A stretch of 64,000 nucleotides of DNA from Eledone cirrhosa (lineage: Eukaryota), in the NCBI GenBank assembly GCA_964016885.1, contig OZ024742.1, forward strand, positions 361,150,001 through 361,214,000, in the 5' to 3' direction. The position numbers and the translations under genes were made by a program. The notes under the pieces were generated by a model, which ran no database searches, was not told where the DNA came from, and was given only the letters and a program-made list of their open reading frames with translations. Of this stretch, positions 1 to 64,000 are shown one piece after another (the first letter of the stretch is position 1; the number at the start of each line of letters is the position of its first letter).

Positions 1-399
1 AGGCTGGTAGGGTGGGGATATTTGGATGATAGAGTGGTGACATTAGGATGATAGAGTGGTGACATTAGTATGATAGAGTGGTGACATTACGATGGTAGAG
101 TAGTGATATTAGGATGATAGAGTGGTGATATTAGGATTATAGAGTGGTGATATTACGATGATAGAGTGGGGATATTAGGATGATAGAGTGGTGATATTAG
201 GAGATAGAGTGGTGATATTAGGATGATAGGGTGGTGATAGTAGGATGATAGAGTGGTAACATTAGGATGATAGGGTGGTGATATTAGGATGATAGAGTGG
301 TGATATTAGGAGATGGAGTGGTGACATTAGGATGATAGAGTGGTGATATTAGGAGTATAGAGTGGTGATATTAGGATGATAGAGTTGTGATATTACGAT

Positions 400-3300
400 G
401 ATAGAGTGGGGATATTAGGATGATAGAGTGGGGATATTTGGATGATAGAGTGGGGATATTAGGATGATAGAGGGGTCACATTAGGATGATAGATCGGTGA
501 CATTAGGATGATAGAGTGGTGATATTAGGATGATAGACTGGGGATATTCGGATGATAGAGTGTGGATATTAGGCTGATAGGGTGTGGATATTAGGATGAT
601 AGAATAGTGATATTAAGATGATAGGGTGGTGACATTAGGATGATCGAGTGGTGACATTAGAATGATAGAGTGGTGATATTAGGAAGATAGAGTGGTGATA
701 TTAGGATGATAGAATGGTGACATTAGGATTATAGGGCGGTGATATTAGGGTGATAGAGTGGTGAAATTAGAATGATAGAGTGGGGACGTTAGGATGATAG
801 AATGGTGATATTAGGATGATAGGGTGGTGATATTAGGGTGATAGAGTGGGGACATTAGGATGATAGAATGGTGACATTAGGATGATAGGGTGGTGATATT
901 AGGGTGATAGAGTGGTGAAATTAAAATGATAGAGTGGTGATATTAGGATGATAGAGTGGTAACATTAGGATGATAGAGGGGTGACATTAGGATGACAGGG
1001 TGGTGATATTAGGATGATAGAGTGGTGATATTAGGAGATAGAGTGGTGACATTAGGATGATAGAGTGGTGATAGTAGGATGATAGAGTGGTGATATTAGG
1101 ATGATAGAGTGGGGATATTAGGATGATAGAGTGGGGATATTACGATGATAGAGTGGTGACATTAGGATGATAGAGTGCTGACATTAGGGTGATAGAGTGG
1201 TGATATTAGGATGATAGAGTGGTGATATTAGGATGATAGAGTGGGGATATTAGGATGATAGAGTGGGGATATTTGGATGATAGAGTGGGGATATTAGGGT
1301 GATAGAGGGGTCACATTAGGATGATAGAGTGGTGACATCAGGATGATAGAGTGGTGACATTAGGATGATAGACTGGGGATATTAGGATGATAGAGTGGGG
1401 ATATTAGGGTGATAGAGTGGTGATATTAGGATGATAGAGGGGTGACATTAGGATGATAGAGTGGGGATATTAGGATGACAGAGTAGGGATATTAGTCTGA
1501 TAGGGTGGGGATATTTGGATGATAGAGTGGTGACATTAGGATGATAGAGTGGTGATATTAGGATGACAGGGTGGTGATATTAGGATGATAGAGTGGTGAT
1601 ATTAGGAGATAGAGTGGTGACATTAGGATGGTAGAGTGGTAACATTAGGATAATAGAGGGGTGCCATTAGGATGATAGAGTGGTAACATTAGGATGATAG
1701 AGTGGTGACATTAGGATGATAGAGTGGTGACATTAGGGTGATAGAATGGTGACATTAGGATGATAGAGTGGTGATATTAGGATGATAGAGTGGTGATATT
1801 AGGATGATAGAGTGGGGATATTAGGATGATAGAGTGGGGATATTTGGATGATAGAGTGGGGATATTAGGGTGATAGAGTGGTGATATTAGGATGATAGAG
1901 TGGTGATATTAGGATGATAGAGTGGGGATATTAGGATGATAGAGTGGGGATATTTGGATGATAGAGTGGGGATATTAGGGTGATAGAGGGGTCACATTAG
2001 GATGATAGAGTGGTGACATTAGGATGATAGAGTGGTGACATTAGGATGATAGACTGGGGATATTAGGATGATAGAGTGGGGATATTAGGCTGATAGGGTG
2101 GGGATATTAGGATGATAGAATGGTGATATTAAGATGATAGAGTTGTGACATTAGGATGATAGAGTGGTGACATTAGGATGATAGAGTGGTGATTTTAGGC
2201 TGATAGAGTGGGGATATTAGGATGATAGAGTGGTGATATTAGGATGATAGAGTGGGGATATTAGGATGATAGAGTGGGGATATTAGGATGATAGAGTGGT
2301 GATATTAGGATGATAGAGTGGGGATATTAGGATGATAGAGTGGGGATATTAGGATGATAGAGTGGTGACATTAGGATGATAGAGTGGTGATATTAGGATG
2401 ATAGAGTGGGGATATTAGGATGATAGAGTGGGGATATTTGGATGATAGAGTGGGGATATTAGGATGATAGAGGGGTCACATTAGGATGATAGATCGGTGA
2501 CATTAGGATGATAGAGTGGTGATATTAGGATGATAGACTGGGGATATTCGGATGATAGAGTGTGGATATTAGGCTGATAGGGTGTGGATATTAGGATGAT
2601 AGAATAGTGATATTAAGATGATAGGGTGGTGACATTAGGATGATCGAGTGGTGACATTAGAATGATAGAGTCGTGATATTAGGAAGATAGAGTGGTGATA
2701 TTAGGATGATAGAATGGTGACATTAGGATTATAGGGCGGTGATATTAGGGTGATAGAGTGGTGAAATTAGAATGATAGAGTGGGGACGTTAGGATGATAG
2801 AATGGTGATATTAGGATGATAGGGTGGTGATATTAGGGTGATAGAGTGGGGACATTAGGATGATAGAATGGTGACATTAGGATGATAGGGTGGTGATATT
2901 AAGGTGATAGAGTGGTGAAATTAAAATGATAGAGTGGTGATATTAGGATGATAGAGTGGTAACATTAGGATGATAGAGGGGTGACATTAGGATGACAGGG
3001 TGGTGATATTAGGATGATAGAGTGGTGATATTAGGAGATAGAGTGGTGACATTAGGATGATAGAGTGGTGATAGTAGGATGATAGAGTGGTGATATTAGG
3101 ATGATAGAGTGGGGATATTAGGATGATAGAGTGGGGATATTACGATGATAGAGTGGTGACATTAGGATGATAGAGTGCTGACATTAGGGTGATAGAGTGG
3201 TGATATTAGGATGATAGAGTGGTGATATTAGGATGATAGAGTGGGGATATTAGGATGATAGAGTGGGGATATTTGGATGATAGAGTGGGGATATTAGGGT

Positions 3301-6300
3301 GATAGAGGGGTCACATTAGGATGATAGAGTGGTGACATCAGGATGATAGAGTGGTGACATTAGGATGATAGACTGGGGATATTAGGATGATAGAGTGGGG
3401 ATATTAGGGTGATAGAGTGGTGATATTAGGATGATAGAGGGGTGACATTAGGATGATAGAGTGGGGATATTAGGATGACAGAGTGGGGATATTAGTCTGA
3501 TAGGGTGGGGATATTTGGATGATAGAGTGGTGACATTAGGATGATAGAGTGGTGATATTAGGATGACAGGGTGGTGATATTAGGATGATAGAGTGGTGAT
3601 ATTAGGAGATAGAGTGGTGACATTAGGATGGTAGAGTGGTAACATTAGGATGATAGAGGGGTGCCATTAGGATGATAGAGTGGTAACATTAGGATGATAG
3701 AGTGGTGACATTAGGATGATAGAGTGGTGACATTAGGGTGATAGAGTGGTGACATTAGGATGATAGAGTGGTGATATTAGGATGATAGAGTGGGGATATT
3801 AGGCTGATAGGGTGGGGATATTAGGATGATAGAATGGTGATATTAAGATGATAGAGTTGTGACATTAGGATGATAGAGTGGTGACATTAGGATGATAGAG
3901 TGGTGATTTTAGGCTGATAGAGTGGGGATATTAGGATGATAGAGTGGTGATATTAGGATGATAGAGTGGGGATATTAGGATGATAGAGTGGGGATATTAG
4001 GATGATAGAGTGGTGATATTAGGATGATAGAGTGGGGATATTAGGATGATAGAGTGGGGATATTAGGATGATAGAGTGGTGACATTAGGATGATAGAGTG
4101 GTGATATTAGGATGATAGAGTGGGGATATTAGGATGATAGAGTGGGGATATTTGGATGATAGAGTGGGGATATTAGGATGATAGAGGGGTCACATTAGGA
4201 TGATAGATCGGTGACATTAGGATGATAGAGTGGTGATATTAGGATGATAGACTGGGGATATTCGGATGATAGAGTGTGGATATTAGGCTGATAGGGTGTG
4301 GATATTAGGATGATAGAATAGTGATATTAAGATGATAGGGTGGTGACATTAGGATGATCGAGTGGTGACATTAGAATGATAGAGTGGTGATATTAGGAAG
4401 ATAGAGTGGTGATATTAGGATGATAGAATGGTGACATTAGGATTATAGGGCGGTGATATTAGGGTGATAGAGTGGTGAAATTAGAATGATAGAGTGGGGA
4501 CGTTAGGATGATAGAATGGTGATATTAGGATGATAGGGTGGTGATATTAGGATGATAGAGTGGGGACATTAGGATGATAGAATGGTGACATTAGGATGAT
4601 AGGGTGGTGATATTAGGGTGATAGAGTGGTGAAATTAAAATGATAGAGTGGTGATATTAGGATGATAGAGTGGTAACATTAGGATGATAGAGGGGTGACA
4701 TTAGGATGACAGGGTGGTGATATTAGGATGATAGAGTGGTGATATTAGGAGATAGAGTGGTGACATTAGGATGATAGAGTGGTGATAGTAGGATGATAGA
4801 GTGGTGATATTAGGATGATAGAGTGGGGATATTAGGATGATAGAGTGGGGATATTACGATGATAGAGTGGTGACATTAGGATGATAGAGTGCTGACATTA
4901 GGGTGATAGAGTGGTGATATTAGGATGATAGAGTGGTGATAGTAGGATGATAGAGTGGTGATATTAGGATGATAGAGTGGTGATAGTAGGATGATAGAGT
5001 GGTGATATTAGGATGATAGAGTGGTGATATTAGGATGATAGAGTGGGGATATTAGGATGATAGAGTGGGGATATTTGGATGATAGAGTGGGGATATTAGG
5101 GTGATAGAGGGGTCACATTAGGATGATAGACTGGGGATATTAGGATGATAGAGTGGGGATATTAGGGTGATAGAGTGGTGATATTAGGATGATAGAGGGG
5201 TGACATTAGGATGATAGAGTGGGGATATTAGGATGACAGAGTGGGGATATTAGTCTGATAGGGTGGGGATATTTGGATGATAGAGTGGTGACATTAGGAT
5301 GATAGAGTGGTGATATTAGGATGACAGGGTGGTGATATTAGGATGATAGAGTGGTGATATTAGGAGATAGAGTGGTGACATTAGGATGGTAGAGTGGTAA
5401 CATTAGGATGATAGAGGGGTGCCATTAGGATGATAGAGTGGTAACATTAGGATGATAGAGTGGTGATATTAGGATGATAGAGTGGTGACATTAGGGTGAT
5501 AGAATGGTGACATTAGGATGATAGAGTGGTGATATTAGGATGATAGAGTGGGGATATTAGGATGATAGAGTGGTGACATTAGGGTGATAGAGTGGTGATA
5601 TTAGGATGATAGAGTGGTGATATTAGGATGATAGAGTGGGGATATTAGGATGATAGAGTGGGGATATTTGGATGATAGAGTGGGGATATTAGGGTGATAG
5701 AGGGGTCACATTAGGATGATAGAGTGGTGACATTAGGATGATAGAGTGGTGACATTAGGATGATAGACTGGGGATATTAGGATGATAGAGTGGGCATATT
5801 AGGCTGATAGGGTGGGGATATTAGGATGATAGAATGGTGATATTAAGATGATAGAGTTGTGACATTAGGATGATAGAGTGGTGACATTAGGATGATAGAG
5901 TGGTGATTTTAGGCTGATAGAGTGGGGATATTAGGATGATAGAGTGGTGATATTAGGATGATAGAGTGGGGATATTAGGATGATAGAGTGGGGATATTAG
6001 GATGATAGAGTGGTGATATTAGGATGATAGAGTGGGGATATTAGGATGATAGAGTGGGGATATTAGGATGATAGAGTGGGGATATTTGGATGATAGAGTG
6101 GGGATATTAGGATGATAGAGGGGTCACATTAGGATGATAGATCGGTGACATTAGGATGATAGAGTGGTGATATTAGGATGATAGACTGGGGATATTCGGA
6201 TGATAGAGTGTGGATATTAGGCTGATAGGGTGTGGATATTAGGATGATAGAATAGTGATATTAAGATGATAGGGTGGTGACATTAGGATGATCGAGTGGT

Positions 6301-6780
6301 GACATTAGAATGATAGAGTGGTGATATTAGGAAGATAGAGTGGTGATATTAGGATGATAGAATGGTGACATTAGGATTATAGGGCGGTGATATTAGGGTG
6401 ATAGAGTGGTGAAATTAGAATGATAGAGTGGGGACGTTAGGATGATAGAATGGTGATATTAGGATGATAGGGTGGTGATATTAGGGTGATAGAGTGGGGA
6501 CATTAGGATGATAGAATGGTGACATTAGGATGATAGGGTGGTGATATTAGGGTGATAGAGTGGGGACATTAGGATGATAGAATGGTGACATTAGGATGAT
6601 AGAGTGGTGAAATTAAAATGATAGAGTGGTGATATTAGGATGATAGAGTGGTAACATTAGGATGATAGAGGGGTGACATTAGGATGACAGGGTGGTGATA
6701 TTAGGATGATAGAGTGGTGATATTAGGAGATAGAGTGGTGACATTAGGATGATAGAGTGGTGATAGTAGGATGATAGAGT
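400..6780. repeat. Satellite higher-order repeat layer A (~1.7-2.0 kb unit, ~4 copies)
   Basis: The marker AGATCGGTGA and its following variant series recur at 491, 2491, 4205 and 6139. Confidence 0.9.
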
Positions 6781-8885
6781 GGTGATATTAGGATGATAGA
6801 GTGGTGACATTAGGAGATTAGAGTGGTGATGTTAGGAGATAGAGTGGGGATATTAGGATGATAGGGTGGTGATATTAGGATGATAGAGTGGTGACATTAG
6901 GATGATAGAGTGGTGATATTAGGATTGTAGAGTGGGGATATTATGATGATAGTCTGGGGATATTAGGATGATAGAGTGGGGACATTAGGAGATAGAGTGG
7001 GGATATTAGGATGATAGAGTGGTGATGTTAGCATGATAGAGTGGGGACATTAGGAGATAGAGTCGGGATATTAGTATGATGGAGTGGTGATATTCAGATT
7101 ATAGAGTGGTGATATTAGGAGATTGATTCGGGATATTAGGATGATAGAGTGGTGATATTAGGATGATAGAGTGGTGATATTAGGATGATAGACTGGTGAT
7201 ATTAGGAGGATAGTGTGGTGATATTAGGATGATAGACTGGTGATATTAGGATGATAGAGTGATGATATTAGGATGATAGACTGGTGATATTAGGATGATA
7301 GAGTGGTGATATTAGGATGATAGAGTGGTGATATTAGTATGATAGAATGGTGATATTAGGAAGATAGAGTGGTGATATTAGCGTGATAGAGTGGTGATAT
7401 TAGGTTGATAGAGTGGTAACATTAGGATGATCGAGTGGTGATATTAGGATGATAGAGTCGTGATAGTAGGATGATAGAATGGTGACATTAGGCTGATAGG
7501 GTGGTGATATTAGGATGATAGCGTGGTGATATTAGGAGATAGTGTGGTGACATTAGGATGATAGAGTGGTAACATTAGTATTATAGAGTGGTGATATTAG
7601 GACTATAGAGTGGTGACATTAGGATGATAGAGTGGTGACATTAGGATGATAGAGTGGTGATATTAGGATTATAGAGTGGTGATATTAGGATGAGAGAATG
7701 GTGATATTAGGGGATAGAGTGGGGACATTAGGATGATACATTGGTGATATTAGGATGATAGAGTGGTGATATTACGATGATAGAGTGGGGATATTAGGAT
7801 GATATAGTGGGGATATTTGGATGATAGAGTGGTGATATTAGGATGATAGAGTGGTGACATTAGGAGGTTAGAGTGGTGATGTTAGGAGATAGAGTGGGGA
7901 TATTAGGATGATAGGGTGGTGATATTAGGATGATAGAGTGGTGACATTAGGATGATATAGTGGTGATATTAGGATTGTAGAGTGGGGATATTATGATGAT
8001 AGTCTGGGGATATTAGGATGATAGAGTGGGGACATTAGGAGATAGAGTGGGGATATTAGGATGATAGAGTGGTGATGTTAGCATGATAGAGTGGGGACAT
8101 TAGGAGATAGAGTCGGGATATTAGTATGATGGAGTGGTGATATTCAGATTATAGAGTGGTGATATTAGGAGATTGATTCGGGATATTAGGATGATAGAGT
8201 GGTGATATTAGGATGATAGAGTGGTGATATTAGGATGATAGACTGGTGATATTAGGAGGATAGTGTGGTGATATTAGGATGATAGACTGGTGATATTAGG
8301 ATGATAGAGTGATGATATTAGGATGATAGACTGGTGATATTAGGATGATAGAGTGGTGATATTAGGATGATAGAGTAGTGATATTAGTATGATAGAATGG
8401 TGATATTAGGAAGATAGAGTGGTGATATTAGCGTGATAGAGTGGTGATATTAGGTTGATAGAGTGGTAACATTAGGATGATCGAGTAGTGATATTAGGAT
8501 GATAGAGTCGTGATAGTAGGATGATAGAATGGTGACATTAGGCTGATAGGGTGGTGATATTAGGATGATAGCGTGGTGATATTAGGAGATAGTGTGGTGA
8601 CATTAGGATGATAGAGTGGTAACATTAGTATTATAGAGTGGTGATATTAGGACTATAGAGTGGTGACATTAGGATGATAGAGTGGTGACATTAGGATGAT
8701 AGAGTGGTGATATTAGGATTATAGAGTGGTGATATTAGGATGAGAGAATGGTGATATTAGGGGATAGAGTGGGGACATTAGGATGATACATTGGTGATAT
8801 TAGGATGATAGAGTGGTGATATTACGATGATAGAGTGGGGATATTAGGATGATATAGTGGGGATATTTGGATGATAGAGTGGTGA
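6781..8885. repeat. Satellite higher-order repeat layer B (1050-bp unit, 2 copies)
   Basis: The marker GATTGATTCG occurs at 7121 and 8171 with near-identical flanking variant order. Confidence 0.9.
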
Positions 8886-9559
8886 TATTAGTGTGATAGA
8901 GGGGTAACATTAGGATGATAGAGTGGTGACATTAGGATGATAGAGTGGGGATATTAGGATGATAGAGTGGGGATATTAGGATGATAGAGTCGTGATATTA
9001 GGATGATAGAGTCGTGATACTAGGATGATAGAGTGGGGATATTAGGCTGATAGGGTGGGAATATTTGGATGATAGAGTGGTGACATTAGGATGATAGAGT
9101 GGTGACATTAGGATGATAGGATGGTGATATTAGGATGATAGAGTGGTGATATTAGGATGATAGAGTGGGGATATTAGGATCATAGAGTGGTGACATTAGG
9201 ATGATAGAGTGGTGATATTAGGAGATAGAGTGGTGATAGTAGGGTGATAGAGTGGTGATATTAGGATGATAGGGTGGTGATATTAGGATGATAGAGTGGT
9301 GATATTAGGATGATAGGGTGGTGATATTAGGATGATAGAGTGAGGATATTAGGATGATAGAGTGGGGATTTTAGGCTGATAGTGTGGGGATATTTGGATA
9401 ATAGAGTGGGGATATTTGGATGATAGAGTGGGGATATTAGGGTGATAGAGGGGTAACATTAGGATGATAGAGTGGTGACATTAGGATGATAGAGTGGTGA
9501 CATTAGGATGATAGACTGGGGATATTAGGATGATAGAGTGGGAATATTAGGCTGATAGA

Positions 9560-12500
9560 GTGGTGATATTAGGAGATAGAGTGGGGATATTAGGAGATAG
9601 AGTCGGGATATTAGGATGATAGAGTGGTGATATTATGATGACAGAGTGGTGATAATAGGATGATAGTGTTTTGATATTAGTATGTTAGAGTGGTTATATT
9701 AGGACATGGAGTGGGGATATTAGGTTGATAGAGTGGTGATATTAGGAGATAGAGTGGGGATATTAGGATGATAGGGTTGTGATATTAGTTTGATAGAGTG
9801 GGGATATTAGGATGATAGACTGGGGATCTTAGGATGATAGGGTGGGGATATTTAGATGATAGAGTGGTGACATTAGGATGATAGAGTGGGGATATTAGGA
9901 TGAGTGTGTGGTGATAATAGGAGATAGTGTGGGGATATTGGGATGATAGAGTGGTGACATTAGGAGAGAGAGTGGTGATATTAGGATGATAGAGTGGTGA
10001 TATTAGGATGATAGTGTGGTGACATTAGGATGATAGAGTGGTGATATTAGGAGAGAGAGTGGTGATATTAGGAGATAGAATCAGGATATTAGGATGATTG
10101 AGTGGTGATATTAGGAGATAGAATGGGGATATTAGGAGATAGAGTCGGGATACTAGGATTATAGAGTGGGGACATTAGGATGATAGAGTGGTGATATTAG
10201 GAGATAGAGTGGTGATATTAGGAGATAGAGTGGTGATATTAGGATGATAGAGTGGGGATATTAGGAGATAGAGTCGGGATATTAGCATGATAGAGTGGGG
10301 ACATTAGGATGATAGAGTTGTGATATTAGGAGATAGAGTGGTGATATTAGGATGATAGAGTGGTGATATTAGGATGATAGAGTGGTGATATTAGGAGATA
10401 GAGTGGGGATATTAGGATGATAGAGTGGGGATATTAGGAGATATAGTCGTGATATTAGGATGATAGAGTGGTGACATTAGGGAGATAGAGTGGTGATATT
10501 AGGATGATACAGTGGGGACATTAGGATGATTGAGTGGTGATATTAGGATGATAGAGTGGTGATATTAGGATGATAGTGTGGTGATATTAGGATGATAGAT
10601 TGGGCATATTAGGATGATAGAGTGGTGACGTTAGGATGATAGAGTGGTGACATTAGGATGATAGAGTGGTGACATTAGGATGATAGAGTGGTGACATTAG
10701 GATGATTGAGTGGTGACATTAGGATGATAGAGTGGGGATATTAGGATGATAGAGTGGGGATATTAGGATCATAGAATGGTGACATTAGGATGATAGAGTG
10801 GTGACATTAGGATGATAGAGTGGTGACATTAGGATGATAGAGTGGGGATATTAGGATGATAGAGTGGTGACATTAGGATGATAGAGTGGTGATATTAGAA
10901 TGATAGAGTGGTGATATTAGGATGATAGAGTGGTGACATTAGGATGATAGAGTGGGGATATTAGGATGATAGAGTGGTGACATTAGGATGATAGAGTGGT
11001 GATATTAGGATGATAGAGTGGTGATATTAGGATGATAGAGTGGGGATATTAGGATGATAGAGTGGTGATATTAGGAAGATAGAGTGGTGATACGAGTATG
11101 ATCGAGTGGTGATATTAGGAGATAAAATGGGGATATTAGGGTGATAGAGTGGTGACGTTAGGAAGATAGAGTGGGGCTTTAGGATGATAGAGTGGTGATA
11201 TTATGATGATAGAGTGGTGACATTAGGAGATAGAGTGGGGATATTAGGATGAGTGTGTGGTGATAATAGGAGATAGTGTGGGGATATTGGGATGATAGAT
11301 TGGTGATATTATGATGATAGAGTGGTGATATTAGGATGATAGAGTTTTGATATTAGTATGTTAGAGTGGTAATATTAGGACATGGAGTGGGGATATTAGG
11401 TTGATAGAGTGGTGATATTAGGAGATAGAGTGGGGATATTAGGATGATAGGGTTGTGATATTAGGTTGATAGATTGGGGATATTAGGATGATAGACTGGG
11501 GATATTAGGATGATAGGGTGGGGATATTTAGATGATAGAGTGGTGACATTAGGATGATAGAGTGGGGATATTAGGATGAGTGTGTGGTGATAATAGGAGA
11601 TAGTGTGGGGATATTGGGATGATAGATTGGTGATATTAGGATGATAGTGTGGGGACATTAGGATGATAGAGTGGTGACATTAGGAGATAGAGTGGTGATA
11701 TTAGGATGATACAGTGGGGACATTAGGATGATACATTGGTGATATTAGGATGATAGAGTGGTGATATTAGGATGATAGAGTGGTGATATTAGGAGATAGA
11801 GTCGGATATTAGGATGATAGAGTGGTGACATTAGGATGATAGAGTGGTGACATTAGGATGATAGAGTGGTGACATTAGGATGATAGACTGGGGATATTAG
11901 GATGATAGAGTGGTGATATTAGGATGATTGAGTGGTGATATTAGGATGATAGAGTGGTGATATTAGGATGATAGAGTGGTGATGTTAGGAGATAGAGTGG
12001 TGATATTAGGAGATAGAGTGGGGATATTAGGAGATAGAGTCGGGATATTAGGATGATAGAGTGGTGATATTATGATGACAGAGTGGTGATAATAGGATGA
12101 TAGTGTTTTGATATTAGTATGTTAGAGTGGTTATATTAGGACATGGAGTGGGGATATTAGGTTGATAGAGTGGTGATATTAGGAGATAGAGTGGGGATAT
12201 TAGGATGATAGGGTTGTGATATTAGTTTGATAGAGTGGGGATATTAGGATGATAGACTGGGGATCTTAGGATGATAGGGTGGGGATATTTAGATGATAGA
12301 GTGGTGACATTAGGATGATAGAGTGGGGATATTAGGATGAGTGTGTGGTGATAATAGGAGATAGTGTGGGGATATTGGGATGATAGAGTGGTGACATTAG
12401 GAGAGAGAGTGGTGATATTAGGATGATAGAGTGGTGATATTAGGATGATAGTGTGGTGACATTAGGATGATAGAGTGGTGACATTAGGAGAGAGAGTGGT

Positions 12501-15500
12501 GATATTAGGAGATAGAATCAGGATATTAGGATGATTGAGTGGTGATATTAGGAGATAGAATGGGGATATTAGGAGATAGAGTCGGGATACTAGGATTATA
12601 GAGTGGGGACATTAGGATGATAGAGTGGTGATATTAGGAGATAGAGTGGTGATATTAGGAGATAGAGTGGTGATATTAGGATGATAGAGTGGGGATATTA
12701 GGAGATAGAGTCGGGATATTAGCATGATAGAGTGGGGACATTAGGATGATAGAGTTGTGATATTAGGAGATAGAGTGGTGATATTAGGATGATAGAGTGG
12801 TGATATTAGGATGATAGAGTGGTGATATTAGGAGATAGAGTGGGGATATTAGGATGATAGAGTGGGGATATTAGGAGATATAGTCGTGATATTAGGATGA
12901 TAGAGTGGTGACATTAGGGAGATAGAGTGGTGATATTAGGATGATACAGTGGGGACATTAGGATGATTGAGTGGTCATATTAGGATGATAGAGTGGTGAT
13001 ATTAGGATGATAGTGTGGTGATATTAGGATGATAGATTGGGCATATTAGGATGATAGAGTGGTGACGTTAGGATGATAGAGTGGTGACATTAGGATGATA
13101 GAGTGGTGACATTAGGATGATAGAGTGGTGACATTAGGATGATTGAGTGGTGACATTAGGATGATAGAGTGGGGATATTAGGATGATAGAGTGGGGATAT
13201 TAGGATCATAGAATGGTGACATTAGGATGATAGAGTGGTGACATTAGGATGATAGAGTGGTGACATTAGGATGATAGAGTGGGGATATTAGGATGATAGA
13301 GTGGTGACATTAGGATGATAGAGTGGTGATATTAGAATGATAGAGTGGTGATATTAGGATGATAGAGTGGTGACATTAGGATGATAGAGTGGGGATATTA
13401 GGATGATAGAGTGGTGACATTAGGATGATAGAGTGGTGATATTAGGATGATAGAGTGGTGATATTAGGATGATAGAGTGGGGATATTAGGATGATAGAGT
13501 GGTGATATTAGGAAGATAGAGTGGTGATACGAGTATGATCGAGTGGTGATATTAGGAGATAAAATGGGGATATTAGGGTGATAGAGTGGTGACGTTAGGA
13601 AGATAGAGTGGGGCTTTAGGATGATAGAGTGGTGATATTATGATGATAGAGTGGTGACATTAGGAGATAGAGTGGGGATATTAGGATGAGTGTGTGGTGA
13701 TAATAGGAGATAGTGTGGGGATATTGGGATGATAGATTGGTGATATTATGATGATAGAGTGGTGATATTAGGATGATAGAGTTTTGATATTAGTATGTTA
13801 GAGTGGTAATATTAGGACATGGAGTGGGGATATTAGGTTGATAGAGTGGTGATATTAGGAGATAGAGTGGGGATATTAGGATGATAGGGTTGTGATATTA
13901 GGTTGATAGATTGGGGATATTAGGATGATAGACTGGGGATATTAGGATGATAGGGTGGGGATATTTAGATGATAGAGTGGTGACATTAGGATGATAGAGT
14001 GGGGATATTAGGATGAGTGTGTGGTGATAATAGGAGATAGTGTGGGGATATTGGGATGATAGATTGGTGATATTAGGATGATAGTGTGGGGACATTAGGA
14101 TGATAGAGTGGTGACATTAGGAGATAGAGTGGTGATATTAGGATGATACAGTGGGGACATTAGGATGATACATTGGTGATATTAGGATGATAGAGTGGTG
14201 ATATTAGGATGATAGAGTGGTGATATTAGGAGATAGAGTCGGATATTAGGATGATAGAGTGGTGACATTAGGATGATAGAGTGGTGACATTAGGATGATA
14301 GAGTGGTGATATTAGGATGATAGAGTGGGGCTATTAGGATGATAGAGTGGTGATATTAGCATGATAGAGTGGTGATATTAGTATGATAGAGTGGGGATAT
14401 TAGGATGATAGAGTGGTGATATTAGGATGATAGAGTGGGGATTTTAGGATGAGAGAGTGGTGATATTAGGATGATAGAGTGGGGATATTAGGATGAGAGA
14501 GTGGTGATATTAGGATGATAGAGTGGTGATATTAGGATGATAGAGTGGGGATTTTAGGATGAGAGAGTGGTGATATTAGGATGATAGAGTGGGGATATTA
14601 GGATGAGAGAGTGGTGATATTAGGATGATAGAGTGGTGATATTAGTATGATTGAGTGGCGATATTAGGTTGATAGGGTGGTGATATTAGGATGATAGAGT
14701 GGTGACATTAGTATGATAGATTGGTGATATTAGGATGGTAGAGTGGTGATATTAGGATGGTAGAGTGGTGATATTAGGATGATAGAGTGGGGCTATTAGG
14801 ATGATAGAGTGGTGATATTAGCATGATAGAGTGGTGATATTAGGAGACAGAGTGGGGATATAAGGGTGATAGAGTGGTGATATTAGGATGATAGTGTGGT
14901 GACATTAGGATGATAGAGTGGTGAGATTAGGATGATAGAGTGGTGATATTAGGAGATAGAATGGGGATATTAGGAGATAGAGTCGGGATACTAGGATGAT
15001 AGAGGGGTGAGATTAGGATTATAGAGGGGTGAGATTAGGGTGATAGAGTGGTGATATTAGGAGATAGAGTGGTGATATTAGGAGATAGAATGGGGATATT
15101 AGGAGATAGAGTCGGGATATTAGGATGATAGAGTGGGGACATTAGGATGATAGAGTGGTGATATTAGGAGATAGAGTGGGGATATTAGGATGATAGAGTG
15201 GGGATATTAGGATGATAGAGTGGTGATATTAGGAGATAGAGTGGGGATATTAGGATGATAGAGTGGTGATATTAGGATGATAGAGTGGTGATGTTAGGAT
15301 GATAGAGTGGTGACATTAGGATGATAGAGTGGTGACATTAGGATGATAGAGTGGTGATATTAGGATGATAGAGTGGTGACATTAGGATGATAGAGTGGTG
15401 ACATTAGGATGATAGAGTGGTGATATTAGGATGATTGAGTGGTGACATTAGGATGATAGAGTGGGGATATTAGGAAGATAGAGTGGTGATATTAGGAGAT

Positions 15501-18180
15501 AGAGTGGGGATATTAGGAGATAGAGTTGGGATATTAGGATGATAGAGTGGTGATATTATGATGAGAGAGTGGTGACATTAGGATGATAGAGTGGGGATAT
15601 TAGGATGAGTGTGTGGTGATAATAGGAGATAGTGTGGGGATATTGGGAAGATAGAGTGGGGACATTAGGATGATAGAGTGGTGTAATTAGGGTGATAGAG
15701 TGGTGACGTTAGGAAGATAGAGTGGGGACATTAGGATGATAGAGTGGTGATATTAGGATGATAGAGTGGTGATATTAGGATGATAGAGTGGTGATGTTAG
15801 GAGATAGAGTGGTGATATTAGGAGATAGAGTGGGGATATTAGGAGATAGAGTCGGGATATTAGGATGATAGAGTGGTGATATTATGATGACAGAGTGGTG
15901 ATAATAGGATGATAGTGTTTTGATATTAGTATGTTAGAGTGGTTATATTAGGACATGGAGTGGGGATATTAGGTTGATAGAGTGGTGATATTAGGAGATA
16001 GAGTGGGGATATTAGGATGATAGGGTTGTGATATTAGTTTGATAGAGTGGGGATATTAGGATGATAGACTGGGGATCTTAGGATGATAGGGTGGGGATAT
16101 TTAGATGATAGAGTGGTGACATTAGGATGATAGAGTGGGGATATTAGGATGAGTGTGTGGTGATAATAGGAGATAGTGTGGGGATATTGGGATGATAGAG
16201 TGGTGACATTAGGAGAGAGAGTGGTGATATTAGGATGATAGAGTGGTGATATTAGGATGATAGTGTGGTGACATTAGGATGATAGATTGGTGACATTAGG
16301 AGAGAGAGTGGTGATATTAGGAGATAGAATCAGGATATTAGGATGATTGAGTGGTGATATTAGGAGATAGAATGGGGATATTAGGAGATAGAGTCGGGAT
16401 ACTAGGATTATAGAGTGGGGACATTAGGATGATAGAGTGGTGATATTAGGAGATAGAGTGGTGATATTAGGAGATAGAGTGGTGATATTAGGATGATAGA
16501 GTGGGGATATTAGGAGATAGAGTCGGGATATTAGCATGATAGAGTGGGGACATTAGGATGATAGAGTTGTGATATTAGGAGATAGAGTGGTGATATTAGG
16601 ATGATAGAGTGGTGATATTAGGATGATAGAGTGGTGATATTAGGAGATAGAGTGGGGATATTAGGATGATAGAGTGGGGATATTAGGAGATATAGTCGTG
16701 ATATTAGGATGATAGAGTGGTGACATTAGGGAGATAGAGTGGTGATATTAGGATGATACAGTGGGGACATTAGGATGATTGAGTGGTGATATTAGGATGA
16801 TAGAGTGGTGATATTAGGATGATAGTGTGGTGATATTAGGATGATAGATTGGGCATATTAGGATGATAGAGTGGTGACGTTAGGATGATAGAGTGGTGAC
16901 ATTAGGATGATAGAGTGGTGACATTAGGATGATAGAGTGGTGATATTAGGATGATTGAGTGGTGACATTAGGATGATAGAGTGGGGATATTAGGATGATA
17001 GAGTGGGGATATTAGGATCATAGAATGGTGACATTAGGATGATAGAGTGGTGACATTAGGATGATAGAGTGGTGACATTAGGATGATAGAGTGGGGATAT
17101 TAGGATGATAGAGTGGTGACATTAGGATGATAGAGTGGTGATATTAGAATGATAGAGTGGTGATATTAGGATGATAGAGTGGTGACATTAGGATGATAGA
17201 GTGGGGATATTAGGATGATAGAGTGGTGACATTAGGATGATAGAGTGGTGATATTAGGATGATAGAGTGGTGATATTAGGATGATAGAGTGGGGATATTA
17301 GGATGATAGAGTGGTGATATTAGGAAGATAGAGTGGTGATACGAGTATGATCGAGTGGTGATATTAGGAGATAAAATGGGGATATTAGGGTGATAGAGTG
17401 GTGACGTTAGGAAGATAGAGTGGGGCTTTAGGATGATAGAGTGGTGATATTATGATGATAGAGTGGTGACATTAGGAGATAGAGTGGGGATATTAGGATG
17501 AGTGTGTGGTGATAATAGGAGATAGTGTGGGGATATTGGGATGATAGATTGGTGATATTATGATGATAGAGTGGTGATATTAGGATGATAGAGTTTTGAT
17601 ATTAGTATGTTAGAGTGGTAATATTAGGACATGGAGTGGGGATATTAGGTTGATAGAGTGGTGATATTAGGAGATAGAGTGGGGATATTAGGATGATAGG
17701 GTTGTGATATTAGGTTGATAGATTGGGGATATTAGGATGATAGACTGGGGATATTAGGATGATAGGGTGGGGATATTTAGATGATAGAGTGGTGACATTA
17801 GGATGATAGAGTGGGGATATTAGGATGAGTGTGTGGTGATAATAGGAGATAGTGTGGGGATATTGGGATGATAGATTGGTGATATTAGGATGATAGTGTG
17901 GGGACATTAGGATGATAGAGTGGTGACATTAGGAGATAGAGTGGTGATATTAGGATGATACAGTGGGGACATTAGGATGATACATTGGTGATATTAGGAT
18001 GATAGAGTGGTGATATTAGGATGATAGAGTGGTGATATTAGGAGATAGAGTCGGATATTAGGATGATAGAGTGGTGACATTAGGATGATAGAGTGGTGAC
18101 ATTAGGATGATAGAGTGGTGACATTAGGATGATAGACTGGGGATATTAGGATGATAGAGTGGTGATATTAGGATGATTGA
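9560..18180. repeat. Satellite higher-order repeat layer C (~2.44-kb unit, 3 copies; ~1.4 kb of extra monomers between copies 2 and 3)
   Basis: The marker GTGTTTTGATATTAGTATGTTAG occurs at 9666, 12103 and 15915. Identical spurious 65-aa ORFs sit at 11461, 13898 and 17710 (spacings 2437 and 3812). Confidence 0.9.
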
Positions 18181-21100
18181 GTGGTGACATTAGGATGATA
18201 GAGTGGGGATATTAGGATGATAGAGTGGTGATATTAGGATGATTGAGTGGTGACATTAGGATGATAGAGTGGGGATATTAGGATCATAGAATGGTGACAT
18301 TAGGATGATAGAGTGGTGACATTAGGATGATAGAGTGGTGACATTAGGATGATAGGGTGGTGATATTAGGATGATAGAGTGGTGACATTAGGATGATTGA
18401 GTGGTGACATTAGGATGATAGAGTGGGGATATTAGGATGAAAGGGTGGGGATATTAGGATGAGAGAGTGGTGATATTAGGATGATAGAGTGGGGATCTTA
18501 GGATCATAGAATGGTGACATTAGTATGATAGAGTGGTGACATTAGGATGATAGAGTGGTGACATTAGGATGATAGAGTGGTGATATTAGGATGATAGGGT
18601 GGGGATATTAGGATGATTGAGTGGGGATATTAGGATCATAGAATGGTGACATTAGTATGATAGAGTGGTGACATTAGGATGATAGAGTGGTGACATTAGG
18701 ATGATAGAGTGGTGACATTAGGATGATTGAGTGGTGACATTAGGATGATAGAGTGGGGATATTAGGATGATAGAGTGGTGACATTAGGATGATAGAGTGG
18801 TGACATTAGGATGATAGGGTTGTGATATTAGGATGATTGAGTGGTGACATTAGGATTATAGAGTGGTGATATTAGGATGATAGTGTGGTGACATTAGGAT
18901 TATAGAGTGGGGATATTAGGATGATAGAGTGGGGATATTAGGATGATAGGGTGGTGATATTAGAATGATAGGGTGGTGATATTAGGATGATAGATTGGGC
19001 ATATTAGGATGATAGAGTGGTGACATTAGGATGATAGAGTGGTGATATTAGGATGGTAGAGTGGTGATATTAGGATGATAGAGTGGGGCTATTAGGATGA
19101 TAGAGTGGTGATATTAGCATGATAGAGTCGTGATATTAGTATGATAGAGTGGGGATATTAGGATGATAGAGTGGTGATATTATGATGATAGAGTGGGGAT
19201 TTTAGGATGAGAGAGTGGTGATATTAGGATGATAGAGTGGGGATTTTAGGATGATAGAGTGGTGATATTAGTATGATCAATTGGTGATATGAGGATGATA
19301 GAGTGGTGATATTAAGATGATAGATTGGTGATATTAGGATGATAGAGTGGTGATATTAGTATGATTGAGTTGGGATATTAGGATGATAGAGTGGTGACAT
19401 TAGTATGATAGATTGGTGATATTAGGATGGTAGAGTGGTGATATTAGGATGGTAGAGTGGTGATATTAGGATGATAGAGTGGGGCTATTAGGATGATAGA
19501 GTGGTGATATTAGCATGATAGAGTGGTGATATTAGGAGATAGAGTGGGGATATAAGGGTGATAGAGTGGTGATATTAGGATGATAGAGTGGGGATATTGG
19601 ATGATAGAGTGGTGATATTAAGTTGATAGAGTGGGGATATTAGGATGATAGACTGGGGATATTAGGATGATAGGGTAGGGATATTAGTATGATAGAATTG
19701 TGATATTAGTATGATAGAGTGGGGATTTTAGGATGATAGAGTGGTGATATTAGGGGATAGAGTGGGGATATTAGTATGATAGAGTGGGGATATTAGGAGA
19801 TATAGTGGGGATATTATGTTGATGGAGTGGGGATATTAGGATGATAGAGTGGTGATTTTAGGATGATAGAGTGGTGATATTAGTATGATAGAGTGGGGAT
19901 ATTGGGATGATAGAGTGGTGATATTAGGATGATAGAGTGGTTCATATTAGGATGATAGAGTGGGGATATTAGGATGATGGAGTGGTGATATTAGTATGAT
20001 CGAGTGGTGATATGAGGATGATAGAGTGGTGATATTAGGATGATAGAGTGGTGATATTAGTATGATAGATTGGTGATATTAGGATGGTAGAGTGGTGATA
20101 TTAGGATGGTAGAGTGGTGATATTAGGATGATAGAGTGGGGCTATTAGGATGATAGAGTGGTGATATTAGCATGATAGAGTGGTGATATTAGGAGATAGA
20201 GTGGGGATATAAGGGTGATAGAGTGGCAACATTAGGATGATAGAGTGGGGACATTAGGATGATAGATAGGTGATATTAGGATGATAGAATGGTGATATTA
20301 GGAGATAGAGTGGTGATATTAGGAGATAGAGTGGTGATATTAGGATGATAGAGTGGTGATATTAGTATGTTAGTGTGGTTATATTAGGAGATGGAGTGGG
20401 GATATTAGGTCGATAGAGTGGCGATATTAGGAGATAGAGTGAGGATATTAAGATGATAGTGTGGGGATATTGGATGATAGGGTGGGTTATTAGGATGATC
20501 GAGTGGTGATATTAGGATGATAGAGTGGTGATATTAGGTTGATAGAGTGGTGATATTAGGATGATAGGGTGAGGATGTTTAGATGATAGAGTGGGGACAT
20601 TAGGATGATAGAGTGGTGAAATTAGGATGATAGAGTGGGAATATTAGGATATACAGTGCTGATATTAGGATGATAGAGTGCTGATATTAGGATGATAGAG
20701 TGGGGATTTAGGATGATAGAGTGGTGATATTTGGATGATAGAGTGGTGATAGGATGATAGAGTGGTTATATTAGGATGATCGAGTGGTGATATGATCATG
20801 ATAGAGTGGTGATATTAGGATGATAGAGTGGGGATATTAGGATGATAGAGTGGTGATATTAGGATGATAAAGTGGTGATATTAGTATGATAGAGTGGTGA
20901 TATTAGTATGATAGGTTGGTGATATTAGGATGATAGAGTGGTGATATTAGGATAATAGAGTGGGGGATATTAGGATGATAGGGTGGGAGATATTATGATG
21001 ATAGAATGGTGACATTAGGATGATAGGGTGGTGATATTAGGATGATAGTGGGGATATTAGGATGATAGAGTGGGGATATTAGAATGATAGAGTGGGGATA

Positions 21101-22546
21101 TTAGAATGATGGAGTGGGGATATTAGAATGATAGAGTGGGGATATTAGAATGATAGAGTGGGGATATTAGGATGATAGAGTAGGTATCTTAGGATGATAT
21201 TGTTTGGATATTAGGATGATAGAGTGGTGATATTAGTATGTTAGAGTGGTTATATTAGGATATGGAGTCGGGATATTAGGTTGATAGTGTGGTGATATTA
21301 GGAGATAGAGTGGCGATATTAGGATGATAGGGTGGCGATATTGGATGATAGAGTGGGGATATTAGGATGATAGAGTGGTGATATTAGTATGATAGAGTGG
21401 GATATTAGGATGATAGAGTGGGGATATTAGGATGATAGAGTGGTGATATTAGGATGATAGAGTGGTGATATTAGGATGATAGAGTGGGGATATTAGGATG
21501 ATAGAGTGGTGATATTAGTATGTTAGAGTGGTTATATTAGGATATGGAGTCGGGATATTAGGTTGATAGTGTGGTGATATTAGGAGATAGAGTGGCGATA
21601 TTAGCATGATAGAGTGGTGATATTAAGAGATTGAGTGGGGATATTAGGATGATAGAATGGTAATATCAGGATGATAGAGTGGTGATATTAGGAGATATAG
21701 TGGGGATGTTAGGATGATGGAATGGTAATATTAGGATGATAGAGTGGTGATATTAGGATGATGGAGTGGTGATATTATTATGATAGGGTGGTGATATTAG
21801 GATGTAAGAGTGGTGATATTAGGATGATAGAGTGCTGATATTAGGATGATAGAGTGCTGATATTAGGATGATAGGGTGGGGATATTAGTATGATAGGGCG
21901 GGGATATTTGGATGATATTGTGATCATATTCTGATTATATTGATGATATTGTGATTATATAATGATTCTGTGTAGATATTGTGATTATATAATGATTCTG
22001 TTATGATATTACAATGATATTGTAATGATATTGTGGTGATATTGCAATAATATTGGTATGTTTTATTTATTCAATTTAAATGACCAGTATAGAGCTAGTA
22101 AGCTATGACAGACTCAGGGAGGTATTGAGTACTCCTTACAGTTGGTAATCAAAAAGAGCTTGTGAGACAAGTAATAAAACGAAAATAAAAAAATTAAAAA
22201 TGATATTATGATATTGACAATATCGTAATGTTATTCTGGTGATATTGTGATGATACTGAGGATATTGTGATGATAGCTATCATCGCAATATCCTCACTAT
22301 TGTGGTGTTATTGATAATATGGTGTAGATATAGTGATGGATATCTGGTGATATTGTGATGGCAATGATATGATATTCATGATATTGTGATAAATTAGTGA
22401 TGGTCTAGTGATGATTTACTGAGGATATGGTAATAATATGGTGGTGATGATATTGTGATGATGATATTGTGAGGATTTTGGCAACCAAAAAGAAAAAAAA
22501 AAGAAGAAAAGGAAAACAAAAATTGTGAGGAAATTGATATTGTGAT

Positions 22547-23672
22547 CATCATCATCATCATCACCGTTTTACGTCCGTTCTTCCACGCTAGCATGGGTTA
22601 GACGGGTTGTCCTGTTGTGGGCAGTGTCTGGTCGGCTGACCATGCCTTGCTCATACAGGAACTGATCTGGCTTGATTTCTACAGCTGGATGCCCTTCCTA
22701 ACACCAACCTCATTTACAGTGAGTGCTGGGTGCTTTTTCGTGGCGCCTACACGTCCACTTTACAGTGTGGGCTGGGTGCTTTTTTGCCGTGGCACCTCCA
22801 CGACCACCTTGCGGTGGGGGGGGGGGGCATATTGTTCATATGCTTCAGCATGTACCCATGGGAGGTCGGGTACCCTGTATTACTGCGTGACGCCAGAAGT
22901 CACGGTCATGTGTCATTGACTTTGAGAGGTGTAGTTGGGTAAGGTCGGCTTTTATCACCTCATCCCAAGTCATCTTGGGTCTCCCCACTCCGCGGTTTCC
23001 ATCAACTTCTAGTGCTCTGCACCTTTTTATGCAGCTGTCATCCTTCATACGCATCACATGTCCATACCAGCGTAACCGCCTCTCCTGCACGCAGCATTTG
23101 ATTCCTCTTATGCTCAGTCTCTCTCTCAATTCATTTATGCTTTGTCGTTCACGTATATTACTGTTACACATCCATCGGAGCATGCAGGCTTCGTTTCTCT
23201 CTAATCTACGTAAGTCTTCCACCTTCAGCGCCCAGGTCTCACTACCATGCAACATCGCTGTTCGGATACACGCATCATACAGTCTGCCTTTCATTCTGAG
23301 GGAGAAGCCTTTTGCAGCTAGCAGTGGTAGTAGTTCCCTAAACTTCTTCCATCCCGTTCTTACCCTAGTTATTGTACTTTCTGAGCACCCACCTCCGTTG
23401 CTAATTCGGTCACCTAGGTAGCAGAAGCTGTCTACTGTTTCTACAGGGCCCTCCCAGAGATTGGTGGTACTTGTTTCCTGTGGCTGTTTGCTTGCTGTTT
23501 CAGCACAGCTGCTGCATGTGAATCCTACATTCTTAATTAAGCTTCCTGAGATCCCGCTACATCTCTTGTGTACCCATTGTTTGCATTTGGGGCAAAGAAT
23601 GGAGTTCCTACCTACACCTTTCCTACATACTGAGCAAGGCTATTTCCCTGAGGGGATCTGGGTTCTGTTTTC
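22547..23672 (-). mobile_element. 5'-truncated RTE-clade LINE (subfamily distinct from the 30-41 kb copies) with (GAT)n tail and 7-bp TSD TTGTGAT
   Basis: RTE C-terminal peptide (LHGSETW...RRLRWYGHVMR...GRPKMTW), 3' UTR and tail. TTGTGAT at 22540-22546 and 23673-23679. The empty site is present in the other macro-repeat copies (~26120, ~29062). Confidence 0.95.
22845..23672 (-). pseudogene. RTE ORF C-terminal remnant including the PHD-like finger; W-to-stop change at ~23640
   Basis: The minus strand reads SGK*PCSVCRKGVGRNSILCPKCKQWVHKRC. The ORF track 22845..23294 gives the C-terminus. Confidence 0.9.
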
Positions 23673-24964
23673 TTGTGATATTGACGATATTGGTAATCAA
23701 AAAGAAAAAAAAGAAAATAATAGTGATGATATATTGATGATATGGTGGTGATATGGTAGTGAAATTGAGTGGTATTGATGATATGTTCTTGTGGTGATAT
23801 AGGGAAGATATTGGTAATCAAAAATAAAAATATGAAAAAAAGAGAAAAAAGGAATAAAAGAGAAAAGAATGAAAAGAAATGTGATGTGATGTGATATTGT
23901 GATGGCATTGATAATAAAGTGATGATGTTGATGGTATAGTGGTGATATTGCTGGTATAGTGATGATATTGTGGTGATATTGTGATGGTAAAGTGATGGTG
24001 TTTTGATAATAAAGTGATGGTATTATGATGATTAAGTGATGATATTTTGATGATATAGTGATGATAAAGTGATGATATTGTGATGGTATTGATAATGTGA
24101 TGATATATTGAAGATTATGATGATATTGTGATGGTATTGGAATGATATTGTGATGATATTTGTTAATATTGATGTTATTGTGAAGATATTGGTAATAAAA
24201 AAATTGAAAAAAAAAAAGAAAAAGAAGAAAAGAAGAAAAGAAAAAATTGTGATTGCTGTGATATATGGTATTGTAATTGTAGTGATATGGTATTGATGAT
24301 ATTGTCATGTTGAAGTTTTACTGATGTTATTGTGGTGATATTATGAAGATATTGGTAATAAAAAAAAATGAAAAAAAGAAAAAAAAAAGAAAAAAAAGAA
24401 AAAAGAAAAAAAGAAGAGAAAAAAAGAAAAGAAAAAAATATGTTTGTTGTGATACAGTAATGATATTGTGATGGTAGTAATATGGTATTGATGATATTGT
24501 GATGGTAGTGATGATATTGTGATGGTAGTGATATGGTACTGATGATATTGGTAATCAAAAATAAAAGAAAAACTAAAAATGTGATGATAAAGTGATGATA
24601 TGGTGATGCTATTGTGATGGTATTGTGATGCTTTTGTGATGATAAAATGACGATAAAGTGATGATATTGTGATGCTATTGTGATGGTATTGTGATGCTTT
24701 TGTGATGATAAAATGACGATAAAGTGATGATATTGTGATAATTTAGTGATGGTTTAGTGATGATTCAGTAAGGATATGGTAATAATATTGTGATGATTTT
24801 GGCAACCAAAAAGAAAAAAAGAGGACAAAAGGAAAAGAATAATTGTGATGACAAAGATATTGTGATATTGACGATATTGGTAAACAAAAAAAGACAAAAC
24901 AAAAAATAGTGATGATATATTGATATGGTGGTGATATGGTGGTGATATTGAGTGATATGGGGGT

Positions 24965-25520
24965 ATTGATGATATTGTGATGGTAGTGATATGGTGGTGA
25001 TGATATTTTGATGGTAGTGATATGGTGGTGATGATATTGTGATGGTAGTGATATGGTGGTGATGATATTGTGATGGTAGTGATATGGTGGTGATGATATT
25101 GTGATGGTAGTGATATGGTGGTGATGATATTGTGATGGTAGTGATATGATGGTGATGATATTGTGATGGTAGTGATATGGTGGTGACGATATTGTGATGA
25201 TAGTGATATGGTGGTGATGATATTGTGATGGTTGTGATATGGTGGTGATGATATTGTGATGGTAGTGATATGGTAGTGATATGGTGGTGACGATATTGTG
25301 ATGATAGTGATATGGTGGTGATGATATTGTGATGGTAGTGATATGGTAGTGATATGGTGGTGATTATATTGTGATGGTATTGATATGGTGGTGATGATAT
25401 TGTGATGGTAGTGATATGGTGGTGATGATATTGTGACGGTAGTGATATGGTGGTGACTATATTGGGATTGTAGTGATATGGTGGTGATGATATTGTGATG
25501 ATTGTGATATGGTAGTGATG
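24965..25520. repeat. 31-bp minisatellite GATATTGTGATGGTAGTGATATGGTGGTGAT (paralogous array at ~27850-28435)
   Basis: 31-nt period, e.g. TATGGTGGTG at 25021 and 25052. Confidence 0.85.
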
Positions 25521-28500
25521 ATATTGTGATAATGTGATGATATTGTGATTATATTCTGATTATATTGATGATATTGTGATTATATAATGATTATGTGATG
25601 ATATTACAATGATATTGTAATGATATTGTGGTGATATTGTAATGATATTGTGGTGATATTGCAATAATTTTGGTATGATTTATTTATTCAATTTAAATGA
25701 CCAGTATAGAGCTAGTAAGCTATGACAGACTCAGGGAGGTATTGAGTACTCCTTACAGTTGGTAATCAAAAAGAGCTTGTGAGACAAGTAATAAAATAAA
25801 AATTAAAAAAATTAAAAATGATATTATGATATTGACAATATTGTAATGTTATTCTGGTGATATTGTGATGATATTGAGGATATTGTGGTGTTATTGATAA
25901 TATGGTGTAGATATAGTGATGGATATCTGGTGATATTGTGATGGCAATGATATGATATTCTTGATATTGTGATAAATTAGTGATGGTCTAGTGATGATTT
26001 ACTGAGGATATGGTAATAATATGGTGGTGATGATATTGTGATGATGATATTGTGAGGATTTTGGCAACCAAAAAGAAAAAAAAAGAACAAAAGGAAAACA
26101 AAAGTTGTGAGGAAAATGATATTGTGATATTGACGATATTGGTAATCAAAAAGAAAAAAAAAGAAAATAATAATGATGATATATTGATGATATGGTGGTG
26201 ATATGGTAGTGATATTGAGTGATATTGATGATATGTTCTTGTGGTGATATAGGGAAGATATTGGTAATCAAAAATAAAAATATGAAAAAAAAGAGAAAAA
26301 AGGAATAAATGAGAAAAAAATGAAAAGAAATGTGATGTGATATTGTGATGGCATTGATCATAAAGTGATGATATTGATGGTATAGTGGTGATATTGCTGG
26401 TATAGTGATGATATTGTGGCGATATTGTGGTGATATTGTGATGGTAAAGTGATGGTGTTTTGATAATAAAGTGATGGTATTATGATGATAAAGTGATGAC
26501 ATTTTGATGATAAAGTGATGATATAGTGATGATAAAGTGATGATATTTTGATGGTATTGATAATGTGATGATATATTGAAGATTATGATGATATTATGAT
26601 GGTATTGGAATGATATTGTGATGATATTTGTTAATATTGATGTTATTGTGAAGATATTGGTAATAAAAAAATTGAAAAAAATAAAGAAAAAGAAGAAAAG
26701 AAGAAAAGAAAAAATTGTGATTGCTGTGATATATGGTATTGTAATTGTAGTGATATGGTATTGATGATATTGTGATGATAGTGATATGGTATTGATGATA
26801 TTGTGGTGATATTTTGATCATATGGATGTTATTGGGATGATATTGGTAATCAAAAAGAAAAAAAAAAGAAAGATCTGATATTGTGATGATAAAGTGATGA
26901 TATATTGATGTTATTGTGATGTTCTATTGTGACTATATTGTTATGATATAGTGAAGATATTTTGATGCTATTATGTTGATATTGGTAATCAAAAATGATA
27001 TTGTACTGTTGAAGTTTTACTGATGATATTGATGATTTGGTGGTATTGTGATGAGATTGTGAAGAGATTGTGATGAGATTGTGGATAAATGGTGATGATA
27101 TTTGGTAATACTGATGTTATTGTGGTGATATTATGAAGATATTGGTAATAAAAAAAAATGAAAGAAAGAAAAAAAAGAAAAAAAAGAAGAGAAAAAAAGA
27201 AGAGAAAAAAAGAAGAGAAAAAAAGAAGAGAAAAAAAGAAGAGGAAAAAAGAAGAGAAAAAAAGAAGAGAAAAAAAGAAAAGAAAAAATATGTTTCTTGT
27301 GATACAGTAATGATATTGTGATGGTAGTGATGATATTGTGATGGTAGTGATATGGTAGTGATGATATTGGTAATCAAAAATAAAAGTAAAACAAAAAAAT
27401 GTGATGATAAAGTGATGATATTGTGATGCTATTGTGATGGTATTGTGATGCTTTTGTGATGATAAAATGATGATAAAGTGATGATATTGTGATGCTATTG
27501 TGATGGTATTGTGATGCTTTTGTGATGATAAAATGACGATAAAGTGATGATATTGTGATGCTATTGTGATGGTATTGTGATGCTTTTGTGATGATAAAAT
27601 GACGATAAAGTGATGATATTGTGATAATTTAGTGATGGTTTAGTGATGATTCAGTAAGGATATGGTAATAATATTGTGATGATTTTGGCAACCAAAAAGA
27701 AAAAAAAAGGACAAAAGGAAAAGAATAATTGTGATGAAAAAGATATTGTGATATTGACGATATTGGTAAACGAAAAAAGACAAAACAAAAAATAGTGATG
27801 ATATATTGATATGGTGGTGATATGGTGGTGATATTGAGTGATACGGGGGTATTGATGATATTGTGATGGTAGTGATATGGTGGTGATGATATTGTGATGG
27901 TAGTGATATGGTGGTGATGATATTGTGATGGTAGTGATATGGTAGTGATATGGTGGTGATAATATTGTGATGGTAGTGATATGCTGGTTATGATATTGTG
28001 ATGGTAGTGATATGGTGGTGATGATATTGTGATGGTAGTGATATGGTAGTGATATGGTGGTTATGATATTGTGATGGTAGTGATATCCTAGTGATATGGT
28101 GGTGATGATATTGTGATGGTAGTGATATGGTAGTGATGATATTGTGATGGTAGTGATATGGTGGTGATGATATTGTGATGGTTGTGATATGGTGGTGATG
28201 ATATTGTGATGGTAGTGATATGGTGGTGATGATATTGTGATGGTAGTGATATGGTGGTGATGATATTGTGATGGTAGTGATATGGTAGTGATATGGTGCT
28301 GATGATATTGTGATGGTAGTGATATGGTGGTGATGATATTGTGACGGTAGTGATATGGTGGTGACTATATTGGGATTGTAGTGATATGGTGGTGATGATA
28401 TTGTGATGGTTGTGATATGGTAGTGATGATATTGTGATAAAGTGATGATATTGTGATTATATTCTGAGTATATTGATGATATTGTGATTATATAATGATT

Positions 28501-29814
28501 CTGTGATGATATTACAATGATATTGTAATGATATTGTGGTGATATTGTAATGATATTGTGGTGATATTGCAATAATATTGGTATGATTTATTTATTCAAT
28601 TTAAATGACCAGTATAGAGCTAGTAAGCCATGACAGACTCAGGGAGGTATTGAGTACTCCTTACAGTTGGTAATCAAAAAGAGCTTGAGACAAGTAATAA
28701 AATGAAAATTAAAAAAATTAAAAATGATATTATGATATTGACAATATTGTAATGTTATTCTGGTGATATTGTGATAATATTGAGGATATTGTGATGATAG
28801 CTATCATCACAATATCCTCAATATTGTGGTGTTATTGATAATATGGTGTAGATATAGTGATGGATATCTGGTGATATTGTGATGGCAACGATATGATATT
28901 CATGATATTGTGATAAATTAGTGATGGTCTAGTGATGATTTACTGAGGATATGGTAATAATATGGTGGTGATGATATTGTGATGATGATATTGTGAGGAT
29001 TTTGGCAACCAAAAAGAAAGAAAAAAGAACAAAAGGAAAACAAAAGTTGTGAGGAAAATGATATTGTGATATTGACGATATTGGTAATCAAAAAGAAAAA
29101 AAAAAAAATAATAGTGATGATATATTGATGATATGGTGGTGATATTGAGTGATATTGATGATATGTTCTTGTGGTGATATAGGGAAGATATTGGTAATCA
29201 AAAATAAAAATATGAAAAAAAAGAGAAAAAAGGAATAAATGAGAAAAAAAAGAAAAGAAATGTGATGTGATATTGTGATGGCATTGATCATGAAGTGATG
29301 ATATTGATGGTATAGTGGTGATATTGCTGGTATAGTGATGATATTGTGGCGATATTGTGGTGATATTGTGATGGTAAAGTGATGGTGTTTTGATAATAAA
29401 GTGATGGTATTATGATGATAAAGTGATGACATTTTGATGATAAAGTGATGATATAGTGATGATAAAGTGATGATATTTTGATGGTATTGATAATGTGATG
29501 ATATATTGAAGATTATGATGATATTATGATGGTATTGGAATGATATTGTGATGATATTTGTTAATATTGATGTTATTGTGAAGATATTGGTAATAAAAAA
29601 ATTGAAAAAAATAAAGACAAAGAAGAAAAGAAGAAAAGAAGAAAAGAAGAAAAGAAGAAAAGAAGAAAAGAAAAAATTGTGATTGCTGTGATATATGGTA
29701 TTGTAATTGTAGTGATATGGTATTGATGATATTGTGATGATAGTGATATGGTATTGATGATATTGTGGTGATATTTTGATCATATGGATGTTATTGGGAT
29801 GATATTGGTAATCA

Positions 29815-32800
29815 TCATCATCATCATCATCAACGTTTAACGTCCGTGTTCCACGCTTGCATGGGTTTGGACGGGGGTAGTCCCACTTGAGGCAAGAGTG
29901 ATTGTCTTGCTCGCATAGGACTGTCTGGCAGGTTTTCTACAGTTGGATGCCCTTCCTAACACCAACCACATTTACAGTGTGGGTCTGGGAGGTTTTTACC
30001 GTGTTGCCTACACGGCCACATTACAGCGTGGACTGTGTGTTTTTTTGTCGTGACACCTACACGATCTCATTTGTTTCGGCCTCGATGGCGCGGCACCAAC
30101 ATAACTTTACATAGAACGGGGTGGTGTGGATCGGGTGGGGGTGGTGGTGGTGGGACGGGGTGTATTTTGTTAGAGATGCCTACTGGCTGGAGTAGGTTTT
30201 ACTATATATTTAGGTAAGGCGGGTCTTCTCTGTTACTGAGTACCGCCAAAGGTCTCGGTCCAGTGACATTGTCTTGGAGAGGTGTAAGTGTGTGACGTCG
30301 GAGTTTATCAGCTCGTCCCAGGTTTTTCTAGGTCTGCCTATTCCGTGACTACCGTCTATCTTTATTGCCCTGCACTTTGTTATACAGCTATCGACTTTCA
30401 TGCGCATCACGTGTCCATACCAACGTAGCCTTCTCTCGAGTAAACAACATCTGATCCCTCTTATCTCTAATTTTTTCCTTAGTTCGTTTATGCTTTGCCG
30501 TTCACGTATATTACTGTTACACATCCAGCGGAGCATGCAAGCTTCGTTCCTCTCTAGTCTGCGTATATCCTCTGCACACAATGCCCAGGTCTCACTACCA
30601 TGCAGCATTGCTGTTCGTATGCAGGCATCGTACAACCTGCCTTTCATTTTTAGTGAGAACCCTTTAGCAGCTAATAGTGGTATAAGCTCTCTGAACTTTT
30701 TCCAACCAGTTCTGACTCTAGCTACAGTACTTTCAGAGCACCCTCCCCCACTGCTGATTTTATCGCCCAGGTAACGGAAGCTGTCCACTATTTCTATAGA
30801 ACCCTCTGCGCAATTGAAAGAGCTAGTAGTTTGTGGGCACTTGCTGCTACTTATTGCACCAGAGCACCGGCCACATGTAAAATCTATGTTCTTAGTTAGC
30901 TTACCTGTGATCCCACTACATCTTTTATGCACCCATACTTTGCATTTAGGACATAAAATGGAGTTTCTACCTACGCCTTTCCTACACACCGAGCACGACC
31001 ATTTCCCAGAAGGGACCGCCGCCTTGTTTTCTTTCCTACAAACTAGTACTTTGGTCTTAGCCAGGTTAATTTTAAGTCCTTTTGACTCTAGGCCGTGCTT
31101 CCATGTTTGGAATTTCTTCTCTAGCTCGGCCATTGATTCCGCTATGAGTGTCAGGTCGTCTGCGTATAGGAGTTCCCATGGGCAGCCTGTCTTGAACTCC
31201 TCTGTTATAGCCTGAAGGGCAATAATAAATAGTAGTGGACTGAGAACAGAGCCCTGATGGACGCCAACTTTTACGCTAAACTCTTCACTATATTCGTTGT
31301 TAATTCTAACCTTGCTGACTGTTTCTTTATACATGGCTTGTATAGCCCTCACAAGCCATTCGTCAACGCCTAGTTTTCTAAGAGCCCACCAGATAATGGA
31401 GCGGGGGACTCTGTCGAAGGCTTTCTCCAAGTCGACAAAAGCTAAGTAGAGGGGTTTACCTTTAGCTAGGTACTTCTCCTGTAGTTGTCGTACTATGAAA
31501 AGAGCGTCTGTGGTACTTTTGCCTGAAACAAACCCGAACTGCATTTCATCTAGGTCAATTCTCTCTCTGATTAGTTGCGCTATTACTTTTTCCGTGACCT
31601 TCATGACCTGGTCGATTAATTTAATGCCTCTATAGTTACTCCTATCTAGGGCGTCTCCTTTACCCTTATAACAGTTAACGATGATGCTGCTATGCCAGTC
31701 CTTCGGAACAACCCCATTCTGTACGACTTGGTTAACTATGCGGGTGACCATGGTGTGTCCCACCGTGCCAGATGCCTTCAGCATCTCAGCAACTATTTCC
31801 GAAGGCCCAGCCGCCTTACCAGTCTTCATATCCTTGATTGCCTTACTTATTATACTCCCCTCGACTAACACTGCTGGTCCCTCTATTGGGTCGATATGGG
31901 GGAGACTGCCTTTCTCCCAATTATTCTCCTCATTTAGTAGCCTTTCATAGTGACACTTCCAAGCTACCTTCTTATCAGCGTCGGTGATGGCAAGTGTGCC
32001 ATCGTCGTTTAGTACACACTTCTCCCCGACAATATCACGGTTTTCCTTGACGCATTGCCTAGCAATCCTGAACACCTCACGTTTTTGGTCATCGCGTTGT
32101 AGAACATGCTTGAACTTTCTTTCCTCAGCTTCCCTTCTTGCTAAGTACACTTCTCTCCTAGCTTCCCTCCTGGCCACTTGATAGTCCTCTCTACTTCCCC
32201 CATCCCGCCATACTTTCCAAGCCTGCTTTTTGGCCTTAATTGACCCCTCCACCTTACTGTTCCACCACCATGTTACTCTCCTCCTGCCTACAGGCCTGCT
32301 CCAGCCACAGACCTCGTCTGTCGCCAACAGCAGGTTTGCTTTCAGAAATTCCCACTCTCCCTCTATATTGTCCGACTCTAAATGTTCTTCCTTACTGTCG
32401 AAAGCATCAAGTAATATGCTTTGAAATTTATTCCTGGCTGTGGGGTCCTTTAGCTTCCATATTTTCCTCCTGAGGATAGTCCTCTTCTGTTGTCGAGTAC
32501 GTCTCGTCCTGACTATGAGGTCGCTAATTATCAGTCTATGTTGGGAGGTGCATTCTTCATGGGGGAGGGATTTAGTGTTAACAACAGACACTCTGTCACG
32601 TCTTCTGGTAAGGATATAATCTACCTGGCTTGTGTGTTCCCCGGATCTATAGGTGATCAGGTGATTGTCACGTTTTTTGAAGTTAGTGTTACAGATAGTT
32701 AGGTTATTTGCATCACAGAATTCCAGGATTCTGGAGCCTTCCTCATTTCTAGTACCAAACCCATAGCCTCCATGGATTTCGTCGTAGCCGTCACAATGTT

Positions 32801-33218
32801 GTCCAACGTGACCATTTAGGTCGCCTGCGATAATTATATAGTCACTGTCGGATATTTGGGAGGTAGTTAGCATCAGTGTCTCATAGAATCTGTCTTTTAT
32901 AGTGCCGGGCAGTCCGGATTGGGGTGCGTACGCAGATATTACTGTCACCGTAGTTCTATTGAGGACAAGTCGTATTTTAATTATTCTGTCGTTCACTCTA
33001 TTTACGTCTATTATCTTATCTGCCCACTTTTCTGCTACCATGATTCCTACTCCACCCAGCCCATCGTCGTTTCCCACCCAGAAAAGCTTATAACATCGTT
33101 TTTTACCCTCAATGAACCTAGCAGACCCACCCCTCCACCTGGTCTCTTGAATACAACAAACATCGACCTCCTTACGTTCAAGCATTTCTACAACCTCGTT
33201 AGCGCGACCCTTTAGGGT
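29815..33218 (-). mobile_element. Near full-length young RTE-clade LINE, slightly 5'-truncated, with (GAT)n tail and 7-bp TSD GTAATCA
   Basis: GTAATCA at 29808-29814 and 33219-33225. The empty site GATATTGGTAATCAAAAAGAAAA is at ~26840. The ORF is uninterrupted. Confidence 0.97.
30210..33218 (-). CDS. RTE ORF: APE endonuclease + reverse transcriptase with internal PHD-type finger; frame open up to the 5' junction (TLKGRANEVVE precedes the first Met at 33185)
   Basis: EN motifs CIQETRW, AGDLNGHVG, SQVDYIL and SQHRL. RT motifs DLEKAFD, GVHQGSVLSPLLF, YADD and FRYLG. C-terminal RRLRWYGHV and GRPRKTW. The first EN motif (NV) is cut off. Confidence 0.96.
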   Translation of the reverse strand, partial: TLKGRANEVVEMLERKEVDVCCIQETRWRGGSARFIEGKKRCYKLFWVGNDDGLGGVGIMVAEKWADKIIDVNRVNDRIIKIRLVLNRTTVTVISAYAPQSGLPGTIKDRFYETLMLTTSQISDSDYIIIAGDLNGHVGQHCDGYDEIHGGYGFGTRNEEGSRILEFCDANNLTICNTNFKKRDNHLITYRSGEHTSQVDYILTRRRDRVSVVNTKSLPHEECTSQHRLIISDLIVRTRRTRQQKRTILRRKIWKLKDPTARNKFQSILLDAFDSKEEHLESDNIEGEWEFLKANLLLATDEVCGWSRPVGRRRVTWWWNSKVEGSIKAKKQAWKVWRDGGSREDYQVARREARREVYLARREAEERKFKHVLQRDDQKREVFRIARQCVKENRDIVGEKCVLNDDGTLAITDADKKVAWKCHYERLLNEENNWEKGSLPHIDPIEGPAVLVEGSIISKAIKDMKTGKAAGPSEIVAEMLKASGTVGHTMVTRIVNQVVQNGVVPKDWHSSIIVNCYKGKGDALDRSNYRGIKLIDQVMKVTEKVIAQLIRERIDLDEMQFGFVSGKSTTDALFIVRQLQEKYLAKGKPLYLAFVDLEKAFDRVPRSIIWWALRKLGVDEWLVRAIQAMYKETVSKVRINNEYSEEFSVKVGVHQGSVLSPLLFIIALQAITEEFKTGCPWELLYADDLTLIAESMAELEKKFQTWKHGLESKGLKINLAKTKVLVCRKENKAAVPSGKWSCSVCRKGVGRNSILCPKCKVWVHKRCSGITGKLTKNIDFTCGRCSGAISSSKCPQTTSSFNCAEGSIEIVDSFRYLGDKISSGGGCSESTVARVRTGWKKFRELIPLLAAKGFSLKMKGRLYDACIRTAMLHGSETWALCAEDIRRLERNEACMLRWMCNSNIRERQSINELRKKLEIRGIRCCLLERRLRWYGHVMRMKVDSCITKCRAIKIDGSHGIGRPRKTWDELINSDVTHLHLSKTMSLDRDLWRYSVTEKTRLT

Positions 33219-34059
33219 GTAATCAAAAAGAAAAAAAAAAGAAAGATCTGATATTGTGATGATAAAGTGATGATATATTGATGTTATTGTGATGTTCTAT
33301 TGTGACTATATTGTTATGATATAGTGAAGATATTTTGATGCTATTATGTTGATATTGGTAATCAAAAATGATATTGTCATGTTGAAGTTTTACTGATGAT
33401 ATTGATGATTTGGTGGTATTGTGATGAGATTGTGAAGAGATTGTGATGAGATTGTGGATAAATGGTGATGATATTTGGTAATACTGATGTTATTGTGGTG
33501 ATATTATGAAGATATTGGTAATAAAAAAATGAAAAAAAGAAAAAAAAAAAAAGAAAAAAGAAGAGAAAAAAGGAAAAGAAAAAAATATGTTCGTTGTGAT
33601 ACAGTAGTGATATTGTGATGGTAGTAATATGGTATTGATGATATTGAAAATATTGCTAACAAAACAACATGGAAAAAAGAAATGAAAGAGAAAATAAAAA
33701 AATAAAAAAATTGTGATATATTTATGATATTGTGGTGATAGTGGTGATATTGATGATATATTGATGAAACTGATGATATTGTGATTATATTGACGATATA
33801 ATGATGATACTGTATGATATCGCGATGATATTGCGATGATATATTGATATTTTTATGATATTGTTATGATATTGTCATGATATTCTGATGATACTATGAT
33901 GATATGGTGATTGTATGGCAGTGATATTGATGATATTGTGAAGATATTGGTAACCAAAATCGAAAAAAAGAAGAAAAAATGAAAAAAGAGAAAAAAAAGA
34001 AAAGTAGTAAAAGAAAAAAATGTGATATTGTGATGGTAGTGATATGGTATTGATGATAT

Positions 34060-34820
34060 TGATGGTATAGTGGTGATGATGATGATGATATAGTGGTGAT
34101 GTTGATGGTATAGTGGTGATGTGGATGGTATAGTGGTGATATTGATGGTAGAGTGATGATGATGATGGTATAGAGGTGATGTTGATGGTATAGTGATGAT
34201 ATTGATGGTATAGTGATGATAATGATGGTATAGTGGTGATGATGGTATAGTGGTGATGTTGATGGTATAGTGGTGATGTTGATGGTATAGTGGTGATATT
34301 GATGGTATAGGGTGATGTTGATGGTGTAGTGGTAATGTGGATGGTATAATGAGGGTATAGTGGTGATGTTGATGGTATAGTGGTGATGTTGATGGTATAG
34401 TGATGATATTGATGGTATAGGGGTGATGTTGATGGTATAGTGGTGATGTGGATGGTATAGTGGTGATGTTGATGGTATAGTGATGGTATAGTGGTGATAG
34501 TGATGGTATAGTGGTGATAGTGATGATATAGTGGTGATAGTGATGGTATAGTGGTGATAGCGATGATATAGTGGTGATAGCGATGGTATAGTGGTGATAG
34601 TGATGGTATAGTGGTGATAGTGATGGTATAGTGGTGATAGTGATGGTATAGTGGTGATAGTGATGATATAGTGGTGATAGTGATGGTATAGTGGTGCTAG
34701 TGATGATATAGTGGTGATAGTGATGGTATAGTAGTGATAGTGATGGTATAGGGTGATAGTGATGATATAGTTGTGATATTGATAATATAGAGGTGATAGT
34801 GATGATATTGATGGTATAGT
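34060..34820. repeat. 20-bp minisatellite GATGGTATAGTGGTGAT(GTT/AGT)
   Basis: 20-nt period is clear at 34261-34310 and 34490-34740. Confidence 0.9.
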
Positions 34821-35531
34821 GATATTAGCAATGATTGTGATGACAAAAATTACTGTGAATTTATGAGGATGATTTATATTTGTACCAATCACATTACTAT
34901 TTATTTCTGATAACTGAAAATATTTTGAATATTAATATTTTTAGAATATTTCTGAATTGATTTTCATCTTTTATTTTGTAAATGTGTATAACGTACTCAT
35001 TTATACTTGTGTCTGACAGACAAAATGTAGGATTTACATATAAAATATATATGTTTGAAGTTAGCTTAATTTTGTTTTCTTTATGGTGGCAGTGAGGAAA
35101 ACGAAAAGAAGATAATATTTTGGCAAATTCTGAAAGACTGTATTTTGTTGAATTGGTTGAGATTTACAATATGGCGTTTGGTAATAGTTGAAAATAAGCT
35201 TAGAACTGTGATGTTATATAACATTATTCAAACAAAACTTGCACAATGAATTACTTCTACTATGAAAATAACAAAGAAACTCTTTTCATTGTAATTTCTT
35301 TCATTTTTAGTACATTATAATTGAAGTTCCTATTGTAGTTTATCTGTTAAATAATTTTCTACATGTATATATTTCTTTGTTGTTTTTATTCTTATTCAAG
35401 TTGCTCACCTACATTACGAGAAAAAATAGCAACTTTGCAAAAAATAAATTATAGTTGAGATACCTACACACACATGTATTTATATATATGTATATATACA
35501 TGTGAGTGTGTGTGTATATATATATATATAT

Positions 35532-35874
35532 GGAGGCACATGGCTTAGTGGTTAGAGCATTGGCTTTGCAATCGAAAGGTTGTGAGTTCAATTCTCAGAC
35601 CGGCTGATGTGTTGTTTCCTTGAGCAAGACACTTTATTTCACATTGCTCCAGTTTACTCAGCTGTAGAAATGAGATGATAGGGACTGGGGTCCCTATCAT
35701 TCCACTGCAAAGTGGTCGTGTAGGTGCCACGGCAAAAAAGCACCCCTCACTCACTGTAAAATGAGGTTGGTGTTAGGAAGGGCATCCAGCTGTAGAAATC
35801 AAGCCAGAATCAGTTCCCGTCCCACCCTTGTAAGCAGGGAAAAAGTGGACATAAAATGAAATGATGATGATGAT
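35532..35874 (+). mobile_element. tRNA-derived SINE with CORE-like centre and RTE-derived 3' tail
   Basis: A box TGGCTTAGTGG and B box GAGTTCAATTC. TGTTTCCTTGAGCAAGACACTT resembles the CORE domain. The 3' part has GGTGTTAGGAAGGGCATCCAGCTGTAGAAA, as in the RTE 3' UTR, and a (GAT)n tail. Flanked by (TA)n. Confidence 0.88.
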
Positions 35875-35892
35875 ATATATATATATACGTAA

Positions 35893-38800
35893 ATAATAGA
35901 CGTAAATAGAGTGAACGACAGAATAATTAAAATACGACTTGTCCTCAATAGAACTACGGTGACAGTAATATCTGCGTACGCACCCCAATCCGGACTGCCC
36001 GGCACTATAAAAGACAGATTCTATGAGACACTGATGCTCACTACATCCCAAATATCTGACAGTGACTATATAATTATTGCAGGCGACCTAAATGGTCATG
36101 TTGGGCAACATTGTGACGGCTACGACGAAATCCATGGAGGCTATGGGTTTGGTACTAGAAATGAGGAAGGCTCCAGAATCCTGGAATTCTGTGATGCAAA
36201 TAACCTAACTATCTGTAACACTAACTTCAAAAAACGTGACAATCACCTGATCACCTATAGATCCGGGGAACACACAAGCCAGGTAGATTATATCCTTACC
36301 AGAAGACGTGACAGAGTGTCTGTTGTAAACACTAAATCCCTCCCCCATGAAGAATGCACCTCCCAACATAGACTGATAATTAGCGACCTCATAGTCAGGA
36401 CGAGACGTACTCGACAGCAGAAGAGGACTATCCTCAGGAGAAAAATATGGAAGCTAAAGGACCCCACAGCCAAAAATAAATTTCAAAACATATTACTTGA
36501 TGCTTTCGACAGTAAGGAAGAACATTTAGAGTCGGACAATATAGAGGGACAGTGGGAATTTCTGAAAGCAAACCTGCTGTTGGCGACAGACGAAGTCTGT
36601 GGCTGGAGCAGGCCTGTAGGCAGGAGGAGAGTAACATGGTGGTGGAACAGTAAGGTGGAGGGGTCAATTAAGGCCAAAAAGCAGGCTTGGAAAGTATGGC
36701 GGGATGGGGGAAGTAGAGTAGACTATCAAGTGGCCAGGAGGGAAGCTAGGAGAGAAGTGTACTTAGCAAGAAGGGAAGCTGAGGAAAGAAAGTTCAAGCA
36801 TGTCCTACAACGCGATGACCAAAAACGTGAGGTGTTCAGGATTGCTAGGCAATACGTCAAGGAAAACCGTGATATTGTCGGGGAGAAGTGTGTACTTAAC
36901 GATGATGGCATACTTGCCATCACCGACACTGATAAGAAGGTAGCTTGGAAGTGTCACTATGAAAGGCTACTAAATGAGGAGAATAAATGGGAGAAAGACA
37001 GTCTCCCCCATGTCGACCCAATAGAGGGACCAGCAGTGTTAGTCGAGGGGAGTATAATAAGTAAGGCAATCAAGGATATGAAGACAGGTAAGGCGGCTGG
37101 GCCTTCGGAAATAGTTGCTGAGATGCTGAAGGCATCTGGCACGGTGGGACACACCATGGTCACCCGCATAGTTAACCAAGTCGTACAGAATGGGGTTGTT
37201 CCGAAGGACTGGCATAGCAGCATCATCCTTAACTGTTATAAGGGTAAAGGAGACGCCCTAGATAGGAGTAACTATAGAGGCATTAAATTAATCGACCAGG
37301 TCATGAAGGTCACGGAAAAAGTAATAGCGCAACTAATCAGAGAGAGAATTGACCTAGATGAAATGCAGTTCGGGTTTGTGTCAGGCAAAAGTACCACAAA
37401 CGCTCTTTTCATAGTACGACAACTACAGGAGAAGTTCCTAGCTAAAGGTAAACCCCTCTACTTAGCTTTTGTCGACCTGGAGAAAGCCTTCGACAGAGTC
37501 CCCCGCTCCATTATCTGGTGGGCTCTTAGAAAACTAGGCGTTGACGAATGGCTTGTGAGGGCCATACAAGCCATGTATAAAGAAACAGTCAGCAAGGTTA
37601 GAATTAACAACGAATATAGTGAAGAGTTTAGCGTAAAAGTTGGCGTCCATCAGGGCTCTGTTCTCAGCCCCCTACTATTTATTATTGCCCTTCAGGCTAT
37701 AACAGAGGAGTTCAAGACAGGCTGCCCATGGGAACTCCTATACGCAGACGACCTGACACTCATAGCGGAATCAATGGCCGAGCTAGAGAAGAAATTCCAA
37801 ACATGGAAGCACGGCCTAGAGTCAAAAGGACTTAAAATTAACCTGGCTAAGACCAAAGTTCTAGTTTGTAGGAAAGAAAACAAGGCGGCGGTCCCTTCTG
37901 GGAAATGGTCGTGCTCGGTGTGTAGGAAAGGCGTAGGTAGAAACTCCATTTTATGTCCTAAATGCAAAGTATGGGTGCATAAAAGATGTAGTGGGATCAC
38001 AGGTAAGCTAACTAAGAACATAGATTTTACATGTGGCCGGTGTTCTGGTGCAATAAGTAGCAGCAAGTGCCCACAAAATACTAGCTCTTTCAATTGCGCA
38101 GAGGGTTCTATAGAAATAGTGGACAGCTTCCGTTACCTGGGCGATAAAATCAGCAGTGGGGGAGGGTGCTCTGAAAGTACTGTAGCTAGAGTCAGAACTG
38201 GTTGGAAAAAGTTCAGAGAACTTATACCACTATTAGCTGCTAAAGGGTTCTCCCTAAAAATGAAAGGCAGGTTGTACGATGCCTGCATACGAACAGCAAT
38301 GTTGCATGGCAGTGAGACCTGGGCATTGTGTGCAGAGGATATACGCAGACTAGAGAGGAACGAAGCTTGCATGCTCCGCTGGATGTGTAACAGTAATATA
38401 CGTGAACGGCAAAGCATAAACGAACTAAGGAAAAAATTAGAGATAAGAGGGATCAGATGTTGTTTACTCGAGAGAAGGCTACGTTGGTATGGACACGTGA
38501 TGCGCATGAAAGACGATAGCTGTATAACAAAGTGCAGGGCAATAAAGATAGACGGTAGCCACGGAATAGGCAGACCTAGAAAAACCTGGGACGAGCTGAT
38601 AAACTCCGACCTCACACACTTACACCTCTCCAAGACAATGTCACTGGACCGAGACCTTTGGCGGTACTCAGTAACAGAGAAGACCCGCCTTGCCAGTAGG
38701 CATCTCTAACAAAATACACCCCGTCCCGCCACCACCCCCACCCATCCACACCACCCCGTCCTATGTAAAGTTATGTTGGTGCCGCGCCATCGAGGCCGAA

Positions 38801-39067
38801 ACAAATGAGATCGTGTAGGTGTCACGACAAAAAAACACACAGTCCACGCTGTAATGTGGCCGTGTAGGCAACACGGTAAAAACCTCCCAGACCCACACTG
38901 TAAATGTGGTTGGTGTTAGGAAGGGCATCCAACTGTAGAAAACCTGCCAGACAGTCCTATGCGAGCAAGACAATCACTCTTGCCTCAAGTGGGACTACCC
39001 CCGTCCAAACCCATGCAAGCGTGGAACACGGACGTTAAACGTTGATGATGATGATGATGATGATGAT
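35893..39067 (+). mobile_element. 5'-truncated young RTE LINE, nearly identical to the 29815-33218 copy, inverted relative to it, inserted in (TA)n
   Basis: Collinear sequence from ATAATAGACGTAAATAGAGTG through the 3' UTR to (GAT)n. Confidence 0.97.
35911..38709 (+). CDS. RTE ORF (932 aa, open; lacks the N-terminal EN motifs including IQET; RT with PHD-type insertion intact)
   Basis: Same motifs as the 30210-33218 ORF, including YADD. The GTG 'start' is an artefact of 5' truncation. Confidence 0.93.
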   Translation: MNDRIIKIRLVLNRTTVTVISAYAPQSGLPGTIKDRFYETLMLTTSQISDSDYIIIAGDLNGHVGQHCDGYDEIHGGYGFGTRNEEGSRILEFCDANNLTICNTNFKKRDNHLITYRSGEHTSQVDYILTRRRDRVSVVNTKSLPHEECTSQHRLIISDLIVRTRRTRQQKRTILRRKIWKLKDPTAKNKFQNILLDAFDSKEEHLESDNIEGQWEFLKANLLLATDEVCGWSRPVGRRRVTWWWNSKVEGSIKAKKQAWKVWRDGGSRVDYQVARREARREVYLARREAEERKFKHVLQRDDQKREVFRIARQYVKENRDIVGEKCVLNDDGILAITDTDKKVAWKCHYERLLNEENKWEKDSLPHVDPIEGPAVLVEGSIISKAIKDMKTGKAAGPSEIVAEMLKASGTVGHTMVTRIVNQVVQNGVVPKDWHSSIILNCYKGKGDALDRSNYRGIKLIDQVMKVTEKVIAQLIRERIDLDEMQFGFVSGKSTTNALFIVRQLQEKFLAKGKPLYLAFVDLEKAFDRVPRSIIWWALRKLGVDEWLVRAIQAMYKETVSKVRINNEYSEEFSVKVGVHQGSVLSPLLFIIALQAITEEFKTGCPWELLYADDLTLIAESMAELEKKFQTWKHGLESKGLKINLAKTKVLVCRKENKAAVPSGKWSCSVCRKGVGRNSILCPKCKVWVHKRCSGITGKLTKNIDFTCGRCSGAISSSKCPQNTSSFNCAEGSIEIVDSFRYLGDKISSGGGCSESTVARVRTGWKKFRELIPLLAAKGFSLKMKGRLYDACIRTAMLHGSETWALCAEDIRRLERNEACMLRWMCNSNIRERQSINELRKKLEIRGIRCCLLERRLRWYGHVMRMKDDSCITKCRAIKIDGSHGIGRPRKTWDELINSDLTHLHLSKTMSLDRDLWRYSVTEKTRLASRHL

Positions 39068-39187
39068 ATATATACATACATATATATATATACATACATG
39101 TATGTATACATATATATACATACATATATATATATACATACATATATATATATGTATACATATATATATATACATACATATATATAT

Positions 39188-39220
<33 letters not shown>

Positions 39221-39275
39221 CATCCATATATATATGTATATATATATATACATCCATATATATATACATCCATAT
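39068..39275. repeat. (TA)n/(TACA)n microsatellite with CATCCA interruptions
   Basis: Direct reading of the sequence. Confidence 0.95.
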
Positions 39276-40325
39276 AATCACGCCTTTATAGACATCGTTA
39301 TTCGATAAAACATGAACACCAGCGTTATGTAACAACACTCGCAGACAATGCTTGGCAGCTGCGTGAAAATAACCCACAATTTCACCTAAAATGGGATATA
39401 ATAGCGTCTGCCCCCCCATAGTCCAATGGACAGGAATTTTGTAAATTATGTAATGTAGAATTATTTTGTATTATGAAATCCAAAAACATTTTATTAAGTA
39501 ACAGAATAGAGCGATCGTTATACTGTAACCATCGCTTAAAATCTACATTTTCATATTATAAATACTACCAGGATTGAACGCCTGTCTCCATCCCCGTTTG
39601 ATTGTCAAAATAGATATGAACATTCTTTATTAGTCTTAATTCTATCAACTCTTCTATTATTTACCTTTTAATACAAACTGCTAGAGATAAAATGAGATTT
39701 CTGATTTCTTGATTCAATTCCCTAGTGCATATACCAGCTGGATACTAGCATTGATGTTATTTAGTAGCAATCGAAATCTCCCCCTTCCCCAATTGACACT
39801 TTATAATTAATACTACTGCACCAAATGACCAGCCCTGTCCACTGTCCAGTTGGTCAAGTAGAGATTAAAATTGGCACTCCCAAAATTCTTATTTAGATTT
39901 ACTCATGGTATTCTCATTAAAAACCCATTATATACTTGTTTAACAGTAAATTATTTTACCATCTGTCATATTCTATCCCCTCTGTTCCTTCCTCTTTTAC
40001 TAATATAAATACTTCAATTTTTCTGATTTTATCCAGTTTATCCAAAATCTCTGAAGAAGTGACAACTGATTATACATTTGCTTTCGAATACTTGCTAACA
40101 TTATATGATTACGCAAGCAGCGATACATAGGTATTCGGTCTGTTACAGAAACATATGTCAATACCTAATAAATTCCTTTTTTAACAAAAGCACTTTCATT
40201 TTATATTCATCCTTTCTACATTTCTCCGGAATATAATTTATACTCGTTGAGCAAACCTGCACGTACGCTGTTCATCTCTAACGTAACGATATATTATCAC
40301 TACATTATTGATAACCTGAAATTTT
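39276..40325 (+). mobile_element. Penelope-like element 3' remnant: GIY-YIG endonuclease C-terminal half plus pLTR-like region with a decayed hammerhead
   Basis: From 39281 it reads [84 protein letters not shown]. This matches the PLE pattern R..H..SF...T.LS..IW.L....KW.I....C.LC..E....LN.R.E....C.H. CTGAAGA at 40051 and GAAACATATGTC at 40148-40159. Confidence 0.8.
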
Positions 40326-40413
40326 ATATATATATATAGATATATATATACATCCATATATATATACATCCATATATATATATATATATATATATACATC
40401 CATATATATATAT

Positions 40414-41283
40414 ATATTAGCTGCTAAAGGGTTCTCCCTAAAAATGAAAGGCAGGTTGTACGATGCCTGCATACGAACAGCAATGCTGCATGGCAGTGAG
40501 ACCTGGGCATTGTGTGCAGAGGATATACGCAGACTAGAGAGGAACGAAGCTTGCATGCTCCGCTGGATGTGTAACAGTAATATACGTGAACGGCAAAGCA
40601 TAAACGAACTAAGGAAAAAATTAGAGATAAGAGGGATCAGATGTTGTTTACTCGAGAGAAGGCTACGTTGGTATGGACATGTGATGCGCATGAAAGTCGA
40701 TAGCTGTATAACAAAGTGCAGGGCAATAAAGATAGACGGTAGTCACGGAATAGGCAGACCTAGAAAAACCTGGGACGAGCTGATAAACTCCGACGTCACA
40801 CACTTACACCTCTCCAAGACAATGTCACTGGACCGAGACCTTTGGCGGTACTCAGTAACAGAGAAGACCCGCCTTACCTAAATATATAGTAAAACCTACT
40901 CCAGCCAGTAGGCATCTCTAACAAAATACACCCCGTCCCACCACCACCACCCCCACCCGATCCACACCACCCCGTTCTATGTAAAGTTATGTTGGTGCCG
41001 CGCCATCGAGGCCGAAACAAATGAGATCGTGTAGGTGTCACGACAAAAAAACACACAGTCCACGCTGTAATGTGGCCGTGTAGGCAACACGGTAAAAACC
41101 TCCCAGACCCACACTGTAAATGTGGTTGGTGTTAGGAAGGGCATCCAACTGTAGAAAACCTGCCAGACAGTCCTATGCGAGCAAGACAATCACTCTTGCC
41201 TCAAGTGGGACTACCCCCGTCCAAACCCATGCAAGCGTGGAACACGGACGTTAAACGTTGATGATGATGATGATGATGATGAT
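40414..41283 (+). mobile_element. 5'-truncated young RTE LINE (C-terminus, 3' UTR and (GAT)n) inserted in (TA)n
   Basis: ORF 40444..40881 is identical at protein level to the C-terminus of the 30210 ORF. Confidence 0.96.
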
Positions 41284-41525
41284 ACATGCATATACATATA
41301 TTTTTTTTCTATTGTATATATATATGTGTGTGTGTATGTGTGCATAGACATGACTTATTTACGAGGTACATGTTGTAATCACGCAGTTTCATGTTCACTC
41401 CTACTGCATCATATCATTGACAAGTCTTTTACTATAGTCTTGAACTGACCAATGCATTGTGAGGAAAATTATAATAGGCAGAAAATGGGGAGGAGCCCAT
41501 AATATATATATATATATACATATAT

Positions 41526-41700
41526 GATTATCCCAGGTTCAATCGGGAGTAACCACAGTAAGTAAGGTACTCAATACATAGAGTATAAATATTTAATATA
41601 GAAATGGCTCCTACAGGACTAGAAATGTTTCATTTGGAGGAAACCATCAGGTAAGCCAACTGTCAATGTAAGATGGTGGTATTTATACATTTCTATATTA
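41526..41700 (-). mobile_element. Short PLE pLTR-like remnant with degenerate type I hammerhead (41606-41657)
   Basis: The minus strand reads GGCTTAC-CTGATGG-TTTCCTCCAAAT-GAAA-CA...TG-TA-GGAGCC, followed by ATTAAA and GTATTGAGTAC. Flanked by TA runs. Confidence 0.55.
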
Positions 41701-41705
41701 AATAT

Positions 41706-41859
41706 ATCATCATCATCATCATCATCAACGTTTAACGTCCGTGTTCCACGCTTGCATGGGTTTGGACGGGGGTTTTCCCACTTGAGGCAAGAGTGATTGT
41801 CTTGCTTGCATAGGACTGTCTGGCGGGTTTTCTACAGCTGGATGCCCTTCCTAACACCA
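41706..41859 (-). mobile_element. RTE 3'-terminal fragment (same family as the long copies)
   Basis: (CAT)n AACGTTTAACGTCCGTGTTCCACGCTTGCATGGG...GGATGCCCTTCCTAACACCA. Confidence 0.93.
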
Positions 41860-42649
41860 TATATATACATAAGTGCCAAGTCCACATTGTACGTGGTCAT
41901 GTATGTGTCACAATAAAAAGCACACAGCCGGGGCTGTGGGGAGACAAGCCGTTTATATTACAAATTCTGTTGAATAGTCTTAAATACTTCAATAAAGCAT
42001 ACATATATATATACATATATATATATATACATATATATATATACACACACACACATATACATGGTAACACGAAAAAAGCAGCTAGCACACACTGTAAATT
42101 GGAGTTTTAGTGATAACAGTTGGATGACAAATGTAATCTACTTGTCTTAACCTGGTCTAAGTCTAACACTAATGTACCAAATTGATGTTCATCAACATTT
42201 TCTCTATTAAAACTTGATCACTAATGGGTTTTCTTCACACAATCCACTGCAAATCCAATTGTTTAATGTGATGAGACCTTAGATAATTTCACCAAAAATT
42301 TAACATGTTTAATACCAAACCATCTGCAAGTTCCTTGGTTCTATAATGGTAAGCTTTAATAGTTCTACCTTTTTCTGATTTTCATTTCTTTTCAGATATA
42401 TTATCGCAGACATCATGCTAACTCAACAAATGAAAAAGCACACTGTACTCATTGCCTTAATGGCAGAGCGTAGTGTTTTAAAGATTGCTCAATCCCTGAC
42501 TGTTGCACAGTCATTTTTTGTAGAAGGTTTGCAAAGATCAGAAAGATGCTGATGGGGATTCTACAGCAGAAGCAAAATTTAAAAGGTCTGCTAAGGGTCC
42601 TAATACCATAAGAATATTCAAAACTGTATGTGCAAATGTTATAGAAAAC

Positions 42650-42855
42650 AAGAAGTGCCAAGAAATCCCAGTAGAAGGAAGACGCAGTAGAGAAAGACCA
42701 CGAAAAACATGGGCGGATGTGATGAGAGCAGACCTCAGATCGCTGAAGCTCACGGAGGAGATGACGAAGGACCATGACAAGTGGAGAGATGATGTGCTGA
42801 ATAGGACCCATCCCGCCCTTGCAAGCAGAGAAAAGCGGACGTAAAATGATGATGA
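42650..42855 (+). mobile_element. 3' end of a further RTE family whose ORF runs up to the tail
   Basis: Reads KKCQEIPVEGRRSRERPRKTWADVMRADL...NRTHPALASREKRT*, then (GAT)n. Confidence 0.88.
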
Positions 42856-43176
42856 TAAGGAATAAGAACCCCGAAACGTCAATTAGAGCTATTGATACGG
42901 AGCTCAATTTATTGGAAGAATTGTGCATGAAGATCATTGATACAAGTCATATGTGGTGTGTAAAGGCCAATTCATGTCTACAATGACAACAGATATATCT
43001 CTGGTTTGTGTAAAGATCTAGTGGAGCAAGTTGAAATGTCAAGAGCCTGTAATGCTTTGGTTTTTCTCTGATGAGAACAATTTTGATCAGGACCAAATGG
43101 AGAGCAGGGAACCTCAACAAATTTCAATGGTCATGCACACAATGTTTCTGGCAACTCTAATGTTTCTGGGAGTTGT

Positions 43177-43415
43177 TGTGGAGGTGCCACGGCAAAAAGC
43201 ACCCAGCCCACACTGTAGGGGCCACAGAAAAAAGCACCCACCACTCACTGTAAATGAGGTTGGTTTTAGGAAGGGCATCCAGCTGAAGAAATCAAGCCAG
43301 AATCAGTTCCTGTATGAGGAAGACAAGGTCAGCTGACCGGACACTGTGCACAACAGGACAACGCGTCTAACCCATGCTAGCGTGGAAGAACGGACGTAAA
43401 ACGGTGATGATGATG
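43177..43415 (+). mobile_element. RTE 3' UTR fragment (matches the 22547 subfamily end)
   Basis: AGGAAGGGCATCCAGCTG...AACCCATGCTAGCGTGGAAGAACGGACGTAAAACGGTGATGATGATGA. Confidence 0.88.
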
Positions 43416-44414
43416 AAGCAATATATCAAGCCTCCTCACTTCTTTCCCCAGATCTTAAATTTACCAGTGCTGTAGACTAAGGAGATATTGAAGAAGGTTG
43501 AGAAACCTTGGATAATGAACATAAGCAAAGAAAAACCATATACTTACCAACAAGATTCTGTGCCATATCATAAAATAAAGATAACAAAGAATTGATGTGT
43601 TACAATCTCCTCAATCATATGGCCTGCTAGCTCTCCAGACCTCAATCCATTGGAATACTGCATATGGAGCACAGCCAAAAGCCAAGTCAATTGATGCCCC
43701 CATAGCACTATAAAATCTCTGACATTTGCCATAACTAGTACGATGTACAAAATAAATGAAATTCATTGGATTAAGTATATGCGTCAGGAAGAGTCAAGAT
43801 TATTCATGCCAACTTTTGTCTCAAATTAACCTTTTCTCTCATGACTTATGCATTTTAAACTAAATTCATGCAAATGTCCCTCAAGAACTGAGTGACCCTG
43901 TGGACAAACATATATTTATCATTTTAAAACCTCGGATGACATAGATTCAAACACATAGGGAACACGAGACACAGGAAATATGACACACACATGCAACATG
44001 ATACATGGACAACCTAACACACACACTACTTAAAATACACATACAGACACAACCTAACACATGCACACAACCTAACTCACTTAACATATATACAAACAAC
44101 GTAACACACAACATAAAACACACACAATATAACACATACACAACTTAACAAAGACACAAACACACCCTGCACTGTTTAAGGACACTAAACAAAAGCAGAT
44201 TAATTTCTTCCATCATGATACAATATTTAAATCCTATTGAAGTGAAAATTACAGCTCTGAGATTAATAGTTTTACACCAAGTGTGTACACTATAACTTGA
44301 AAGACTGTAGAAATTGTCCTATATCAATATAATACAGATATACTGTATTATGCACTGAATACATCAAACTAAAATAATGTGTTATATATATTATAATATT
44401 TATGTACATGTACT

Positions 44415-44643
44415 GACCGCTGGATAAAGAAGTGCCAAGAAATCCCAGTAGGAGGAAGACACAGTAGAGGAAGACCACGAAAAACATGGGCGGAGGTGGT
44501 GACAGCAGGACCTCAGATCACTGAATCTCACAGTGGAGATGACGAAGGACCGTGACAAGTGGAGAGATGCTGTGCTGAATAGGGCCCGTCTCATCCTTGC
44601 AAGCAGGGAAAAGCAGACGTAAAATGGTGATGAAGATGATGAT
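44415..44643 (+). mobile_element. RTE 3' fragment, same family as 42650-42855
   Basis: AAGAAGTGCCAAGAAATCCCAGTAG...CCTTGCAAGCAGGGAAAAGCAGACGTAAAATGGTGATG. Confidence 0.87.
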
Positions 44644-44791
44644 GTACACACACAGAACAAAGGCGCTACTCAAGGTTTCAAGGCCCAAATTTGACCGTAC
44701 AACCAGAATATGAGATGCATCAAATCAGTGACCTTTCTTCAAGCATTTATATGAGATTATATATGCACAAACACATACATATATATGTGTG

Positions 44792-44938
44792 TGATTACGG
44801 GCTGAAAGAAAGGCGTACTCAATACCTGAGTAGAGTTTCAATATTCATTTTGTTTAGGCCAAATAGTGAGTCTTGTTAAGCAGGAGTTTTACCTGTTTAT
44901 CACAGTAACAATACTCATTATTTAGCCTTAATAAGATG

Positions 44939-44940
<2 letters not shown>
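44792..44940 (-). mobile_element. PLE pLTR-like remnant, inverted paralogue of 45607-45745
   Basis: The reverse complement aligns with 45607-45745 (CAGGTAAAACTCC...AGACTCA.TATTT...AAATGAATATT) and contains GTATTGAGTAC. Confidence 0.55.
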
Positions 44941-44992
<52 letters not shown>

Positions 44993-44994
<2 letters not shown>

Positions 44995-45043
44995 TCCCAC
45001 CCTTGCAAGCAGGGAAAAGTGAACGTAAAATGATGATGATGAT
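44993..45043 (+). mobile_element. Minimal RTE 3' end (stem-loop plus tail) in (TA)n
   Basis: CCCACCCTTGCAAGCAGGGAAAAGTGAACGTAAAATGATGATGATGAT. Confidence 0.8.
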
Positions 45044-45531
45044 ATATATATGTCATCATGATCTTTTAATGCCCACCTTCCCTGCTAGTTAGTGCATAGA
45101 TGAAGTCTGCATTGAATTGGAGTCACTGACTTCCCAGACAGGCAGGGATTGTGCGTCTCCCTTAAATATGCTTGCTCTTTTACAAGACACCCAGACCATC
45201 CTGTACAATAGGTGGTACTAGGCAGAGCATCAAACGATAGAAAAAAAAGCCCAAACTATAATATGAGCAACACTTGGTCACCTGCCTGCCTGGTCTTATA
45301 TGACAGCCTGTCTAACTCACACAAGTATGAAAATAAGACATTGTACAGTAAGGATGATAATATATATTTATATATATATCCTTTTATAATAGAATTGAAA
45401 ATCTTTCATATTTTAAATGAAGGTATTGATACTTATAATTTTAGGGTAAGATATATGTATATGTGTATATACACATACAGACACATATTTGTGTGTGTGT
45501 GCACGCATATATAGGTATGCATATAATCTAT

Positions 45532-45596
45532 ATCATCATCACCGTTTAACATCTATTTTTCATGCTAGCATGGGTTAGACGGGTTGTCCCACTTGA
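45532..45596 (-). mobile_element. Minimal RTE 3' end
   Basis: ATCATCATCACCGTTTAAC...CATGCTAGCATGGGTTAGACGGG. Confidence 0.8.
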
Positions 45597-45634
45597 ATAT
45601 ATATATATTCATTTTATTAAGTCTAAATAAGACA

Positions 45635-45683
45635 TTCTTGTCTGATGATCTTGCGATAAGCAGGTAAAACTCCAGAATAAGAA
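45635..45683 (+). ncRNA. Degenerate type I hammerhead ribozyme motif (probably inactive)
   Basis: Stem I TTCTTGT/ATAAGAA, core CTGATGA and stem II CTTGC/GCAGG are present. AAAA replaces GAAA and the NUH triplet is damaged. Confidence 0.5.
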
Positions 45684-46083
45684 GACTCATTATTTAGTCA
45701 TAATGAAATGAATATTTGAACTCTACCCTTTCAGCCATCAGCTACATACGTATGTATAACTGTTATTTTAAATTCTGACTTACTATGGAATGTGTATGTA
45801 AAGTTGCCAATTATTTCAGAGAGACATGTAACTCTTACATGGAATCAATATAACAGTGTATGACAAGGCTAGCTCTTTGAATTACATGTGCATCTCATCT
45901 TATGTGATTCCAAATAAATTCCAAATAATCAATTTTATTCACCAGATTTATGTCTGTGTTAAGTTATGTTAAAAATGCTTGCCCAAGATATCATGCAGTA
46001 CAGCTGAACTTGGGACCTCATAATTGGGAAACAAACCTTTTAACTAACCACCATTGTCCTGTATGTACAGAGACACAGACAAT

Positions 46084-46127
<44 letters not shown>

Positions 46128-47701
46128 TATACACACAGACACACACTCAGACATACACACATGGACACATGTACAGAAACACATACACATCATGTGAGGC
46201 ACTAATCTTGCGAGAAGTGACTAAAAATGTTAGCATCAACATGAACATCTGACCATAAAACACTGCATCAAAAGCTCAATTTAACCCTTACTAACAGAGG
46301 AAATGAAACATAAAATCATTGGTAAATGGAATTTCTGTCTCTTTACTTTTTCATGTGATATTTTATCATGAAAAATACATATCATTTTATGAAATCAAAG
46401 GAATAATCAATAATGTAGTCATTAATTTAAATTTACTTAGAGCCACCTGAGCTAGTGAGTGCATCAGAAAGCATGGTACTAATATTTATACATTCACTCT
46501 AGTTCCTCCTGAAATATTTTGTGCCAGCTCTTCTTGGGTCTTTCTCTTCCATTTTCCCTCTAAAAAGTGTCCAATAAATAGACATCTTTACATGTCTAGT
46601 ATCTAATTTTGGCACATGCCAGTAGTTTGGTTGGAAAGAGAAAGTAGATTATATTGACTCTAGATCTTGACCAGTAGTTTATGGAACTTATGAGGAAATC
46701 CAAAGTTGACCTTGGTAGGAAATGAACTCAGAATGTTGAACCAAAACAAATGTCCAATGTTATAATGAATCTGTAATCCACAGCCATTACCTGGTGTTAT
46801 ACTAATGGGATAAATGCATCTCTGAGTAAGATCCTAGAATATTCTTTGTTCCTCTTTTTGGTTAGGGTGTAAGGTTCACAATTATGGGGACAATTCTTAT
46901 ACAGGGTGGAGCATTATCTCCTTAAATATTGCAACATTTTTCACATTATTCCAGCTGTTGAAAGTTTGTCAATCCAATGATTGGGGGGACCCTTCAGTTT
47001 TGTCAAAGACATAACAATCTCTCCTGTGCTCCCAGTAGAATGTGAGAGTATATTTAAGCTAGATAACAGAACCTTAGCTTGTCTGAGAGGTCAGTAGCTC
47101 TGTTTCAGTTCTCACTTGGGCTATGTAGGCCTGTCCAACACATGCTAGCAAAGAAAGCAGTTGTTAAAACTATGATGGTGATGATGATAATAATGATGAT
47201 AATAATGATGATAACTGAAAAAGAATATGAACAGTGCCTAAAGACAGACTGCTGTTTTATGTAATGGGAAGTCTTATACTTATGACACCATAATAATCTC
47301 TGGAAAGATTAGCCTTTAGAACCAAGACAGACATTAACTTTAAATCTATTTATATTAACAAATTTCATTTTGACATGATCAGGTAATTTCTTAATAATAA
47401 TGAAACTGACATGGAGACTTATGCCAAATTAATAATTAAATTGCCTCAATAAAGCGAAGCTATATTTATTTACATACCCCTTCACATATAGGTGAAACAA
47501 GAAAACTTCTGTAGTATATAGATTTCTGGAACATTATATATTAGCTGGCTTAATATATTTTTCTTTCAAATTGTTTTCTTTTAGCATCTTATAATCACAC
47601 TTCATTTTTCCTTATTTTCCAGCCAGTGAATTATTCATTCAACCATATTGTATTTTGTTTTGGAAAGAATTTGAATATTCTATTTTCCCACTTTAGTTTT
47701 C

Positions 47702-48085
47702 TCATCATCATCATCGTTTTTATGCCTGTTTTTCCATGCTTGCACGGGTTGGACAGATCCTTCTCAGTACAACATCTCTCCACTTGTCATGTTCCTTTGT
47801 CATCTCCTCAGCAAGACTTAGTAATTTGAGGTCAGCTATTACAACCTCTGCCCAGGTCTTTCTTGGTCATCCACTTTTAAGGCTGGCTTCCTTCTACTGG
47901 GATTTCCTGGCATTTATTCATCCATTGGTCATTGTCCATGTACATCACATGTCCATACCAGCACAGACTCCTCTCCTGCACACTGTCTTGGATTCCCCAT
48001 AAACCCAACTTCTCTCTCAGCTCATTCAAGCTCTGCCTGTCTCTCACGTTTACATTGTACATCCAATGAAACATGGTTGCTTCAT
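47702..48085 (-). mobile_element. Older RTE 3' fragment
   Basis: ORF 47877..48134 contains WMYNVNVRDRQSLNELREKLG...WYGHVM...KCQEIPVEG. A (CAT)n tail lies at 47702. Confidence 0.87.
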
Positions 48086-48557
48086 TTTCTCCTTTATACA
48101 CAATTGTGAAACAGGTTGCTGTTGAACCTAACATTTGACAGTCTATGTAATATTGGGCTGGTTTCTGTATAGTTTCTGACAGTTTCCTTTTCCAGCCTAA
48201 TTCCTTACTTTCTTTTTTTTTTTTTGCTTAATTAATTATTTCAATAGTTGTATGTCCTTCATATTGTTTACTATTCAAGCATGAAATTGATGTGGAATCT
48301 GCTGTCAGTTAAAGAAATCATTTTGTTTGCTTAGTCATATGGCTTTCCTTGTAAGGAGTGGGATGATTGTCATTAATTGAATTTACTGATATCATTTTAC
48401 AGCTGTTTATTTTAGCAATAAAGGTAATATCATCCCTGATAGGATTCTAATTCACAAAAATGAGATCCCAATTGAAGCCAGCATTTTCATACTTCAAATA
48501 TCTCAGCTAATTTTCAATGAGAAACGTTTCAACATTTTCACTCACCAAAAGCAGTCT

Positions 48558-49085
48558 GACAAAAAGCACCCAGTCCACACTGTACAGTGGTTGTGTAGGT
48601 GTCATGACAAACAGCCCCCAGCCACACTGCAAAGTGGTCATGAAGGTGTCATGACAAACAGCACTCAGTACGCACTGTAAAATGTTTGTGTAGGTGTCAT
48701 GACAAAAACACCCAGTCCTTACTGTAAAGTAGTCATGTAGGTGTCATGACAAACAGCACCCAGTACACACTATGAGGTGGTCGTGTAGGTGTCATGACAA
48801 ACAACACCTAGCCACACTGTAAAGTGGTCAGATGGTAACACGACAAATAGAACCCAGTCCACACCGTGAAGTGTTCATGTAGTTGTCATGACAAGAAGCA
48901 CCCAGTACTCACTGTAAATGTGGTTGGTGTTAGAAAGGGCATCCAGCTGTAGAAACCAAGCCAAAATCAGTTCTGAATGAACAAAACATTGTCACCTGAC
49001 CTGTCATTTCTCACAACAGGACAACTCACCTAACCCATGCTAGAATGGAGAAATATACGTTATACTGTGAGGATGATAATGATGA
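48558..49085 (+). mobile_element. RTE 3' UTR-derived element with ~7-8 tandem ~47-bp units
   Basis: GTCATGACAA at 48601, 48648, 48696, 48744, 48791 and 48885, then GGGCATCCAGCTGTAGAAA, AACCCATGCTAG and the tail. Confidence 0.87.
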
Positions 49086-50094
49086 CTGAATGACTGTCCA
49101 ACTAAAATATCTCCAAGGTTCATCCTTAGCTGTTGTGAGAGTGATGTTGAATTTCCTCGTTATGTTTACCCTCATTTTTGAATTTCATTTAGGAAGGTGG
49201 GTGGGGTCAGCCCTGAATTTTTACACTACTGGACATCTCTATTTGTATTAGAATCTGAGTTGGGAGTGTATTTTCATCTGGATATGACAAAACCAATCAA
49301 TATGTTCAATAAACCATAATATTTGGAATTGATCTAAACTTTATACCTTTTCCCCATGGAAAATACTCATGACAAATCTGAAAAAGGAGATATCATTTAT
49401 TAACTCTAAATATAATAATTGTATCTAAATTATATATTTAACAGTAGGCACGTATTTCCTTAGCCAGTGGATCTTCATCACTAAGAATTTCTCTTTCATA
49501 TCCTCCCAATAATATGACTTCATATGGAGGATAATTACAGTTAACAATGATGATAATCACAATATCTAAGTATTCAAATAGAACAAAGAGGAATTAACAC
49601 GCCTCTAAGTCTATGGTACCACAGAGGATCTTTTTTCCCTTTAAGAGGGCTTCAAAGACATGAAAGTTGTTGTGAGCAATCTATTTATTTATAGTTTAGT
49701 TATAGCATCTACCTTTATTAAATAAGTAGAGAAATTGAGGGTGGTTGAAATTGAGGGTGGTTGAAAATATCAAAGTGTTTTAATCAGAGGTGGAGACTTC
49801 TGGTGTCCATGGCCCTAGGACCACCTTCCTACTCACTACGATTTGCACAGAGTTGGCTACCAGCATGTGTGAACCACACAAACTGGAATGGCTTTTCCAA
49901 TGTGTCTCCTTCACCATCCTCCAGGGGCCATGGGACAGCCAATGCATGGGGCCCCATTTGCTCATAATAGTGTGAGATGGGGAGAGCAGAAGAGACAGAA
50001 GCATTCAGAGTTTGGTTCCATTGTGTTTGGACCTGGTGTATATATTTACCACATGTTACATACTCCCAAGTAATTGTATACATTATTACCAATG

Positions 50095-50353
50095 CTGTAA
50101 AGTGGTTGTGTAGGTGTCATGACAAAAAGCTCCCAGTCGACACTGTAAAGTGGTTGTGTACGTGTCATGACAAAAAGCACCCAGTACTCACTGTAAATAT
50201 GGTTGGTGTCAGGAAGGGCATCCAGCTGTAGAAACCAAGCCAAAATCAGTTCTGTATGAGCAAGACATCGTCACCTGACTTAGTATTGCCCACAACAGGA
50301 CTTGTCTAACCCATGCTAGCATAGAAAAATTGACGTTAAATCAGTGATGATGA
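50095..50353 (+). mobile_element. RTE 3' UTR fragment
   Basis: Two 47-bp units, AGGAAGGGCATCCAGCTGTAGAAA, AACCCATGCTAGCAT and the tail. Confidence 0.87.
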
Positions 50354-50670
50354 CAGATTTATTGATAGACATGTAAACATGCAATCAGATGTTCAGAAAA
50401 CACACTCTAAAGAAACAGAATATAAACATTTAGCAACTACAATGATGTTTTGCAATCTTTTTATATTTGCTGAACAAATTTGGTGTGGCCAATACCAAAA
50501 TCAACCCTGATCCAACATAGCAAGGCTCAAATGCAGTCCAGTCATGACCAACACATATTTCTTTTATATTTATGACTATATCATTCCATGTGTCCTTTAT
50601 GTTCAAGGTTGTGATTTGAGGGAAATTTAACAAAGGGTCTTACATAAAATGAAGTATATTTAGTATTAAT

Positions 50671-50799
50671 GTCCCTTTACGGTCTGAGTTCAAATCCCGT
50701 CGAGGTTAACTTTGCCTTTCATCCTTTCGGGGTCGATAAAAAAAAGTACCAGTAATGCACTGGGTAATTGCTGGTCTCGTGCCAAAAGTAGAAACAATA
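50671..50799 (+). mobile_element. SINE fragment (B box plus Meta-domain-like centre)
   Basis: GAGTTCAAATCCC...GCCTTTCATCCTTTCGGGGTCGATAAA...AGTACCAG; paralogous to 58549-58740. It is flanked by the duplicated TATTTAGTATTAATGT (50656 and 50798). Confidence 0.8.
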
Positions 50800-51674
50800 T
50801 TTAGTATTAATGTGGTGTGGTAAATAAATATATTCATGTATATATTAGGTCCAAACCCAATGGAACCAAACACCTACTGTTACAGCCTCCATCTTTCCCC
50901 ATCTCTCACTATTATAAGCAAATGAGGACCCATGCAACAGTTACCCCAGCAGCCCTGGTGGACAGAATAGAGATGTTTCCCCAGAGAATAGTGAAAAAAT
51001 CACTCTGGACATGTTTTTTGAGACTGCCTGTTTATTGTTTTACATATGTCTATAAATTACAATGAAGAGGCTCTCTCTTTCGTTCATATTCATAGAAGTT
51101 ATGTTTCTTGGCGAATGTTGAATATTTGTGATCTCTTGAACATTAGACTATGACATGTCTTGTAGAAAAGCTGTGATGATATTTTTGACAATGTAAAGCT
51201 GCATCAAGTCTGAGTATAGCATTAGATGCTGAATTTTAATATCTATATTCTTCTAAGATTATCGAGCTCCAGGAAGTGGATCCATAATGCCATTTATTCC
51301 AATAGTTGTGATCAATTAAAACAATATTCCCCATGATTTTTACTAGATTGCTTCCAGTTTTCTAGTGATTCTAGCATCAATATTGAGAGCAGCACAGTTG
51401 AAAAAAAACATCTTCCAAAAACGTATCATTCTGTTCTTTCAGTTGACATCTACCTTACTGGCAGCCTCCGTTAATCCTCAGCAGATTTCTGTCAGTTAAG
51501 AAGCATAAACATGGTATAAAACCCCAATAGTCATTGCAGGTTTAAATAGCAGAATATACAGATGACCATTTGTCATTATAAAATTGTCACAACAAAGGTG
51601 AAGTATCTTGTCCACCACTGCTTATCATGAATTTGAAGTCTCAAAAAACTCCAGACTAGCATTGATTAACATTC

Positions 51675-52024
51675 TCATCACTGTTTAACGTCCCTTTCCA
51701 TGCTAGCATGGGTTAGACGGGTTGTCCTATTTGAGACAAGTTGAGGTCAGATGACCATGTCTTGTTCATACAGAACCAATTTTGGCTTGGTTTCTATGGC
51801 TGGATGCCCTTCCTAATGCCATCCACATTTAAAGTGAGCACGGGGTGCTTTTTGTCATGTCACCCACACAACCACTTTACAGTGTGGACTGGGTGATTAT
51901 TGTCATGTCACCCACACAACTTTACAGTGTGGGCTGAGTGCTTTTTGTCATGTCACCCACACAACCTCTTTACAGTGTGGACTGGGTGCTTTTTGTTGTG
52001 TCACCATCACAAGCACTTTACAGT
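51675..52024 (-). mobile_element. RTE 3' UTR fragment with ~4 tandem units
   Basis: CATGCTAGCATGGGTTAGACGGG, GGATGCCCTTCCTAA and repeated TTTACAGTGTGGACTGGGTG. Confidence 0.87.
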
Positions 52025-52601
52025 TTGAGCAATGATTATTATAAAATTGTAGCAACAAAGATAAACATGTTGAGGACACAACTGGTTATTATAAAAACTC
52101 CAATCTCTAAAGGAAATATGTCTATATCATCACATGTTATGAAATTACAGTATCAAACACTTGTGTGCCCAGACTATCACTAGGCAATGTCTTGTACTCA
52201 CAGGTCTTGAATAATCCCCCCCCCCCATTTTGCCTATTAAGTTTTCATATACCCCCCCCCCCCACATTACATTTTGTTAATCTATCTCTGGCAAAATATT
52301 ATTTTAAGTGGTAGCATTCCTGTGACAATTTTCTGTATAAATCAAAAGCATTATAGAAGACAAAAAAAGTACATTACTAGAAATCCCATATGTTATGAAA
52401 TAAATAAGATGGGTTGGGGTCTCAATGTATAAATTAAGCAACTAATTCTGGTTTCTAAAAAAAAAAATCAACAGAAACATCCTAGAAAATTACTGATTTC
52501 CCCACTCTACTTATTCCACCCATCCCTATTAATTGGGACCTGAGATTAACTGGAAATATGTATACATTTCATGTGTGTCTGTCTCTAAGACTATGCCTGT
52601 G

Positions 52602-52810
52602 CTTATGTTTACACAAGTAAACAATATTTTATTCATATTCCTTCATTTTTTTCTTATGTTTACACAAATAAACAATATTTTATTTGTATTCCTTCATTTT
52701 TTTCTTATGTTTACACAAATAAACAATATTTTATTTGTATTCCTTCATTTTTTTTTCTTATGTTTACACAAATAAACAATATTTTATTCGTATTCTTTCA
52801 TTTTTTCTTA
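52602..52810. repeat. 51-bp tandem repeat, 4 copies
   Basis: CTTATGTTTACACAA at 52602, 52653, 52704 and 52757. Confidence 0.93.
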
Positions 52811-52928
52811 GTACGTACAAAGAGGGCTCAATAAAATAATAATCAGCATGAAATATGTACTAGCAATTTTATAATCAACTAAACACAGAAATACGCAACA
52901 GAACCTTGGATACAGTACATCTGAACTG

Positions 52929-53262
52929 ATAATAATAATGATAATAATGAAAATAATTGTGCACAGTGCTCAGGTGCACTACAACTCATCAAAAGTTGAT
53001 GTATAGTACATAGAATAATGTACAAGTGTCAGGAAAGTGAACAGTGTATGAGCCATGATATACACACCACACATACATGTTTGTGAATTGAGAGGAATAT
53101 AAGGAGTAGTGATGGTGAATTTCGGGAATCATGGAAATTTTGACAGATGCAGTGATCTGACAGCTAACAATTGATGCAGGTAGTTTATTCCATGCTTCAG
53201 CAACTCTGAGTGTGAACATTTTTTTATGAAAGTCATGGTAATGATCACCTGAAATTTAATTA
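52929..53262 (-). mobile_element. CR1/L2-group LINE 3' fragment with (ATT)n tail
   Basis: Reads FTLRVAEAWNKLPASIVSCQITASVK, matching the CR1 ORF2 end F..RV...WN.LP..VV......FK. The tail is at 52929-52950. Confidence 0.8.
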
Positions 53263-55631
53263 ACAATAGGCAGTGAGATAAAGGCATCGTTAACCAGTGA
53301 TTGTACATATCAGTTTTGGCAATTATGAAAGACAACATCAGATATGTTTCTGTCTAACTAGATCTCCTCAAAAAGCACATATTTCAATGTACTTGTTTAT
53401 GAAATGATGTGTTTATGACCAACCATTTTGCGAACATATTTTAATTACTTAATGAAGGATTTTAAGGGATTTTTTAAATTACAAATTATTTCATTACTAA
53501 TATAGTAACTCAATATATAGCTCTTATATAAAATTATGTTGAAAGATTTTAATAGAAATAATTTAAAGTGGGTGGATTTGTTTCATAGAACAAGAGGCCA
53601 TTTTGGGCAGGTTGGTATCAAGAGGGTTAAGTAATAATGTAATGTGTAATATTTTAAACTATTCCTCCACTTCTGCCTCCTGATCATCATCATCATAAAT
53701 AGTAGATGTGTTATCGGAGTTATCTCCTCTGCCAAAATGTTAAAATGATATAAGTCATTGGGTTAACGTTTTTTTCCTTACAACATAATAATATTTAAAT
53801 ATCTTTTCAAAGTTCCTTGCATTGAATATGGTAACACTAACTTTTACTAATTGTTCATAGAGATGCCTGTTCAGTGTAATTTCCATTAGTGATTTATTTA
53901 TCAAATAAAACACCTGGAGGACAATATGAATATATATTGATTTTTTTTTTACTAGATACAAAGCAAGCATTCATAGCAAAGGGATGTATGACTTCATTCA
54001 AATTAACTCATATGTTATTGGTAATTATTTTTATCACTCCCAGAAGGGTCTAACAGTAAAATAAACTGCAGTCAGATCTGCACTACAAAAAATTAAAAAA
54101 AGGTTTTTAAAATGTATAACTTAAAAAACTGGAAAAAATTTAAGGTATTTATTATAGCACCTTATTGTAAAGAAGCACTCAATTCACAGGCCTAAAGAAA
54201 TGTGAAATTATATAAAATGGTAGGAAAGGGAAGATATTTTTCTAAAGAAAATATAAATTGGTGTCAATTTTTTTCTTTATTGAAAAGGTATAATTTTATA
54301 AACAAGATTTACAATACACTGTAGCTACAAATTGAAAGACATTTCCAATATTGTTTCAAATCAGTAATGATAGATGTTGCCATTATAAGAAGTTGCTATG
54401 TTCTTCTTTCTGTGTAATTACCATCTAAAAGTAGTTTGACATAAGATGTTTTTCTACTACTGTGTCTGACACACACAACTGGTTACTCATTGATTTTTGT
54501 TGACTCTACACATGTCTCACTACATATTTGTCCATCTGTGAATGACTTTCTATCAAATGTACCCAATATATTTTCTATGCATCTCATGAGTGCATATCCA
54601 GTTTAGAATAGGTACACCAACTCCCAACATGTAGTAATAAGTCAGTAATAGTGTTAATGTGTGGAAGGAGACCTACCTGCAAAACACTGTCTCAAAAGGT
54701 CCTGTCCAACCCATGCCAGGGTGTCAAATTCAACATAAAAATGATTATTGTTCTTCATTAGATGTTTTATATATATGATGATGATATCACCATTTTACAT
54801 CCATATTTCCCCGCTTGCATGGGTGAGATGGGTCATTCTCAGCATGGCATCTCTCACACCTCTCCTCAGGCCTGGACCAGCATAAGTTGCACTGCTAGTA
54901 CTGGTTGTATATGTATATATATATATATGAATATAAATGTATGTAAAAGGTAAACAGAAATAACAACACAATTGGTACATGGAAGGCATATATTAGGTTA
55001 ACGCAGGAAGAGGGTCTTAATATTTTGGACGTTAGTCCTTTATCAGAAGAAAGAATGAGAAATAAGATATATATATATATATAGTAGTAATAGTAATAGG
55101 TAGGTAGAAATATCTAAGGTGTAGAGCAACTGAAATCAGTTGATTTGGGGCTCTTATGTCTTTTCTCTATTTTCCTTTTTAAGTAAACATTTTCTGGTTC
55201 ATTTTCCTCAGCACAGATTGAACAAGTTGGTCCTCAAAGATAACAAAATGTATTTACCTTGTACAGTGGTGTTGTAGAAATCTTAATAATCATATATATA
55301 TATAATAATTGTATATCATCATCACCGATTGTTGTCTATCTTCCATGCTAGCATGGGTTAGGTTCCTATATATATATATATAAATATATATGTAGATAAA
55401 TCTACCAAGAGTTTACGGTAGTGTCCAATCCGTATGAAGAACTCAATGTAATCCGGATATCATGGAAAGAAGAGATGCAATGAAAAATCACTTTCGGTGA
55501 AAGATAAACGGAAAACAGAGTCAAGATAAAATATTTAAAAAATAATGAATAAAACAATGAAACAGTTCCTTATATTAAACAAAAAAAGTTCAAGTATTTT
55601 ATATAAATATATATATATATTTATACATATA

Positions 55632-55870
55632 ATAAAATAACAGGAGGCTGGACTGGTGTAATTCCTTAAAAGGTTTATTATACTATGATCATTACACTGA
55701 CCAGGTTCAGTATGAATCCAGTGACATCATCAGGTATTCAAAATTTAACAAAGCAATATAATAGACAAAATCCATGGGGCTGAAAAGCAGAGACAGGAGG
55801 GCGGCCGAACATTTAGCAACTTTTAGGCCGGTCAGCCGCCCTACACCAGTTCAGCCTCCTGTTATTTTAT
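55632..55870. repeat. 29-bp inverted repeat pair (55632-55660 / 55842-55870) enclosing a decayed hammerhead-like core; PLE-like remnant
   Basis: ATAAAATAACAGGAGGCTGGACTGGTGTA versus TACACCAGTTCAGCCTCCTGTTATTTTAT (1 mismatch). The minus strand has CTGATGA at ~55727-55733. Confidence 0.65.
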
Positions 55871-57839
55871 AATAATTAACTCCGTACTCGCACCACTAAC
55901 AACACAAACGAAGACGGGTGAGTTGCATTAGGTCGAGTGCTCTCCCTAATATTACATCGAGGTTGACCATACGGAATGACCAGTTCTATCCAGTGGTGAA
56001 CCAACAAACCTAAATATATATATATATAAAGAGAGAGAGAGTCAAGGAGATATTTAAAATCCCAACCACTACACCAAGTGGTTTTAGTTGATGTGTTCAG
56101 CAAGCCTTGAAAAGCTTCCTGAACACACAAACAAGTTACAGTTCTTATTTTACGACAAGTTAAGGCAGTTAGTCTTGCAATATAAGATGTCAGATTAGTA
56201 ACAAAACATTGTTGTCCATTCCTTTTCTTTAATATGTTATTCATTATAGTAATATATATGCAATATTCACAACCAAAGTGGTAAGAAACTCTCAGGTGAG
56301 CTGCACAGCAGAAGGTCTTCAGAGAAGAACCCCCTTCCTCAAGCATTTCTGCCCTTACACTCTAAGGGCATCAGGGCGAATCCAAGTCATGACTCCTGTG
56401 TACCCTTCTGCCGACATTTATCCATTCAGAAATTGGGGATTTGTTGTTTATTTAAACCATATGGAGATGTTGTTTACAGGATCTAGCTAGAACACCTCTC
56501 AGTTGCCTCTGCTTCCAAATTTATATCTAAACAACTTTCTTGATGTAGAATTGTAGCTATTATTTGTATAATATTTGTATTTAGTAATTTTAAAATACTG
56601 TCTGTCTCGTATCTTCATAATTTTCCTCAGATAAGTGTTTCTATGTATCTAATCTGATATTTATACCTATAATTAGTATTTGCAATAATAATTTTATGAA
56701 TTATAACCTTTGGTAAAATAGAGCAGTTTGAGTCTGACAAGACAATTCACAGTTTCAGAATAAAGAATCATATTTAATGTCGATGGCAGATTTGAAATGT
56801 AACTACAGTGATATTACTGATTAAAAATAGACACTATTAGTATGAGAGTTTATAGTTAATGGTAAGCTTAGAATTGCAGTGGTAGCATTGCATTTTATTT
56901 ATTAGACAATTTTATAATATGAAGTATCTTCTTGCATCCATATATTTGAAAGTTTTAGATTTTATATGAGCCTTGCTGGTATATTCTAATGAATTATGAA
57001 AGGTATAAATTCAAGTTTTAATTACTTTCTCTCCTCATTGCTATTATTGTCATTGATATTGTTATTGACATTTTAGATTCAATTGTCATTACTAAAACTA
57101 TCAGAATCAATTAACTTTTCTTTATTGATCAGCCAAGATAGTTAAAATATTTATAAATGCATTATCCTTTAACTAGTCCTCTGTAGAAATCTATCATACA
57201 ATTAGACGTTTCATTGAATACAACATGTTTCATATTTTAATGCAATTTCAGTTAAATCTATTCAGGAATTGCCTTAGTTTCCTTACTACTTGCTAAGTTT
57301 AATTAGATGTCAATAAAGTACACCCCTTTTTGGAATGAATCTCAAAATTATTCCTCTTAATACTGTGATTATTATAACTGCTTCTTATATACTGGAATGC
57401 ATGCTCAATTGTTTGCCATTCACAGTATTTCAGGGGATTATCTAAAAAATCTTTATGGACTCTTCTATCTTCTCAAAAATGTATATCAAATAATAAAGAA
57501 TTCTAGCTTCTGTGGCTGAAGGTTTCACTTCCTAACATTTACAAGTGATTCTGCTACTCCTATCAAATCATTGAGGTAAATAAAAAGTGTTGCAACATAT
57601 TTTCTCTCTCTCATCTGAAAATATAGTTTGAATGGCCATATATTCTAACAATTCTTTTACTAAAAGAACTGTGAACTACAATTCCATGTAAATAATTTCA
57701 TATGCCATTTAGAGACATGAATAAACAATATTGCAAATGAACAAAGAGCAAAAATGAGTCAACATGAAATTTACAATATATGGAGATTTTCCCTCTAAAA
57801 GCAAACATAAAGAAAAATATAATGCATGCTGTGCTAATA

Positions 57840-58220
57840 CAACAGAAATCTCATTCAAAAGACATGCACCAGCACAACAGCTAATCCCATCACTTTCATG
57901 TGAAGTACATTTGAAATATATTTAAAGATCAATAGATGAAAGAGAATTTTAATCATTACACTATTTAACGATAATATCAAAGTACTGTAGCATGTGCATC
58001 ACAGAGAAACTTCATATCATCGCCATCATATTTTTCAATACTAAACAAATATTATTTTCCCTTGGCAATAAACAACCCAAATTCCTTCAGAAGAACATCA
58101 AAATAGACCCTTCTGAGATTTAATGGTAAGCAACTGATTTCAAAAACACCAATTACTTGGATGTGCAGTAAGCACATCGACCTAAAAGTTGATTCAACAA
58201 AACCATATCTTGGATATTAT
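57840..58220 (+). pseudogene. Highly decayed Penelope-like ORF traces
   Basis: KYCSMCITEKLHII at ~57979-58021 resembles PLE C.LC..EK..II. TNYLDV at ~58148 is RT-like. Confidence 0.4.
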
Positions 58221-58548
58221 TCAACCATTTTTAGTGTGCATAATAATAAAAAATTATAGATTCAAACAATTCAAACAAAGGGTCAATAAGATTCTTTAGT
58301 TGTGTCAAAGTGAGGACAACATACATAACGCTAGTGCCATGATACAATGCACCGAGTTAACTCTGGAGAGAAAGAGAGAGAGTATTGGAATGTAAGTGAG
58401 ATGTGGCCCCTAGCCTATCTGAGAGGACTGAGCCATACAATTCTTGCTAAAGTGCAGAATGGATATTAAATGATGATGATAATGATGATGAGATAATATA
58501 TATGTATATTTTACCTCCTTCATCATCATCATTATCATAATCATCATT

Positions 58549-58745
58549 AAGGTCGGTGGATTGACAGCATCAGTAGAGGGTCGGACGCCATGCTTTCCAG
58601 CATAATTACGTCCCTTTACGATCTGAGTTCAAATCCTGCTGAGGTAGACTTTGCTTTTCATCCTTATGGGGTCGATAAAATAAAGTACCAGTAATGCGCT
58701 GGGTAATTGCTGGCCTTGTGCCTAAAGTAGAGACAATTATCATTA
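58549..58745 (+). mobile_element. tRNA-derived SINE with Meta-domain-like centre
   Basis: B box GAGTTCAAATCC, then GCTTTTCATCCTTATGGGGTCGATAAAATAAAGTACC, with an ATT/ATC-rich tail. Confidence 0.82.
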
Positions 58746-58832
58746 TCATCATTCCATTCACCACCACCATCATTGCCAGCTTTTTATCTTAAGTTTTCTT
58801 TACTTTAGTTATTCATTTGTGTATTGCTGTTA

Positions 58833-58968
58833 TAATTGTTTCTACTTTTGGCACAAGGCCAGCAATTATTCCAGTGTATTACTGGTACTTTATTTTATCA
58901 ACGCCGTAAGGATGAAAGGCAAAGTTAACCTCGGCAGGATTTGAACTCAGACCATATAGGGCCGTAAC
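58833..58968 (-). mobile_element. Inverted copy of the same SINE
   Basis: Reverse complement of ~58605-58740. Confidence 0.82.
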
Positions 58969-59486
58969 TCATTGCTGTGTTGCTGTTATAATGTTATATA
59001 TTCTTATACAGCCTTTATAACAATCTTTCTTCTACTGTTTCCTTCTTCCGTACTCTTCTGGCAATTATTTCTGTTGCTCCTGCTGCTATATTTTCTTTAT
59101 TTTTTAAAATATCTTTGGTCATTATTTTCTCAACTTATTTTTTTTTTTTTTTTTTTTCCCCAGCACTCAGATCAGCATCTTCATATTTCTGTCATCACAT
59201 CTCTAATAATTATAGCCATTAACTCTGCACCAATTACCATTATGACCATCATTCTACCAACATTATCATAATCCCTTGGACCACTACTAGTGGCACTATC
59301 ACTTTTGCTTCATACGAACGTCCATTTTGTTTCATGTTTTCACATTATTCACTAATTTCTCAAGTCCTTAAGGCTTTGTTTCTAAACTTGATTTTTTAAA
59401 ACTTTTTTTTTGTATACTGTGCTCCTCTTCTCTTTTCTTTTTATATTTGATGATTCATTTTTTCTTTTGATTTGCTTTATTTTGTA

Positions 59487-60335
59487 CTAGCAGTGGTACC
59501 CGGCGTTGCACGGGATAAGGTACTTTGGAACGCGGTCCGCCAACAGACCTAATCGTGGAAAAACTGCATGCCTGGACAATATGTAAAGAAAATAAACCGA
59601 ATACTCTGATGGCTGGATAATCTTTAAGATTTTCCTCGATGAAGCAGGAAAAATGCAGGTTTTCACCTAATGCGGACCCTAGGGGATCAAGAAAATGAAT
59701 TTTTTTATATGCATAATATGCCTTGAAATTTCGGGAAAATCGGCTAGACGTAACGCCTCCAAGAAGCCCTCAGAAGCTGAAAAAATGAAGTTTTTCACCT
59801 AGGCCATAAGAAAGTTGGATTTCCTTTGCTCACGGTATGAAGAAGAGACTAACTAATACATAGTTACAATTATCGAGGAAATCGGTCTGACGTAACGCCT
59901 CAAAAAAAAACCTAAAAATCTCCAAAAACGCAGTTTTTCACCTAATGCGAGCCCTAGGAGATAAAAAAACGTTGAATGTAAAGTTTTAAAAAAATCGGTT
60001 GGGTACTTCTCGAGTTTTAGGGATTCAAACTCAGACACACACACACACACATCCTCAGGGAAGTGACGTAATGCAGACAGCAGACATACAGAAAGATATT
60101 ATAAGGGCGCGAGGTTATATGTATGTATCTATCTAAAAAGAGAAAGACTAAAAATGATAGAGCTAGATTGCTAAATCGCCTAATGCTTTCCCTATATCAT
60201 TGAAAATTTGAAATTTCTTTGCTCCGAACACTCGCTGAAACATAAGTATTACATGTGTAAAGTTTGAAAACAGTCAGTTGGGTGGTTCGAACTCACACAC
60301 ACACAGACAGACATCCTTAGTTTTATATATATAGA
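59487..60335 (-). mobile_element. Non-autonomous Helitron (~850 bp)
   Basis: The minus strand begins A|TCTATATATATAAAA and ends with the GC hairpin CCCGTGCAACGCCGGG, a short spacer, then CTAG|T. These are canonical TC...CTRR termini at an A/T site with no TSD. Internal sub-repeats are present. Confidence 0.88.
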
Positions 60336-60674
60336 TATTTACCCTGGCTTCCTCACATATCCCTAGACAAACAACAGTAATGCTTTCATACAGAAGCCAC
60401 AACTTGCCCATTAGAATTATACCTGATATTTATACATATTCTGTAACTTATTACTACCCTGATAAGCTGCCTTCTCAGTTTTTCAAACATTTACATTTTT
60501 TATATATCTAGTTAAGAATAGGTTCACCATATCCTTGCATGTTGTAACAAGTGACTAAAAGGTCAGTAAGAGCATCTGGCTGTAAAATATGGTTTCCAAA
60601 CATTTTGTCTAACCTATGTCAGCATAGAAAAGTCAATGTAAAAACCATGATGATATATATATATATGTATATGT

Positions 60675-60955
60675 GAAGGCACATGACTTAGTGGTTAGTG
60701 TTGAGTTCACAATCGTAAGGTTGTGACTTTGAATCCCAGACCAGTCAGTGTGTAGAAATGAATTGCGACGTCACTGGTGCCAAGTTGTATCAGCCATGCC
60801 CTTTCACTTAGACAATGTTGGTGGCGTTGACGGTGGTGATTGACATACATGTGTGACTGCTGGTGTTCTGCAAACACACACTGTCCAGACTTATGCCGCA
60901 GCAGAGAACTTTACAGGTGCAAAATCTTGATCATTCATGGCTAAAGGAGACCTAT
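60675..60955 (+). mobile_element. tRNA-derived SINE (head related to the 35532 SINE, internal deletion, different 3' part)
   Basis: GAAGGCACATGACTTAGTGGTTAG...AAGGTTGTGACTTTGAATCCCAGACC. Confidence 0.7.
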
Positions 60956-61350
60956 GATATTTACATTTATATGTCATCGATTTTACAACCAAATTTCCAG
61001 GCTGCCATATGCTGGTTCGATGAGACATTTTAAGGCAGTTTTATTTTCTTATTTTCTTATGTGCTTCCTTATGCAAACACTTTTAGCCATCTCCAAAATG
61101 TGAGGTTATGGTGTACTTAGTCTAAAAACCAAGACACAAAGGCTATATTTAAATACACACAAACACACATACACACATCAGTAGGCCGTCATTATTTTGG
61201 TGTAAAATATTTATTGTCTGAATTGTCAAAGAAAATTGTTATCAGAATTATTAGAAACTATGACAATGTGGCAGATGAAAATAATGGTTAATAATACAGT
61301 GCTATATTATTTCAATGTATAAAGTACCTGATAAAAATATTAGGTCAGGC

Positions 61351-61416
<66 letters not shown>

Positions 61417-61544
61417 GCAAAAATTCTATTTAAAGTTGTTAGGATACAAGTAAATATTTTTATAACTGATATAAAGCACTCAACAAGTTTTTGGAGTAGA
61501 TATACAATATTAATACATGGAAACTATATTTATAAAACCATATT

Positions 61545-61609
61545 TATTTCATTATACATATTTCAGGGATACCATATTAAATTATGGTATGCCTTCATCA
61601 GACAAAATA
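61545..61609 (-). ncRNA. Type I hammerhead ribozyme (inverted copy)
   Basis: Exact reverse complement of 62314-62378. Confidence 0.8.
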
Positions 61610-62313
61610 CAATATATAACAGTTTTACAATTAGCTTTGACGTACCCTTTAAAATACAACCATTACTTTCGGAGGCTGTCTGGATAGTGAATTGTTTATA
61701 TTGTTTTAATAAGTCATAGTGTTAAGCACAGTTAGAAAAAGACGGAGATAAAGAAAAAGAAAAAGAAAAAAGACGGAGAGAGAGAAAAGAACAAAGACGG
61801 AGAGAGAGAAAGATAGAAATAAAAACCTGGAGAAATATCGGAGAGAGAGAGAAATGTATGGAGAAAAGAAAGAGATAAATAACGGAGAGAGAGCGAAATG
61901 TATGGAGAAAAGAAAGAGATAAATAACGGAGAGAGAGCGAAATGTATGGAGAAAAGAAAGAGATAAATAAAGATAGGAGGAAATAAAAATAAAAAAATAA
62001 AAAAGAAAGAAAAGGAAGAAATAGGAAAAACAAAGGAAAGCAACAGAGAGATATAAAGTCATCATACAGAGAGAAAAACTCAAGAGAGAGAAATACTATA
62101 TAGAGAGAGGGGGTGCAATGAAAACATTACGTCATGTCATATTAAGTTGAGTTAACAATTTATATGAAATGAATAATAAAAATATAAGTATCAATATTCA
62201 TGAATGGGACATAGATATATAATATGAGAAATTAAACATTGATCAAGCCTCCGAAAGTAATGGTTGTATTTTAAAGGGTACGTCAAAGCTATTTGTAAAA
62301 CTGTTATATATTG

Positions 62314-62378
62314 TATTTTGTCTGATGAAGGCATACCATAATTTAATATGGTATCCCTGAAATATGTATAATGAAATA
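62314..62378 (+). ncRNA. Type I hammerhead ribozyme; predicted cleavage after AUA at 62370
   Basis: Stem I TATTTTGT/ATGAAATA (8 bp, 2 G-U); core CTGATGA; stem II AGGCATACCATA-ATTTAA-TATGGTATCCCT (one C-C mismatch); GAAA; minimal near-palindromic stem III ATATGTAT; H17=A. Confidence 0.8.
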
Positions 62379-62417
62379 AATATGGTTTTATAAATATAGT
62401 TTCCATTTATTAATATC

Positions 62418-62468
<51 letters not shown>

Positions 62469-62587
62469 TAAATTTAGCGAGAATTGCATATATATATATA
62501 TATATATATAACGAAGGAAATGTGGTAAGGAACCAGGTGGACCATAACGCACCAAAGTACTCAATACTTAGGGTAGTAGAGTGGGTA

Positions 62588-62698
62588 ATAGGAACGAGTA
62601 GGACCCCGACGGCTGAGCTCAAGCCGTTTCGACGGCTAATTCTAGAATTAGCCGTTAAACGGCTTGAGCTCAGCCGTCGGGGTCCTACTCGTTCCTAT
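62588..62698. repeat. 111-bp near-perfect palindrome made of a hammerhead 3' half folded back at stem II
   Basis: Centre TTCT|AGAA at 62643/62644, with only one G-T pair and one bulge. The minus strand has GCCGTC-GAAA-CGGCT TGAGCTC AGCCG-TC-GGGGTCC. Confidence 0.9.
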
Positions 62699-63449
62699 AT
62701 ATATATGTATATATATATATATATATAATATGTCTGTGTGTGGTTGTGAGTGTGTATATACATACACTCCCATACATACATATATACATATATAAATATA
62801 TGGTGATTGGTGGTGATGATGATATATACATATATATATATATGTGTGAGTTTCTTTGTATATGTATGTGTGTGTGTGTGTTTGTACATATATATATGCG
62901 TTTATATATATATATATATTAATAAATATTGTGAGAACAATGTGTTCTTTTATGTAGAGATATATTTGAAATGACGTAAAATAGGAAATTTCCCCAGAGA
63001 TGATGTTAACTGCATTGGTGAGTGATAGTCAATGGGAATAATATACACAAAGAATCATATTAAAATTACACTCCATAAATGACAAAAAAAAAAATTCATC
63101 TAAATTATCGTCTATCATAATGAATAGAACATTACGTTTACACAATGTTCAGTGTATGTACTGTGTCAAGAATAGTAGCAATAACTAAATTTCCATAGTT
63201 AAAATATCACTAAGTTATTAAATCCTTTAGCACGCTCACTTCTCAAAGCTAACAATTGATAGTGTAAGATTTTAGATAATTTCAAATAATATTTTAATTC
63301 TATTGCAACACCAATTTCTAAAACTTATTTGAATATGTAATCACAATTTTAGAAATCAGAATATACTTTACAATTCTCTAGGTGTAATATAAATCGAAAA
63401 CACTTAAATTTTAATTTCATGCTGGTTGATACTGGTTTATTAGAGTTTG

Positions 63450-64000
63450 GCCATCATCATCGTTGTCATGGCGCTTATTGCACCCTCACCATCATGGTGC
63501 CATCATCATCACTATGATGGTATTATCACCATCATGGTACTATCACCATCACCATACCATCACCATCACGGTACCATCACCATCACGGTACCATCACTAT
63601 CACAGTCCCATCAGTATCATGGTATCACCATCATCACCATAACAGTCCAATCACCATCACAGTACCATCACTGTCACTGTCCCATCACCATCACTATCAT
63701 GGTATTATCATCATCACCATAACAGTCTAATCACCATCACAGTACCATCACCATCACTGCTCCATCACCATCACCATCACTGTCCCATCACCATCACTAT
63801 CATGGTATTATCATGATCACCATAACAGTCCCATCACCATCATGGTACCATCACCATCACTATCATAGTCCCATCACCATCATGGTACCATCATCATCAC
63901 TATCATAGTTCCATCACAGTCCCATCACTATCACAGTCCCATCACCATCACAGTCCCATCACCATCATGGTACCATCACCATCCCATCATGATCACCATC
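63450..64000. repeat. CCATCA-rich low-complexity/minisatellite array, continues past the right edge
   Basis: Recurrent CCATCACCATCA, CAGTCCCATCAC and CATGGTA units. Confidence 0.9.

What the first reader, a model, noticed from the sequence alone, without database searches (positions are those of the whole stretch)
61517..62406. Young inverted pair of intact-looking hammerhead ribozymes on opposite strands (PLE inverted pLTR / ribozyme cassette)
Seen: 161-bp arms with a single mismatch and a 568-bp purine-rich non-coding spacer, the whole unit sitting between long (TA)n tracts. Each arm has a full type I core with an 8-bp stem I, a long stem II and a minimal near-palindromic stem III. Established: PLE hammerheads with tiny palindromic stem III cleave as dimers, and PLEs often show inverted partial terminal repeats. 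Inference: a transcript in either direction would meet an antisense copy first and a sense ribozyme second, so the long hairpin would compete with ribozyme folding. This could be a self-silencing or switch-like arrangement, or a recent non-autonomous PLE/retrozyme insertion.
Basis: partly seen in the sequence, partly recalled or inferred. Interest (0 to 1): 0.72.

Follow-up and report, generated by a model that had tools for sequence, protein, structure and literature searches.

The report
Penelope retrotransposon stub with inverted end
The two back-to-back hammerhead ribozyme motifs are the duplicated, inverted tail end of a very common Penelope-type jumping gene; this copy is a one-off truncated insertion whose motifs are predicted not to fold in a read-through RNA, so it is likely an ordinary scar rather than an RNA switch.

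Summary
Observation confirmed: 161-nt arms with 1 mismatch (173 nt with 3 at full extent), a 568-nt spacer, and a type I hammerhead motif in each arm. It is not a dedicated cassette. The arm is the 3' end (pLTR) of an abundant Penelope-like element (PLE): 2,873 exact copies of the 44-nt motif in this genome, collinear with a telomerase-like RT plus GIY-YIG-type ORF in 29 of 30 loci examined. The protein carries the Hydra-clade signatures. The window holds the last ~830 nt of the element (minus strand; the 'spacer' is its 3' UTR), joined head to head to an inverted pLTR, inside (TA)n. This junction occurs once in the genome. Inverted pLTRs, one-sided tails and opposite-strand hammerhead pairs 100-700 bp apart are published (PMC4209133, PMC8557442). 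Stem II covaries among relatives, but in a read-through RNA the arm duplex abolishes the fold. Mechanistic residue: the family has two fixed 3' ends about 90 nt apart, and 39 of 42 inverted insertions carry one of each, none two alike. This points to twin priming from both target strands. The scan noted the same kind of element before, in this and other genomes.

The parts
61354..61413 (.). (TA)30 target microsatellite, left side
   Evidence: TRF
61417..61504 (-). 88-nt one-sided tail ending at the family's 'long' 3' end; in tandem copies this sequence runs on into the 5' UTR, about 50 nt before the ORF's ATG
61505..61677 (-). left arm: pLTR at the 3' end of the truncated main body
61545..61609 (-). 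type I hammerhead motif, left copy (predicted cut between 61553 and 61552)
   Evidence: mirror of the right copy, no mismatch inside
61678..62245 (-). the 'spacer': distal part of the element's 3' UTR, pyrimidine-rich in the element's sense, 5'-truncated at 62245 about 1 kb downstream of the ORF stop
   Evidence: collinear with EN-3' UTR-pLTR in other copies
62239..62246 (.). head-to-head inversion junction: 8-nt palindrome, 1-nt microhomology at 62246; unique in the genome
62246..62418 (+). right arm: inverted, 5'-truncated pLTR ending at the family's 'short' 3' end, no tail
62314..62378 (+). type I hammerhead motif, right copy: stem I 62314-62321/62371-62378, core 62322-62328, stem II 62329-62358, GAAA 62359-62362, predicted cut after 62370
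62419..62464 (.). (TA)n target microsatellite, right side

Best explanation
This is a 5'-truncated insertion of an abundant Penelope-like retrotransposon, likely of the Hydra clade, with its usual inverted terminal piece, likely made when the element's enzyme primed two cDNAs from the two nicked strands of a (TA)n target. SHOWN: the arm is the 3' end of an RT+EN element; the family has two fixed 3' ends; inverted insertions carry one of each; this junction is unique. INFERRED: the endonuclease nicks both strands of (TA)n; one 3'-OH starts at the 'long' site and the other at the 'short' site of the pLTR RNA (each site coincides with a TATAT/ATATAT word that could anneal to the target); both cDNAs stop early (here after about 830 and 173 nt) and are joined head to head. 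The hammerheads are passengers of the pLTR. In the parent element they likely cut multimeric RNA as dimers or with help from the protein. In this copy they lie on opposite strands, so they cannot form the cis dimer, and a read-through RNA is predicted to zip into a 173-bp duplex.
For: Motif count 1457+1416 exact matches, control 0. Of the first 100 listed, 44 sit in 22 head-to-head pairs within 5 kb (counted by hand). EN-3' UTR-arm collinear in 20 of 20 and 9 of 10 extended loci, that is all 30 loci; one of them is the query's own locus. Model of the ORF (pLDDT 88) matches telomerase RT first (Foldseek 3du5, E 4.7e-9; VIA-align 9swo Z 16.6, rmsd 5.2, 338 aligned, tied with 6zdp and DRT2). Motifs RWR, DKT, YRDD, CxCx5C, VVY..YVG, CxxC..E, N..CxH fit the Hydra description (PMC8557442 section 11). 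126 of 135 pLTR ends fall at two positions; a TA run follows 55 of 61 short ends and 57 of the 62 long ends that do not run on into the ORF. 39 of 42 head-to-head pairs are long+short, 0 long+long, 0 short+short; in 3 pairs one end is odd or cut. The longer arm has the long end in 17 and the short end in 22. Junction pattern matches once. Arm duplex -267 kcal/mol, ribozyme pair probabilities 0.0 in the whole insertion.
Against: No Pfam hit for the ORF and no PDB sequence hit. The EN domain is supported by motifs only, since the fold searches were filled by the RT part. No tree with published Hydra sequences was built. Rfam does not recognise the motif. The unit (about 4.0-4.2 kb) is longer than the '<3 kb' given for most Hydra families. 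No copy with a complete start-to-stop ORF was seen among the loci scanned. The priming steps are inferred from genomic scars; target-site duplications cannot be read inside (TA)n. Loci were the top hits of three queries, not a random sample.
Confidence: 0.9

Rival explanations
1. The unit is a non-autonomous element (retrozyme- or MITE-like) that moves as a whole, arms and spacer together.
For: Sharp boundaries in (TA)n, long inverted arms, high copy number of the arm. A preprint abstract argues that animal retrozymes derive from PLE pLTRs (10.64898/2026.07.22.740005).
Against: The junction occurs once. 39 paired insertions span 270-5112 nt with different junctions. The ends are asymmetric (tail on one side). 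The spacer is ordinary 3' UTR of the autonomous element. No head-to-tail array of short motif-bearing monomers was seen in the loci fetched.
Confidence: 0.03
2. The pair is a selected RNA switch in which the hairpin and the ribozyme fold compete.
For: Both motifs are intact; stem II covaries in the family (8 of 10 pairs with two-sided changes).
Against: Covariation reflects the parent element's history, not this locus. The sense arm starts pairing about 70 nt before the ribozyme is transcribed (sequence), and the duplex is -267 kcal/mol against about -10 for the constrained ribozyme fold. Even alone, stem I (p<=0.09) and stem III (p=0) are not predicted to form. No host coding exon was evident: the long ORFs at 22-64 kb are LINE-like or low-complexity.
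Confidence: 0.02
3. Same origin as the best explanation, but the inversion arose by self-priming or template switching of one cDNA (fold-back at a palindrome) rather than by two target-primed cDNAs.
For: An 8-nt palindrome sits at the junction; PMC3846280 (passages) reads junction palindromes as self-priming on an antisense template.
Against: A simple fold-back would join equivalent positions; here the junction joins position 1 to position 569 of the monomer. It also does not by itself explain why the two outer ends are always of different type (39 of 39 classifiable pairs).
Confidence: 0.2
4. The insertion is a neutral scar that, when read through, gives a long hairpin feeding small-RNA silencing of the family as a by-product.
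For: 173-bp near-perfect duplex; hundreds of such pairs are expected genome-wide (extrapolated).
Against: No expression evidence was obtained; compatible with the best explanation, not an alternative origin.
Confidence: 0.2

Closest known systems
Hydra clade of C-terminal EN+ Penelope-like elements, including Hydra-1_Obim from Octopus bimaculoides (Craig et al. 2021, PMC8557442: passages, section 11, supplement look-ups)
   Same: RT then C-terminal GIY-YIG-type EN; RW[K/R], DKT, CxCx5C, no Cys pair between GIY and YIG, CxxC and CxH beside E and N; hammerhead near the 3' end; (TA)n target.
   Different: A separate family: N-terminal protein sequence and ribozyme differ by eye from Hydra-1_Obim as printed in the supplement (no identity computed). 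Unit about 4.0-4.2 kb with a 3' UTR near 1.7-1.9 kb, against 2,507 bp. Clear pLTRs, tandem and inverted forms are present, whereas Hydra-1_Obim is annotated 'no pLTR'.
Complex PLE insertions: inverted 5'-truncated pLTR plus one-sided tail (PMC8557442 Fig. 2 legend; PMC3846280 passages)
   Same: Head-to-head inverted pLTR, tail on one end only, tail equal to the sequence that follows the pLTR towards the ORF.
   Different: Tail is 88-91 nt, not 30-40 nt, and stops about 50 nt short of the ATG instead of lying inside the ORF.
Opposite-strand dual minimal hammerheads of truncated PLEs (Cervera and De la Pena 2014, PMC4209133: parts 1-2 of 4 read)
   Same: Two motifs 100-700 bp apart on opposite strands, long stem II, tiny palindromic stem III; the paper reports no monomer cleavage and low dimer cleavage for a Schistosoma example.
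   Different: Longer stem I (8 pairs), A-U rather than the usual G-C at the base of stem II, and no extra unpaired base before stem II.
Poseidon element PAc of Anolis (Frangieh et al. 2024, PMC11167929: parts 1-2 of 4 read)
   Same: Two internal RT start sites that define the tail; the protein cuts and extends both target strands; the hammerhead is dispensable for insertion and cuts only with protein.
   Different: PAc starts at sites reported as non-homologous to the cut DNA and inside the ORF; here both sites lie upstream of the ORF on TA-like words matching the target.

Membership tests
EN+ Penelope-like elements | Telomerase-like RT in the parent element | tested here: met
   Model matches TERT first in Foldseek and VIA-align (tied with DRT2); YRDD in 113 of 113 homologues
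EN+ Penelope-like elements | GIY-YIG endonuclease in the same ORF | tested here: inconclusive
   VVY..YVG with following R, H, E, N motifs conserved in homologues; no Pfam or fold match for this domain, which was not folded alone
EN+ Penelope-like elements | pLTRs in direct and inverted arrangement, with a one-sided tail | tested here: met
   Direct pLTR before the ORF in L061, L062, L063, L126; 42 inverted pairs
EN+ Penelope-like elements | Hammerhead motif in the pLTR | tested here: met
Hydra clade | RWK motif near the N-terminus | tested here: met
   RWR variant in L062 and L126; RW[KR] pattern in 69 of 113 homologues, many lacking the N-terminus
Hydra clade | DKT in place of DKG | tested here: met
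   KSDKTNNLY; DK[TS] in 111 of 113 homologues
Hydra clade | CxCx5C linker; CCHH motif absent; CxxC and CxH beside catalytic E and N | tested here: met
   CNCRNKSNC; one Cys only between VVY and YVG; CDLC..E and N..CCRH; CxCx5C in 104 of 113 homologues
Hydra clade | Insertion into (TA)n | tested here: met
   112 of 123 terminal ends at the two fixed positions are followed by a TA run
Hydra clade | Phylogenetic placement with published Hydra RTs | not tested
   Reference sequences were seen only as cut text in a supplement
Hydra clade | Generally under 3 kb (descriptive, not diagnostic) | tested here: not met
   Unit about 4.0-4.2 kb
Naiad/Chlamys | N-terminal EN, no canonical hammerhead | tested here: not met
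   EN motifs are C-terminal and a full motif is present
Type I hammerhead ribozyme | Conserved core with three stems | tested here: met
   Core letters invariant in 34 of 34 distinct variants; 96% of cells paired; 0 of 500 shuffles as high. Variants were picked by a descriptor that demands the core, stem I and the base of stem II, so those counts are biased; distal stem II pairs were not selected.
Type I hammerhead ribozyme | Self-cleavage | not testable with these tools
   Folding predicts an unstable monomer
Non-LTR retrozyme | Short non-coding monomers in head-to-tail arrays that spread as a unit | tested here: not met
   Head-to-head pair, unique junction

The most novel reading that the evidence does not exclude
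This Hydra-type family records the PLE integration mechanism at genome scale: the protein (probably a dimer) primes two cDNAs at once from the two strands of a nicked (TA)n target, always one at each of two TA-like words 88-91 nt apart in the pLTR RNA. That would make the inverted pLTR plus one-sided tail a twin-priming product, with target-template pairing explaining (TA)n specificity, unlike the non-homologous priming reported for Poseidon.
Probability: 0.5. Interest if true: 0.45.

Novelty: new member of a known kind. Interest (0 to 1): 0.17.

Why it matters
As a locus it is ordinary: one of probably several hundred such scars. The family is useful as test material. It is recently active, has thousands of near-identical ends, and shows a strict one-long, one-short rule, so it could test directly how PLE inverted repeats and tails form, which PMC8557442 and PMC11167929 leave open.

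Tried and rejected
Rfam at gathering score and at E<=10: no hammerhead family. Pfam and PDB sequence searches of the ORF and homologues: nothing useful; the precomputed PF26215 on many homologues could not be named. No GIY-YIG structure was listed in the whole-protein fold searches, which the RT part filled. Sequencing runs: no RNA holder listed, so no reads were laid. Naiad membership, my first guess from recalled RT motifs, was dropped because the EN motifs are C-terminal. Cleaved RNA as main template: none of 44 unselected truncated arms starts at the predicted cut (nearest 13 nt upstream and 9 nt downstream), so no support. Short ribozyme words from this family and the neighbouring one were not found in the Craig supplement text, where long runs are cut. 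Literature searches; none of the listings showed this family or 'twin priming' applied to PLEs, but the library lacks most subscription papers (older PLE reviews) that may state it. bioRxiv supplements were not seen.

Full report
OBSERVATION. The arms extend to 61505-61677 / 62246-62418 (173 nt, 3 mismatches). Each holds a type I hammerhead motif: stem I 62314-62321/62371-62378 (two G-U pairs), CUGAUGA, a 10-pair stem II, GAAA, a 3-pair near-palindromic stem III and an AUA triplet, predicted cut after 62370. A descriptor finds only these two in the window and none in 100 resamples of 24 kb. Rfam does not score them.

WHAT IT BELONGS TO. The arm is a dispersed repeat: 1,118 first-look candidates, 40 scored, 98-100% identical, and 2,873 exact matches to a 44-nt ribozyme pattern against 0 for the control. 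I call the reverse complement of 61414-62245 the monomer M (832 nt; core at M645). Other copies extend M upstream into a GIY-YIG-type EN and an RT. Searching with that EN region gave 30 loci. All 30 were extended to 7-9 kb, and 29 run EN, 3' UTR, arm in one orientation (20 of 20; 9 of 10; one is the query's own locus). Four loci (L061, L062, L063, L126) have a direct pLTR running into the ORF start, with the ATG about 50 nt after the long end. So the window holds the last ~830 nt of the element on the minus strand, the 'spacer' being 3' UTR, fused head to head to an inverted copy of M569-743.

THE PROTEIN. A 630-aa natural ORF piece (L065) has 520 homologues among 7,992 candidates scored; the best named one is from Argonauta hians, 41% identical. 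With a 3.0-Gb genome this suggests an octopod host (inference). The model (pLDDT 88) matches telomerase RT first (DRT2 is tied). Motifs RWR, DKT, YRDD, CxCx5C, no Cys pair between VVY and YVG, CxxC..E and N..CxH are those given for the Hydra clade (PMC8557442 section 11). Its supplement lists Hydra-1_Obim, whose printed protein start and ribozyme differ from this family. Limits: no Pfam or PDB sequence hit, EN not folded alone, no tree, and no complete ORF among the copies scanned.

HOW THE PAIR AROSE. Of 135 pLTR ends (de-duplicated by local sequence; a few repeats may remain), 61 stop near M743-749 and 65 near M831; 3 of the latter run on into the ORF side, and 9 ends are elsewhere. TA runs follow 55 of 61 and 57 of 62. 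The element reads TATAT at the short site and ATATAT at the long site. Of 42 head-to-head pairs with at least 90% element coverage, 39 have one long and one short end, none has two alike, and 3 have an odd or cut end. The longer arm carries the long end in 17 and the short end in 22; sizes run 270-5112 nt and junctions differ. The window's junction matches once in the genome. Among the first 100 motif matches listed, 44 are in 22 head-to-head pairs within 5 kb (hand count). The loci are top hits of three queries, so these are not census figures. Inference: both strands of a (TA)n target are nicked and each primes a cDNA at one of the two sites; the cDNAs stop early and are joined. This fits the Anolis PLE, which extends both strands and starts at two internal sites that define the tail (PMC11167929, parts 1-2 of 4), though there the start sites are reported as non-homologous to the target. 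Self-priming at junction palindromes (PMC3846280 passages) remains a rival; an 8-nt palindrome does sit at this junction.

THE RIBOZYME. In 34 distinct variants from this and related families the core is invariant and 8 of 10 stem II pairs show two-sided changes; 0 of 500 shuffles reach the score, and slid controls fall to 34-55% pairing against 96%. The variants were picked by a descriptor and are related, which inflates this; two further motif families were left out of the alignment. The fold has probably been maintained in the lineage. In this copy, folding predicts stem II only (stem I p<=0.09, stem III 0), a stem III self-duplex of -2.2 kcal/mol, and in the whole insertion an arm duplex of -267 kcal/mol with all ribozyme pairs at 0.0. 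Opposite-strand copies cannot form the cis dimer. No unselected arm of 44 starts at the cut site, while 11 (one listed twice) start at M555-569, where the window's right arm also starts; this may mark an RNA 5' end or a stop site and is untested.

AGE. The right arm is identical to three other loci over 161 nt; the body's last 312 nt are 96.5% identical to the nearest other copy. The family is recent and this copy has a few private changes.

WHAT IS KNOWN. PMC4209133 (parts 1-2 of 4) already reports dual minimal hammerheads about 100-700 bp apart on opposite strands as probable truncated PLEs, with no monomer cleavage and low dimer cleavage. PMC8557442 (passages) describes the inverted 5'-truncated copy and the 30-40-bp one-sided tail. 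The retrozyme preprint was seen as abstract and outline only. Six earlier unreviewed notes of this scan reach the same reading on other DNA; they are not independent support.

VERDICT. Real, but an ordinary integration product of a probably undescribed Hydra-type PLE family. What differs from print, as far as reach, is the 88-91-nt tail, the long 3' UTR and the strict one-long, one-short rule. Interest 0.17.

Noticed in passing
window 62511-62698: A second, unrelated repeat in the next TA run, with the same layout: near-perfect palindrome (62590-62698) plus a ~79-nt one-sided tail; 729 first-look candidates, 40 scored at 99-100%. It has a GAAAC..GUC half-hammerhead but no CUGANGA within 70 nt upstream in any of the 25 rows listed, and copies truncate at almost the same point. 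Its tail has an ACTC..GAGT hairpin like the main family's. Parent element not sought.
   Followed up: partly
monomer positions M548-581 (window 62246 is M569): 5' truncations cluster here, also in 79-85% diverged copies not selected by the query; possible transcription start or RT stop.
   Followed up: partly
window 1-21917: Satellite of a 22-nt unit, about 1,000 copies, GC skew near 0.9, decaying into related 11-31-nt repeats up to 34.8 kb.
   Followed up: no
window 30210-33296 (-), 35893-38709 (+), fragments at 22845-23639 and 40315-40881: Open EN-RT reading frames of 1028 and 938 aa that look like an RTE-type LINE (label recalled, not tested); the two long copies are nearly identical and point away from each other.
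   Followed up: no
L069, about 1046-2434 (+): ORF of another Hydra-like PLE family 500 nt from a copy of this family.
   Followed up: no
L003, L009, L037, L049, L027, L054, L085, L119: At least three further hammerhead-bearing families, several as palindromic stubs in TA runs.
   Followed up: partly
L003, L004, L009 (G000:C2 164.26-164.40 Mb): Three copies with shared flanks about 70 kb apart: a segmental tandem duplication, not separate insertions.
   Followed up: no
L065 ORF residues 374-419: Asparagine-rich, low-confidence insert between RT thumb and linker, recalling the N-rich inserts of rotifer Penelopes in PMC3846280.
   Followed up: no
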